A stretch of 64,000 nucleotides of DNA from Mobula hypostoma (Eukaryota): contig NC_086108.1 of the NCBI RefSeq assembly GCF_963921235.1, positions 46,874,001-46,938,000 of the forward strand, given 5' to 3'. The notes beneath the pieces were generated by a model. It worked only from the letters and a program-made list of their open reading frames with translations, did no database searches and was not told where the DNA came from. Position 1 is the first letter of the stretch. Each line of letters opens with the position of its first letter. The translations under genes and the position numbers were made by a program. Below, piece after piece: positions 1 through 64,000 of the stretch.

Positions 1-60
1 TAACACACACAAAAAATGCTGGTGAACACGGCAGGCCAGGCAGCATCTATAGGAAGAGGT

Positions 61-96
61 AGTCGACGTTTCGGGCCGAGACCCTTCATCAGGACA
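61..96 (-). ncRNA. Minimal hammerhead ribozyme motif (PLE-associated)
   Basis: Minus strand reads gtc-CTGATGA-a-gggtctcggccc-GAAAC-GTC-gac. Confidence 0.6.
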
Positions 97-334
97 AACT
101 GAAGGAAGAGATAGTAAGAGATTTGAAAGTGGGAGGGGGAGGGGGGAGATCCAAAATGATAGGAGAAGACAGGAGGGGGAGGGATGAAGCTAAAAGCTGG
201 ACAGTTGATTGGCAAAAGGGATACAAGGCTGGAGAAGGGAGAGGGTCATGGGATGGGAGGTCTAGGGAGAGAGAAAGGGGGAGGGGAGCCCAGAGAACGG
301 GCAAGGAGTTATAGTGAGAAGGACAGAGGGAGGA

Positions 335-369
335 GGATGGATGGATGGATGGATGGATGAATGAATGAT
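335..369 (+). repeat. (GGAT)n/(GAAT)n microsatellite
   Basis: ggatggatggatggatggatggatgaatgaatgat. Confidence 0.85.
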
Positions 370-726
370 GGGGTATATGCTATCAGGTTGGAGGCTACCC
401 AGACAGAATATAAGGTGTTGTTCCTCCAACCTGAGTGTGGCCTCATCTTGACAGTGGAGGAGGCCATGGACAGACGTATCAGAATGGGAATGGGATGTGG
501 AATTAAAATGTGTGGCCACTGGGAGATCCTGCTTTCTCTGGCGGACAGAGTGCAGGTGTTCAGCGAAACTTTCTCCCAGCCTACATTGGGTCTCCCCAAT
601 ATGTAGAATTGCTAGTTAAAAGCACTCTGGGATAGCTGAACTTTTTAATAAAGATATGTATATATATCTTTAAATATAAAAAACAGAGAGGGAACTACCT
701 TTATAGATTTATACATACTGGATATA

Positions 727-3700
727 CAGTGCATTTTGGCTAATAGGGCCAGATTAAATCAGGATAGCTGCTTATTTGGGACAACTCTTAAAGAACTAAT
801 TGGAAATAGCTCAAATTCCCTTTGCTTATTTTGGGTCACTATGCCACTTAATTGGGGCAGAAAACCATTGCCGAACAGTTTCTAACTAACACTAGAAACG
901 TTAGTTAGGATGAGGTCCTGAAGTGTGAGTTTCGGGAACTAGGCAGAAGGCTGAAGAACAGGACCTCAAGGCTGGCGTTCTCAGGATTGCTGCCAGTGCT
1001 ATGTGACAGTGATGGTAAGAATTGGAGGAGATGGCAGTTGAATGTGTGGCTGAGGAGTTGGTGCAGGGAGCAGGGTTTTAGATCTTTGGATCATTGGGAT
1101 CTCTTCTGGGGAAGGTGGGACCTGTACAGATTGGATGGGTTGCACCTGAACTCGAGGGGGAGCAATATCCTTGCAGGTAGTTTTGCTAGCATGATTCAGG
1201 AGGGTTTAACCTAATTTACGAGGGGGACGGGACCCAGAGCGATAGAGCTGTGGAAGAAGTGCATGGAGTAAAGCCAGATCTGACATATAGAGAGGGCTTG
1301 AGGAAAGAGAAGTAGAATAAAGGGTGTAAAGACAGTAAGGTAGAAGAGCTGAAATGTGTGTACCTCAATGCAAGAAGCATCAGAAACAAAGGTGATGAAC
1401 TGAGAGTTTGGATACATACATGGAATTATGATGTAGTGGCCATTACAGAGACTTGGCTGGCACCAGGGCAGGAATGGATTCTCAATATTCCTGGATTTCA
1501 GTGCTTTAAAAGGGATAGAGAGGGCGGAAAAAGGGGAGGAGGGGTGGCATTACTGGTCAGGGATACTATTACAGCTCCAGAAAGGATGGGTAATGTAGCA
1601 GGATCCTCTTTTGAGTCAATATGGGTGGAAGTCAGGAACAGGAAGGGAGCAGTTACTCTATTGGGGGTATTCTATAGGCCCCCTGGTAGCAGCAGAGATA
1701 CCGAGGAGCAGATTGGGAGGCAGATTTTGGAAAGGTGCAAAAATAACAGGGTTGTTATCATGGGTGACTTTAACATCCCTAATATTGATTGGCACCTGAT
1801 TAGTTCCAAGGGTTTAGATGGGGCAGAGTTTGCTAAGTGTGTCCAGGATGGATTCCTGTCACAGTATGTTGACAGGCCGACCAGGGAGAATGCCATACTA
1901 GATCTAGTACTAGGTAACGAACCGGGTCATCAGGTCTCAGATCTCTCTGTGGGTGAGCATCTGGGGGACAGTGACCATCGCTCCCTGGTCTTTAGTATTA
2001 TCATGGAAAAGGATAGAATCAGAGAGGACAGGAAAATTTTTAATTGGGGAATGGCAAATTATGAGGCTATAAGGCTAGAACCTGCAGATGTGAATTTGGA
2101 TGACGTTTTTGCAGGGAAATGTACTATGGACATGTGGTCATGTTTAGGGATCTCTTGCAGGATGTTAGGGATAAATTTGTTCCGGTGAGGAAGATAAAGA
2201 ATGGTAGGGTGAAGGAACCATGGGTGACAAGTAAGGTGGAGAATCTAGTCAGGTGGAAGAAGGCAGCATACATGAGGTTTAGGAAGCAAGGATCAGATGG
2301 GTCTATTAAGGAATATAGGGAAGCAAGAAAGGAGCTTAAGAAGAGGCTGAGGAGAGCAAGAAGGAGGCATGAGAAGGCCTTGGCGAGATGTGCCTGGAGG
2401 CTGTGGAAGTGAGTGAGGTCCTCAATGAATACTTCTCTTCAGTATTCACCAATGAGAGGGAACTTGATGACAGTGAGGACAATATGAGTGAAGTTGATGT
2501 TCTGGAGCATGTTGATATTAAGGCAGAGGAGGTGTTGGAGTTGTTAAAATACATTTGGATGGATAAGACCCCGGGGCCTGATGGAATATTCTCCAGGCTG
2601 CTCCACAAGGTGAGGGAAGAGATTGCTGAGCCTCTGGTTAGGATCTTTATGTCCTCGTTGTCCACGGGAATGGTACTGGAGGATTGGAGGGAGGCAAATG
2701 TTGTCCCCTTGTTCAAAAAAGATAGTAGGGATAGTCCGGGTAATTATAGACCAGTGAGCCTTACGTCTGTGGTGGGAAAGCTGTTGGAAAAGATTCTTAG
2801 AGATAGGATCCATGGGCATTTGGAGAATCATGGTCTGATCAGGGACAGTCAGCATGGCTTTGTGAAGGGCACATCGTGTCTAACAAGACTGCTAAGAGTT
2901 CTTTGAGGAGGTGACCAGGCATATAGAGGAGGGTAGTGCAGTGGATGTGATCTACATGGATTTTAGTAAGGCATTTGACAAGGTTCCACACGATAGGCTT
3001 ATTCAGAAAGTCAGAAGGCATGGGATCCAGGGAAGTTTGGCCGGGTGGATTGAGAATTGGCTTGCCTGCAGAAGGCAGAGGGTCGTGGTGGAGGGAGTAC
3101 ATTCAGATTGGAGGGTTCTGACTAGTGGTGTCCCACAAGGATCTGTTCTGGGACCTCTTTTTGTGATTTTTATTGACAACCTGGATGTGGGGGTAGAAGG
3201 GTGGGTTGGCAAGTTTGCAGATGACACAAAGGTTGGTGGTGTTGTAGATAGTGTAGAGGATTGTCAAAGATTGCAGAGAGACATTGATAGGATGCAGAAG
3301 TGGGCTGAGAAGTGGCAGATGGAGTTCAACCCAGAGAAGTGTGAGGTGGTACACTTTGGAAGGACAAGCTCCAAGGCAGAGTACAAAGTAAATGGCAGGA
3401 TACTTGGTAGTGTGGAGGAGCAGACGGATCTGGGGGTACATGTCCACAGATCCCTGAATGTTGCCTCAGAGGTAGACAGGGTAGTTAAGAAAAGTTATGG
3501 GATGTTGGCTTTCGTAAGTCGAGGGATAGAGTTTAAGAGTCACGATGTAATGATGCAGCTCTATAAAACTCTGGTTAGGCCACACTTGGAGTACTGTGTC
3601 CAGTTCTGGTCACCTTACTATATGAAGGATGTGGAAGCATTGGAAAGGGTACAGAGGAGATTTACCAGGATGCTGCCTGGTTTAGACAGTAGCATTATGA

Positions 3701-4720
3701 TCAGAGATTAAGGGACCTAGGGCTTCACTCTTTGGAGAGGAGGAGGATGAGAGGAGACATGATAGAGTTGTACAAGATAATAAGAGGAATAGATAGAGTG
3801 GATAGCCAGCGCCTCTTCCCCAGGGCACCACTGCTCAATACAAGAGGACATGGCTTTAAGCTAAGGGGTGGGAAGTTCAAGGGGGATATTAGAGGAAAGT
3901 TTTTTTACTCAGAGTGGTTGGTGCGTGGAATGCACTGCCTGAGTCAGTGGTGGAGGCAGATACACTAGTGAAGTTTAAGAGACTACTAGACAGGTATATA
4001 GAGGAATTTAAGGTGGGGGGTTATATGGGAGGCAAGGTTTGAGGGTCGGCACAACATTGTGGGCCAAAGGGCCTGTAATGTGCTGTACCATTCTAACGTC
4101 AGACATGTGCTCCCTTGTGGATGGAAGACTACACTGTGCTTAGAGCAAAGTGTTTTTAAATAATGCTTGTTGAGTGTGCTTGTATTTAAAAAGTTGTCAT
4201 CGAAAGTTCGCAAGAAATAAGCAGCAAGGCAACTTGGAACTGTTTTTCTTACTGGTTTTAAGCATTCATGCTTTGAGATGACAGAAATGGCCATGAGTGA
4301 AAATCTTGTGACTTCACTACTTCAAAAAGTTAGGAACTACAAAGAATTAGAAGGTATTGCCAATCATCTTGAAGGTTACAATTAAAGAAATGAGGATGCA
4401 ATCATCGATAGCATTGTAATGAAAGCAGTATTATCTACGAAGTGTCTCCGCTGATTTTTGTTCATTTATAGTCAAAAGAGCGCAGGTGAATTCCTCTGTT
4501 GATAGCTTTGAGGAATATATTTTAATAGCACTGTAGAATTGTTAGTGTTCCAATTTTGTATTTCAATTAAATACACAATCTGTTACCCAGTTAAATAGCA
4601 ACTTGTGTTTTTCTTTAATACACCTTTTTGACTATTTTCATAAGACCGTGTCATTGAGGCAACCACTTAATTGGGGCGAACTATACTAGTCCCAATGTGT
4701 CCCAATGAAGCAGAATCCAC
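727..4720. mobile_element. Non-autonomous Tigger/pogo-like DNA transposon (arms 727-~894 and ~4096-4720), split by a CR1
   Basis: TA|CAGTG left terminus; repeated (A/T)ATTGGG subterminal motifs; the right end is the reverse complement of the start of the element at 53701. Confidence 0.6.
895..4095 (+). mobile_element. CR1 LINE, 5'-truncated and decayed: end of ORF1 esterase plus ORF2 (APE endonuclease and RT)
   Basis: DGLHLN (ORF 987); YLNARSI...TETWL...GDFN...SDH (ORF 1358); NYRPVSLTS (ORF 2388); [10 protein letters not shown]...[10 protein letters not shown]...FADD (ORF 2911); frameshifts and an internal deletion near 2388. Confidence 0.95.
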
Positions 4721-5008
4721 ATCCAATGTATCAAAATTTCAATTGTTAAGAGAACAATGGAATCCATCCCAATGGTGAAACCCAAGACCAAAAGACAAAG
4801 TCACTAAACATGTTCAATAATTAAACAATGCTATTGCTGAATACGAATCTTTTTTTGCAATGTGGTATTTGGAATCATACATGTGTACATTAAATATATA
4901 CACACACAATAAACTTGGCAAAATATCAGAGTGAAGACCCTTCAAAGCAGTCTGCACCAATTACATAATCCATGGTGCAACACAGAAAACAGTGGCCTAT
5001 TTTAACTG

Positions 5009-8000
5009 TTTATTATACTATATCAGTAAAGAAAAAATACTCACTACATTTGAAATAGTTATCAGATTAGAATATTGTAGTCACAATGCACAAAACCCAT
5101 TCTCCACCAGAATTGTGCCATCCTCCAGCAGGCAGCATTATGTCAAAATTCTCTTCAACAAAAAGGTGATAGTTTGCAGATGCAAACCATCAAGGTAACT
5201 GAAATTAAATTTGGTGGTTCATGTCTATGAGTTTTATTTACATTTTAATCAAATACTTCAAAAGGGGCTTTACTCTGACATTTCCAATTCACTTAATGGA
5301 CACTCCAAAAATACTCTGCACCCATTTTAAATAGACATCTGGATAAACACAGTGATGGAATATGATAGATTTCTAATCTGCACTTTTGAATCTCTGGGAG
5401 CACATACTGCTTTTCTAAATATTGTCCCCATCGAGATTACTGCACTTTAAAACAGTTTTCACTAAAGTTGTATGATGATACGTTAATTGCAAGATTTTGA
5501 AACAAGTATTTTGAAAAAGATTTTGAAAGTGCTTTTGAAACGGATTAATTTTGGGGGGCAAGAATTGGATCCTGGATTTAAACAAATATCAGTTTGAAAA
5601 ATTTTGCTTGCTGCTATGTCCAAATCTGGCCTTGCTACAAATAGTTTCCTTGGCCAGGGATATCAAATTAATATGTCCTCATATTAAATTCTCAGTAAGT
5701 GTTTAAAACATGGTGCACAATCATAATTTTGGACACTACATTGGCTTCAACCTGAATATCAAATTCCATGTTTTCAGAATGAATACATCACTTGAAGCAG
5801 TATTAGTTCCAGGTACCAGTCCCGAAGCCATTCAGTATCCCAATGACAATTAAAAATCTGAGCACTCTGAAAGAATAAGTTATAAATCTGGCGGCACTAA
5901 ACAAAGATCACCTGACCTAGGGGCGGTATGAGGGATTATAGTACAGGCCTGTAAAAACAAATTTAAGATCAAGGTCAAATTCAAGATCAATTCAAGGATA
6001 CACAGGAAGAAAAACATTTTGGCACAGGATTATTTTCCAGTGCAGAATGCTTGTGCAAATCCACCAGTAAACAAAGTGAACTAGGGAGTACTTTGGAATT
6101 AAACAAAATTAATCAGCATTGCCTGTACCTTAATCTGCAATGGGAAGTCTATTCCATACTCAGCCAACAGAATAAGCAAAAAAAGTTTAGATATAAATTA
6201 GACTCCTAGCCAACCTTACAAATAAAAGGATTTTATTTAAATAGTTGCTTGCATTCCTACCCCCACCCCTGTGGAAATCTTTAGACTGACAGGTACCTTC
6301 AGTAATTTTGAATCTTAGTCAAGGATTTTTCCATAATACTGGTAAGGACAGCTTGGTCTGGCATCTAATTGAACAAGGTAATACAAAATCCTGCAGTGCA
6401 ACTACATCCCATTTAGTTCCACATCTTGGAAAAAATATATAACATTTTACTAACATAAGGCAGTGTTCAAAGGTTATTTCCCAAGATAGGATGAGGGAAT
6501 TCCATTTACATTAGCAATCACCTGGATAAGTTAGTAAAATGTTAAGAGGAAAGACCTCAAAATTCAAACCTTTTTCTGGGCTATATTGTCTTGTGCTAAG
6601 TAATGGTAATGTTGGCTTATGAAACACTCTTTACAGAAGAGTGAAAAGATTAGGGAGTTCAATTTATTATGCTTCCAATCCAATAATTCAATTAACAGAA
6701 CAAAGTACAGAAGTACAATAAAATGCATACAAAAATGTTTCTTATAATAAACAGCCACCATTATCTCTTAGCTCTCAACTCAAATGAAGTACTTTCTTGA
6801 TCCAACTTAATGGCAGGGTTTTCGGTTCAATTTCTGGATTCATAACCAAAACTTAATGCACAATGTACTAAGATCTTAACTTCATCCAACCGCACAGTGA
6901 TTTAAACAATACTGCAACTTGCTACACTAGATTCAGGATACTTTTGTTCTATCAACTGAACAAACAGACAGGATTTTGGAACTTTAAATACACAGATTTA
7001 AGACAGAATACATTTTTTCAAAATTAATTTTGCTGTTGACAATAGTTTTCCTTCATATTAATAAGTTCAATAATTACCATCCCAGGGTGAAAACCCACGA
7101 GTGCAGAAACAGAGCATACAGCCAATTGCTGCTAGGGTCATCATGAGAAGAATACTCAAAGTTTATTTACGATCAATCTCATTTTAAAATATTTTGCTTA
7201 GTCAACAGTGAAATTATTAACCCACACCTTCAGTACATCCTGTTTCCCATCCATTTGTATTTGAAATCTATCAAAGTGAATCTAGCACAGTAAGCAAATG
7301 TGTATAACCGAGATGAGAAAGGTCCCACTTTCATTCCCAGTTTCCTGGACTGGAATGTCATTGAGAACAGTTTAATTGGATATGACACAAAGGGTAGGGT
7401 GGAGAAACATTTGTTCAGGAGGTCTGAGCAGAATAGTTTTAAACAAAAATAGAATTTGCTGGAAATACTCAGCAAAGTCACTGGCTCAAAATGTTAGCAG
7501 CTTCTCTCCATGTGAGCTGCTAATCAAAGTAGAAACATATCAATAGGAATGCTGGCCTCAAATCTGACTGTCATCTTTGTGGCACAAAATGAATTACAGT
7601 GCTAAACAACATTTAATCTTCAAGTTGCACTGTTGCATTGAACTGTAAAATGATACACACCTCTACACTTATTTGTGCATGTATATTTGCTCATAACATG
7701 TAAACCTTCAAGTTCAACTTTATCTTCGTTTTGTACGGCTGGTGGGGACAATATGAGGGGAAGGAGAAGTAATTTTAAAAACCTTTACGTCCCTCTTCAG
7801 TGTTTTCTTTTTGGCATTCCTCCCACCTCCAAACAGAGAAGTCGGATACTTAATACAGTGTATGTAGCACTAAATTGGTATTCGTCCTGTGATTAATGTT
7901 TTAGAAAAATATCCAACTTTATGACCAAAACCCAAGACAGAACAAGAAGCAGGCACTATCCGGTGAAAGAAAAACATTCATTTGGTTTATGAAAAGTGCT

Positions 8001-8061
8001 GCCACAATCTGAAGAAATGTTCCCAGTTTTCTGTAGATTCAAGGACATTAGCTTCTTTCCA
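5009..8061 (-). other. Probable SOAT1 3' UTR (end uncertain)
   Basis: About 3 kb of AT-rich sequence with no recognisable TE after the stop; minus-strand AATAAA (plus-strand tttatt) near 7162, 6663, 6232, 5233 and 5009. Confidence 0.5.
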
Positions 8062-8118
8062 TTACGAGTTTAAGCGGCAAGTCCAAGACCGGGGTTTCAA
8101 CAAATCCAAGAAGGATGG
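8062..8118 (-). CDS. SOAT1: SOAT1 terminal coding exon ([18 protein letters not shown])
   Basis: 57 nt after a poly-C pyrimidine tract and cag; TAA at 8064-8062; matches human PTFLDYVRPRSWTC. Confidence 0.94.
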   Translation of the reverse strand, partial: PSFLDLLKPRSWTCRLNS

Positions 8119-11100
8119 CTGGGGGGGGGGGAGAAAATATTTTCAAATGATCTCACGTTATTAACAAAATCTCAGCAAATGAGACACAAGTAAAAGTCAC
8201 CAAGACTGTGACGGTATTTCTAATTAAGTATAAGCATTCCATTGGCAAAATTTGATTGTGAGATTTATATTATAATTTCCCCTACAGACAAAAATCCAGT
8301 CAAATGAAAGGCAGCTTACTGGAATCCACCGCTCAACTCAAAATCATGATTATTCTCAGAATAATGCCTAACTTTCAGAATAAACTCAACGTTCATTTCC
8401 ACATATGGACTTACATTTGTAAGGGGACAGTGCTGCTGGGCATACCACTCCTGAGAATACAGACATACCAACATGCCCTGCCCCAGGAACAGCGAAGTCC
8501 ACATCACCACGTTCCAAACAGGTCCTTTCCGACGGTCATGCAAGACGAAATTGAAAGCCACTACAAAACAAATGTTTACAAGTCAATCATTTAGAGTTAA
8601 TTGAAACAATGAGTTACTGATTTTACCAAACAAGCTATTGGCTACCTGAATAGCAAATAAAACATCTGTTTAAAAAAGCCTAATGTGAATGCTGGCCAAT
8701 CCATGTGTATTTTTACTTCTTACTGAAAGATTGAAGAGCACATCACAAGAAAATGAATGAGCAGAGTGAAGTAATTTTTAAATTGAGGGGGTACAGGTTC
8801 AAAAATAATTCAATATCATTAGCAACAAAACATTTAAAATGACAGGCAACTTCAAAATCATCAGATTGGAGGAGCAAGACCTTATTCCATCTGGATAGTC
8901 TCCAACCTGACAACATGAATATAGATCTCTCTAACCTATAATATTCACTTTACCTTTATCCCTCCCCTTTCCCATTCTAGCGGCTCTCATCCCTTTCCTC
9001 CTTCCCACCCTCACGACTTGTCCATCACCTCCCTCTGCTTCCCCACTTCTTTCCCTTTATTCCATGGTCCACTATCCTCGCCTACCAGATTCCATCTTCA
9101 GCTGTTTACCTCTTCCACCCATCACATCCCAGGTTCTCACATCGTTCCCCTCCTCAACCACCTTCCTCCTCACCTAGTCTTATCCATCAACTTCCAGCTC
9201 GTACTCTGCCTTCCATTCCCCTTCCTTTCCAGTCCTGAAGGATCTTGGCCAAAAGTATTGACTGTTTCCCTCCATAAATGCTGCCTGGCCTGCTGAGTTC
9301 CTCCAGCACTATGTGCTACTCACAATCCTCTTTAACCTACTGTGAAGCTAGTACATAGATAAATAGGCAAGCGAAATGCACAGATAATACATTCAAAGGT
9401 CAGCTGGCACAGTCTGAGTAGATTCCTTTGTTCTAAATGTCCATGTTCTGCGAATTAAGAAAGCAAAGTTTCTTTTTATAGCTGAGTGAGTCAATGGAAT
9501 TAATGCACATTCCAGCATGGAACTCTGCTATGAAACTTTTGCTGGTCATTTGAGTAGAAGTATCTGACCTTAAAGTAGCTCTGGTAAAGGTGCAAAAATT
9601 ACTTATGGATAAACCAACAGATAATTTTTTTAAAAAACGCAAACACGAGGAAATCTGCAGATGCTGGAAATTCAAGCAACACACATAAAAGTTGCTGGTG
9701 AACGCAGCAGGCCAGGCAGCATCTCTAGGAAGAGGTACAGTCGACGTTTCGGGCCGAGACCCTTCGTCAGGACTAACTGAAGGAAGAGCCAGTAAGAGAT
9801 TTGAAAGTGGGAGGGGGAGGGGGAGATCCAAAATGACAGGAGAAGACAGGAGGGGAAGGGATAGAGCCAAGAGCTGGACAGGTGATTGGCAAAAGGGATA
9901 TGAGAGGATCATGGGACAGGAGGCCTAGGGAGAAAGAAAAGGGGGAGGGGGGAGAGAAACCCAGAGGATGGGCAAGGGGTATAGTGACAGGGACAGAGGG
10001 AGAAAAAGGAGAGAGAGAGAAAAAAATCACTCCATCCTCCCACCACCCCACTAGGAATAGGGTTCCCCTTGTCCTCACCCACCACCCTAACCAGCCTCCG
10101 GGTCCAACATGTTATTCTCCGTAACTTCTGCCACCTCCAACAGGATCCCACCACTAAACACATCTTTCCCTCACCTCCCTCTCTGCTTTCCGCAGGGATC
10201 GCTCCCCACACGACTCCCTTGTCCATTCGCCCCCCCCACCCCCCTTCCCTCCCCACTGATCTCCCTCCTGGCAATTATCCTTGTAAGCGGAACAAGTGCT
10301 ACACATGCCCTCATACTTCCTCCCTTAACACCATTCAGGGCCCCAGACGTCCTTCCAGGTGAGGCGACACTTCACCTGTGAGTCGGCTGGGGTGATATAC
10401 TGCGTCCGGTGCTCCCGATGTGGCCTTTTATATATTGGCGAGACCCGGTGCAGACTGGGAGATCGTTTCGCTGAACACCTACGCTCTGTCCGCCAGAGAA
10501 AGCAGGATCTCCCAGTGGCCACACATTTTAATTCCACATCCCATTCCCACTCTGACATGCCTATCCACAGCCTCCTCTACTGTAAAGATGAAGCCACACT
10601 CAGGCTGGAGGAACAACACTTTATATTCCGTCTGGGTAGCCTCCAACCTGATGGCATGAACATTGATTTCTCAAACTTCCACTAATGCCCCACCTCCCCC
10701 TCGTACCCCCTCTGTTATTTATTTATATACACACATTCTTTTTCTCTCTCTCTCTCTCTCTTTTTCTCCCCCTCCCCCTCTCAAATCTCTTACTAGCTCT
10801 TCTTTCAGTTAGTCCTGACGAAAGGTCTCGGCCCCAAACGTCAACTGTTTCTCTTCCTGGAGATGCTGCCTGGCCTGCTGCGTTCACCAGCAACTTTTAT
10901 GTGTGTTGCAGATAATTTTTTTGATGATAATTCCAAACCTTGGGAAGTGATTATGGTGGTGGGTGGTGGGGGAGGCACTGGGGAACAGAGGAAGGGGGAA
11001 CTTGTAAGAAATGCAAGTTCTCACAATGACGTGGTGCAATTGCCATACTTAATGACATAGGTGAACACTTACTGAAGCGAAAGCCAAAAATTAAAATGTA

Positions 11101-14100
11101 CTTACTTCCAAAGCACATGAACAAGCAGAAGAGCACCGGATAGAAGAAGCCAAAGCAAACAGCCAACACATACTCATGAACCACAGCAGACACGGTGAAG
11201 ACTGACAGCATAGCTGCAGCTCGAAACCGGTGGGTGAACAACTGTAAACAGACAAAAGATTGAACTCTGTTAAATCAGGCATTAAAAAAGGTGAGTATTA
11301 CAAATTTGGTCAAGTGACCTTCAAGCACCAAGATCAATAAAACCTGTGTAAAAATTCTTCACATCCATACTCTTGAAAGCTGCTCCCCATAGCTGACTAA
11401 GGTTATTGTTTGCACAATCATGGCTCCATCCAAGCCATTTCTAATCAACATTTGGATCAAGTGAAGGATGCCATTATGATAATTAACTACAAGAACAATC
11501 CAGGATCTTCTTTAGGAGGAAAAGTTACTCTTGTTGAGATGTAGAATTCTTTTTCTCGACCTGTGGTTCAGCATGTTTTAATCAGACCAAGATGAATCCC
11601 ACTGAGAAAGCCTTTAAGCTTGCATCAGTCAAAATGACCACAGTTAGTAACTTGGATTTCTTCATGATTCTGTCAAGCCATAATCTAGCTATGTAGTTAA
11701 AAAAAAAGGTATACTATTTCATTACAAGTACATTATTATGGGAATTATTTATTTTGCTCTCAGCAGGATGTACAAGCTGATAAAACCTTGCTGGCTCAAA
11801 CCAATGGACTGAGTAAACTGGCTCAAGAGCAATGCTTCCCCACCCTTCAGACAGCACAGCTTTGGCACCTGGAAGCAACATTCAGATGAAACTGTTATGG
11901 AATTTATTGCAGATTCAAGGTGAACTATTGAAAATTGGAGGAGATATTCTGGGATTGCAGTTTGTGGAATCCCACGTGTGTGCATTCAAGCTATTCAAGA
12001 AGAGACCAGAATTTAAAGAGTACTGTTATTTACAGACATGAGTTGCAACTGTCCATGAAGTTGACTGATTCCCCAGTACCGGTATGGCCAAAACTTGATG
12101 ACTCCCAAGGATCACAAGCCTCTGCAGTACACTTTGTCGACAAATCCAAGCAGGTATCTCAGTCAAACATTAAAACTATCTCCACATGATTACAAAGAGA
12201 CAAGAGTAAGAATTTAAAACACAAACATTCCAAGTTAAATGACAAATAATGCACCTCCATCGAATTACAAATATCTGATGAGATTACATCACCAAGTACA
12301 TGAACATTCACAGAAACATAGAAAACCTACAGCACAATACAGGCCCTTCAGCCCACAAAGCTGTGCCGAACATGTCCTTACCCTAGAACTACCTAGGCTT
12401 ACGCATAGCCCTCGATTTTTCTAACCTCCATGTACCTATCCAGACCCTATCATTTCTGCCTCCACCGCCGCCAGCAGCCCATTCCACGCACTCACGACTC
12501 TGTGTAAAAAACTTACCCCCAACATCTCCTCTGTACCTACTTCCAAGCATCTTAGAACTATGCCCTCGTGCTATTTCAGCCCTGGGAAAAAGCCTTTAAC
12601 TATCCACATGATCAATGCCTTTCATTATCTTGTACACCTCTATTAGGTCACCCCTCATCCTCCGTCACTCCAAGGAGAAAAGGCTGAGTTCACTCAACCT
12701 ATTCTCATAAGGCATGCTCCTCAATCCAGGCAACATCCTTGTAAATCTCCTCTGCACCCTTTCTATGGTTTCCACGTTGTTCCTGTAGTAAGGCAACCAG
12801 AATTGAGCACAGTACTCCAAGTGGGGTCTGACAGGGTCCTATATAGCTGCAACATTACCTCTCGGCTCTTAAACTCAATCCCATGGTGATGAGGGCCAAT
12901 GCGTTTTAACCACAGAGGCAACCTGCAGACCAGCTTTGAACATCTTATGGACTCGGACCCCAAGATCCCTCTGATCCTCCACATTACCAGTCTTACCATT
13001 AATGCTATATTCTGCCATCATATTTGACCTACCAAAATGAACCACTTCACATTTATCTGGGTTGAACTCCATCTGCCACTTCTCAGCCCAGTTTTGCATC
13101 CTATCAATGTCCCCCTGTAACATCTGACAGCCCTCCACACTATCCACAAAACCCCCAACCTTTGTGTCATCAGCAAATTTACTAACCCATCCCTGCACTT
13201 CCTCATCAAGGTCATTTATAAAAATCACAAAGAGTAGGGGTCCCAGAACAAATCCCTGAGGCACACCACTGGTCACCGACCTCCATGCAAAATATGACAC
13301 ATCTATAACCACTCTTTGCCTTCTATGAGCAAACCAGTTCTGGATCCACAAAGCAATGTCCTCTTGGATCCCATGCCTCCTTACTTTCACAATAAGCCCC
13401 GCATGGGGTACCTTATCAAATGCCTTGCTAAAATCCATCTGGTCTGATGGTCTGCATCCCAGAGTGCTTAAGGAAGTAGTCCAAGAAATAGTGGACGAAT
13501 TAGTGATAATTTTTCAAAACTCTTTAGATTCTGGATTAGTTCCTGAGGATTGGAGGGTGGCTAATGTAACCCCGCTTTTTAAAAAAGGAGGGAGAGAGAA
13601 ACCGGGGAATTATAGACCGGTTAGTCTGACATCGGTAGTGGGGAAAATGCTCAAGTCAGTTATCAAAGATGTGATAACAGCACATTTGGAAAGCGGTGAA
13701 ATGATCGGACAAAGTCAGCATGGATCTGTGAAAGGAAAATCATGTCTGACGAATCTCACAGAATTTTTTGAGGATGTAACTAGTAGAGTGGATAGGGAAG
13801 AACCAGTGGATGTGGTATATTTGGATTTTCAAAAGGCTTTTGACAAGGTCCCACACAGGACATAAGTGTGTATGGTATTGATGTGGATAGAGAACTGGTT
13901 GGCAGACAAGAAGCAAAGAGTGGTAATAAACGGGACCTTTTCAGAATGGCAGGCGGTGACTAGTGGGGTACCGCAAGGCTCAGTGCTGGGACCCCAGTTG
14001 TTTACAATATATATTAATGACTTGGATGAGGGAATTAAATGCAGCATCTCCAAGTATGCGGATGACACGAAGCTGGGCGGCAGTGTTAGCTGTGAGGAGG

Positions 14101-17100
14101 ATGCTAAAAGGATGCAGGGTGACTTGGATAGGTTAGGTGAGTGGGCAAATTCATGGTAGATGCGATTTAATGTGGATAAATATGAGGTTATCCACTTTAG
14201 TGGCAAGAACAGGAAAACAGATTATTATCTGAATGGTGGCCGATTAGGACAAGGGGAGGTGCAACGAGACCTGGGTGCCATTGTACACCAGTCATTGAAA
14301 GTGGGCATGCAGGTACAGCAGGTGGTGAAAAAGGCGAATGGTATGCTGGCAATTCAGAGCAAGAGGATTCAAGTACAGGGAGCAGGGAAGTACCACTGCA
14401 GTTGTACAAGGCCTTGGTGAGATCACATCTAGAGTATTGTGTGCAGTTTTGGTCCCTAATCTGAGGAAAGACATTCTTGCCATAGACGGGGTACAAAGAA
14501 GGTTCACCAGATTGATTTCTGGGATGGCAGGACTTTCATATGATGAAAGACTGGATCGACTAGGCTTATACTCTCTGGAATTTAGAAGATTGAGGGGGGA
14601 TCTGACTGAAATGTATAAAATTCTAAAGGGATTGGACAGGCTAGATGCAGGAAGATTGCTCCCGATGTTGGGGAAGTCCAGAACGAGGGGTCACAGTTTG
14701 AGGATAAAGGGGAAGCCTTTTAGGACCGAGATGAGGAAAAACTACTTCACACAGGGAGTGGTGAATCTGTGGAATTCTGTGCCACAGGAAACAGTTGAGG
14801 CCAGTTCATTGGCTATATTTAAGAGGGAGTTAGATATGGCCCTTGTGGCTAAAGGGATCGGGGGTATGGAGAGAAGGCAGGTATCGGGTTCTGAGTTGGA
14901 TGATCAGCCATGATCGTACTGAATGGCGGGGCAGACCTGAAGGGCCAAGTGGCCTACTCCTGCACCTATTTTCTATGTTTCTATCTAGACTACATCTATG
15001 GCTCTACCTGCATCAATGGGCTTAATTACATCCTCAAAAAATTTGATCAGGCTCGTAAGGCACGAACTGCCTTTGACAAAGCCAAGTTGACTATTCCTAA
15101 TCATATTATACCTCTCCAAATGTTCATAAATCCCGCCTCTCAGGATCTTCTCCATCAACTTACCAACCACTGAAGTAAGACTCACTGGGCTATAATTTCC
15201 TGGGCTATCTCTATTCCCTTTCTTGAATAAGGGAACAACATCTGCAACCCTCCAATCCTCCAGAACCTCTCCCGTCTCCACTGATGATGCAAAGATCATT
15301 GCCAGAGGCTCAGCAATCTCCTCCCTCGCTTCCCACAGTAGCCTGGGGTACATCCCATCTGGTCCCGGTAACTTAACCAACTTGGTTTCTAAAAGCTCCA
15401 GCACATCCTCCTCCTTAATATCTACATGCTCAAGCTTTTCAGTCCGCTGCCAGTCATCCCTACAATCGCCAAGATCCTTTCCCGGAGGGAATACTAATGC
15501 AAGGTATTTCTTAACTACCTCTGCTATCTCCTCTGGTTCCATACACACTTTTCCACACACTTGATTGGTCCTATTCTCTCATGTCTTATCCTCTTGCTCT
15601 TCACAGTCCTATAGAATGCCTTGGGGTTTTTCTTAATCCTGTCCGCCAAGGCCTTCTCATGGCCTCTTCTGGCTCACCTAATTTCATTCTTAAGCTCCAT
15701 CCTGCTAGCCTTATAATCTTCCAGATTTCTATCATTACCTAGTTTTTTGAACCTTTCGTAAGCTCTTCTTTTCCTCTTCACTAGATTTACAACAGCCTTT
15801 ATACACCATGATTCCTGTACCCTACCATCTTTTCCGTTTCATTGGAGCGTACCTATGCAGACCCTACGCAAATATTCCCTGACCATTTGCCACATTTCTT
15901 CCGTACATTTCCGTGAGAACATCTATTTCATGGTTCCAAGTTCCTGCCTGATAGCCTCATAGTTCCCCTTACTCCAATTAAACGTTTTCCTAACTTGTCT
16001 GTTCCTATCCCTCTCCAATGCTATGGTAAAGGAGATAGAATTGTGATCACTGTCTCCAAAATGCTCTCCCACTGAGAGATCTGACACCTGCCCAGGTTTA
16101 TTTCCCTATACCAGATCAAGTACAGCCTCTCCTCTTGTAGGCTTACCTACTGATTCTGTCAAGAAACCTTCCTGAACACACCTAACAAGCTCCACCCCAT
16201 CTAAACCCCTCACTCTAGGGAGATGCCAATCAATATTTGGGAAATTAAAATCTCCAACCACAACAACCTTGTTATTATTACACCTTTGCAGAATCTGTCT
16301 CCCTATCCACTCCTCGATGTCCCTGTTACTATTGGTCTATATAAAAAAACACCTAGTTGAGTTATTGACCCCTTCCTATTCCTAACTTCCATCCACAGAG
16401 ACTCTGTAGAAAACCCCTCCATGATTTTCTCCTTTTCTGCAGCTGTGACACTACCCCTGATCAACAGTGCCATGCCCCCACCTCTTTTGCCTCCCTCCCT
16501 GTCCTTTATGAAACATCTAAAGCCTGGCACTTGAAGTAGCCATTCCTGCCCCTGCACCATCCAAGTCTCTGTGATGGCCACAACATCATAGCTCCAAGTG
16601 CTGATCCATGCTCTAAGCTCATCCGCTTTATTCATAATACTCCTCGCATTAAAATAGACACATCTCAAACCATCCGTCTGAGCGCGTCCCTTCTCTGTCA
16701 CCTGCCTATCCTCCCTTTTGCACTGTTTCCAAGCTTTCTCTATTTGTGAGACAACCTCCCTTTCCTCCGTCACATCAGTTCGGTTCCCACCCTCCAGCAA
16801 TTCCAGTTTAAACTTTCCTCTATAGCCTTAGCAAACCTTCCCACCAGGGTATTGGTCCCCCTGGGATTCAAGTGTAACCCATCCTTTTTGTACAGGTCAC
16901 ATCTGCCCCAAAAGAGGCCCCAATGATCCAGAAATCTGAATCCCTGCCTCCTGCTCCAATCCCTCAGCCACGCATTTATCCTCCACCTCATTCTAATCCT
17001 ATACTCACTGTCATATGACACCGACAGCAATCCTAAGATTACTACCTTTTGAGGTCCTGCTTCTCAACTTCCTTCCTCACTCCCTATAGTCTGTTTTCAC

Positions 17101-20100
17101 GTACCTCCTCCCTTTTCCTACCTACATTGTTGGTACCAGTATGTACCATGACCTCTGGCTGTTCTCCTTCCTACTTCAAGATATCGTGGACACGATCAGA
17201 AACATCCCGGACCCTGGCACCTGGGATGCAAACTACCATCCGTGTTTCTTTCCTGCTTCCACAGAATCGCCTGGAATATGTGGGGAATATCATGATCTCA
17301 GTACGTGAATATTTTGTACAAATACAAACTGGGATGTCTAAAACTCAAACAACAACCTCAAAGTTCAGAATAATCTTCAATACACATAGCCTGCTTGTGA
17401 CCAATGGGAGCAATTTCATTGGTGCTGAATTTACAGCATTGCTTAGCAGGAATAACATCAAACATGAATACACGGACCTAATTAAAATCCTTCTCACATG
17501 CTTTAAGAGGTTTGGTGAAAAGAGGCTTGCATACTATGAAAAGTGTACTGAAAAATACAAAAAAAAGGAAAATGGAATAGGTGTTGCATGCTTATTTCCA
17601 TACCGTAATACAGTATGGACAACTACAGAGAAAACATTCTTGTCCTCAGAATTGCTGATGGGCAGGTGTGTCAGAATGCATGTGTGTTTGAAAGAAACCT
17701 GATCTTGGGTATTACTGCAGGTAAAAAAAAAATGCCAGAGTTCCAGGTTGCCATTTCACAACAGGCAAACATGCTAGAACCAGATTTTCTTGTCTTCTAC
17801 TGAAACCTACACAGACATAACATGTCTAAGATACATCATGCTCCTTGGTGAAGCAGTGACACAGCAGTGGAGCTGTGGTCTCATCGTCAGACAACTGGGT
17901 TCAACCCTGAGCTCAGATCCTATCTGTATGGATCACATATGCTTCTTGTGATACTTGATTTTCTCTCACATCCCAATGACGTGCAGGTTGATAGGTTAAT
18001 TGGTCACTTGTACATTGACCATCCTCACACCCTCTCCCCCCCCCCCCCACAAAGAGTATAAGTGACTGGTAGAATCTGGGGAGAGTTGATAAGGTTGTGT
18101 GGCGATAAAATGGAATAATGTGGCATTACTGTAAATAAGTGGTTGATGATCAGTGTAAACTCATTGGGCCACAAGACCTATTTCTATGCTGGAACTAAGA
18201 CACTACATCGTCTACATTATCAAAACTGGACTTGTTGTTTTGTTTGTATTTTAAGTCCTTCACTCAAATGTAAGAGGAAGAATGTTAATTTTCAAGCAGT
18301 AAGTGTGAACCGCAGTGGATGAGAAATAAAGGGTACTAATGGTGTTAATCTCAAGACAATCTTGTGATTCTGTAATTCCTTGTTGACACTCAAACCCATT
18401 GAAGGATGCCTTTTAAACAAAAATTACGGTCATACCAAATGCTTAAAACAAAATCATTAACCCTTCAGACTAGACTAATAATAAAGCAAACTGTTTATAA
18501 TAATTCAGTTCTAAAACTACACATTGAACTCAAATTGAGTACTAAATCTTTGTGTCTGCTTTCATTGATCACCACAATTCTTGCCATTTCCTTTATCACT
18601 CACTATGATATACAACACAGGAATGTTAAAATGTCTTAATTCTTGCCCAGTCCTAATGACATTAGCCTTTTCTTGATGTAACATGGCTTTTAAATTCTAA
18701 GGGCAAATAAATATTTGCGAAACAACACTGGTTTGGAAAACAATTTTAAGATGCATTTTATAAAACTTCAACTAACTGACGTGCATTTTATTGCATAGAT
18801 TTTAGCATAAGCTGGCAGTTTAAATGGTTTAATTTCATTGTGTGCACATGTGAGGAATGGAAAATTAATCAAAGTTTGTCATGAGTGTAAGGTGCCATAT
18901 ACAGTACATTGTCATTAAATCACCCATTAGATACAACTTTAAATTTAGAAATTCATAGTTTCAAATAAAGGAAAAGTAGCAACAGGGCTAAGACAGACAA
19001 CCCCTGCTTTCACTACCTTTATGCTGATCCTCTACCTCCAACCCATATTTCCAGTGCTCTTCAAATCCACAAAACCCACTGAATCTTGAATATACTTAAT
19101 TACTGTGCTACAGCATGCAAGTTAAAGAGTAAACAGTATTTATAACCTCCTAGTAAAGATCCTTTTTCACTGAATATAACAGAATATTCAAAGCAGCAGG
19201 TGAGGAGATGCGGATTTCACAAGGATCTTTACGTCCTCACTAGCAACAGTGGAGGTCTGAGGACTGAGGACTGGAGAATAGCAAATATTGTGTCTTTGTT
19301 CAAGAAGGGAAATGTGGGACAATCCAGATAAATTATAGACCAGCTATCCTCACATTAGTGGTAGGGAAGCTAATGGAGAGGATATTGAGAAATAGGAATT
19401 ATGCTCATTTGGAAAGGCATGGCCTGCTTACGGATAGCCAGCATAGCTTTGTGCATTGTAGGACAATGAATTTTTTCGTGAAGGAGGTGATAAAGGTGTT
19501 TATAAAGGCAGTAGACATTACCTACTTGGACTTTAGTACAGCATGTGATAAGTTCCTCATGGTAGGTTACTCAGAAGATAAAGATGCATGGGATTCAGGA
19601 TAAATTACAAAGTTTTGATTCAGAACTAGCTTGCCCACAGAAGGCAGTAGGGGTAAAGGCTGTTATGGAGGTTGGAGGTCTATGACCAGTGGTATTCTGC
19701 AAAGGTCAATCCCAGGACTTATGTTTGAGATACAAATGCAGATGGGTGAATTAACAAGCTTGTTGATGACAAACAGCCATTTATGCAGCAGTGGACAGTG
19801 TAAAGGACTATTAAAGAATAAGGGAGGATATAGATTGGTTACCGATATGTGCAGAGAAGTGGCAGATGAAGTTTAATCCAGGAAGTATGAGATGTTGCAC
19901 TTTGGGAGGTCAAACGGAAGGAGAAAGCCTACAGTTAATGAGAAGTCCCTTAACAGCATTGAGCAAGTGGGCTTGTGGGGTCCAGAGATCACTGACAGTG
20001 GCTATGCAAATCAATAAGTGGTTTAAAAGAAAAGGCATATGACATGCCTGCCTTGATTGGTAAGGGTGATAAATTGAAGATTAGGGAAGTTATGTCGCAA

Positions 20101-23100
20101 CTATACAACATATCTGTCAGACCACATGGATATTAGTCAGTCATAGAAGACTACAGCACAGAAACAGGCCTTTTGGCCCATCTAGTATGTCCCAACCATT
20201 AACCTACCTAGTCACATTGACCTGCACTTGGACCATAGCCCTCCACACCCTTCTCGACTGTGTACTTATCCAAACTTCCTCTACTTGCTGAAATTGAACC
20301 TGCATCCACCACTTACAGTGACAGCTCATTCCACACACTCACCACGAGTGAAGTCTCCCCCTCATGTTCCCATTAAACATTACACCTTTTACCCTTAACC
20401 CATACCCATGTTATAGTCTCACCCAACCCCAGTGGAAAAAGCCTGCTTGGATTTACCCTTTCTATATCCCTCAATTTTGTATATCCCTATCAAATCTCTC
20501 TTCAATCTTCTATGTTCCATGGAATAAAATCCTAACCTCTTCAACCTTTCCCTGTACCTCAGGTGCTCAAGTCCTGGCGACATCCTTGTAAATTATCTCT
20601 GCACTCTTCCAATCTTACTTACATCTTTCCTCTATGTAGGTGACCAAAACCGCAGACAATATTTCAAATTGGGCCTCAGCAACATCTCATACAACTTCAA
20701 TATAACATCCTAATTCTTGTACTCAGTACATTGATTTATGAAGACCAATGTGGCAAAAGCACTTTCTTCATGATGATAGCTACTTGCGACGCCACTTTCA
20801 AGGAATTGTGGATCTCTAGTCCCAGGTCCTTCAGTTCAACTGCACTCCTCAGTGCCCTGCTGATCACAGTGCAAGACCTATCCTGGTTGGCTGTCCCAAA
20901 GGGCAACACCTCACATTGTTCTGCATTAAATTCCACCTACCATTTTTCCAGCTGGTTCAGATCCTACTGCAAGCTTTGATAGCCTTCCTTGCTGTCTAAT
21001 ACAACCCCAACCTTGGTGTCATCAACAAATTTGCTGATTGTTTACTACGTCATCATTCAGATTGTAGATATCTATTCACAGGCTTCCAATCAAAAAGGTA
21101 ACCATTTACTATCACTCTGGCTTCTGCGAGGCCAATGTCTAACCCAATTTACCACCTCATCTTGAATGCCAAGTGAATTAACCTTCTTGACCAACCGTCC
21201 ATGTGACACCTTGTCAAAGGCCTTGCTGAAGTCCAAGCACAGTACTTTGCAGAAGACTTTGACACATGAAAGAAAATGATGTGAAGCGAGGATGCTTTCA
21301 AAGATAATGAAATGAAAAAATTCTTAAATATCAAAAATTACAGCAGCAAACAGTAAAAAAAAACTAAATCAAATCAGTATTTGGTGTGACCATCCTTTGC
21401 CTTTAAAACTGCATCAATTATCTTAGGTACACTGTCGTATAGTTTTATAAAGAAAATTGGCTGGTAGGTTGTTCCAAGAACCTTGGAGAACTTGCCACAG
21501 TTCTCTTGCAGAGTTTGGCTGTCTTGCTTGCTTCTGTCTCTCCAGGTAATCTCAGACAGCTTTGATGATATTGAGATCAGGACCCTGTGGAGGCCATTCC
21601 ATCTTTTGAAGAACTCCTTGTTCTTCTTTCACTGAAGATAGTTCTTTATGAACTTGGCCATGTGTTTGGGGTTACTGCCCTGATCAGAAGCAACTTGGAA
21701 CATTAGCCCTACCATGTTCAAACTTGAGTAGGCTTAACAACATCTTTCTCCAAAACCACTCCACCATCTGTTTAGGCATTCTGGTTCCCATCCCCCTGCA
21801 TCTCTAGTTTAACACCCCCTACCCCCCACCATTTAACACCAGCAAGCCTTCCTGCTAGCATATTAATCCCCTTCCAGTTCAGGGAATTGTCCCTTCAATT
21901 CAAGCCCTATCTTATTTGGGAGCCCAATGATCCAAAAATCTGAAGCTCTCCCTCCTACACCAGCTCCTGAGCCATGTGTTAAACTGTATGATCTTCTCAT
22001 TTCTGACCTCATTAGCATGTGGCACAGGTAGCAATCCTGAAAACACAACACTGGAGGTCCTGCCCTTTAACTTTGCATCCAACTCCCTGAAATGAATTTG
22101 CAGGACATCATCCTACCCAAGTCAATAATACCTCTATGGACCACGACCTCTGGCTGCTCCAGCTATAGCTGTAAACACAAGCAATCTAAATGTCAAAACT
22201 CTAATCTACATTGAAAACGGTGTATGAAGCTCCAGATTTCTACCAAAAGCATTGGTTCTTTAACCTCCAAATGCCAAAACACAAATCCTATTCTGAAACA
22301 GGATTAGGCAAAAAAGGTGGTTTCTATTTTCACATTAACTGACGTGTTCAATGTATGCTACTAGATCACAAGTCCTTCAGGCTCCTTCCACGTTCTAGAA
22401 CCACAAGAGTGCACTCACTAAATCTGACTTTCAGTTAAGAATTCAGAGGGGGAATTACAATGCAGCACAAATGGTCAATTATTTTAGAGCAGGTGAATCA
22501 ATTGCACCCCAGCTCCTCATACAAGCCAAGCAGGTCGAAATGTTCCTTACCCAGAGAAAGTCTCTGTAAGCATAATAGTACAGCCAGTCATGGACCACTA
22601 CGTTCCAGGTCCGGTAATAGTTGGCAAAGGATGTGGAATTCCACCAGTCCTGAATGGAAATGGAAAAGACAAAATAAGGCTCAAAATCCAAAAATGATGT
22701 CTACTATAAGCCTACAGACTCTCACAGCTACCTGGACTATTCCTCTTCCCACCCTGTCTCTTGCAAAAATGCCATCCCCTTCTCGCAATTCCTCTGTTTC
22801 TGCCGCATCTGCTCTCAGGATGAGGCTTTTCATTCCAGGACAAAGGAGATGTCCTCCTTTTTTTAAAGAAAGGGGCTTCCCTTCCTCCACCATCAACTCT
22901 GCTCTCAAATGCATCTCTCCCATTTCACACACATCTGCTCTCACCCCATCCTCCCGTCACCCCACTAGGAATAGGGTTCCCCTGGTCCTCGCCTACCACC
23001 CCACCAGCCTCCAGGTCCAACATATTATTCTCCGTAACTTCCGCCACCTCCAATGGGATACCACCACTAAGCACATCTTTCCCTCCCCCCCCTTCTGCTT

Positions 23101-26100
23101 TCCTCAGGGATCGCTCCCTATGGAACTCCCCTATCCATTCGCCCCCCCCCCATCCCTCCCCACCGATCTCCCTCCTGGCACTTATCCTTCTAAGCGGAAC
23201 AAGTGCTACACGTGCCTCCCTCACCACCATTCAGGGCCCCAGACAGTCCTTCCAGGTGAGGTGACACTTCAGCTGTGAGTCAGGTGGGGTGATATACTGC
23301 GTCTGGTGCTCCCGGTGTAGCCTTCTATATATTGGCGAGACCCGACGCAGGCTGGGAGACGGTTTCGTTGAACACCTACGCTCTGTCCGCCAGAGAAAGC
23401 AGGATCTCCCAGTGGCCATACATTTTAATTCCACGTCCCATTCCCATTCTGATATGTCTATCCACAGCCTCCTCTACTGTAAAGATGAAGCCACACTCAG
23501 GTTGGAGGAACAACACCTTATATTCCGTCTGGGTAGCCTCCAACCTGATGGCATGAACACTGACTTCTCTAACTTCCGTTAATGCCCCACCTCCCCTTCG
23601 TACCCCATCCCTTATTAATTATTTTTTTTTTTCCCTCTCTCTGTCCCTCTTGAGACTTCCGGTAGCGCTCATGGAGTGAAGTCGCGTTCTTGACTCGCTC
23701 CATTACCTCTGAGTTTTTTTTCTCTATGGTCAGCTATACTTTAATTAACCATTAAGGCATCAATTCTTATAATACTTTGAATTAAACTGAATTCTCCGAC
23801 AACTGGATGATACTTAGATCTGCTATGTCTAAGAACGGGAAAAACGGCAAGGATGGTAAACCTCCGGTTAAACCGAAAGCTACGGATCTCCCCCCGACTG
23901 AATCACCGGTGACTTTGAAAGCTATATCGGAGTTAATTCAGAGGGAAATTTCAACCTCTGTTAGGGAGATGATTCGTACGGAAATTGCAGGCCCTGTTAA
24001 AGACCTGATTCATACGGAAATCTCAACTAATCTCCAGAAAATTGCCGATTCAATTGATAAGATGCAAACATTTATTGCGGAACATCAGTCGGCTATATCT
24101 GATCTTCAAAAATTCGCGCAACAAAGTGAGCTTAAGATGGGGAAAATCGAAGAAACAATTAATGTAATGAAGAAGAAACTTGACTTTTTGACTTTTAAAA
24201 ATTCTGACTTGGAATCTAGAATGCGACGGCAGAATTTACGAATGATCGGGGTGAGGGAAGCTGTGGAATCTAACAACCCCATGAAGTATTTTTCTCAACT
24301 TTTAAAAGATGCATTCCCTACTGTATTTCCTGACCAACCACCGCTTCTGGATCGTGTTCACAGAATCCCATCATACTCGTCTAGGTCAGATAGACCTAGG
24401 CATGTTATCTTACGTTTTCATTACTTTCAAGACAAGGAGAGACTGTTTCGATTCGCTCGATCTAAAGGTTTCATTGATTTTTCGGATCTTAAGTTCCGAT
24501 TCGTGGAAGATTTCAGTAAACCAATCTGGGACCAACGGGTTCGTTACAGATCCGTGATGTCGGAATTCTATAAGATGGATTTAAGACCAGCGCTGCTGTA
24601 CCCTGCACGTCTAAGGATTCGCATGTCAGATGGAGCCCTTCGTTTTTTTTGATTCTCCATCGGATGCCCAGAGTTATCTGGATCAACTTTCATCTTCAAC
24701 ATCTTAATTGCTTTTTTTAAATTATCTCTCTGTCCCTCTTACTCATCCTCTGGGCTCCCCGCCCCCTTTCATTCTCCCACGATCCTCTCCCTTCTCCAGC
24801 CTCGTATCCCTTTTGCCAATCAATTTTCCAGCTCTTAGCTCCATCCCTCCCACTTCTGTCTTCTTCTATCATTTCCGATCTCCCCCTCCCACTTTCAAAT
24901 CTCTTGCTACCACTTCTTTAGTCAGTCCTGACGGAGGGTTTCAGCCCGTAACGTCGACTGTACCTCTTCCTATAGATGCTGCCTGGCCTGCTGCGTTCAC
25001 CAGCATTTTTTTTGTGTGTGTTGCTTGAACTTCCAGCATCTGCAGATTTCCTCATGTTTGCACTTTATTCAATACTTTGATTTGCCCAAGGCATAATTTA
25101 TGATTCTTTACATTTGGTTCAAAGTAGTACTTAAGTAAAGCCCACTCTCACTGTTTACTAGTTACTTCTGCCATTGCTTTGTTCCCCACAATATTACTGA
25201 TATCCAAAAATATTAAGGGGAATGAATGCAAATGGATGTGGGTGCATGAGCCAGAAGCCACCATTTCACTTTGAACTGCATACAACAGCATTTCCCCCAT
25301 CTCAACCAATTTGCAGGAAGCATACAAACTGCAGTCAGCAAATTTCAGCCAGTATTTTAGAAAACACTTGCCCTATACTTATGGAGCCTACTTTTTTTGA
25401 TGATGTGTAAGCTTTGTAGCAAAAAAAAAAGGCTAAAATGAAAGTACAGGAACTGAGAGATTTATACATGTGATTGCAAGCACTTCTGATGAAATGTATA
25501 TACTGTTATCAACCCAAAGACATCAGATAGGATTAAAGTAACCACAGAACATTATGTGCATCCAAGAATTTAAAACGACCAAAGGTTACCTTATAAAACA
25601 TCCTGTCAGCAAACTGCAGCATTTCAGCAAAGGCATTGAGCCAACAGTGGAGAAATGCAAAGAAAGCCAGGAACAGCACGAGCACACCTGAAAAACAAAG
25701 CCGTACACAACCTGTGATATTTGCCACAACTGGCGGGGTCTCAGTACATTTGCAAAATCCTTGACTTTAATCCCCAACCACAATTCACTCAACATTACAA
25801 GGGACATTTTAAATAATCTAAACCAGATACTGCTTTCACTTGCAATAAGTGAGTGAGATAAGCAGCTTCCTGCTTCAATTAAGAGGTTGAGTTAGCAGCA
25901 CAGTTGACACTGGTCATCTTGAAGATTGGACCAAATATGTGACTGCTTCAGCTTCTTGATCCCTTTTGTTTTGGATTAAGTATTATGGGCGCAGTATTAT
26001 TCACAATAAGCACCGATTACAATTGATATTTACAGGTGGTACTTTCAGGATGTGTGCAAGAACGATCCCTACCTGGTAAAATGGAGTTGAAAATGCAAAG

Positions 26101-29100
26101 AACCAGGACTTTCAAGCTGAATGGCTCTTGGCTAATGTTTCGGAACAATGGAATGCAAAGTCGCACAAAAATATAGTAAGCATAAAATAGGCAGCCCAAC
26201 ACCTGGAAAGAAATTTGAAAAGTTATAAAAATCAGCTGATGCTATTAAAAGAAATCCTTCTTTTATGCTATTTAACCAATGACAGCACTGCCACCTGCTA
26301 AGCAAGCCCAATACTACATTTATTGAAACTAAATGTGAAAGAAATATTGTGCCAAAGGCAGAAGTGACATTTGTAGATGTGTTGGACAATAAATACTTAT
26401 GTTACCCAATTCTGGACAAAGTATTAATGAGTGAAATGCCATCTAGTTAGAATACAATGATTGAGTAATACAGTATTAAATGCAAAAACTCAGCATTATA
26501 AAAACAAAACAACATGCCCAGCTACCTTTTGCTGGATGGTCAATGGTCACAACATTATGTTGGAAACACCACCCGCCTCCCAATCTTTATTTTTGTTAGA
26601 ATCTGGTTTTATATAAAACGCTTGTTCTCTGCTTCATTGCAAGTGAAAACAAAACTGCTTTCATCTGCTTAAATTAACAGTACAAAAAATGAAGCAGCAA
26701 TTTGCGCTAATTTACATAAGTGGCCAGAGATCTTAAGTACTCCACAAACAAATCCAAGGGCCCTCATTCTACTCCAGGACCTCAGTTAGCACTAAGGGCA
26801 TTCCTAGAAGCAAGAATGCTAATTGAATCGGCTCCCCAAAAAAAAAGGTTTAGACTTAAATATATGGAGATATATTATCAAAAGCATTATTTTTCTATCT
26901 TCATACAATAAATAAGGATGCATTGGGGATAAGAATAGGGTACTAGCAAAATATTTATTAAAAAGTAAAAAATACAAAGAAACTTAATACAAAGCATACT
27001 GACACTAAATTGCCAACTGCAATAGTACAAGCTAGAGAAAGTGAAAGAGGAGCAGCTGCTGAATGCGCCAGGCTATAGCTCACCCTAATGGGAAGATGGA
27101 CCAGGATGTAACTCATCCCTCCTTAAAAAGAAGATCCAAGGTTAACGTTTTGCTCGTCTTTATTTCATACAATATTTATACCAAGAGAGCATTGAGCAGC
27201 ACATTTTTCATCAACAGCTGCATTCCCAATCTTATTCTCTTAAAATAAGCTCATTACCTCATTGGTCCATGTCAAGACTTTATTAAGCTCAGGCACACCA
27301 CCTCCACAGGAAGGTAAGCAGGGAGGGAAAGGCCAAGGGGCACTCTGCTTGGCTTGGGGAACTGAACACAAAGTGCTTGACAATGTTATTTTCCCATACC
27401 CACTAAGCAAAAAAAAAAGTGACCCAGTAATGTAATGTGGCATTTGTTATCCAAGCCCCTATTTTGTTTTCCAAATTACAGGTTCATACTCGAAGGCAGA
27501 TCCCTTCACTCAGGTTTTCTCTGTTGATGAGTATAGGTTTCAGCATAATGTCTCCTGAAGTACTAACCACCAAAGCAGGTGCTTTAGACATTCCTGGCAG
27601 CCTGAAATCCAGTTGACACTTTTCTTCGTGACAGATAAATGCGCACAACAGAGCAACTTTCCCCAAATAATTTGTAAATGAAACTAGGAGGATATCTACA
27701 ACACACAATGGTTTTCAGCCAGTCTAGGTACTCCCAGGCTGCCTGTTGCTCAGTGCTTACAGCTTCATTATTGATAAGAACTTTGCCCAAGCCACAGAAA
27801 CACTGGAGTTTGTCAGAAATAACATGCCAAGTTTTACCTGTGCAAATTTTGTAGCAACATAGCTCCATCTAATTGTAGGATTCCTGTACCAAAGAAAATT
27901 CAATATTAGAAGGCAATAAATACAAAATATAAAGTTTTTGCTTCGATATTTCTATTCAATCTAAAGTGCAAATAGATTTTTTAAAAATTCTAGACTTTAT
28001 GAAATCAAGAAACTTATGAATGTAACATAGCAATATTGATATTGGTCTCAGCTACTTCATGCCAACTGCAACTGAAACTTTTGTACCGTGAGGTAAAACA
28101 GTACAGATCAGATTAAGCTAATGCTGGGCTTGAGATTACAAGTACAATATAACCCGCAATATTGACTGATAGTCTTGTACCAAAATCCTCTGAGCCATTG
28201 TTTTTGAATTTGGTATCCCAGTTACAACAAGTGATACACTTCCAGAGTTGCTTTTACCAAAACAGAGAAGGATAGCTTTGAATGAAACTGGAACTCATTC
28301 TCCCAAAGGCTGCACCTGCTGGATGAATTGAAGTTGCCATCAAACCTGTATCAAAAGTTTGCGGGTAAGAATAATCAAGGACTATCAATGGAATTGACCT
28401 ACAATTTATTCTATATCTTACTAAATGGGAGAACAGGTTTGAGCAAATGAATTGTGATAATCCAACATAAAGTAGAACAGTACTTCCGGAGATTGTATCC
28501 TATTTGTCTCCATTAGGTAAAGAACGTTAGCTGTCTTTACTGGAGCAGCTGTCAAAAACCAGTGCTTACCTGGGGTAGTTGTCCCGATAGATGAGAGTAG
28601 GAGCAAAAAGGAAGTAGAGGTAGTGGGAGAATTGCGGAACCTGCTGAATTCCACCTGAAATGAGGATTAGTATCTCAGATCATCTGAACAGAATTATGAT
28701 AGGATAGAATTAAATAAGCTGGTAGGAATTCTTGAGTCATCAGATTTCTCATGACATAATTAATGCATCTAGCATGTTAATATTTTGTACAATATTGACC
28801 ATCACTTCCTATAAGTGTGCAAGACATATTTAACATATTTTTCACAATTTGTCATTTTCAATCACTTGTTTCCTACAGCCGTTTCACACAAAGATTTGAA
28901 GTACAACAGGTCAGCATCATACAATGAAGTACTTAGACAATCTTAAACAGTGATGTATTGATTAAACAGACCAAGAATTAGATCTTCTAAAGCTTGTAGC
29001 TGCACTAGCATAATCAATAATGTCTTATAGGTTGGACCTGATGCACAATGAGCAACTAACCTTATAGTTTGAGGGAGGTAGGATCAAAAAGTCAAAGACA

Positions 29101-32100
29101 AACCCAGTGGGAACTAAATTTGTGGGAGCATTAAGACAAGATTGGTTATCAGCTATTTACATCCTATCATAGAGCAGTCAGTTAATTAACACAAGTCTCA
29201 GCAGAAAACATTAAAGGACATTTTTAAATATGAAAAAAATCACTTCCCTGACTTCAAATAACTGTTGTTTGTGCAATTCCAAGTTATTAGCCCAAGCCAG
29301 CAGATATCAAAACACGACACATTCATACTCACCATTTCTCTCTCTGCTCACTGCCACTCTACTATAGTTCTCCCGTACAAAGGAATGTGCTTTCATCATC
29401 AGGCGGACCTAAAGCAATCAAAACCAAAGGTCAAACCCCAAGAGTTTCACTTAGATCATGTAACAGTACTGCGAGAGATCTCAAACATTTTGTATTTGTC
29501 TTCCCAAATACGTGTACTCTGATGTCAACCTCCATTTACGAGGAGTAAATTTAATTCATGACCAAGACGACAGGTGTAGTTCATTTCCCCATCTAAATGG
29601 GGGCGAGGACGATGAAGGCATGATGCAGGAGTGTGTGGTTAAGTTACTGGAGCATCAGGTGGATCAGCAAAAAGAGTTATCCAATAACATGGGCTCAAAT
29701 TAAGACAGGGAATTTAAATTCAAGGAATTAAATGATGACAGTATGAAGATAAAAAGACTTAATTCATATATTGCTCAGGGAAGAATATATGCCAGCCTTG
29801 CCTGGTCTAACCTACTGAACAGCCAACTGCTGATTTAGTCTTTTCCTAAATCCAAGATCGGCCAGTAAGTATTCATTTTACCAAACAAAAAGGACGCAGA
29901 ATGTGTGAAGTTGACTGACACCATCATGTGGTATGCAAAGGACAAAAGCAAGAATCTGAAATGACTGACATGCAATCCCTTTCAACCATCCACACAACCT
30001 TCACATAGGAGATTCCCTGCATACAGGACAATGACTGCTAAGCGAACAATACCATCCAAATATACTACCCTGTGGCATGACTGTCCCTGTATCTTTGTGA
30101 AGGTGGAGAGGCAGCAGCGAATGTAAGAATGCCACAATCACTGCAAATCAACAATATAAATGGTGCCAAGAGTTTCTGGAAATGCAAGCATTTGAGAACA
30201 TTTGCAGCAAGTAAACAGTTGTTAGTACAATGAACTGCTCCAGGGGAGGCAGAAATTCAGGGGTCACAGAACAGAAAAAATGTTTTATGTCTAAATTTTG
30301 TTGCATTCCAGTCATCAAAAAGCTTCATTAAAAAAAAAGCCTTAGAACTACACACTCTTTTAGCTAGTGTACTGATCCTTGTACTTGCTGCGGAATACTG
30401 TACAATACTAAGTGCCAGTGAATTACAATTGCAACTTGTTATTTATGTTAAAATAGAGGATACTTGCTTTGCTGCAAAATAAGTACTTGCAGTCTGCCAT
30501 GGACAGATGAAAAGGGTCTATTCTACAGCATTCTATTCAATGTTCAAGTGTTAATTTATACATATGTGCAAACTTCAGTAACTAATCAAAATGCAGACCT
30601 ACATAGACATGAAACAACCACGGACCATTTCTGTACAGAGCTCCAAGTTCAATCACATGCCTCCATCTACCCTTTCTCAATGAATATATCAGCATAAGCC
30701 TTCTAGTCTTTAATTTTTCATTTTGATCAAACTATCCCGTAAAATGTATCCCAAGTTCCCATTCATGTTCACTGCTATCTGACTGTACAAATATACAACC
30801 AAACAAAACAACATTCCTCTGGACCACGGTGCACCCACACAACATACAGTGCACAGCACATGAAAAATATTACCATAATTAAAGTGAAATAAATAATTCA
30901 AAACACATGTAGTATGCAGCATGGGCAAACAGTCAAGACCTCAGTGGTGGCAGGGTCATCATCAGTCAGTCAGACTGAGAGAAGAAGCTGTTACAGAGTC
31001 TGGCAGACCTAGTCCTGATGCCCCCGTACCTCCCCTCCTGCCAGTGGTTGGTCAAATTATTGTGGGATGAGTGGTAGGAATCCTCAACAATGTTTTAGGC
31101 CCCTCATCTGCAACACTCCAGGTAAATATCACCTGGGGCAGGGGGAGAGAAGAGGGAGACCCTGATAATCCTCTAGGTGGTTTTTACTGTTTTCTTGCAG
31201 TCTCATTCTTGCAGCATCCGTACCACACAATGACGTGGCCAGACAATACACTTTTGATGATGTTCCTGTAGAAGTTGTTAAGAATGGGGCGGGGGGGGGG
31301 TGCAGAAGTAGCCTCAGTCTTCTCAGGAAGTGTAGACACTGCTGTGCCTTCTTAACTAGTGGGGAGGTGCTTTAAGTCCAAGTTAGATCATCTATTATGT
31401 GCACACCAAGGAACCCTGTGCTCTTCACCCTCTCCATGATGTACAATGATGTACAATGGAGAGTGGTCAACCTGTGCCTTCCCGAAGTCCACAGTCATTT
31501 CTTTTGTCTTATCCACGTTATGACTCAGGTTGTTACTCTTGCACCATTAAACAAGCCTCTCTACCTCCTTTCTGTATGCCGACTCATCATCGTTGCTGAT
31601 GAGGCCAACCAGTGTAGTACCATCAGTGAAATTGATACACGATTTGAGCTAAATCTGGCAGTGCAACTGAGAGTCAGTAGCAGGCTGAGCAGGCAGCCCA
31701 GGAGGCACTCCTTTGCAGGAGTGCTCAGCATGTTTGAGCTTGAGGTGTTGCAGGCAACTTAGACTGATTGGGGGCTTTCCACCAGGACTACCAAGATCCA
31801 GTTAGAGAGAGGAGTGTCAAGTCCCAACAAGGATGGTTTACCCACCAGCCTGAGGAATGACTTTTAAATGTTGAGCTAGTCAATGAACAACACAGTGATA
31901 TATGAGGCATTGCTTTCTAGGACAGAGTAAAGGGACAAAGCTATGGCATCAGCAGCTGATTGGTATGAGCCATAGCTGAAACTGTAAAGTGTTCAGTGTA
32001 GCTGGAAGGTGGAATTTTATAATGATCCATTACCAACTGCTCAAAGCACTTAATGATTGTTGAAATCAGTGCCACTGGCCAGTAACAGTTTAGACCATTG

Positions 32101-35100
32101 CTCTCTTGGAACAGTGGCGGTCTTGACGCCTGCAGAGACAGTGGACTGCTTCAGAGAGATATTAAAGGTGTATCATTCCCTTCAGTCACATCTTGCAGTA
32201 TCAAATTCCTCATTATGCAATATGACAAATGCAGTTTCTTCTGAAGTTCTCCATCTGATGTCTGCCCACCATCTTACTGGGTGCCTCTAGTGTTGCACTT
32301 CCCTGCAATTGAAATCGCTCACTAACATGTACACCAAAAATTTTTTTTCCCCTTTTTATATAAAGGGATCTCCATAATGTTGAGGTTTTATGTCTTTTAC
32401 AGAAAGGTGCCATGATCTTTGTAATATTTTCCTCTTCTCCAGATTCATTCACCTTTATGGGATGTCCACCAGAATTGCATGCCGTCACAATTCAACAAAT
32501 AATCACTTCTGAAAACCATCCCTCCAGTAATTCACCTTCAAATTAGGTTTCTTCTTGCATTGAAAGTAGCATCTTAAAACTATTTATGATGATCTATGTA
32601 CTTTTTGAAATGGACACTCCAGAGGCAGTTACAGCAGTAAGGAATTAAGTTACAACTCCAATCCAAAACTGAGAAATGTTGTCAAGTTTTCATTCCCAAG
32701 CAAGTTGAATTCAAATTCAATCCAAAATTGTGCTGCGTTACTACTTAGCTGGGAATGATGATGAAAAGTAACTTCTTTTGATTCAGAATTTGGACCTTCT
32801 CATTTCAAGATTTTTCCTGCTGTTAGCTTCCAATCAAACATAAAATGCTGCATACAGTGTAAATTACATTATTACAAATATGGCTATTCAACAGTTCACC
32901 AATGAGGACAAGTGAACTTGTGAGTTTCAAATGACAAGTATCACTGACACTGTGTGGTGTACTTAATATGAAATGAAATGAAGCATGTCTACAATAACTC
33001 TCAAATAAGTGTACATGAAATAGCTATCCATACACCAAAAGTCACAATCTCTCTAGATAACCACCAAAAGTAATTCACCATCTCCCAATAAAAGATTTGT
33101 TTTAAGATTAATTCATATATTTTGCAACATCAAAGTTTATCTTCCTCCAGTATGACTCCCCAACAACAACTCTTGTATTGGTACCAAAGCTACTGGATCA
33201 AAAAGCTCACTGACCAAATGACCATGATTTTAGAAATGGTACAGGTTCAAGGAGACATCTCCCTTCATTTGACATGAAAAAAAATCTGTGGTAATAAAGC
33301 ATCATTTAAGACTTCAAAAATTACCCACCTGTTCCAAGATAACGATGAAGCGGGAAGCAGGAGGTAGCTGAAAATGGATGACAGTATAGACTGGGGCAGC
33401 CCACAGTCCCAGTGTCTGAAATGACAAGAACAAGACACCATAGAACATTGTCCGCAGAACCTTGTGTTTTGCTGCCTGGTATCCTGATGCCCACAACAGA
33501 AATAAACCATATGGAATGAGAAGTGTAGACAGGAACATACAAATCCAAGTGGAAATGACAATTGGGAATCTCCCAAAGGCATAAACCAATAGATCGAAGT
33601 CAAGGACCAGCCTGCACAAAAAAAAAGAATAGTACATCAAAATCCATATACAATCAGGTTTAGAAAGCTTCCTAATAAAGTTGTTCATGCAGCTTACCAC
33701 TACCTTCAAAGTCAACTAGAGTTAGCTTTATTCATTGCCATTGATGTTGCCTGACCTGCTGAGTTCCTTGAGCATCTGATGAGTGTTGCTTGGCATTAGC
33801 TTTGCTAGTTGTAACTATACCTCAAGAATGAAAAACTACAGAAGTTGACTCAACTGTGAGCTGTTGTAGCATTCCTATATTACTATTAGGGGCTATATCC
33901 AATGCTGATTACACTCAACAGGAACCTCAGTAAGCCTTTAACAGGCACAACATTTTCTGTCTCCTCAAACTGAAAGAGTTCATTTCAATTTGATAAAACA
34001 ACAGCTGCGTGTACAGTTGAAAGTCAGGCAGAAAAAAAAATGCATGCTTGAAGTCACACTTTATTTAAAGTGTTATTTTCTCAATCCAATCTCCTATTTT
34101 TAAATCAAGGCTTCTAATCCAGTCGTCAAAACATAGCTTTGCTCTAAACCTTTAGAATATTCCACATTATTGGACTTAAGTGTCCTTCAGCATTTTAATT
34201 TCAGTAGACACTTAGAAAAAAAGCAAACATTATTAAAATACAGACTTGTCTTTTTGGCACTTTTTCTCCCAAATTCTTACCTTCCTTCATCGATGAAGTC
34301 CATCACCAGGGTACTGACTATAAACAGAATCAGTAAAGCGATGAACATATGATAAATGGTTCGGATGTGATTCACTTGGAAGAGTTCACTAAGGAAAAGA
34401 GAAATAGGGCTTAATATGGAGGTGTATTATAAACACAATTGCGCAGTGAGCTCAAAAATATGTCCAGATCCACATTGCCATAATTTTATAATACAACTTT
34501 ATCAAAAAAAAGTCATAGCTGCTTTTATCAGTTTTCCTAATCTTGACAGCTGAAATTGCATCTCATTCTAAAACAATACTTACTCAAGCAGAGATCGACG
34601 AGACATGAAGTGCTTTCCCTTTTCTGGGGGTGCCCTTGTCTGTCTGTGAACAGATACATTTACTGTAATTAGAGCCCAGTGGCACAACATAGTTATCCGG
34701 CGAATATGAACAATGTCTAAAAAGTAGAGAAAAATAAAAACTAATGCAATGAGTGGACGAGCAGTAAACAAAATAGAATTCACACTTTATTTCATCACAA
34801 GTAACTTTACTATTCTTCACCACCTTCTCTCAAGGCTCCAGAAATAAGACAAACAAGAGAAAATCTGCAGGTGCTGGAAATCTAAGTAAAACACAAAATG
34901 CTGGAGGAGCTCAGCAGGCCAGGCAGCATCTATGGAAAGAAGAACAGTCGACATTTTGGGCTGGGCCTGTTGAGTTCCTCCGGCATTTTGTGTGGGCTGT
35001 CCAGAAATACATATTGAGGTTACAGGTTGTTTTCTGAAATCAGCACCCAGGAGGTACAAAGGACTAAGACAATTCTGGAATAGGAAGCTCAGTGTTAGCA

Positions 35101-38100
35101 CAGATCAAGATACATTTTATCACTTCTTACCTGTTAGCCATAACTGCATGATCTTTAGTCATAGATGCAGACAAGAAAGGAGTAACAGAGGGGTCCAAGG
35201 TAGTAGATTCAATCAAATCGTCCACAAAATGGTTAAAATGAGAATCAAACTGTTTCAATAAATCAGTCTTCATTTGCTATAGCAAACAACAAATAAAGTT
35301 AATGACAGAAAAGGCTCTCAAATTTGTTGAAACACTGCCTTTTGAACACAATTTGCAGTTAGGTGGATTTAGTGAACCTACTGCTATCGAAAAAATGGAG
35401 ACAATGGGATAATTCACCTATCACACCCACCGATGAAGAACACTGCTATAATAAGAGATAGGTTTTAAAGCACAGTTCTAAACCTACCCTTCGCTTGCAC
35501 ATTTGACTGGAGATATCACTCTGGAGAAAATATTTCTGTAGTCGGCCACAAGTTCTATTTGCTGTGGTTCACAGACTGTCTGCAATAGTGTCCTAGTAAA
35601 TACACCGGTTAAATTTATTCTTGCCAGCCCTGTCTTAAATTTTTCTGAGGTTAATAGAGTGATCATTGCAAAATAACATCTGGAATAAATATGCAGCATG
35701 AAAACCACTATGCCACTATCCCTACAAAGGGCAAGTTTGGTAATGTGATGGGGATTCAGGGGTTAGATTTTAAAAGCTCCATTCTTCTTTCCTTTTAACA
35801 ATTCATAACAAAATATCAACTAGTTTCCAATGAATTGACAATGACAGTCAACACTACCAAAGTCAGAATCAAAAGATTAGAGATTATAGCCAATTCTCAA
35901 GACTTAAACTCAAACCCTCAATGATACCCTCAGTACAGTTTTAAGAGCTCAATGAGTGAAGACAGTCCTTCAGTTGAGCTGCTGTGTATGCCCTCTTGGA
36001 TGGCTGCAATATTACGAAAAGGCAAATATGTCAGATTCTGCATTGCTAACATGGTTTTTCCATGAATCTAGCCGACATAAAGAAATGAGAAGTTTTACAC
36101 ATGAAAGTTATAGAAAAAGGCATAAAAGATAAGTGGATTCACTTATTCCCAGGGTTAGAGGATTAGAGGATTTGATGATTTGAGGAATTTAAAACCAATA
36201 TTGGCAAGGATGTTCACAGGAGTCTAGGAGTTGAAATCAAAGAAAAATTAATACCCAGTTAATTTAGATAACTGGAAAATTGGAGCTCAATGTGATAAAA
36301 AGCATAGAGTTCAGAACAGAAATGCATACAAAGGAAATCATTTCAGAGCATCATGTGATGACATCAATACTCGTGTCTCTACATTGAACCACAAAGCTTG
36401 AGGTAAGAGCTGTTTCTATTCAATGAAGCAAAATGGTCAACAGCTGTGGTTTGTATCACTCCCCTGGCCATTTTTAAATTAAGGTTTGAGGAAGCTAAGG
36501 GAGCTATATAACCCTACAGTTTTTAGACTAAAGGAGGGGCATATGTTAGAAATACTTGATACAAAATCACTGACCTAAAATATCAAGTACATCAAAGTTA
36601 TCCAACACAAGTACTTCGAGCATTTCTACGTTACATTTAATATAGTTCTCAAACAACCCAAAGTGGAGAATTAATGGAACAAAACAAGGCCTTGCCTAGA
36701 AGAGCTTTCTTCATTTAATGTTCTTATCCTCTCTCCATTTATTTCTGCTTCAGGCTGTAAACCTAATTTGCAAGAGGGAACTGGCACAGTAAAATCGAAA
36801 TTATCTGCGTACTTCCTCTTCAACTGTAGCATGTGATTGCAACATTAGGTCACATGAATAAAAAACTGACCTATCAAAGTTGCTCCAGTTCAGATTTGGT
36901 GCTAATGGTGTGGAGCTTTGATGGAATTGAAAAAGTAATTATAACAGGGCTAAATTTCACTCAAGGACTCAAGTTGTCTGAAGTCTTTAAGAATGATTAG
37001 TGTTTAGGAGCTATAAAAACATTGTAAGTCAATCTCTTGCCAAAGTATCCTGATTAACCCTCTTGTTACTTGATCAAAGAATTCAATAGATTATCAAATA
37101 TGGACAATCCAAGAGTTATTCTTCATCCAGCAACTGAGAATTAAATTTGGTCCTTGAAAATAGTCTCCAGTGATTTTTCACACCATTAATTTGTCAAGTT
37201 AGCAAGTTTATTCCTGCACTAACTTTTGAACAGCACTTTATGTCATTTTGTAATTCTCCACTTATCTGGCCTATTCCCAAATCCCTGGAGTTCAAAGACT
37301 TTCTAACTAATCCTAAATTCCACCAGCAACACAGCAACTAATCCAACAGAACAAAGGAACATAAAAGGTTACAGAGGCTGCACAACAGAAGAGCAACTTC
37401 TTAATGTTGAATGACAACATATTCAGCACCTTTTTCCTTTCATATACCTCTAGCTCCCACTCTATAACATGAACTTTATCCTCTTGTGAATGGCCAACTG
37501 ACCTCTATAGTCGAAGCTTTCAGTTGACTATGCAGAAAAATTTTAAAAGCATCCTAAGACAATCAGTGGAATAAACAAATACTTTGAAATCTGATTTTAA
37601 TCATTCTAAATATGCAAAATTTACAAAGACCTGTACTGCTCATTCCACATAAAACTAAACAAGATTTGGAGCCAATGCTTGTTAAGAATTCTCTCCACTT
37701 CTGACAACCCTTTCGTCATGGATGTAATAATGACCAAAGCACTTAGCAACACTATCCTTAATGAAAGAATTAGGGGAAAATAAGTAAGAAGGTAAGGGAA
37801 AAGGATACAAAAATCAAATTCCAAGACTTAAGTTCATTTGCAATTAGTCATCCATGATGACTAGCAACTTTGTAGAGTCCTCAACTTTGACTCAAATCAA
37901 TGACCCACAGATTCAAGACTGCTTTTGTCACTTTTCAAAAATTACTGCTGTGTGCTCTTCCATAGTAGAAACATCTAGTTACCACTTCTATTTATACATC
38001 TTCCAGATTTCCTTCAAATCAATTTTCAACATGTACTTGTGTTTGATACAGAGGAGATAACTGTCCTCCACATTAAACACACAGTACATGTTCACAAAGA

Positions 38101-40917
38101 TCCAATGTCACTTCATTCCTTAGTTGAAAAGATGCAGACACTTGTACACTTTCCTGAACACCAAGAAGCCAAGATAGATTATTGCTGCTTTCTATCAACC
38201 TCCTGTTCCGGGTTCAAGTCAAAGGAAATGAAGAGCAAACCTGGATGGTATCAAGTAACTACAACACAATCATTTAACCAGATTATTGGTTAAACTGCAA
38301 ATGGTGAAGATTATCCAAATATACAATGGGACACTGATTAAGCAGAGAATTGGGTGGAGGGATGAGTGTAATTTAATCACAAACAAGAGAAAATCTGCAG
38401 ATGCTGGAAATCCAAACAACACACACAAAATGTTGGAGGAACTCAGCAGGCCAGGTAGCATCTACGGAAAACAAGAGTACAGTCAACATTTCAGGCAGAG
38501 ACCCTTCAGCGGGACTGGAGAGAGAAAAAAAGATGAGTAGATTTAAAAGGTGGGGGGGGTGGAAGAGGGAGAAACACAAGGTGATAGGTGTAACTGGGAG
38601 GGGGGAGGGGTGAAGTAAAGAGCTGGGAAGTTGATTGGTGAAAGAGATACAGGGTTGGAGAAGGGGAGAGGACCGACGGCCATCAAAGGAAGAAAGGGGG
38701 AGGTGACCTGCCTCAATGACTCGTGTCCAGTAGCACTTACATCAACTCAACTGTGATGAAGTGCTTTGAGGGGTCGGTGATGAAACACATCAACTCCTGC
38801 TTCAGAAGCGACTTGGATTCATTCCAATTTGCTTACTGTCACAACAGGTTAAAATCAGATGCATTTCTTCAGCTCTGGAACATCTGGACAGTGAAGACTC
38901 ATATTGACCACAGCTCAGCATTCAATACTATCATCCCCCAGATTGCCTCATTTGCAGACCCCAGTCAGTTCCGATTGGCAACAACATCTCCTCCATAAAT
39001 TTCATCAGCAAAGGTACACCACAAGGCTGTGTGCTTCGCCCCCTACTCTTCTCACTTTATACCTATGGCTGTGAGGTTAAGTACAGATCCAATGCTATAT
39101 TAAAGTTTGCTGACAATACCACTGTCAGTGGCCAAATCAAATGAGGTGCTGATTCAGTATATAGATGGGAGATTGAAAATCTGGTTGACTGGTGCCACAA
39201 CACTAAACTCTCACTCAATGCCAGCAAGACCAAGGAGCTGGATATTTACTTCAGGAGGAAACCAGAGGTCCATGAGCCAGTCTCCTTTTGGGGAAACAGA
39301 GGCGAAGAGGATCAGCAACTTTAAATTCCCTAGTGTTATCACCTCATAGGTTCCATCCTGGATCCTACAGGTACGTTGTATTATCAAGAAAGCACAGCAG
39401 CACCTTTATTTTCTTAGAAGTTTGCATAGATTTGGCAAGACATCTAAAAGTGTGACAAACTTCTGTAGATGTGTGGTGGAGAGTATATTGACTGGTTACA
39501 TCACCAATACCCTTGAATGGAAAATCAATACAAAAGCAGTGGATACAGTCCAGTCCATCACAGGTAAAGCCCTCCCCAGCGATGAGCACATCCACATGGA
39601 GCGCTGTTACAGGAAAGCAGCATCCATCATCATCCAGGCCATGGTCTCTTCTCACTGTTGCCATCAGGAAGGTGGTAGAGGAGCCCCAGGACCCACACCA
39701 CCAGGTTCAGGAACAAATATCCCCAACAAGAGGGGATAACTTCATTCAACTTCACTCACCTCAACACAACCTACGGACTTACTTTCAAGACACTTTATCT
39801 GATGTTCTCAATATTTTTTACTTATTTATTATCTTTCTTTTTATTTGTAGTTTATTGTCTTTTGCACAATGGTTGTTTGTCCATGTGGTGTGTGTCTTTC
39901 ATTGTTTCTATTGTGTTTTAATGTTTACTGTGAATGCCTGCAAGAAAAAATGATCTCAGTGGTTTACATAGTGACATATGCATTTTGATAACAAATTTAC
40001 TTTGAACTTTGCATTACACGTTTCTTTTGCAATTCTTTTGTTGATTTGACTGTAGGAATAGGAGGCTAGAGACCTGAATTTTTTTAAAAAATCTAATAAC
40101 ATGTCAAACTTGGTTTACCAGGTTAAGGGTGATCTTGAACAGTTTACAAATCACTGGAAAAGCTAAAACACAATTCATTAAATGAGGTTTTTAAACTGAT
40201 AAAGACTTACATTAGAAGTGTTCCTACCCTGAAGCATTTTACAGCCAATTAGGTACTTTAAAATACATACACTGTCGTTGGACAATGCACCTGTAGGTCT
40301 ATGTGGACTTGGTACGTCAACATTTCTCCATCATTATTGGAACAAAATCCAAGGTAGGGCAGAAAGATAGTGTCGCAGTTTAACAGAATGCTTCACAGCA
40401 TCAGTGATAAGACGATTGGGACTGAATTCCTGCTGCTGTTTGTAAGACACTGGAGAAGTTCTCCCCGTGACCTCATGGGCTTCTTCCCACACTTGAGAGA
40501 TGTATGGGTTAGGGTTAGTTAGTTGAGGCCGTGCTATGTTGGCACCAGAATCATGGCAACACTTGCAGTCTGCACCTGGCACATCCTCTGACTGTATTGG
40601 TCATTGACAAAAGCAACATTTCAATGCATGACAATTAAAGCCAATCTTTAAAAAAAATGATTCCATGGGACAATGCAAGTACCTTCACTACGTGACTGTT
40701 ATGGTTCAACACTATTTCAAAGACAAGAAATGTTGCCTTGCAAGTGACAACCTACCCCAATCCCACTCTAGGTGAACAGGCACAGGAGCATCAGAATATA
40801 AAGCCTGGGCAGAAAAAATTTATAAATCAAACAATGCCTGAGTTATTCAAAACTTTACCTCAGCCTTCAGCTTCAGTTGTATCTTTTTATTGATTGCATA
40901 GTCAGCATCTACTTTTC
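8062..40917 (-). CDS. SOAT1: Sterol O-acyltransferase 1 (ACAT1), 5'-partial; join of 14 coding exons: 40859-40917, 35131-35276, 34584-34643, 34281-34388, 33329-33611, 29333-29408, 28570-28654, 27838-27883, 26073-26202, 25590-25687, 22551-22649, 11106-11241, 8415-8560, 8062-8118
   Basis: All exons have AG/GT boundaries and consistent phases, giving one open frame. It contains MBOAT/ACAT motifs [51 protein letters not shown] (catalytic His) and SQEWYA. Residues [30 protein letters not shown] and WTSLFLG fit SOAT1 better than SOAT2. Exon numbers below follow the 16-exon human gene by analogy. Confidence 0.96.
8415..8560 (-). CDS. SOAT1: SOAT1 exon ~15 ([49 protein letters not shown])
   Basis: 146 nt, ttgtag acceptor and gtaagt donor. 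Confidence 0.96.
8860..9320 (+). mobile_element. Degenerate Penelope-like 3' fragment
   Basis: cagattggaggagcaagacctt...ctccaacctgacaacatgaatat followed by a degenerate tail ending gctgcctggcctgctgagttcctccagca. Confidence 0.7.
9632..10908 (+). mobile_element. Penelope-like element (Neptune type) with inverted 5' tail copy and 14-bp TSD
   Basis: 9632-~10025 is an inverted tail; ~10030-10908 is forward, with Cys linker CKRNKCYTC and GIY-YIG ORF 10359..10685; TSD cagataattttttt at 9618-9631 and 10909-10922. Confidence 0.92.
9738..9776 (-). ncRNA. Minimal type-I hammerhead ribozyme motif, best-preserved copy
   Basis: UUAGUC-CUGACGA-A-GGGUCUCGGCCC-GAAAC-GUC-GACUG; helix I UAGUC/GACUG; palindromic ACGU helix III. 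Confidence 0.72.
11106..11241 (-). CDS. SOAT1: SOAT1 exon ~14 ([45 protein letters not shown])
   Basis: 136 nt, tttacag acceptor and gtaagt donor; contains the catalytic His (VHEY). Confidence 0.97.
12310..17272 (-). mobile_element. CR1 LINE (decayed ORF1 esterase to 3' end), host of a nested CR1
   Basis: ORFs 16770 (DGLHLN), 16303 (YFNARSI, TETW), 14985 (NYSPVSLTS) and 12875 ([10 protein letters not shown]...FADD); 3' tail near 12310. Confidence 0.93.
13441..14982 (+). mobile_element. CR1 LINE 3' fragment nested antisense in the host CR1
   Basis: RT ORFs 13356 and 13866 (YADD); ttttctatgtttctat tail; atct duplicated at 13437-13440 and 14983-14986. Confidence 0.92.
17330..17760 (+). mobile_element. 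Gypsy-type LTR retrotransposon integrase relic
   Basis: [32 protein letters not shown]...[11 protein letters not shown]...SELLMGR resembles the integrase core and C-terminus. Confidence 0.65.
17845..18195 (+). mobile_element. tRNA-derived V-type SINE (HE1-like) with CR1-like tail, degenerate
   Basis: gggttcaaccct B-box-like; V-domain-like cacatcccaatgacgtgcaggttgataggttaattggtcac; tail gggccacaagacctatttctatgct. Confidence 0.6.
19185..20135 (+). mobile_element. Old CR1 RT fragment
   Basis: [11 protein letters not shown]...[10 protein letters not shown] (ORF 19358). Confidence 0.8.
20140..21238 (-). mobile_element. Old CR1 3' fragment
   Basis: [14 protein letters not shown]...DLG (ORF 20736); CR1 3' UTR near 20140. 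Confidence 0.8.
21240..21685 (-). mobile_element. Tc1/mariner transposon right end with transposase relic
   Basis: TIR-like cagtactttgcagaag at 21240; minus strand translates [20 protein letters not shown] (WPxQSPDLNxIE motif). Confidence 0.8.
21700..22160 (-). mobile_element. CR1 ORF1 (esterase) relic
   Basis: Reverse complement resembles the ORF1 end of the CR1 at 56500-56850. Confidence 0.65.
22551..22649 (-). CDS. SOAT1: SOAT1 exon ~13 ([33 protein letters not shown])
   Basis: 99 nt, attcag acceptor and gtaagg donor. Confidence 0.97.
22695..25062 (+). mobile_element. Penelope-like element (RT thumb, Cys linker, GIY-YIG, tail), interrupted by an L1 ORF1 insertion
   Basis: [39 protein letters not shown] 23289..23582; mutated hammerhead at ~24923-24960. 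Confidence 0.9.
23652..24724 (+). mobile_element. L1-clade ORF1-only insertion (5'UTR plus ORF1p; HAL1-like)
   Basis: ORF 23807..24652 has a coiled coil, [22 protein letters not shown]...[19 protein letters not shown] and LLYPARL; 16-bp TSD tctctctgtccctctt at 23636-23651 and 24725-24740. Confidence 0.9.
25590..25687 (-). CDS. SOAT1: SOAT1 exon ~12 ([32 protein letters not shown])
   Basis: 98 nt, AG/GT. Confidence 0.96.
26073..26202 (-). CDS. SOAT1: SOAT1 exon ~11 ([43 protein letters not shown])
   Basis: 130 nt, AG/GT. Confidence 0.96.
27838..27883 (-). CDS. SOAT1: SOAT1 exon ~10 ([15 protein letters not shown])
   Basis: 46 nt, AG/GT, frame-consistent. Confidence 0.94.
28570..28654 (-). 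CDS. SOAT1: SOAT1 exon ~9 ([28 protein letters not shown])
   Basis: 85 nt, tttcag acceptor and gtaagc donor. Confidence 0.95.
29333..29408 (-). CDS. SOAT1: SOAT1 exon ~8 ([25 protein letters not shown])
   Basis: 76 nt, ctttag acceptor and gtgagt donor; MKAHSF motif. Confidence 0.94.
30760..32180 (-). mobile_element. Degenerate Rex1/Babar-like LINE 3' portion
   Basis: Reverse complement resembles the RT C-terminus and 3' UTR of the copies at 38703 and 49100. Confidence 0.65.
33329..33611 (-). CDS. SOAT1: SOAT1 exon ~7 ([16 protein letters not shown]...[13 protein letters not shown])
   Basis: 283 nt, AG/GT; lies within ORF 33314..33715. Confidence 0.96.
34281..34388 (-). CDS. SOAT1: SOAT1 exon ~6 ([36 protein letters not shown])
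   Basis: 108 nt, AG/GT, strong ACAT motif. Confidence 0.96.
34584..34643 (-). CDS. SOAT1: SOAT1 exon ~5 ([19 protein letters not shown])
   Basis: 60 nt, ttcacag acceptor and gtaagt donor. Confidence 0.93.
   Translation of the reverse strand, partial: TDKGTPRKGKALHVSSISA
34850..34995. mobile_element. Mini inverted Penelope tail
   Basis: aaatctgcaggtgctgga...cagcaggccaggcagcatc tail; 30-bp inverted arms at 34891-34920 and 34964-34993. Confidence 0.75.
35131..35276 (-). CDS. SOAT1: SOAT1 exon ~4 ([30 protein letters not shown]...MANR)
   Basis: 146 nt, phase 0 to phase 2, gtaaga donor; [12 protein letters not shown] matches human SHFDDFVTNLIE. Confidence 0.9.
38380..38702 (-). mobile_element. 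Penelope tail fragment with degenerate hammerhead
   Basis: Same tail family; core mutated to CCGCTGA...GAAAT. Confidence 0.75.
38703..40010 (+). mobile_element. Rex1/Babar-like LINE RT fragment
   Basis: STVMKCFE...LDSFQFAY...[21 protein letters not shown]; tail tttactttgaacttt. Confidence 0.8.
40358..40650 (+). mobile_element. Degenerate V-type SINE with LINE-derived tail
   Basis: gttctccccgtgacctcatgggcttcttcccacac...gggttagggttag core; ends aattaaagccaatcttt. Confidence 0.5.
40859..40917 (-). CDS. SOAT1: SOAT1 exon ~3 ([20 protein letters not shown])
   Basis: 59 nt, ttctttcag acceptor and gtaaag donor; aligns by eye to human [20 protein letters not shown]. Confidence 0.85.
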
Positions 40918-41134
40918 CTGAAAGAAAACAAAGATTCATGTAAACTCAAACAGAATGAGGTGCACTTGAAGCAATTAGGGTAAACTATTTGGTGGGGTGG
41001 GGGGGCAAGGAGACAAAAAAGAAAAACGTCCACAAAATAGCTACTTCAGTTAAAATCCTACAATTTCTTAATTATGAGTGAAAATGTTTCTTGGCAAGAT
41101 AGCAAGTTCATAGGCCACTCTAAACTCTCTAGTA

Positions 41135-41973
41135 CAGGGACGGCGAAACTATGGCATGCATAAAAACTTTCTTTGCAGATGGCATGCAGTGCCACTGTTC
41201 AAATTCAAAAAAATATTCTCACGCCGGCTTGGCGTCAGCTAGGTGGTTCAGATTAGCCGACATTGGATGCTACTTGTGAAATCCTCACAGACCCTGACAT
41301 ACAGATCTGCATTGGATAGTAAACAGCTGGGCCAGTTACCATTAGCTTCACTCTGCTTTTGTTTTAGTTGTTGTACGAGAGTGAGCACTGGATATTCAGT
41401 GATAATAGTGGTCCATACTGTATGTAGTTCAGCATCCATGAATATTCATGTGAGTTATTGTTTTCAGTAATGAACATGGCCAGGTCTAATTATAGTAGTA
41501 TATTTACTGATGAAACTAATGACACGTGCACAACTCTCAAAACAACCAAATACAAGCCAGATATAAATATTTGTAATTCTTAAACATTTGTCACTGAATA
41601 AACAAAAGTCACCACTGGAGAGTAAAGTGTGTTTATTTTCCTTTCCTTGATCTTTTATGAATATACATCAAAGCTTACAATTTTTACACTCATATTTCTA
41701 TATGAGGCACAATAACAATTCTATGTGGAAATATTTTCCATTGTCTTTTTAAAAGATGACTAGTGTAACAGGTTTTCTAAAATACTTCATTTGTTTCAAT
41801 TTGTCTGTTATACTTTTATTAATAAAATAATGAATACATGTAAATAAGCAACAGGACTCATGCTTTTTCCTTTAAAAAAAACTCCATAATTATGCTCAAA
41901 ATTACCATGGAATGTGAGAGAATTTTTTTTTAAGCAAATGGTTGCCAATTCAGGCACACACGCTCCTACCCTG
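41135..41973. mobile_element. Possible non-autonomous hAT (Charlie-like) element
   Basis: CAGGG...CCCTG termini with atggca subterminal motifs; no 8-bp TSD preserved. Confidence 0.4.
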
Positions 41974-42759
41974 GTATGTCAGAGATAGGTAGAATCTGGA
42001 GTGAAATGATGGAAATGTGGAGAGAATGCATAACGGGGTCTCAACCCAGTGCAGGCTCAGTGGGTCAAAAAGGCCAATTCCATGCTGTTATACAATGAAA
42101 TTAAAACTTTCTTTAAAGGCTCAAAGAAACTGGCCACTAATTAATTTAATTAATATTCAGACCGTAGGGTCCTTTTGGCATTAGAAATCTGACAGGATTA
42201 CACAAGGGCTGAATTGCCCCCATGCTATATAATATCCAAGTATGACACAATGGGTCATCAGTAAATTAAAGCATCTTAGAAACCCACAGTCCACAAAGGA
42301 ACTCAAATCAATTAACAAATAATTTGAAGCAAGATTTTTTTCGGAATTCTTAATATTAAAATTGCAAAAGCTACATTAATCTTTATTTGCTAATATTTGG
42401 TGTTATGTGATGCAACAGAAAAAGAGATATGAAATTAGCTTGCGGGTAGCTGCCATTTTAAATTATGAAGCAGGTCAAACCTCAGTCCAGTCACTTTGGT
42501 TTTAAAAACTTAGGAGAAATAACCCCCAATTACAACATTTGAATGAACAAGAATTCTTCGTGATTACTAGTTGCTGTAATGGCAAGACTACATATTTATT
42601 AGGCCAGTATGATCTTAATGAAGGGCAACAAATGAATTAATTAAAGGGATTCTTGCAGTTTTAGTAAGCCTACTGGAAAATAGAGATTTCTTCTGCTGGT
42701 ACACAAATGTTGAAGTAGAATGCATAATAGTACAAAACATTAGCTGGACTACAGCTAGA

Positions 42760-43200
42760 TTACTGTGTGCAGTCCTGGTTAACATACTAAAGGAAGATGG
42801 TAGTGGACAGCAGGATAAGATTCACTAGGAAATTGCCTGGGATAGAGCATTAATAAGCAGAGGCTGATAGGCTGGTTTGTCTTCCTTGGGGCAGAGAGGA
42901 CTAAAGTTGGATCCAACAGTGAGTGTAGACAGCTGGGAAGTTCCCCTTCCCCTCTCAGAGTTGAGGCATCTAACACTAGAGTGCATTGGTTTTAGCTAAG
43001 AGCCGAGAGAATTAGAAGAATTTTTCACCCAAAGGACAGCTGATATCTTGAACTTATTGTTCGAAGAGATGGCAGATTCAGATATTTAGTTGAGTATTGG
43101 AAATGCAATGGTATAGCAAGCTATAGACCAAGTGCTGGAATAAAGGACGGGTATCAATGGACACAGGATGGCTGGCAAAGAGAGTGGGCCAGAGCATACA
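42760..43200 (+). mobile_element. Old CR1 3' fragment
   Basis: tactgtgtgcagtcctggt...tttttcacccaa; CR1 3' region similarity. Confidence 0.6.
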
Positions 43201-43350
43201 AATGAATGGAACGGAATTTCATGAGACTCATTAATGTCTGGGAATTCAGATTATCACCAACATCTGAATTTGATATACAAATTTCAAATGCTGATTATGA
43301 TCCAACCTTGACAAAGATTATTTTTCCTCACCCACCAATGCTCACCTTAT

Positions 43351-44306
43351 AGATAGATAGATATACTTTATTGATCCCGAGGGAAATTGGGTTTCGTTAC
43401 AGCCACACCAACCAAGAATAGAGCATAAATATAGCAATACAAAAACCATAAACAATCAAACAACAAAATGCAAACTATGCCAGATGAAAAATAAGTCTAG
43501 ACCAGTCTATTGGCTCAGGGTGTCTGACCCTCCATGGGAGGAGCTGCAAGTTCGATGGCCACAGACACGAACGACCTCCCGTGCCGCCCAGTGTTGTATC
43601 TCGGTGGAATATGGCCAAAGTTCAATATCCGGTCTACAAACACATTCCTCGATCGTAATATGACCCGGATTGCACCATCTGTTGTTAACCAGAACAGTAA
43701 GCACCCAACTCCTTTACGCTTACCGCTCTCAGAGCACTTCCGGTCAGCCCGAATGGTCTGGAAGCCGTCCATGGAAAAGTTTTGATCGGGTATGTCCTCG
43801 TGCAGCCCCGTTCCAGTGAAACACATCACACTGCACTCCCGAAATGTTCTCTGACGCCTGGCTAGTGCCGTGAACTCGTCCATTTTATTATCCACCGAAT
43901 TCTTCTTCTCCATAAATCTCTGCTGTCTCGATCCAATCCTCTTTCCTCGTCTTTGTGATCCCCCTCTGCATCCTCTGTGTGTTTTCCTCCAGATTTCAGC
44001 AGGGGTGTCCGCCGCTCTGCTCGCTAAACCGGCCGGCATAAGCTCAATCAGCTGGTCCCTGGAATAAACAATGCGACCATGCTTCTGTCCCGCTAATGAG
44101 ACGTGTCGGAATGTAACTATTTCCAATGCAAAAAACCGAAATAAAACTCTCTCTACCAGCATGTTAGAGAGGGGGCAGCTTCAACGTGTTACCGTGAAAA
44201 AAACATACAAAAAATAACGTAAGTTAAAAAGTAAGAAGAAAAAAGTAAGAATACTGATCGGAACGGCTGTAACAGGCTGCATGCACGACCGGCGCATGCG
44301 CACTGG
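43351..44306 (-). mobile_element. Internally deleted Rex1/Babar-like element (5' end and start of APE joined to the 3' end)
   Basis: ORF 43515..44162 reads YSRDQLIEL...HRGCRGG...NKMDE...SVMCFT...RADR...GKRKG, then YNTGRHGRSFVSVAIEL; 3' end ...gggatcaataaagta plus (CTAT)n. Confidence 0.8.
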
Positions 44307-44619
44307 TTATGCATTGTTTTGTGTTTTTATCATGGAGTGAACATTAATGAACAGCATGTCATTTTACAGTTGAAAAGGGAGTAAGAGAAACTTACTACAT
44401 AGAAGGTCACTACACATGGACGTGTGACAAAAAGTCACCATTTTCTGCACTGCAGCAATACAAAAGATAGTGCCTTAAAGGCAATGCCCTTACAAAGTGC
44501 ACAGAAATCAAAAAGATTTAAGAGCAATTCCTATTTTAAAAAGTATTCATATAGTAGGGACCTATGGCTGATGTCACTCATTTCCTCTATTTATCAGACC
44601 TGCACTCACCCCATTTTCC

Positions 44620-45760
44620 TCCAGACAGACTAGAGATCGAATTCCCCCTCATCTGGTTTTCACCTACCACCCTCCACAGAGCACAGCATCCTTTGTCATT
44701 TCCACCAGGTGCAACGAGATCCCACTACCAGCCATAGCAGCTCCTCCCCACTCCGTCCGCCTTCCACAGCACTACTCCCTCCAAAATCCATTCAACCATT
44801 CCTATCCACCTCTGACCCCTAGCACTTTCCCTGTAAATTACAGCAAGTGTATACTTGCTCTCAAAACTCCTCCCTCAACACCAACCATGGCCCAGAACAG
44901 CCCTTCCACAGGAGACAAAGATTCAAGTGTACATTTCTCAATCTCATCTCCTGCATTTGATGCTCATGTTGTGGTTTCCTCCACATAAGACCAAGAACAA
45001 ACTAGGCAATTGATTCACAGAGCACCTATACTTTATCTGCAAAGGCCATCCCAAGCTCCCAGCTGATCACTGATCCAGTTCCTCTTCCCATAATGATTTG
45101 TCTGTTGTGTACTTCCAATACCATATTGAAGTCTAATGCAAAATTCCACCTATGTAATCTAAACTCAACAGTATGTATGAGTTTTTCCCCAATTTCACGT
45201 ACCCTCACTTCTGGTGTTTCTCCCTCCCCCGTCCCTTCTCTCTCCTTCCAGTCGTCCTCCGCTCCTCCCATTTTTACTTTCCAATGCCACTCTCTGCCAC
45301 TCACCATCACCCAGTTTATACCCCACATGGTTTCAAACTATTACGCATACACTTCGCCCATCAACTCTCCTTGCCCCCTTTCAATCTCTTCCCCATCTGG
45401 TTCCATCTGCCTTTCACTTCTCTCCTAATGGTTCTTGTTATCACCAACCTTACTCACCAGATTCCAGACCATGTTCATGCTCCCAGCCATCTCCATCTCC
45501 ACCTCCACCCTCCTCTCCATCTATCATTCATCTGCCCACCTTCAAACTCCATGTCCCCAAATGGGCCAATCTGCCCATCATCCTTTGCATAGAACTGCTC
45601 CCCCTTCCCCTCCCAGTCCACACATCATTCCTGACCCATCTCACCATTCCCCTTTTTCTCTCCTATGAAAAGTCACCAGTTCCATCCCCCTCAATCTCAC
45701 ACAGATACTGCTCGACAGAAATTCCTCCAGCAAAACATTTGCCGCTCCACTATTTAATGT
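44620..45760 (+). mobile_element. Old, highly degenerate Penelope-like fragment
   Basis: ttttcacctaccaccc...gatcccactacc...caattgattcacagagcacct parallels the young PLE copies; pyrimidine-rich 3' region. Confidence 0.6.
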
Positions 45761-47439
45761 TTGTTTAGAATGCTACAATCTGTATTAATTTGACATTTTT
45801 AATTTAAATATGAACGTTCTTTAAAAATATGTGCCCTAACTCCTACTTCCGTTGGACAAAACTTCAAATTTCCAACCACATTTTTCAGTTTATAACTCAG
45901 CTTTCAAATTATGTTTGGTATTTATAGGTTCACAGCACCAGCAGACTATTCTAACCCACAAAGACATGAAACAATTAAACTTCCTCGCACCCTCTACCCA
46001 CCTCACTAATTTTTTCCGCTTTCCCTGGCTCCACATTTCTACATTATGAATTGAGCCATGGGGCAAATCAGTCATGATCTTATTGAATCATCTTCTATCC
46101 ATTCCTCCCTCATACATTTCCCTCACTTCCTTTTACTTGCATCATTGCTACTTGCCTCAACTCACATCCAATGTCTTCCCTAGCACCAGACTCAAGTTTC
46201 AAGAAGATTCAAAGATTCAAAATGAATTTATTATCAAAGAATGTAAAAATTATATAGCCTTGAGATTTGTTTGTTTACAGCAGCCACACAGCAAGAAACC
46301 CAAAAGAACCCAGAATACCAACCCTCCCCCAATCCCCTCTGCATCCAAAAAAAAAATCACAGATCATGTAAATAGAAAGGGAGCAACAACAACAGCGTTC
46401 CGAACCAAATTGAATCCTTAGATCTAAATCCCTAGAGCAACTCGGAGCAGACCTCAGTATTCAGCTCATTAAACTAGCGGGGCAAGTCGCCGCAAAGTTC
46501 GCAGACACGAGGCGCAGCAGCTGGGAGTCTCAAAGATGCAGCGCTGCAGAGCAAGGAGCCCCCAGTCCATCTGGGCTGGCGTGTAGATTGTCTGAACAGC
46601 AGGTCATACCTTGCATTAGGACCCGGGCTCTGCTCCGGGCTTACATTTTGCCGCCGAAGACGCCGTCCTCAACCTCGTCAAATCGGCTCGGTGCTCAGAG
46701 CAATCCTCGCCCAACTCTCAACACCCTGCCTTTTCAGTCTATCTGGAGTGGCAATTAAATTGTCCAAATAGCAGATAGTGCCTGGCATTAGGACCTAAAC
46801 ATTCTTGCAAAGCAAACTGTGATAGTTCGGTACTAAAGGAAATTTCTTGGGGGCTTTGAAGCAGACAGAAAGAAATGCTGAAGAAAAGAATCTGAGTAAT
46901 AAGCAAAGTGACTGCCTTTCCTTCTCTTGGCCTCAGATTCTTTTTCATTGACTCATGCAATCCCAGAGTGAGCAGTACCAGATCAGGTCAGTTTCACAAG
47001 CAGAATGTTAAACAAACACCAAGCAAGATTATTCTTACTAAGAGGTTGAAAACATCTACATTAGCTGCTGAAAGGTTAAATTCAATCACAATTGCTCCAG
47101 CTATATTTCTGTTGTACTATAGGTGTTATTCCCAGATTTAAAATACTTATTTGCAATTCCAGAGTCCAAAAAAAATCTCATATTCCACTAAAACACAAAC
47201 TCATTTTAGTCAAGGTTACAGTTAAAACCTGGTATCGTGGTGTTAGGGAATGTAGAAAAAACTGGAAACACATCTTTGGGCATCTGCATGGAGAACAGCC
47301 CTGTGAACATTACAGTAATGCCCTTTGTATCTCCATGTTCCCAGGTGCTACCCTACCCCATCAGAACTTTGCCCTCAGATCAATAGGCAATAGTCGAAAA
47401 ATGGGGAACAAATTCAGAAAACAGAGGTTCAGAGTGAAT

Positions 47440-48140
47440 TATTCTCATACAAGTTGAGTCACTGGCAAGGAAGGCAAATGCAAGGTTAGCATCCATTTTG
47501 AGAGGACTAGAATATAAACACAAGGACATAATGCTGAGGCTCTATAAAGCATTGGTCAGCCCACAAACTTAGATCACTGTAAACAGTTTTGGGCTCGTTA
47601 TTCAAGAAAACATGTGCTGGCAACAGAGAGGATCCAGAGGTGGTTCATGAGAAAGATTCCAGGAATAAAGAGTTAATGTATGAGGAGCATTCAGTGGGTC
47701 TGGGCCTGCACTCACTGGAGTATAGAAGAATGAAGGCAGGGGAGGGGGAATCGCATTGAAACCTATCAAATACTGAAAGGGCTAGAATGAGGGGATGTGG
47801 AGAGGATTTTTACTATAGTGGGCAAGTCTAGGACCAGAGGGCACAGCCTCAGAAGATAGGCTCATCTATTTAGAACAGATGAGAAGGAATTTCTTTAGCC
47901 AGAGGGTGGTGGATCTGTGGAATTCATTGCCACAGGCAGCTGTGGAGGCCAAGTTTTGGGTATACTTAAAGCAGAGATTGCTAGGTTCTTGACTAGAAAA
48001 GTCTAAGGTTTTTACAAGGTTACAGAGAAAAGTCAGAACAATGGGGCTAAGAGAAATAATAAATTAGCCAGATGGAATGAATGGCGGGAGCAGTCAATGG
48101 GCCAAATGGCCAGATTCTGTTCCAATGTCCAATGTCTTGT
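47440..48140 (+). mobile_element. CR1 3' fragment
   Basis: Parallels 14300-14980 (gggcacagcctcagaa...gagggtggtggatctgtggaattc). Confidence 0.8.
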
Positions 48141-48439
48141 AATTTGCCTCCAACCTATAAATTTTATCTTCTAAACTCTTAGATGAGCAAAATGCCATTT
48201 GGGAGAGGAATCAAAAAAAAAATCAACCAAGCACAACCAAATCTGGCAATAAAGAAAAACATGTTTAAAACCAAAATGGAAGTTTGGTGAAACAATACAA
48301 TCAGAATTGAGAAATGCAGGACACATACGACATTTCCAGTAATCCAAAATCTCTACTCCCAGAAGAACTTCAAAAGTTAATTCACTTTAAACCAGTCACC
48401 ATGGTTGCAAAACTTTTTGCTAGTGCTTTACCATGATTC

Positions 48440-48980
48440 CTTAAGGTTCATGGGGTGGTAATGGGGACAAGCTCCCACTACACATTAAATGTTCCCAATG
48501 GCTTGCGCCTCAAATAGTCTCCGACAACACTTCTGGCCTTCACGTGTGGCTTAGCAGAACTGCTTCTAATGACAGGAGAAGGGGCAAAGATGGACTACTA
48601 GTGCCTTAAAATTAGTCACTTCAAGCAGTAGGGGCATGTCAGCCGTGGTTGGCAGCTCATCTAGAAGGAAAACTCTGATCTCAAACCTCCGCTACCTTGC
48701 GGCAATACCCACTCATAGGGGAAGGCTTCAGGAGTAAACCCCAATGGAAAAATCCAGAGCGGGAGTCCCTAAGGCAGTCCTACATTGAGTTTATGTTGAC
48801 TGGCAACTCCTGTGACGCTGCTGGTACCAAACTGTATCAGCCTCTGCTATTCCTTTGGGTTCAGATGTGTGGAGAGGTTGAGCTTGCGACATGGGCAACA
48901 GCTTGCTCTCCACATCGTACTGTCCAGGCCCGCGATGCAATATCCATATCAACTCTGACCGACGGAGGCCCTCACTGACC
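48440..48980 (+). mobile_element. RTE-clade 5'UTR-derived element
   Basis: ggcagctcatctagaaggaaaactctgatctcaaacctccgctaccttgcggc...gaaggcttcaggagtaaacccc resembles RTE 5' UTRs (recognised by eye). Confidence 0.5.
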
Positions 48981-49099
48981 ATGAAACCACTACTGCCAAC
49001 TCTCAAATCTACAAAACCCACAGATGATTATTGTAATCATTACACTACTACACAAAACAGCCAGCATTTGGACCGAACACAAGGAAAACCGCATGATGT

Positions 49100-50840
49100 C
49101 AGAATCCAGTTTATTATTACCAGCATGACGTAAAATTTGTTAACTTAACTGCAGCAATTCAATGCAACACAGAGGGGGAGGGTAGAATAAAACATAAAAC
49201 ATAATAATAAGTAAATCAATTACGTATAGTGAATAGATTTTAAAAACGTGCAAAAACAGAAATACTGTATATTTTAAAAAAGTGAGGTAGTGTCCAAAGC
49301 TTCAATGTCCATTCAGGAATCGGATGGCAGAGGGGAAGAAGCTGTTCCTGAATCGCTGAGTGTGTGCCTTCAGGCTTCTGTACTCCTACCTGATGGTAAC
49401 AGTGAGAAAAGGGCATGCCCTGGGTGCTGGAGGTCCTTAATAATGTTCGCTGCCTTTCTGAGACACCACTCCCTAAAGATGTCCTGGGTACTTTGTAGGC
49501 TAATGCCCAAGATGGAGCTGACGAGATTTACAACCTTCTGCAGCTTCTTTTGGTCCTGTACAGTAGCCCCTCCATACCAGACAGTGATGCATCCTGTCAG
49601 AATGCTCTCCACGGTACAACTATAGAGGTTTTTGAGTGTATTTGTTGACAGGTCAAATCTCCTCAAACTCCTAATCAAGTACAGCCACCGTCTTGCCTTC
49701 TTTATGACTACATCAATATGTTGGGACCAGGTTAGATCCTCAGAGATCTTGACACCCAGGAACTTGAAACTGCTCAATCTCTCCACTTCTGATCCCTCTT
49801 GACGATTGGTGTGTGTTCCTCCGTCTTACCCTTCCTGAAGTCCACAATCAGCTCTTTCGTCTTACTGATGTTGAGTGCCAGGTTGTTGCTGCAGCACCAT
49901 TCCACTAGTTGACATATCTCACTCCTGGTTAAACTCCTTCAGTACCAGATGCAGCAATTCAGATCAACAGGTTTACTATCAGGACACTGTCAGGACAGAT
50001 CTATAGAGTCTCTCAAAAGCAGAGGTGGAGGACTATGCGTCATGATCAACTCTTCTTGGTGCACAAATATATCAGTGCTATCCCAATTCTGCTCACCAGA
50101 CCCGGAATATCTAGCAGTAAAGTGTTATCCTTTTTATCTACCATGGGAGTTCTCTGGGGCCATTCTGGCAGCAGTCTACATTCCACCTCAGGCCAATATC
50201 AAGCAGGCTTTAGATGATCTGAGTAATGAGATCAACATGCACAAAACAGCACACCCTAACGCCTTCACCATCATTTTGGGAGAATTTAACCAGGCCAGTC
50301 TGAAAAAAAAGCAACCAGCATCAACACATCACTTGCAATACCACAGGAAACAACACACCGGACCATTGCTACACCACCATCAAGAATGCCTACCTGTGCT
50401 ATTCCACACCCTCACTTCGGAAAGTCTGATCACTTAGCTGTACTTCTACTCCCTGAGTATAGGCAGAGATTGAAGACTGCAGCACCAGCAGTGAGGACCA
50501 AGAAGGTTTGGACAAGGGAAGCACAGGAGCACCTACAAAACTGCTTTGAATCGATGGACTGGACTGTATTCAGGGATTCATCTTTGAACCTGGATGAGTA
50601 TGCTGCAGTTGCTACTGACTTCATTAAAACCTGTGTGGAGGAATGTGCCCACAAAGACTTACTGTACATTCCCAAACCAAAAGCTGTGGATGAACCAAGA
50701 GGCACATCCTCTGCTGAAGGCTAGATCTGTAGCATTCAAGTCTGGCAACCCAGGCCCGTACCAGAAAACCAGGTATGATTTGCAGAGGGCTATTTCAAAG
50801 GTGAAGAGACAATTTTAAATGAGGTTGGAGGCTATATCAG
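49100..50840. mobile_element. Rex1/Babar LINE with inversion (3' part on minus at 49100-49928; APE/linker part on plus at 49929-50840)
   Basis: ORF 49370 (-) FKFLGV...VESILTGCITVWYG...[14 protein letters not shown]; ORFs 49949 and 50386 (+) RGGGLC...VYIPP...GKSDH. Confidence 0.85.
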
Positions 50841-50929
50841 ATTAAAGTTCTTAAATCAGATTTTTTAAAAAAGCCAAGGGATCCTTTTCAAAATCACGTG
50901 AGAAAGAGCACCCTGCTAAAAATTCAGGA

Positions 50930-51165
50930 AGTTTTGAGCAATGTCTCAAAGGCAGCATCTATCATTAAGTACCCCCATCACCCAGGTCATGCCTTGTTCT
51001 CATTGTTACCATCAGGAAGGAGGTACAGAAGCGTGAAGGCACACACTGAACAATTCAGGAACAGCTTCTTTTCATCTGCCATCTGATTCTGAATGGACAT
51101 TGAACCCATGAACACTACTTCATTATTTTATTTCTATTTTTGCACTACCTATTTAATTCAACTAA
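50930..51165 (+). mobile_element. Rex1/Babar 3' end fragment
   Basis: [18 protein letters not shown]...FRNSFF. Confidence 0.85.
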
Positions 51166-51186
51166 ATGCAGGCAAAGGTCTGTATT

Positions 51187-51336
51187 TCTAATCATGTACT
51201 ACAATTTCACCTGGGAGGTGGGAAAGGAAGCAATGAAAAGCCCTATATTGCTCCTACAGCTAGACGTAGGAGCACTATAGGGCTTTTCATTGCTTCCTTT
51301 CCCACCTCCCAGGTGAAATTGTAGTACATGATTAGA
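51187..51336. repeat. 150-bp near-perfect palindrome (71-bp arms, 8-nt loop)
   Basis: 51187-51257 is the reverse complement of 51266-51336 with one mismatch; loop agctagac. Confidence 0.97.
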
Positions 51337-53700
51337 CAGTAACAGTAACTGTTGAATGCTTAGGCTGGTAGGTGGAAGGCAAGGACAAAGTTGTCTTGGT
51401 TCTGTTCTGAGGAAGATGGGGTGAAAACAGAGGTGTGGAAATAGATGAGATGTGCTCAAGGGCATTGTATATTATGGTAGAGGAGAAACCACTATTATGA
51501 AAGAAAGAAGTTTTAGAGGCACCTGCATAGAAAGTTTCACTTTTGGAGCAAATTGATAGAATGGAATGGAGTCCTTTCTGGAGGTGGGGGGGGGGGGAGG
51601 AGCATCATCAAGATAGCTCTGAGAGTCTACGAGTTTGTTGGAGGTTTAGCTATCCTCAGAAGATGGAACTAGATTTCAGAAATGAAAGGGAAGAATCAAT
51701 AATGGACCAGGTGAAGCTGAGGCACGAGTGCTGAAGTACAAGTCCTGCACAAAATTCTGGAAGTTGCACTATATACAGTAAAAGATTGGAGGAATAAGCT
51801 TGATTGGAACTGAAACAAAGACTTCACTCATCCCTCAAAAAGACAGATATATACAATCCTGTAAGATCTCCAAAAAAAAACCTGTCAGCTTTCACAGAAT
51901 CTGACAAGATATGATATTAATGGTGAGGATACGACACCAATATTAGGAAAATTTCTACCGGTAAAATTCTTGAGAAAAGCACAAATGGACTCTCAGCTTT
52001 GATGCCTCAAATCAAAAAGAAAGGAGACTGCAGTTTCAAGCAATCCTATCTAACCTTATAAATAATTGTTGTGAAAAAGAGCAAGAACTGGATTCTTTCT
52101 CAATTGTCTTGAAAATTTCAGGATGACAAAATCCATCTTAATTGTGCTGACCAAGGGATAATTTGTTATCACAGTACCATGACCAGAGAGGTGAATGGAT
52201 AAATTCAGCATCAAGACAAACAATAGATTTTCCTATTGTTCCAAACTAAGTTTCTTTAGAGATATAGATCAAGACAAACTTTTAATTGATCCCTTTAAGG
52301 TAGTGCTGTAAAAATATTGGCTCCTCTCCCACAGGATTCCTGTATTAAGCAGCATTTTAATTGGAGTATATAACAGAACTACATGGCCTTGAACTATCTC
52401 TCTAAAGAACTGCAAAGCTCAAACAGCTGACGTATGTACTTAAAGGGAGGCTGCAAGTTCAATCACCAGGTTATGAATTTTATCCACATTTTTAATTTGT
52501 CAAATTTGGGAATATCTAACAAGACCAAGCTCGCTATCCCTATTAATTGCTCTCATAAAAGGCAACACCTTCTTCCACTAATTTTGTGCTGTTTTATCAC
52601 AGGCTACGTAAAGTATTGCTGGATAGGGAATTCAGAGCTGCAGGACCTAGATCCAAGTTCACACAATCAGAGATCTTCCAGCACCAGGGTAGCCTTTCAG
52701 CCCATCTAATAGAGGTTGCAGGTAAACAACAACTTGAGTGGTATGTGCAATTTAGATAGAACTGTTCACTCTTATTTTTCCCCCAAGTGAAAGAAGTCAC
52801 AAGCTTAGAAGACTAAATTTAAAGAACAATTGCAAACTGTCACAGTAGGTTCTGTGGACTAAACTTTGCAGTCTGTGTTTCACGAAATAGGTGGATATGT
52901 AATCTGGAGGACAGGAAGGGCAAGATGCCAGTCAAGCAAACTATTCCAGATACAAGGCAATGTATTTATTCTTCTACATACCTGACTTGTGACTTCTACT
53001 TCAAATTACAACATATAGAGTAAGGAAAATCACTACTTGCTGTAAATTCTAACTTGACCATTGAACTTGAGGTTGAAGTCCATAGAAATCAAGAGCACAT
53101 CAGTGCTACTATCCTCCAACACCTATGAGCAATAAGAATAATAACTTGCAACTTTGCCCAAATTAGATTTCTACATGATTATCCTAACTAATGGAGTTAC
53201 CACCACTCTTGCTTACACTGCTGTACAACATAAAAAGAAACCACAAGAAATTTCCTGTTTAGCATTTGGATACATTTTTGTGCTTGAGTTTTGATGAAAC
53301 CATCACAATATTCAAGAATTGAAAAGAAACAACTCCTGCCTAGCTGCTAACACAGCCTGCAACTTTAGCTTAGGTTAGCTCTGTTGATTACTTGTGAGGA
53401 ACAGCTCAAATACACGTTCCAACCATTCCTCAGGAGAAGCAGCAATCCAACAGTAAATATCCATCACAAATTGCACTGAGTAGTTTTAGTCCAATAACTA
53501 TAACTGCAGACTGTGTTTGGGCCTCAGCTATCAATAAGATCAATAACTAGGATATGGGACACTAACCTGTGTGAGATATTAAACAATGATCAGATACAAA
53601 GAGGACTCAAGGCGACTTACATAAATTGAATGAATGAGCAAAAGAAATTTCAGTATAATGGACAACTCTGAAGTTATGCACTTTGGATGGAAAGACAAGG

Positions 53701-54140
53701 CATTCTGGTTAATTGGGACACATTGGGACCAGTACATTTTGGCCCAATTCAAGCAGCTGCCCCGATTAGCTGATATTTCATGGAAGTAGTTTAAGTATAT
53801 AAAAAAGGCAAACTACCATTTAACGGAGTAGCAAAATATGTTTTTAAATGAAACACAGAAGAAATTACGACACTATTGATACCATGACAATAGCAACAGA
53901 GGAATTCATCCAGTGTACCTGTATACTGTCGGGCTCTTTTGATGACTGTAAATGAACAAAATCAGTGCAGACACCTTGTGCGGATAATGGACACTAGATG
54001 TCTGCACTGACTTTGATTTTACAGTCAAAGGGAACATACTGTCTCAAATAAATGAAGGGAATCCCAGCTATTTTCTCAATTAGATTTTCTTCTTCAAGGG
54101 ATATCCCAATTAAGTGGCTGCTCCAATTAAGCAGAATACA
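53701..54140. mobile_element. Tigger/pogo-like MITE (same family as 727-4720)
   Basis: ttctggttaattgggacacattgggac at the left and cccaattaagtggctgctccaattaagcagaat at the right form imperfect inverted ends. Confidence 0.65.
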
Positions 54141-54699
54141 GATTTGGAAAAACTGGCATTTTGGAAAGATACAAAAAGAAAGACTTGTTTGGTTTCAGTG
54201 TGGTGCATTGTCTATCACTGCCATATGATGCCAGTACAGTAACAGTTTTTTTTAAAAAAACAGGCATTGATGAGTACACACTTGGACTATTGTGTGCAGT
54301 TTTCATTTCCTTACCTTCAGGATATTCTACGTATAGAGAGAATGCAAAAAAATTTTCACCAGTCTAATTTTGCTGAGGGCAAGATCTGTGGTATTCAAGG
54401 CCAGTGATCCATGCTAAAAACTCCAGCCACGGACTGCGGAAGGCCACTTTAAGAGTGAATAAACAATCCCAATTGAAGTTAGAGACAGAATTGGATGCAC
54501 GTCAGCTCTGGCAGGGTTTCCAGGCATACGGACAAAGTGAAACTTAACACCATGAATGGCTGTAATGCTTCACTCCCGGATGAGCTCAACGCCTTCAATG
54601 CATGCTCTGAAAGAGAGAAAAGTACACCTGTGCGAATCCCGGCAGTATCTAGTGACCCTATGATCTGTCCTAGAGGATGATGTCAGAACGTCTTTCAAC

Positions 54700-55273
54700 T
54701 TAAAATCTCTGGGCATATCCTGATGAATTTTACTCAGCCATCATTGAAAGCATCACTTTTTGATTTCCCGGAGTGTTTTCTCTCTCTCTCTCTCTGCCCC
54801 TACTCAACAGAGATCACTGGCTGTCAGTAACCAACATTAGAAGGGCATCACCAGAGTGAATAGCTGAAAAACTTTCTGCTGACTCCACCAACCCTAGCAG
54901 TCACCTATTCACCAAATTACCATTAGGACGACACATCATCTCCAAAGCTTCTTTCCTGTAGCTATCCAGCTACTGAAAAACTCACTCAGGTGTAATACCC
55001 TAACTATCCCTACACCACATCCATGTAATGGTCTTTCCTGCTCTCTGTACTCTGTCGATAATTATTTAATCTGTTCATATACTTATTTATTTCATTATTG
55101 ATATTTTGCACATGTGATCGTACTGCTAATTGTTGATTGCTGATGGCTATTTGCACTATTGTCTTGTAAATTGTTGTTGGTATTGTATTATTTGTTATGG
55201 TATTCTCCTGTGTTTTACGGAATCACCAATTGTGGTATGTTTCACATACTAGCAATAAAGTGATTCTAATTCT
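54700..55273 (+). mobile_element. LINE 3' fragment nested in the Rex1 copy
   Basis: Ends aataaagtgattctaattctga and interrupts the colinear Rex1 sequence. Confidence 0.55.
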
Positions 55274-58200
55274 GAAGAAGGTGAACCCTCACAAGGCATC
55301 AGGCCCCAATGGGCACTGAAAACCTGTGCCAACCAACTGGTGGGAGTATTCAAGGACATCTTCAGTCTCTCACTGCTGCAATCGGAGGCTTCCAACTGCT
55401 TCAAAAGAGCGACAATCATAGCAGTGCCTGATAGCAGGCGGACCTGCCTCAATGACTTGCCCAATTGCACTCACATCTACCACAACAAAGTACTTTGAGA
55501 GGGTGGTCATGACCAGAAGCAACTCCTACCTAAACAAGGACCTGGACCTGCTGCAATTTGCCTATCACCACGATAGGACTGCAGCAGATGCAATCTCATT
55601 GGCTCCCACTTTACCCTTCTGTTAAACCTTACTTCTAATTACTACTAATTTCTAAACCCTACTAATTTCTTCGGCAGTTGAATGGGGCACGACTGCGCAA
55701 GCGCTTGTAAGTCGGACCATGAGGCAGCGGGAGTGTTTAAAAGAGAGAAGATTAACTGAGCGGACGACGGAGTAGAGGGAGACAGAGTAGGAAGGCTTTG
55801 CTCGAGAGGCTTTGGTGAGCAGAGGCTGAGGAAGAGCTTCACTCCAAGTGAGGTATGGCCGGGTAAGTTCCTTTAATAAATCTAATTACCTTAAGAGTAG
55901 GGAATGGAGGCAGCAGATAGGACAGTTGAGTGCTCCGTTTGCAGTATGTGGGAAGTCCGGACGAGCACAATCGTCCCTGATGACTACATCTGTAAAAGGT
56001 GCATCCATCTGAAGCTCCTGACAAACCGCATTAGGGAACTGGAGCTGGAGCTGGATGAACTTCAGATCATTGGGGAAGCAGAGGCAGAAATAAACAGGAG
56101 TTACAGGGAGATAGTCACCCCTAAGAGTCAGGAGTCAGGTAGCTGAGTGACTGTCAGGAGAGGGAGGGGGAATAGACAGGAAGAGCAGAGCACCCCTGTG
56201 GCCGTTCCCATCAATAATAAGTATACTATTTTGGATACTGTTGGTGGGGACGACCTACCAGGGACAAGTTGCAGTGATTGCATCTCTGGCACTGAGACGG
56301 GACCCTCAACTCAGAAGGGAAGGAGGGAAAAGAGGAGAGCAGTAGTGATAGGGGTTTCGATAGTAAGGGGGAGAGATAAGAGGTTCTGTGGAAGAGATCG
56401 AGAATCCTGGATGGTCTGTTGCCTCCCTGGTGCCAGGGTCGGCGATATCTCGGATCGAGTTCTCAGTATCCTCAAGAGGGAGGGTGAGCAGCCGGATGTC
56501 GTGGTCCATGTAGGGACCAGTGACGTGGGTAGGAAGAGTGAGGAGGTCCTGAAAGGTGAGTTTAGAGAGTTGGGCGCCAAGTTAAAGGACAGGACCTCCA
56601 GGACAGCAATCTCAGGATTGCTACCAGTGCCACGTACAGGAGGGTTTAGAAATAGTAAGGTAGTGCAGATCAACACGTGGCTGAAGACATGGTGCAGGAG
56701 GGAGGCTTCAGATTTATAGATAATTGGGCAGTTTTCCAGGGAAGGTGGGACCTGTTCTGGCAGGACGGTTTACACCTGAACTGGAGGGGGACAAATATTA
56801 TTGCAGGTAGGTTTGCCAGAGAGGCTCCAGTGGATTTAAACTAGATACAAGGAGGGAGGGGAACCAGAGTGTAGGAACAGAAGTAGGGGAGAAGGAAGAA
56901 AAAGAAAATAGTAAAGTTGTTTGCACCGTTAGTGATAAACAGAGAGTAAGAGGTGGAAAATTTCTTAAATACATCTATTTTAATGCGAGGAGCATTATAA
57001 GAAAGGTGGAGGAGCTTAGAACATGGATTGATATCTGGAAGTATGATGTTGTAGCTATTAGTGAAACATGGTTGCAGGAGGGGTGTGATTGGCAACTAAA
57101 TATTCCTGGATTTAATTGTTTCAGGTGTGATAGAATCGGAGGGACAAGAGGGGGAGGTGTTGCATTGCTTGTCAGAGAAAATATTACAGCTGTGCTCTGG
57201 CAGGATAGATTAGAGGGCTCGTCTAGGGAGGCGATTTGGGCGGAATTGAGGAATGGGAAAGGTGTCGTGACACTTATAGGGGTGTATTATAGACCACCTA
57301 ATGGGGAGCGAGAAGTGGAGGAGCAAATTTGTAAGGAGATAGCAGATATTTGTAGTACGCACAAGGTTGTGATTGTGGGAGATTTCAATTTTCCACACAT
57401 AGACTGGGAAGCCCGTACTGTAAAAGGGCTGGATGGCTTAGAGTTTGTAAAATGTGAGCAGGATAGTTTTTTGCAGCAATACATAGAGGTACCAACTAGA
57501 GAAGGGGCAGTGTTGGATCTCCTGTTAGGGAGTGAGATAGGTCAGGTGACGGAGGTATGTGTTGGGGAGCACTTTGGGTCCAGTGATCACAATGCCATTA
57601 GTTTCAATATAATTATGGAGAAGGATAGGTATGGACACAGGGTTCAGATTTTTGATTGGAGAAAGGCTAACTTTGAGGAAATACGAAAGGATTTAGAACG
57701 AGTGAATTGGGACAACTTGTCTTATGGGAAGAATGTAATAGAGAAATAGAGGTCACTTACAGGTGAAATTTTGAGAGTACAGAATCTTTATGTTCCTGTT
57801 AGGTTGAAAGGAAAGGTTAAAAGTTTGAGAGAGCCATGATTTTCAAGGGATATTGGAAACTTGGTTCAGAAAAAGAGAGATATCTACAATAAATATAGGC
57901 AGCATGGAGTAAATGAGGTGCTCGAGGAATATAAAAAATGCAAAAAGCATCTTAAGAAAGAAATTAGAAAAGCTAAAAGATACGAGGTTGCTTTGGCAAG
58001 TGAGGTGAAAATAAATCCCAAGGGTTTCTACAGTTATATTAATAGCAAAAGGATAGTGAGGGATAAAATTGGTCCCTTAGAGAATCAGAGTGGATAGCTA
58101 TGTGTGGAACTGAAAGAGATGGGGGGAGATTTTGAACAATTTCTTTTCTTCGGTATTCACTAAGGAGAAAGATATTGAATTGTGTAAGGTAAGGGAAACA

Positions 58201-58858
58201 AGTAGGGAAGTTACGGAAACTATGATGATTAAAGAGGAGGAAGTACAGGCGCTTTTAAGGAATATAAAAGTGGATAAGTCTCCAGGTCCTGACAGGATAT
58301 TCCCTAGGACCTTTAGGGAAGTTAGTGTGGAAATAGCAGGGGCTCTGACAGAAATATTTCAAATGTCATTAGAAACGGGGATGGTGCCGGAGGATTGGTG
58401 TATTGGTCATGTTGTTCCATTTTTTAAAAAGGGTTCTAAGAGTAAACCTAGCAATTATCAGCCTGTGAGTTTGATGTCAGTGGTGGGTAAATTGATGGAA
58501 AATATTCTTAGAGATGGTATATATAATCATCTGGATAGATAGGGTCTGATTAGGAACAGTCAAAATGGATTTGTGCGTGGAAGGTCATGTTTGACAAATC
58601 ATATTGAATTTTTTGAAGAGGTTACTAGAAAAGTTGACGAGGGTAAAGCGGTGGCTGTTGTCTATATGGACTTCAGTAAGGCCTTTGACAAGGTTCCACA
58701 TGGAAGATTAGTTAGGAAGGTTCAATCATTAGGCATTAATATGGAAGTAGCAAAATGGATTCAGCAGTGGCTGGATGGGAGATGCCAGAGAGTAGAGGTG
58801 GATAACTGTGTGTCAGATTGGAAGCTGGTGACTAGTGGTTTGCCTCAGGGATCTGTAC

Positions 58859-59620
58859 ACACTTCCTCCCTTACCACCATTCAGGGCCCCAGACAGTCCT
58901 TCCAGGTGAGGCAACACATCACCTGTGAGTCGGCGGGGGTGATATACTGCGTCCGGTACCCCAGATGTGGCCTTCTATATATTGGCGAGACCCGACGCAA
59001 ACTGGGAGATCGTTTCGCTGAACACCTACGTTCTGTCTGCCAGAGAAAGCAGGATCTCCCACTGGCCACACATTTTAATTCCACGTCCTGTTTCTATTCT
59101 GATATGTCTATCCACGGCCTTCTCTACTGTAAAGATGAAGCCACACTCAGTTTGGAGGAACAACACCTTATATTCCATCTGGGTAACCTCCAACCTGATG
59201 GCAAGAACATTGACTTCTCAAACTTCCGCTAATGCCCCACCTCCCCCTCGTACCCCATCCGTTATTTATTTATATACACACATTCTTTTTCTCTCTCTCC
59301 TTTTTCTCCCTCTGTCCCTCTCACTACACCCCTTGCCCATCCTCTGGGTTTTTTCCACCTCTCCCCCTTCTCTTTCTCCCTAGGCCTCCTGTCCCATGAT
59401 CCTCTCATATCCCTTTTGCCAATCAACTGTTTCGCTCTAGGGTCCATCCCTCCCCCTCCTGTCTTCGCCTATAATTTTGGATCTCCCCCTCCCCCTCTCA
59501 AATCTTTTACTAGCTCTTCTTTCAGTTAGTCCTGACGAAGGGTCTCGGCCTGAAACGTCGACTGTACTTCTTCCTAGAGATGCTGCCTGGCCTGCTGCAT
59601 TCACCAGCAACGTTGATGTG
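58859..59620 (+). mobile_element. Penelope-like 3' fragment nested in the CR1 RT
   Basis: GIY-YIG domain plus tail; tgtac duplicated at 58854-58858 and 59621-59625; the CR1 resumes at LGPMLFVIY. Confidence 0.93.
59527..59564 (+). ncRNA. Minimal hammerhead ribozyme motif
   Basis: tagtc-CTGACGA-a-gggtctcggcct-GAAAC-GTC-gactg (helix II closing pair is G-U). Confidence 0.6.
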
Positions 59621-60601
59621 TGTACTGGGTCCAATGTTGTTTGTCATATATGTTAATGATCTGGGTGATAGGGTGGTAAATTGGATTAGTAAGTATGGAG
59701 ATGATACTAAGATAGGTGGCGTTGTGGATAATGAAGTAGGTTTTCAAAGCTTGCAGAGAGATTTGGGCCAGTTGGAAGAGTGGGCTGAAAGATGGCAGAT
59801 GGGAGTTTAATGCTGATAAATGCGAGGTGCTACATTTTGGTAGGGCTAATCAAAATAGGACATACATTGTAAATGGTAGGGCATTGAAGAATGCAGTAGA
59901 ACAGAGGGATCTAGGAATAATGGTGCATAGTTCCCTGAAGGTGGAATCTCATGTGGATAGGGTGGTGAAGAAAGCTTTTGGTATGCTGGCCTTTATAAAT
60001 CAGAGCATTGAGTATAGGAGTTGGGATGTAATGTTAAAATTGCACAAGGCATTGGTAAGGCCAAACTTGGAGTATTGTGTACAGTTCTGGTCACCAAATT
60101 ACAGGAAAGATGTCAACAAAATAGAGAGAGTACAGAGAAGATTTACAGGAATGTTACCTGGATTTCATCACCTAAGTCACAGAGAAAGGTTGAGCAAGTT
60201 GGGTCTTTATTCTCTGGAACGTAGAAGGTTGAGGGGGGACTTGATAGAGGTATTTAAAATTATGAGGGGGATAGATAGAGTTAACGTGGATAGGCTTTTT
60301 CCATTGAGAGTGGGGGAGATTCAAACAAGAGGACGTGAGTTGAGAGTTAAAGGGCAAAAGTTTAGGGGTAACATGAGAGTGGTTGCTGTGTGGAACGAGC
60401 TTCCTGCAGAAGTGGTAGAGGCAGGTTCGATATTGTCATTTAAAGTAAAATTGGATAGCTATATGGACAGGAAAGGAATGGAGGGTTATGGGTTGAGTGC
60501 AGGTCGGTGGGACTAGGTGAGAGTAAGCGTTCGGCATGGACTAGAAGGGCCGAGATGGCCTGTTTCTGTGCTGTAATTGTTATATGGTTATAATTATCAC
60601 C

Positions 60602-61179
60602 CGTTACCCGATGCAAGAACACACAGTACTACGGGAGATAAAGCAACAGCTTTTTTATTTAGTAGCTCGCTACTGGAGAGAGAGCACTTAGGCACACACG
60701 TATCAGTGGTCTCTCCCCCAAAGCACAGAGTCACAAAGTTTTTATATCATTTTTGTCATGTAGCAGGAAACAAGTTTTTAGCTACCCCCATGGTCACATG
60801 CCCAGCAACAGTGGTATTTTAAAGACAAAGACCCTTTGGTTACCTTAAAAGGCAAAAGCCATCAAACTCAGACAATGCACACGATGAGGTAGTTCCTCAA
60901 TTTTCAACCGTAGTTTTCACATTTTTTAGACAGAATAATTAAATTACTACATTATGTCCTGCAAGTGAAACAAGGATCGCAAGGTCATATTGAACCTTTG
61001 TCCAACTTAAGAGTATTTATAGAACTAGCTTACGAGACAAAGACAGAAAAGCGGAACTCAATTCACAAAACTTAACTTCTGCAAAATTAAAAAAAGCAAC
61101 ACAGGCAGACCACCCAGACAGAAGTCCAAGCAACCCCTCCTCACAAGGGTCCAGAAACCACCCCCCAACCCCTTCAACG
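60602..61179 (-). mobile_element. Possible solo LTR
   Basis: About 580 bp insert with short inverted ends cgtt...aacg and a minus-strand AATAAA near 60655; no clear TSD. Confidence 0.35.
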
Positions 61180-62974
61180 TCTCACTTCAATCACCTGGAC
61201 AATAGCATTATCAGGACGCTGCTTGATAACAGTTCAGCATTCAACACAATCATACCCTCAGTTCTGATTAACAAGCTCCAAACGCCGTCGAAACAACAGC
61301 CTGGCACTCAACGTCAGCAAGACTAAGGAATTTATTGTGGACTTCAGGAAGAAGTCAAGGGAACACACACCACTCCTCGTTGAGGAATCAGCAGTGGGAA
61401 GAGTGAGCAGTTTCAAGTTCCTGGGTGTCAACATCTGAGGATCTATTTAGTGACGCAATTACAAAGAAGGCAGGAATGCAGCTATATTTCATTAGGAGTT
61501 TGAGGAGATTTGGCATGTCACCGAAGATGTACCATGGACAGTATTCCAGCTGGTTGCATCACCATCTGATATGGAGGGGCACAGGAGCAGAAAAAGCTCA
61601 GAAGGTTGTTAATTCAGCCAGTTGCACCATGGACACTGACCTCCATTTTCAAAAGGCACTGCCTCAGAAAGGCACCATCCACCATTAAGGACTCCCTTCA
61701 CCCAGGACATGCCCTCTTCTCATTGCTACCATCAAGGACGTGGTACAGGAGCCTGAAGACAAACACGTTAATGTTTCAGGAATAGCTTCTTCCCCTCTGT
61801 CATCAGATTTTTGAATGGGCAATGAACATGACCTATTTTGGCTCTGTTTTTAAATATTTATTATTTAATTTGCTTATTTTTTTAAAATATACTCAATATA
61901 ATATAGCTGTTTTTCTTATGTATTACACTGTACTGCTGCTGCAAAACAACAGATGAATTAAATCTGATTCTGATTCCTGGCATGTTGGGACTTCAGTATG
62001 AGAGATTCAATGAACTAGATTTGCATCCAATGAAGTTGATAAGAACAAGATAGCTCATTGAAACTTAAATTCTCTTACGGTTAAACAGACTGGATGGAGG
62101 GGGGATCATTGCTCTGGCTGCCAAACCCAGGATGGGATTAGGGTGTCACAAGGGCAGATATTAGGCTGAGAAGGTGGAGGAATAGTTTAGAACAGTGAAC
62201 TGTGGAGCTTGTGGTTGTAGAGGGGTGCAGCTGGATGTATTTCAGGAGATAAATATTAAATGCATCAAGGGTTTGTGGAAAAATATTGTATTGAGACAGA
62301 ATTTACCAGAAATGTCAGAGCATGCTCAAAGGACTGTTTGGCCTGTTGATACGTTTCTATGTAAGGAACTACCATCTTGTAACTTGCTCTTCAAGTTCTT
62401 TAAACCTCAAATTAAGATAAAGATTTGTGATTAAAAAGCACTAACAAAAAGATGTGATAATATACTAAGACAAGAATGCCATCAGTATAGAATATACATT
62501 TTTTTGCTTAAGATATAACATTGCTAAATTGTAAACTTCTGTGGCAGATGTAGATTTCCCAGTTGTGCTCCTGCATTCAAATACCCATGTAGAAACATAC
62601 AATCATCTGCATCAATGAATCACGTTATCTAACCAGGCCCAGGTTGCAAAGGTGACAATTCAATTGTAAAGTTACATATCATTATTTGATTCACTTATTT
62701 TTTTGTAGTTCAATGTTTTATAAGATTTCAGTTACTTTAAAACATTTAACAGTATATTTTTTTGTAACTTTTGCTTATATACACCAGTGATACTGACAGA
62801 TGTTTGGGGTCCATGACAACCAATTTGCACAGATGAATGAGCTGTCAGACAGGCAGGGTTTACCAGTAATGAATCCAAAGACTCTCTCACTAATCTCCTT
62901 GGGATCAGCTAACCTGAAGAAAGGTCAGAAATGGTCGATCCATTCCAGAGCAGTCTTAATGGGAAGGCAACCAG

Positions 62975-64000
62975 TAGACGGGCTTGCTCTACTCACTATA
63001 GACTCAAAACTGTGTAAAGAGATGCTGTTCAAACTCCATCTACAAGTTTGAAGATGATACCACCATAGTGGGCCATACATCGAAAAGTGATGAATCAGAG
63101 TCCAGGAAAGAGATGGGTGCCTAGTGACATGGTGTTATGACAATAACCTTTCCCTCAGTGTCAGCAAAACAAAATCAAGTCACTGACTTCAGGATGAGTG
63201 ATAGTATGCGTTTACCTCAATGGTACTGAGGCCAAGAATCCCAGGACACTACCCCAGAAAAGACTACCATGACCATGAAGCCTTGCGCGGGAACCTGTGC
63301 GCGCATGCGCGTATGTGCCGATTTTTTTTCCCCCACAAATCGGTTTTGCCTTCATCTTCCCGACTATAATGTACATAATTTCTATTTTATATGGGCTGTG
63401 TATCTATCATATCATTCCTGCTTTTACTATATGCTAGTCTTATTTATTTTTGGTTTTGTGTGTTATTTGGTATGATTTGTTAGGTATTTTTTGGGTCTGG
63501 GAACGCTCAAAAATTTTTCCCATATAAATTAATGGTAATTGCTTCTTCGTTTCACACCATTTCGGCATGAAAGGTTTCATAGGAACGCTCTACCTTAGCG
63601 CAGGAAATATGGGACAAACCAATTTAGCCCAATATACGGGATGTCCCAGCAAATACGGGACAGTTGGCAACCCTACGTTCAAGTTCAACAGTGCGTGACA
63701 GGGAATGAGGAAAGGTGCAGCTGACTCATATCGTTTCCTCACGGCCAGGTAGCACATGCTTTGCGGCCTGGTACCGGTCCACGGCCTGGTGGTTGGGGAC
63801 CACTGCCCTATGCAATATCAACATTGGCCTGTCCTGACCAGGCATGTGGGTGCTATGTCCGAGAAGGCCCACCAGGGCTTCCTCAAAAGGCTAAAGAAAT
63901 TTGTCAAGTTCCCTTTGACCTTCACCAAATTTTGATCAATGCACTACAGAAAACACGCTACGTAGATGTATCACAACATGACATAACAACAGCGGTGCCT
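62975..64000 (+). mobile_element. Degenerate Rex1/Babar RT fragment interrupted by a MITE
   Basis: ctctactcacta...tacaagtttgaagatgatacc (KFEDDT) and continuation after 63810. Confidence 0.6.
63243..63805. mobile_element. Composite non-autonomous DNA transposon with hAT-like right end
   Basis: Right end ggtaccggtccacggcctggtggttggggaccactg; CpG-rich interior with other transposon-end-like motifs. Confidence 0.55.

What the first reader, a model, noticed from the sequence alone, without database searches (positions are those of the whole stretch)
9738..9776. Penelope tails carry a minimal type-I hammerhead ribozyme; an intact copy lies sense in SOAT1 pre-mRNA
Seen: UUAGUC CUGACGA A GGGUCUCGGCCC GAAAC GUC^GACUG, giving helix I (UAGUC/GACUG), the conserved CUGANGA and GAAA boxes, helix II, and a loop-less palindromic ACGU helix III. 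Predicted cleavage is between 9743 and 9742. There is one extra A after CUGACGA compared with the canonical core. Related copies lie at 61-96 (-) and 59527-59564 (+), with mutated ones at ~9230, 10811-10847 (GAAA to CAAA), ~24925, ~34950 and ~38490. Known: minimal hammerheads are described in Penelope-like elements and are thought to cleave as dimers. Inference: this is a high-copy ribozyme-bearing repeat family whose tail often spreads alone, like a retrozyme. This copy could cut the host intron, or be masked by pairing with its own inverted, core-mutated partner 1 kb away.
Basis: partly seen in the sequence, partly recalled or inferred. Interest (0 to 1): 0.75.

Follow-up and report, generated by a model that had tools for sequence, protein, structure and literature searches.

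The report
Penelope hammerhead masked inside SOAT1 intron
This is an intact copy of the tiny self-cutting RNA motif that Penelope-type jumping genes are already known to carry, one of tens of thousands in this genome; it sits in a SOAT1 intron but is predicted to be locked in a long hairpin by the other half of the same insertion, so it likely does not cut the host RNA.

Summary
9738-9776 (-) is an intact minimal type-I hammerhead motif, the only strict match in the window (0 in 100 shuffles). It lies sense in the 2,545-nt SOAT1 intron 11105-8561. It matches the published Penelope min-HHR, including the 'extra' A. The 'partner 1 kb away' is not a separate element: both arms form one 1,277-nt insertion between 14-bp target duplications, the usual inverted, 5'-truncated Penelope layout. 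The parent is an autonomous RT + GIY-YIG element with a hammerhead at each end (L132). The genome holds over 45,000 exact motif copies. The partner arm is transcribed first, and 38 of 39 motif bases are predicted to pair with it. Published min-HHRs do not cut alone or without the element's protein, so cutting of SOAT1 is unlikely (about 7%). Core conservation is modest and no compensatory pair changes were seen. The short copies are truncation products, not retrozymes. The scan noted this family before in other shark/ray-type genomes (76 notes, at least 22 genomes). New member of a known kind; low interest.

The parts
9738..9776 (-). Minimal type-I hammerhead motif: helix I 9775-9771 with 9742-9738; CUGACGA 9770-9764; inserted A 9763; helix II 9762-9759 with 9754-9751; GAAA 9750-9747; ACGU palindrome 9747-9744; C17 at 9743; predicted cut 9743/9742
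9632..10025 (-). Left arm of the insertion: inverted, 5'-truncated copy of the element's last ~390 nt (3' untranslated region/pLTR with the hammerhead, plus a ~44-nt tail extension absent from the other arm)
   Evidence: blastn to full-length L132, 89.8% over 391 nt, inverted pair I11
10027..10908 (+). Right arm: 5'-truncated 3' end of the Penelope-like element (Cys linker, GIY-YIG coding region ending at 10685, pLTR with a ~160-nt deletion)
   Evidence: Pfam GIY-YIG E 4.7e-4, below the curated cut-off
10811..10847 (+). Core-mutated hammerhead copy (G10.1>A, G12>C, G1.1>A). It is antisense in SOAT1 pre-mRNA and is transcribed before the intact copy. It is part of a 144-bp, 93% inverted repeat (9676-9819 with 10766-10909)
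9618..9631 (+). Left target-site duplication, 14 bp, AT-rich
10909..10922 (+). Right target-site duplication, identical 14 bp
8561..11105 (-). SOAT1 host intron, GT..AG, 2,545 nt; the predicted cut is 1,363 nt after the donor and 1,182 nt before the acceptor
11106..11241 (-). SOAT1 exon upstream of the intron (carries the VVHEY motif)
8414..8560 (-). SOAT1 exon downstream of the intron; a last coding exon follows at 8119 to ~8062

Best explanation
The motif is the minimal hammerhead of a high-copy Penelope-like retrotransposon, carried into a SOAT1 intron as one arm of an inverted, truncated insertion, where it is predicted to be sealed in a 144-bp hairpin and likely never cuts. Shown: the motif and the two arms; one 14-bp target duplication around both arms; an autonomous parent with pLTR(HHR)-ORF(RT, Cys linker, GIY-YIG)-pLTR(HHR); and tens of thousands of copies. 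Inferred, for how it arose: the element's endonuclease nicked an AT-rich site, and reverse transcription started at the two tail positions, giving an inverted 5'-truncated arm plus a direct arm. Inferred, for where the ribozyme works: in transcripts of the parent element, as a strand-swapped dimer through the ACGU palindrome and/or when folded by the element's own protein. That would put weak purifying selection on the core in source elements, while dispersed copies decay almost neutrally. Inferred, for SOAT1: the antisense arm is made about 950 nt earlier and captures the motif as it emerges, so the intron is spliced as an unbroken RNA.
For: Target duplication and single-insertion anatomy. 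An inverted upstream partner in 39 of 96 sampled copies, spanning the core in 18 of 96. The same layout is described in PMC8557442 (passages) and PMC4209133. Full-length L132 has two sense motifs 3.5 kb apart around a 1,043-codon open frame. In the fold of 9600-10940 (-), 38 of 39 motif bases pair with the partner at probability >=0.98. Alone, the motif prefers an inactive rod (-14.1 kcal/mol) to the hammerhead shape (-9.5). The active dimer (-17.9) lies above two inactive monomers (2 x -13.5). A single min-HHR showed no cleavage and dimers were weak (PMC4209133). The anole Poseidon HHR shows no cleavage without the element's protein, and no RNA-seq reads ended at its cut site (PMC11167929). 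Slow intronic ribozymes do not affect splicing (PMC10919898 citing Fong 2009, passage). An intact core is unremarkable: 6 of 23 copies of this subfamily and 32 of 40 of the younger one are intact. Inactivating G8>A copies are common: 1,565, against 1,810 for a context-matched loop change.
Against: No cleavage or splicing assay was run. The energies are nearest-neighbour models that ignore tertiary contacts, proteins and co-transcriptional kinetics. A PLE HHR does cleave when the element's protein is present, so a trans-activated route exists in principle. The sense arm has fewer private changes than the antisense arm (4 of 390 against 26 of 809, p=0.028), which could hint at constraint, although the measure depends on the subfamily mix of the sample. 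No two-sided covariation was seen at 11 pairs in 80 distinct copies, so the fold is not independently shown for this family. The Pfam RT and GIY-YIG scores of the parent are below the curated cut-offs.
Confidence: 0.84

Rival explanations
1. The intronic copy is a conditional cut site. In cells that make the Penelope protein, the protein would bind the retained tail, fold the motif (alone or with a second copy in trans) and cut SOAT1 pre-mRNA fast enough to lower splicing.
For: The core, G10.1-C11.1 and helix I are intact. About 110 nt of downstream tail is retained. PLE protein switches on the anole HHR (PMC11167929). Young long-ORF elements exist in the genome. Fast intronic ribozymes can reduce splicing (PMC10919898). 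The sense arm is less changed than the antisense arm.
Against: A 144-bp duplex (computed -278 kcal/mol) covers the motif and most of the tail, and the partner is made first. The acceptor is only 1.2 kb away. No reads were found at the cut site for the anole element. There is no excess of core-breaking changes among genomic copies, which host selection against cutting would predict.
Confidence: 0.07
2. The insertion matters as a long double-stranded hairpin, not as a ribozyme. It would be edited by ADAR or would slightly change splicing of this intron, whose length it doubled.
For: A 144-bp, 93% inverted repeat with a 946-nt loop lies inside a 2.5-kb intron. Long intronic inverted repeats are standard ADAR substrates (general knowledge, not tested).
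Against: The hairpin does not enclose an exon and ends about 200 nt from the donor and about 1,070 nt from the acceptor. No A-to-G bias is seen between the genomic arms. Editing alone would be ordinary and need not change SOAT1 output.
Confidence: 0.06
3. The short copies are a non-autonomous retrozyme or SINE family that replicates through self-cleaved, circular RNA.
For: 31 of 96 tail-anchored copies begin within or after the motif, and starts cluster just before the core (16 of 49 starts in 10 of 83 positions, p=1.3e-4). Retrozymes are proposed to derive from pLTRs (bioRxiv 10.64898/2026.07.22.740005).
Against: There is no tandem array of motif units in the window. A same-strand partner occurs in only 4 of 96 copies. 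Only 2 of 96 copies start at the cut site. This copy is attached to GIY-YIG coding sequence.
Confidence: 0.03

Closest known systems
Minimal hammerheads (min-HHR) in pLTRs of metazoan Penelope-like elements (Cervera and De la Pena 2014, PMC4209133)
   Same: CUGANGA plus one nucleotide, G10.1 pair, GAAAC-GUC with a loop-less palindromic helix III, and a 4-5-bp helix I. Located in the pLTR, thousands of dispersed single copies, and opposite-strand pairs a few hundred bases apart. G10.1-U11.1 also appears in their Fig. S3 rows for cichlids, Xenopus, coelacanth and Clonorchis.
   Different: No cartilaginous fish appears in Table S1 or the Fig. S3 rows I could read. Helix II here is short (4 bp, against 7-8 bp in Schistosoma). 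The copy number (>45,000 exact) is above their highest figure of about 9,000.
PAc Poseidon element of Anolis carolinensis (Frangieh et al. 2024, PMC11167929)
   Same: RT plus C-terminal GIY-YIG; HHR at the pLTR-ORF junction; AT-rich target containing ATT; a tail extension at only one end.
   Different: This element has a CX4CxxC linker before the endonuclease, which PMC8557442 gives as a Neptune/Nematis trait. The open frame begins downstream of the cut site rather than inside stem II. Protein-assisted cleavage is untested here.
EN+ PLE insertion units with an inverted 5'-truncated copy (Craig et al. 2021, PMC8557442, Fig. 2 legend)
   Same: Inverted 5'-truncated copy adjacent to the 5' end, and a 30-40-bp tail at one end only.
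   Different: No difference found; here a clean 14-bp target duplication is visible.
Non-LTR retrozymes (Li et al. 2026, bioRxiv 10.64898/2026.07.22.740005)
   Same: Type-I HHR of pLTR origin; reported in one chondrichthyan among 31 vertebrates.
   Different: Retrozymes are tandem arrays with an HHR in consecutive units. This copy is a truncated piece of a coding element in an inverted pair.
CPEB3 intronic ribozyme (PMC10919898)
   Same: A self-cleaving motif in a host intron that could compete with splicing.
   Different: CPEB3 is an HDV-like ribozyme, active as a monomer with a half-life of 2-3 min and 9.9 kb from the next exon. This motif is a repeat copy, predicted to be masked, and 1.2 kb from the acceptor.

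Membership tests
Minimal type-I HHR of metazoan PLEs | C3-U4-G5-A6-N7-G8-A9 and G12-A13-A14-A15.1 boxes, with U16.1-H17 at the cut | tested here: met
Minimal type-I HHR of metazoan PLEs | One nucleotide between 9 and 10.1; G10.1-C11.1 (or G-U) pair closing helix II | tested here: met
   A at 9763 and G9762-C9751; trait listed in PMC4209133
Minimal type-I HHR of metazoan PLEs | Palindromic 15.2-16.2, no loop 3; helix I of 4-5 bp | tested here: met
   ACGU; 5-bp helix I
Minimal type-I HHR of metazoan PLEs | Located in the pLTRs of a PLE | tested here: met
   L132 has motifs on both sides of the ORF; the window arms map to its 3' end
Minimal type-I HHR of metazoan PLEs | Compensatory base changes across family copies | tested here: inconclusive
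   0 two-sided changes at 11 pairs in 80 distinct copies; two recurrent one-sided changes keep pairing. The copies are too closely related to be informative.
Minimal type-I HHR of metazoan PLEs | Site-specific self-cleavage as a dimer or with protein | not testable with these tools
   Needs an in vitro assay
EN+ Penelope-like element | Single ORF with RT followed by GIY-YIG endonuclease, flanked by pLTRs | tested here: met
   L132: 1,043-codon frame, RVT_1 E 7.6e-5 and GIY-YIG E 0.0043 (both below curated cut-offs), YIDD motif visible
Neptune clade | CX2-5CxxC linker between RT and EN | tested here: met
   CKRNKCYTC in L132 and in the window copy; the trait is shared with Nematis (PMC8557442)
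Neptune clade | RT groups with Neptune references in a tree | not tested
   No reference PLE proteins were fetched
Non-LTR retrozyme | Tandem array with an intact HHR in at least two consecutive units | tested here: not met
   No such array in the window; same-strand partner in 4 of 96 sampled copies; arrays elsewhere in the genome were not searched for
Non-LTR retrozyme | No protein-coding sequence | tested here: not met
   The insertion carries GIY-YIG coding sequence
Non-LTR retrozyme | Circular RNA of unit length | not testable with these tools
   Only contigs were available
Functional intronic ribozyme (CPEB3 type) | Folds and cuts as a monomer within the time window of splicing | tested here: inconclusive
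   Folding models put the motif in an inactive rod or a 144-bp duplex; no assay
Functional intronic ribozyme (CPEB3 type) | Conserved at the orthologous site in related species | tested here: inconclusive
   Contigs of related organisms stop before the junctions

The most novel reading that the evidence does not exclude
Sense intronic copies of this family are protein-switched cut sites. Wherever the Penelope protein is made, it would turn thousands of host introns into cleavage substrates. The inverted arm that about 40% of copies carry, transcribed first, acts as a built-in antisense lock that lets intact copies such as this one persist in genes while unlocked ones are purged.
Probability: 0.07. 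Interest if true: 0.7.

Novelty: new member of a known kind. Interest (0 to 1): 0.2.

Why it matters
As it stands it matters little: it extends a known motif to a very high-copy element of what is likely a shark or ray (a recalled and inferred label, not tested). The family is useful as test material. With more than 45,000 exact copies, a young full-length parent and two age classes (G-C and G-U at 10.1-11.1), it could address the open question of what PLE hammerheads do and whether hosts select against sense, unmasked copies in introns. If the element's protein could trigger cutting in host pre-mRNAs, that would be a new way for a transposon to affect host gene output.

Tried and rejected
Rfam at gathering score over the whole window and at E<=10 over 9600-9900 gave no hammerhead hit; this is uninformative. 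Sequencing runs: no RNA holder was listed on record, and all runs were contigs. Laying them gave no read ends, was swamped by other family copies, and showed no contig across either insertion junction, so there is no verdict on expression, cleavage or an empty site in relatives. An early 40% deficit of G8>A against C7>U (1,565 vs 2,601) looked like strong selection, but it shrank to 14% against a loop C>T in the same TCG context (1,810). Most of it is therefore read as sequence-context bias; the wider context is still unmatched. The first CpG comparison (6 of 161 vs 57 of 598) was set aside because G12 is a CpG only in the older subfamily. G10.1-U11.1 was considered as a novelty and rejected, because it is in published min-HHR alignments. 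An ADAR scar between the two genomic arms was looked for and not seen. The anchor missed this subfamily and sampled sister families instead; those 30 loci entered the family-wide pools but not the 96-copy sample. A sense-versus-antisense intron count was not possible, because no annotation is available and the forward/reverse counts refer to contig strands. One PDB search in the wrong frame gave no hit. Literature searches found no paper on min-HHRs of chondrichthyan PLE pLTRs by these terms. The library lacks most subscription journals, supplement file 1 of PMC4209133 could not be read, and the supplements of the 2026 bioRxiv preprint (which includes one chondrichthyan) were not seen and may already cover this family.

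Full report
Observation. The minus strand at 9775-9738 carries the motif exactly as described. A strict type-I descriptor (CUGANGA, optional extra base, G-C-closed helix II, GAAA, UH, helix I of at least 4 bp) finds this one site on the two strands of the window and none in 100 dinucleotide shuffles. The predicted cut is 9743/9742. blastn finds nine family pieces in the window. The other eight fail the descriptor: 61-96 because helix I breaks after 3 bp, 59527-59564 because 10.1-11.1 is G-U, and the rest by core changes or truncation. Rfam has no hit, and the folding z-score is -0.38.

Host gene. An MBOAT match lies at window 22554-22652 on the minus strand. The exons 11241-11106 and 8560-8414 match consecutive stretches of human SOAT1 (residues 440-482 and 485-532 of chain 6vum_A) and match SOAT2 less well. 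They bound a GT..AG intron of 2,545 nt. The motif is therefore sense in SOAT1 pre-mRNA, 1,363 nt after the donor and 1,182 nt before the acceptor.

Anatomy of the insertion. An identical 14-bp AT-rich word at 9618-9631 and 10909-10922 encloses both the intact copy and its 'partner'. Against a full-length element, 9636-10025 is the inverted last ~390 nt, and 10027-10909 is the direct 3' end including the GIY-YIG region. Only the left arm has the last ~44 nt of tail. This is the described PLE unit with an inverted 5'-truncated copy and a one-sided tail (PMC8557442, passages and Fig. 2 legend). Opposite-strand min-HHR pairs are also described in PMC4209133. I sampled 97 of the first 100 places listed for a tail anchor outside the motif and dropped one near-duplicate locus. 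Of the remaining 96 copies, 39 have an inverted partner within 1.45 kb upstream, in 18 the partner spans the core, and 4 have a same-strand partner.

Parent element. A search with the window's endonuclease piece listed frames of up to 1,043 codons. L132 is pLTR-ORF-pLTR with sense motifs 3.5 kb apart. Its protein has an RT (RVT_1 E 7.6e-5, YIDD), a CX4CxxC linker and GIY-YIG (E 0.0043); both Pfam scores are below the curated cut-offs. The linker points to Neptune or Nematis (PMC8557442); no tree was built. Exact genome counts are 6,478 motifs with C11.1, 38,661 with U11.1, 65,069 for this subfamily's tail anchor and 26,649 for a sister anchor. Reversed-pattern controls gave 0. U11.1 copies are younger (1.7% against 4.5% differences), and all nine loci picked around long ORFs carry U11.1. 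The SOAT1 copy belongs to the older class, in which 6 of 23 motif-spanning copies are still intact.

Is the core under selection? At non-CpG core positions there were 6 changes against 15.1 expected from base-matched non-core positions (p=0.007; the copies are not fully independent). Genome-wide in the U11.1 class, relative to 36,060 unchanged motifs, G8>A occurs 1,565 times, C7>U 2,601, loop G>A 2,363 and loop C>T 1,810. Against the control with the same trinucleotide context the deficit is 14% (p=3e-5). This fits weak purifying selection on source elements with near-neutral decay afterwards, and it shows no excess of core-breaking changes. No two-sided compensatory change was found at 11 pairs in 80 distinct copies (of 125). 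The two recurrent changes (U-G/C-G at the end of helix I, G-C/G-U at 10.1-11.1) keep pairing.

Would this copy cut? In the fold of 9600-10940 (-), 38 of 39 motif bases pair with the partner arm at probability 0.98 or more; only G12 is unpaired. The partner is transcribed first. Alone, the motif prefers a rod in which the core pairs with the cut-site strand (-14.1 against -9.5 kcal/mol). The double-hammerhead dimer scores -17.9 against -27.0 for two inactive monomers. These models omit tertiary contacts and proteins. Published data agree. A single min-HHR gave no cleavage and multimers were weak (PMC4209133; I read parts 1-2 of 4 of the main text and parts 1-2 of 3 of supplement 2). The anole PLE HHR cleaves only with the element's protein, is dispensable for insertion in vitro, and left no read ends at the cut site (PMC11167929, parts 1-2 of 4). 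Slow intronic ribozymes do not affect splicing (PMC10919898, passages citing Fong 2009). Against this reading: protein-assisted cleavage exists, and the sense arm is less changed than the antisense arm (4 of 390 against 26 of 809, p=0.028). The sequencing data gave no verdict.

Retrozyme? By the definition in the 2026 preprint (part 1 of 5 and passages), a retrozyme is a tandem array with motifs in consecutive units. None is present in the window, and this copy carries coding sequence. Short copies are common (31 of 96 start within or after the motif). Their starts cluster just upstream of the core (16 of 49), while 2 start at the cut site. This argues that uncut RNA is the template.

Verdict. 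The motif is real and is a new member of the known PLE min-HHR kind. That the host is a shark or ray is recalled from the repeat landscape and from those notes, not tested. The SOAT1 copy is most likely an inert passenger locked in its own insertion's hairpin (0.84). The bold alternative, protein-switched cutting of host introns with the inverted arm as a lock, is not excluded but is unlikely (0.07). Interest 0.2.

Noticed in passing
genome-wide; L131-L139; window 59527-59564: The youngest and largest wave of the element has G10.1-U11.1 (38,661 exact copies against 6,478 with G-C), including all nine loci picked around long ORFs. A wobble at this pair did not hinder amplification; G-U is already seen in published min-HHRs.
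   Followed up: yes
L041-L123 (tail-anchored sample): 5' truncation points cluster in the 10 bases just upstream of the core (16 of 49 starts), five at the same base. Only 2 lie at the cut site.
   Followed up: partly
window 9636-10025 versus 10030-10909: The two arms of one insertion differ in private changes (1.0% against 3.2%). Possible causes are two templates, gene conversion, sample bias or chance.
   Followed up: partly
L114 (G000:C1:4371133-4371236): A perfect fold-back insertion whose centre of symmetry is the helix III ACGT palindrome, suggesting self-priming or a template switch at that word.
   Followed up: no
window 22695-25062: A longer Penelope copy (22695-23623 and 24735-25062) is split by an L1 ORF1-like frame (23786-24652). 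It begins only about 45 nt from the acceptor of the SOAT1 exon at 22649.
   Followed up: no
window 58859-59623: A young U11.1-class Penelope 3' end is inserted into a CR1-like LINE reading frame.
   Followed up: no
window 7900-8118: A 4,060-nt contig of run X1 (guessed to be RNA) matches without differences, ends at the start of the last SOAT1 exon and runs about 3.8 kb further. This is a weak hint of a long 3' untranslated region that would stop short of the 61-96 copy.
   Followed up: no
L130, L140 (10 kb on either side of the window): Both neighbouring stretches hold further copies of the family with core or helix changes, L130 in inverted arrangements.
   Followed up: no

Follow-up and report, generated by a model that had tools for sequence, protein, structure and literature searches.

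What event left a 1,073-bp piece of an L1 element, carrying its first open reading frame (ORF1) and nothing of the second, between two copies of a 16-bp word in the tail of a Penelope-like element? The locus lies in a 64,000-nucleotide stretch of Mobula hypostoma DNA, referred to here as the window. An initial annotation, made from the letters alone, had considered either a new ORF1-only family of the HAL1 kind, or an L1 RNA that had been primed internally or copied in trans by a reverse transcriptase (RT) other than that of L1. We find that the copy is a real insertion of the front 1,073 bases of a young, multi-copy L1, lying within a dead Penelope copy. Among these alternatives, internal priming of an L1 RNA is the best fit, in view of a family contig that runs past the junction, a TCTC match at that point and a flipped endonuclease-like site. 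Such copying is likely to be an accident of an already known kind, and not the mark of a new half-L1 family.

The 16-mer at 23636-23651 is repeated without change at 24725-24740, and neither strand of the window has a third occurrence; the chance of such a word at the local base composition is about 2e-8. Both flanks belong to a single Penelope-like copy that continues in register across the 1,073-bp insert (23652-24724), and none of the five other Penelope pieces that were aligned has a tandem repeat at this site. The pair is therefore a target duplication, as first proposed, and a pre-existing tandem repeat of the Penelope consensus, the refutation named at the time, is ruled out. Paralogous Penelope copies carry the core of the duplication once, and the 10-nt core of the 16-mer has one further, single occurrence at 59311, inside another Penelope copy. 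No AATAAA is present anywhere in the insert, there is no A-run of five or more 3' of 24201, and the sequence ends 17 nt beyond the natural ORF1 stop, in agreement with the original description of an element without poly-A. No L1 ORF2 lies behind the insert in the window. With no mobility of its own, the copy is a dead-end insertion in which the promoter region and nearly the whole of ORF1 are preserved (Table 1).

Table 1. Positions of the features at the insertion locus, numbered within the window.
Feature	Position	Strand	Evidence or remark
Host Penelope-like element: 5'-truncated coding part (RT end/linker, GIY-YIG at 23265-23582) and start of the tail	22696-23651	+	Four frame breaks, one in-frame stop
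T-rich target tract resembling the L1 breakpoint sequence	23615-23639	+	17/25 identical to 24704-24728; length picked post hoc
Left copy of the 16-bp target duplication	23636-23651	+	Exact repeat of 24725-24740
L1 5'UTR, 173 nt with 6 CpG, natural L1 start motif	23652-23824	+	Motif in L002 and L004, similar in L001; consensus in passages of PMC5381506
L1 ORF1 (coiled coil, RRM, CTD), frame broken at T8 24643-24650	23825-24707	+	PF02994; human ORF1p structures
Stub of T-rich post-ORF1 sequence, likely start of the ORF1-ORF2 spacer	24708-24724	+	Contigs in 4/4 runs (bin 24674-24724); fish spacer anatomy
4-nt microhomology TCTC between family continuation and start of duplication	24725-24728	+	One X6 contig
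Right copy of the 16-bp target duplication	24725-24740	+	Exact repeat of 23636-23651
L1-endonuclease-like site TCTT/AC, top strand (opposite to normal sense insertion)	24737-24742	+	4/5 against TTTT/A; sense side 0/5
Rest of the Penelope tail, with core (24928-24953) taken to be hammerhead-like	24741-25063	+	Core altered relative to three other copies

The insert begins with GAGACTTCCGGT. This start motif is identical in the metagenome loci L002 and L004, where it lies directly 3' of AT-rich flank, and similar in L001; the passages of PMC5381506 give GGACTTCCGGTT as the L1 start in zebrafish and GACTTCCGGTGN8ATGGCG in lizard. Judged by these relatives and the fish-type consensus, the 5' end of the insert is natural, which bears out the initial view of an intact 5' end with a short, CpG-containing 5'UTR. 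The ORF1 product (ORF1p) matches Pfam PF02994 (Transposase_22) above the cut-off (E 7.4e-10), the search that had been suggested for it, and matches human ORF1p structures with an E of 1.3e-15 over residues 99-275 of the query. An ORF1p is thus present as annotated, but its length of 281 residues belongs to a broken frame read from an upstream ATG at 23807, and the relatives start at the ATG equivalent to 23825. From 23825 the frame stops at 24650, just after a run of eight T, and the following frame supplies 19 residues up to 24707 (stop 24705-24707) that resemble the C-terminal ends of the ORF1p of teleost relatives. The observed/expected ratio of CpG is 1.06 in ORF1 against 0.17-0.22 in the flanks. 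Positions 23929-24036 encode three imperfect 12-residue repeats (36-nt unit), which form a 17-residue insertion relative to teleost ORF1p; since family contigs cover this region, the repeat is a family trait.

The evidence on the family comes from four of 23 public runs (X1, X5, X6 and X9), all of it in contigs and not in reads. One T at 24643 is missing in 10273 of 12856 units of depth in X1 (nine contigs), 4192 of 6537 in X5 (three), 1290 of 2021 in X6 (three) and 1169 of 1231 in X9 (one), where depth summed over contigs is not a copy number. Most of the contig depth thus lacks one T in each of the four runs, so the T8 frame break is not the state of the family; T7 is its main state, and at the family level the earlier guess of a surplus T is supported. 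Most of the frame breaks near the locus (22696-23260 and 24643-24650) fall in single-base runs, and slippage or assembly error may explain them. Contigs cover the insert over its whole length in all four runs. Pieces over the insert have a depth of 415-424 in X1, compared to 12-27 for three flank pieces, and pieces in X5 differ from the insert by 0-1 letters in 103-144 nt, which together indicate that the L1 family is multi-copy and young. A drop in depth at 24725-24775 was left out of account, as the Penelope tail is diverged there. Among the 24 loose ends listed of 943, none lies at 23652 or 24724, and no weight is placed on this. Of the 36 positions listed, 14 show the insert in a state other than that of the X1 majority, or about 1.3% of the insert's length.

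One X6 contig aligns as far as 24728, four bases (TCTC) into the right duplication, and then continues for 102 nt that are unlike this stretch of the window; it is a single contig among the 24 loose ends listed of 943. The 30 letters given of the continuation contain two CpG, a number reached by 39% of the 30-mers of the insert compared to 1.4% in the flank and 5.4% in the window; they match neither a poly-A tail nor Penelope and do not occur anywhere in the window. We read the continuation as the ORF1-ORF2 spacer of the L1 family, stopping short of ORF2, though it may instead come from the flank of another copy. As TCTC is common to element and target, the 3' boundary is a range, 24724-24728: a boundary near the annotated position of 24724 stands, but not its placement to the base. 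Two other X6 loose ends lie inside ORF1, one with 26 letters ending AATAAAAAA behind 24293 and the other with 52 unrelated letters before 24001; each is maybe a truncated copy or a chimeric transcript.

The GIY-YIG domain of the host Penelope was recognized with an E of 0.014, below the Pfam cut-off, and the copy is 87-91% identical to three other copies in the window. In the coding part, 17 of 353 positions carry a private substitution in a comparison of three copies; for the tail, with four copies, the figure is 20 of 219. We take the core of the tail to be hammerhead-like; Rfam gave no match at the gathering score, either in the window or near the insert. The host copy is decayed, with its frame breaks, stop codon, private substitutions and altered core, and the insert departs little from the X1 majority, suggesting that the L1 likely arrived after the Penelope. 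The host copy is dead and looks older than the insert, although its GIY-YIG part, with only 2 private sites of 192 in a four-copy comparison, points the other way on relative age. Penelope-like DNA constitutes 7% of the window, and the landing of an L1 in it is therefore unremarkable.

Elsewhere in the window, two outward-facing Penelope arms at 9632-10909 are joined at 10025/10027 with their hammerhead-like tails outermost, and a Penelope piece at 58858-59640 breaks a CR1/L2-like RT frame at about 58857, with CR1-like sequence resuming near 59682. Self-complementary stretches are found at 51187-51336 (150 nt at 96%) and 53943-54027 (85 nt at 78%).

We next consider the chemistry of the junctions. 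At the left edge, the bottom strand, which has to be nicked in a normal sense insertion, reads GAGA/GG and scores 0/5 against TTTT/A. The endonuclease-like site lies on the other strand (Table 1); TCTT/AA is a recorded L1 endonuclease site according to passages of PMC4859970. Matches of 4/5 occur by chance at 24 of 493 top-strand positions in the Penelope tail (4.9%), so the flipped site is no more than suggestive. The RNA reads UCUC at the point where the family continues (one contig), and the bottom-strand end, GAGA, complements these 4 nt; in the whole element, TCTC has 8 occurrences among 1074 positions. The breakpoint sequence (24704-24728) ranks first of 1053 positions in the element for likeness to the T-rich tract at the target; in two teleost L1s, a match of 17/25 or better is reached at 3 of 5916 and 4 of 5676 positions, respectively. 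With 17, 15 and 10 upstream bases the rank of this likeness is 7/1057, 15/1059 and 33/1064, respectively. The likeness is not within the duplication, the part on which a simple primer would draw.

Taken together, we favour with moderate confidence a one-off, 3'-truncated L1, primed internally at the four-nucleotide match and cut short at insertion. From the duplication, the site scores and the four-nucleotide overlap that are seen, we infer the following steps. The top strand would be nicked by the L1 endonuclease at TCTT/AC, and a cut in the second strand 16 nt away would create a 3' end GAGA. This end would pair with UCUC in the L1 RNA, at 18-21 nt beyond the stop of ORF1, and be extended to the 5' end of the RNA; the T-rich likeness near the target perhaps aids pairing of the RNA with the opened target. 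An arm primed on poly(A) at the first nick would leave nothing, or nothing past the final TT of the duplication, and joining and fill-in would then create the duplication. A staggered break made without an endonuclease would give an identical product, and plain internal priming at a staggered break is described in passages of PMC5402677. The absence of a poly(T) arm at the insert counts against this scheme, as one is present at all 39 loci in the portion of PMC2837659 considered. Nor is an empty site, or a contig across either junction, among the matches listed. The source is likely an ordinary two-ORF L1 of the fish type.

The structure of relatives could be followed at seven loci. Two of the seven (L001 and L003, both teleost) are full elements with ORF1, a spacer of about 690-750 nt, ORF2 and an AATAAA/A-rich end; the other five have no ORF2 behind ORF1 in the available DNA, which ends 150-700 nt past ORF1 in four of them (at most about 250 nt in L002 and L004, at most about 700 nt in L005 and L006) and runs for about 1.9 kb without ORF2 in L007. 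Relatives with ORF2 are about 35% identical to the ORF1p of the window and fall outside its starred clade in a tree that was built quickly from 56 rows, has long branches and is given little weight. At only about 35% identity, these loci show the plan of the lineage and not that of the insert's own family. In L007 (1-2139) and L006 (1153-1700), both teleost-like, L1 character is lost soon after the ORF1 stop, and spacer breaks may be common in the lineage. Neither the 392 candidates (best 35-46%) nor the representatives included a protein closely related over its full length, and the exact ORF1 protein is absent from the protein collection searched. Relatives of ORF1p were found in none of 31 candidates from viral contigs and none of 18 from prokaryote genomes. 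A guanylate-binding-protein-like gene model of Mobula hypostoma (P0011, XP_062918526.1) has its first 63 residues identical to residues 80-142 of ORF1p and leaves ORF1 at a likely splice donor near 24250, a possible capture of an L1 promoter or exon, or an artefact of the gene model.

The insert could also have begun as a full-length L1, with a duplication of 35-37 bp starting in the TTAATT tract, from which ORF2, the 3'UTR and the poly-A were deleted later. The route would be annealing of the T-rich stretch after ORF1 with the right duplication and a crossover at TCTC, and the likeness between breakpoint and target tract, at its best position in the element, favours it. Moreover, 3' ends are missing in 51.5% of stickleback Expander copies, and large deletions are a frequent cause of 3' end loss in fish, according to passages of PMC3381678. 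We nevertheless consider a later deletion unlikely, though by no means negligible, and the annealing route no more probable than that. The 25-nt comparison was chosen post hoc and its rank falls at other lengths; a duplication of 35-37 bp is about twice the usual for L1 (7-20 bp in the excerpted part of PMC2837659); the breakpoint must fall within a few bases inside the duplication, in a copy that is young; and the TCTT/AC site would be due to chance (about 5%).

A source in an ORF1-only, HAL1-like family, either longer-tailed with this copy cut short or ending at 24724-24728, appears more doubtful. The family is young and multi-copy, the break falls neatly 3' of ORF1, no ORF2 follows in the window, and ORF1-ORF2 fusions are missing among longer proteins, where the one match in 871 candidates is a Mobula hypostoma gene model; this is weak evidence. 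However, elements of the HAL1 type are bipartite and keep the 3' part of L1 (PMC5786205, in the passages available), and the insert has neither this part nor poly-A. Its anatomy is that of the front of a canonical fish L1, and the nearest protein in the ORF1 tree, P0012, lies on a contig of 6071 nt, the size of a full L1, which is suggestive only. A family that ends at the junction, as the initial annotation had envisaged, is weakened by the X6 contig that continues past 24728. Similarly doubtful is the wider claim that the source was an active ORF1-only family in a ray-like fish, or that internal priming in a U-rich spacer repeatedly makes promoter-plus-ORF1 modules; if either were true, the founding step of half-L1 families would have been caught in the act outside mammals.

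Copying of the L1 RNA by the RT of Penelope or another non-L1 element, in trans or by template switching during Penelope synthesis, is very improbable. It was brought to mind by the target, which is a Penelope tail, and by a sense-side nick that is unlike an L1 endonuclease site, yet the decay of the host Penelope, the likely later arrival of the L1 and the abundance of Penelope-like DNA all argue against it. The trans-mobilization proposed earlier thus gains no positive support, and the T-rich end that was taken as a hint of it is what fish L1 spacers look like. Even less credence is given to an assembly artefact, in the form of a collapsed or mis-joined repeat. No contig spans either insert junction among the matches listed, and several of the frame breaks are in single-base runs, but the usual mis-join does not have a locally unique 16-mer duplicated exactly and a natural 5' end at one side, and the flanks are in register.

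If internal priming is the right reading, a cartilaginous-fish-like genome has here gained a tailless L1 whose copying began inside the RNA, at a U/C-rich site, with no poly(A) arm left behind. This would suggest that a complete copy can be primed from the second nick by itself, and a promoter-plus-ORF1 piece is of the sort from which half-L1 families could arise. This is a single locus, and known L1 biology is unchanged by it. Titles and abstract openings, with few subscription papers or Repbase reports among them, named no half-L1 and no tailless L1 from sharks or rays, and the word 'shark' has no match in the passages of PMC5381506 and PMC5203782.

How does the insert compare with known systems? 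The closest is the twin-priming variant of Meyer et al. (2010; Fig. 1c of PMC2837659, seen in part), invoked for 39 primate L1 insertions, in which the arm primed on poly(A) comes to a halt within the tail. Those insertions have a flipped endonuclease site, microhomology in the 3' junction (positions 1-4) and duplications of 7-20 bp. Like these, our insert is a sense L1 without a 3' poly-A, with a duplication of usual length, a flipped site and microhomology at the 3' junction. In contrast to the 5' poly(T) of 14-39 nt seen there, the duplication here joins the L1 start directly; the insert reaches the exact 5' end and was primed about 1.07 kb from it, whereas 37 of the 39 loci lie near the 3' end; and the host is a primate there and a cartilaginous-fish-like genome here. 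The variants set out in that part of the paper do not explain its own two loci near the L1 5' end. The insert is thus a limit case of the class, without poly(T): it works like the class but is not filed in it.

Internal priming of L1 and Alu (Srikanta et al., 2009, via passages of PMC5402677 and PMC4859970) and the tailless retropseudogenes (Noll et al., 2015, in the excerpt of PMC5322556) share with the insert its 3' truncation, lack of poly-A and flanking duplication, all of which are present here, as well as complementarity between target and RNA where the break lies; the sense-side endonuclease site may be lacking in them too. They differ in that their RNA sites are mostly A-rich with a TT/WAAAA-type target, while that of the insert is U/C-rich. 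Tailless forms, of 5S and U2 RNAs, were found only in therian mammals and anole among the vertebrates screened, as far as the excerpt of PMC5322556 goes.

HAL1 (Bao and Jurka, 2010, via passages of PMC5753468, PMC5786205 and PMC4859970) codes for ORF1p alone and had several separate origins in mammals (PMC5753468), and it shares with this copy an L1 5'UTR and ORF1 without ORF2. HAL1 elements are propagating families, classed with bipartite elements that keep the L1 3' part (PMC5786205), and as this part and the poly-A are missing here, the insert is not filed as HAL1. Nor did any second copy ending at this point come to light. Zebrafish L1s, in the passages of PMC5381506, have a 5'UTR of 113-267 nt with about seven CpG; their ORF1 measures 780-1059 nt and is followed by a T-rich spacer of 311-730 nt. 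The 5'UTR of 173 nt and ORF1 of about 880 nt of the insert are inside these ranges. With the canonical fish L1 (also L001 and L003) it shares the start motif, the short 5'UTR, the ORF1p domains (coiled coil, RRM and CTD) and T-rich sequence after ORF1, and it differs in the 17-residue insertion of its ORF1p and in lacking everything beyond about 20 nt into the spacer, including ORF2, AATAAA and poly-A.
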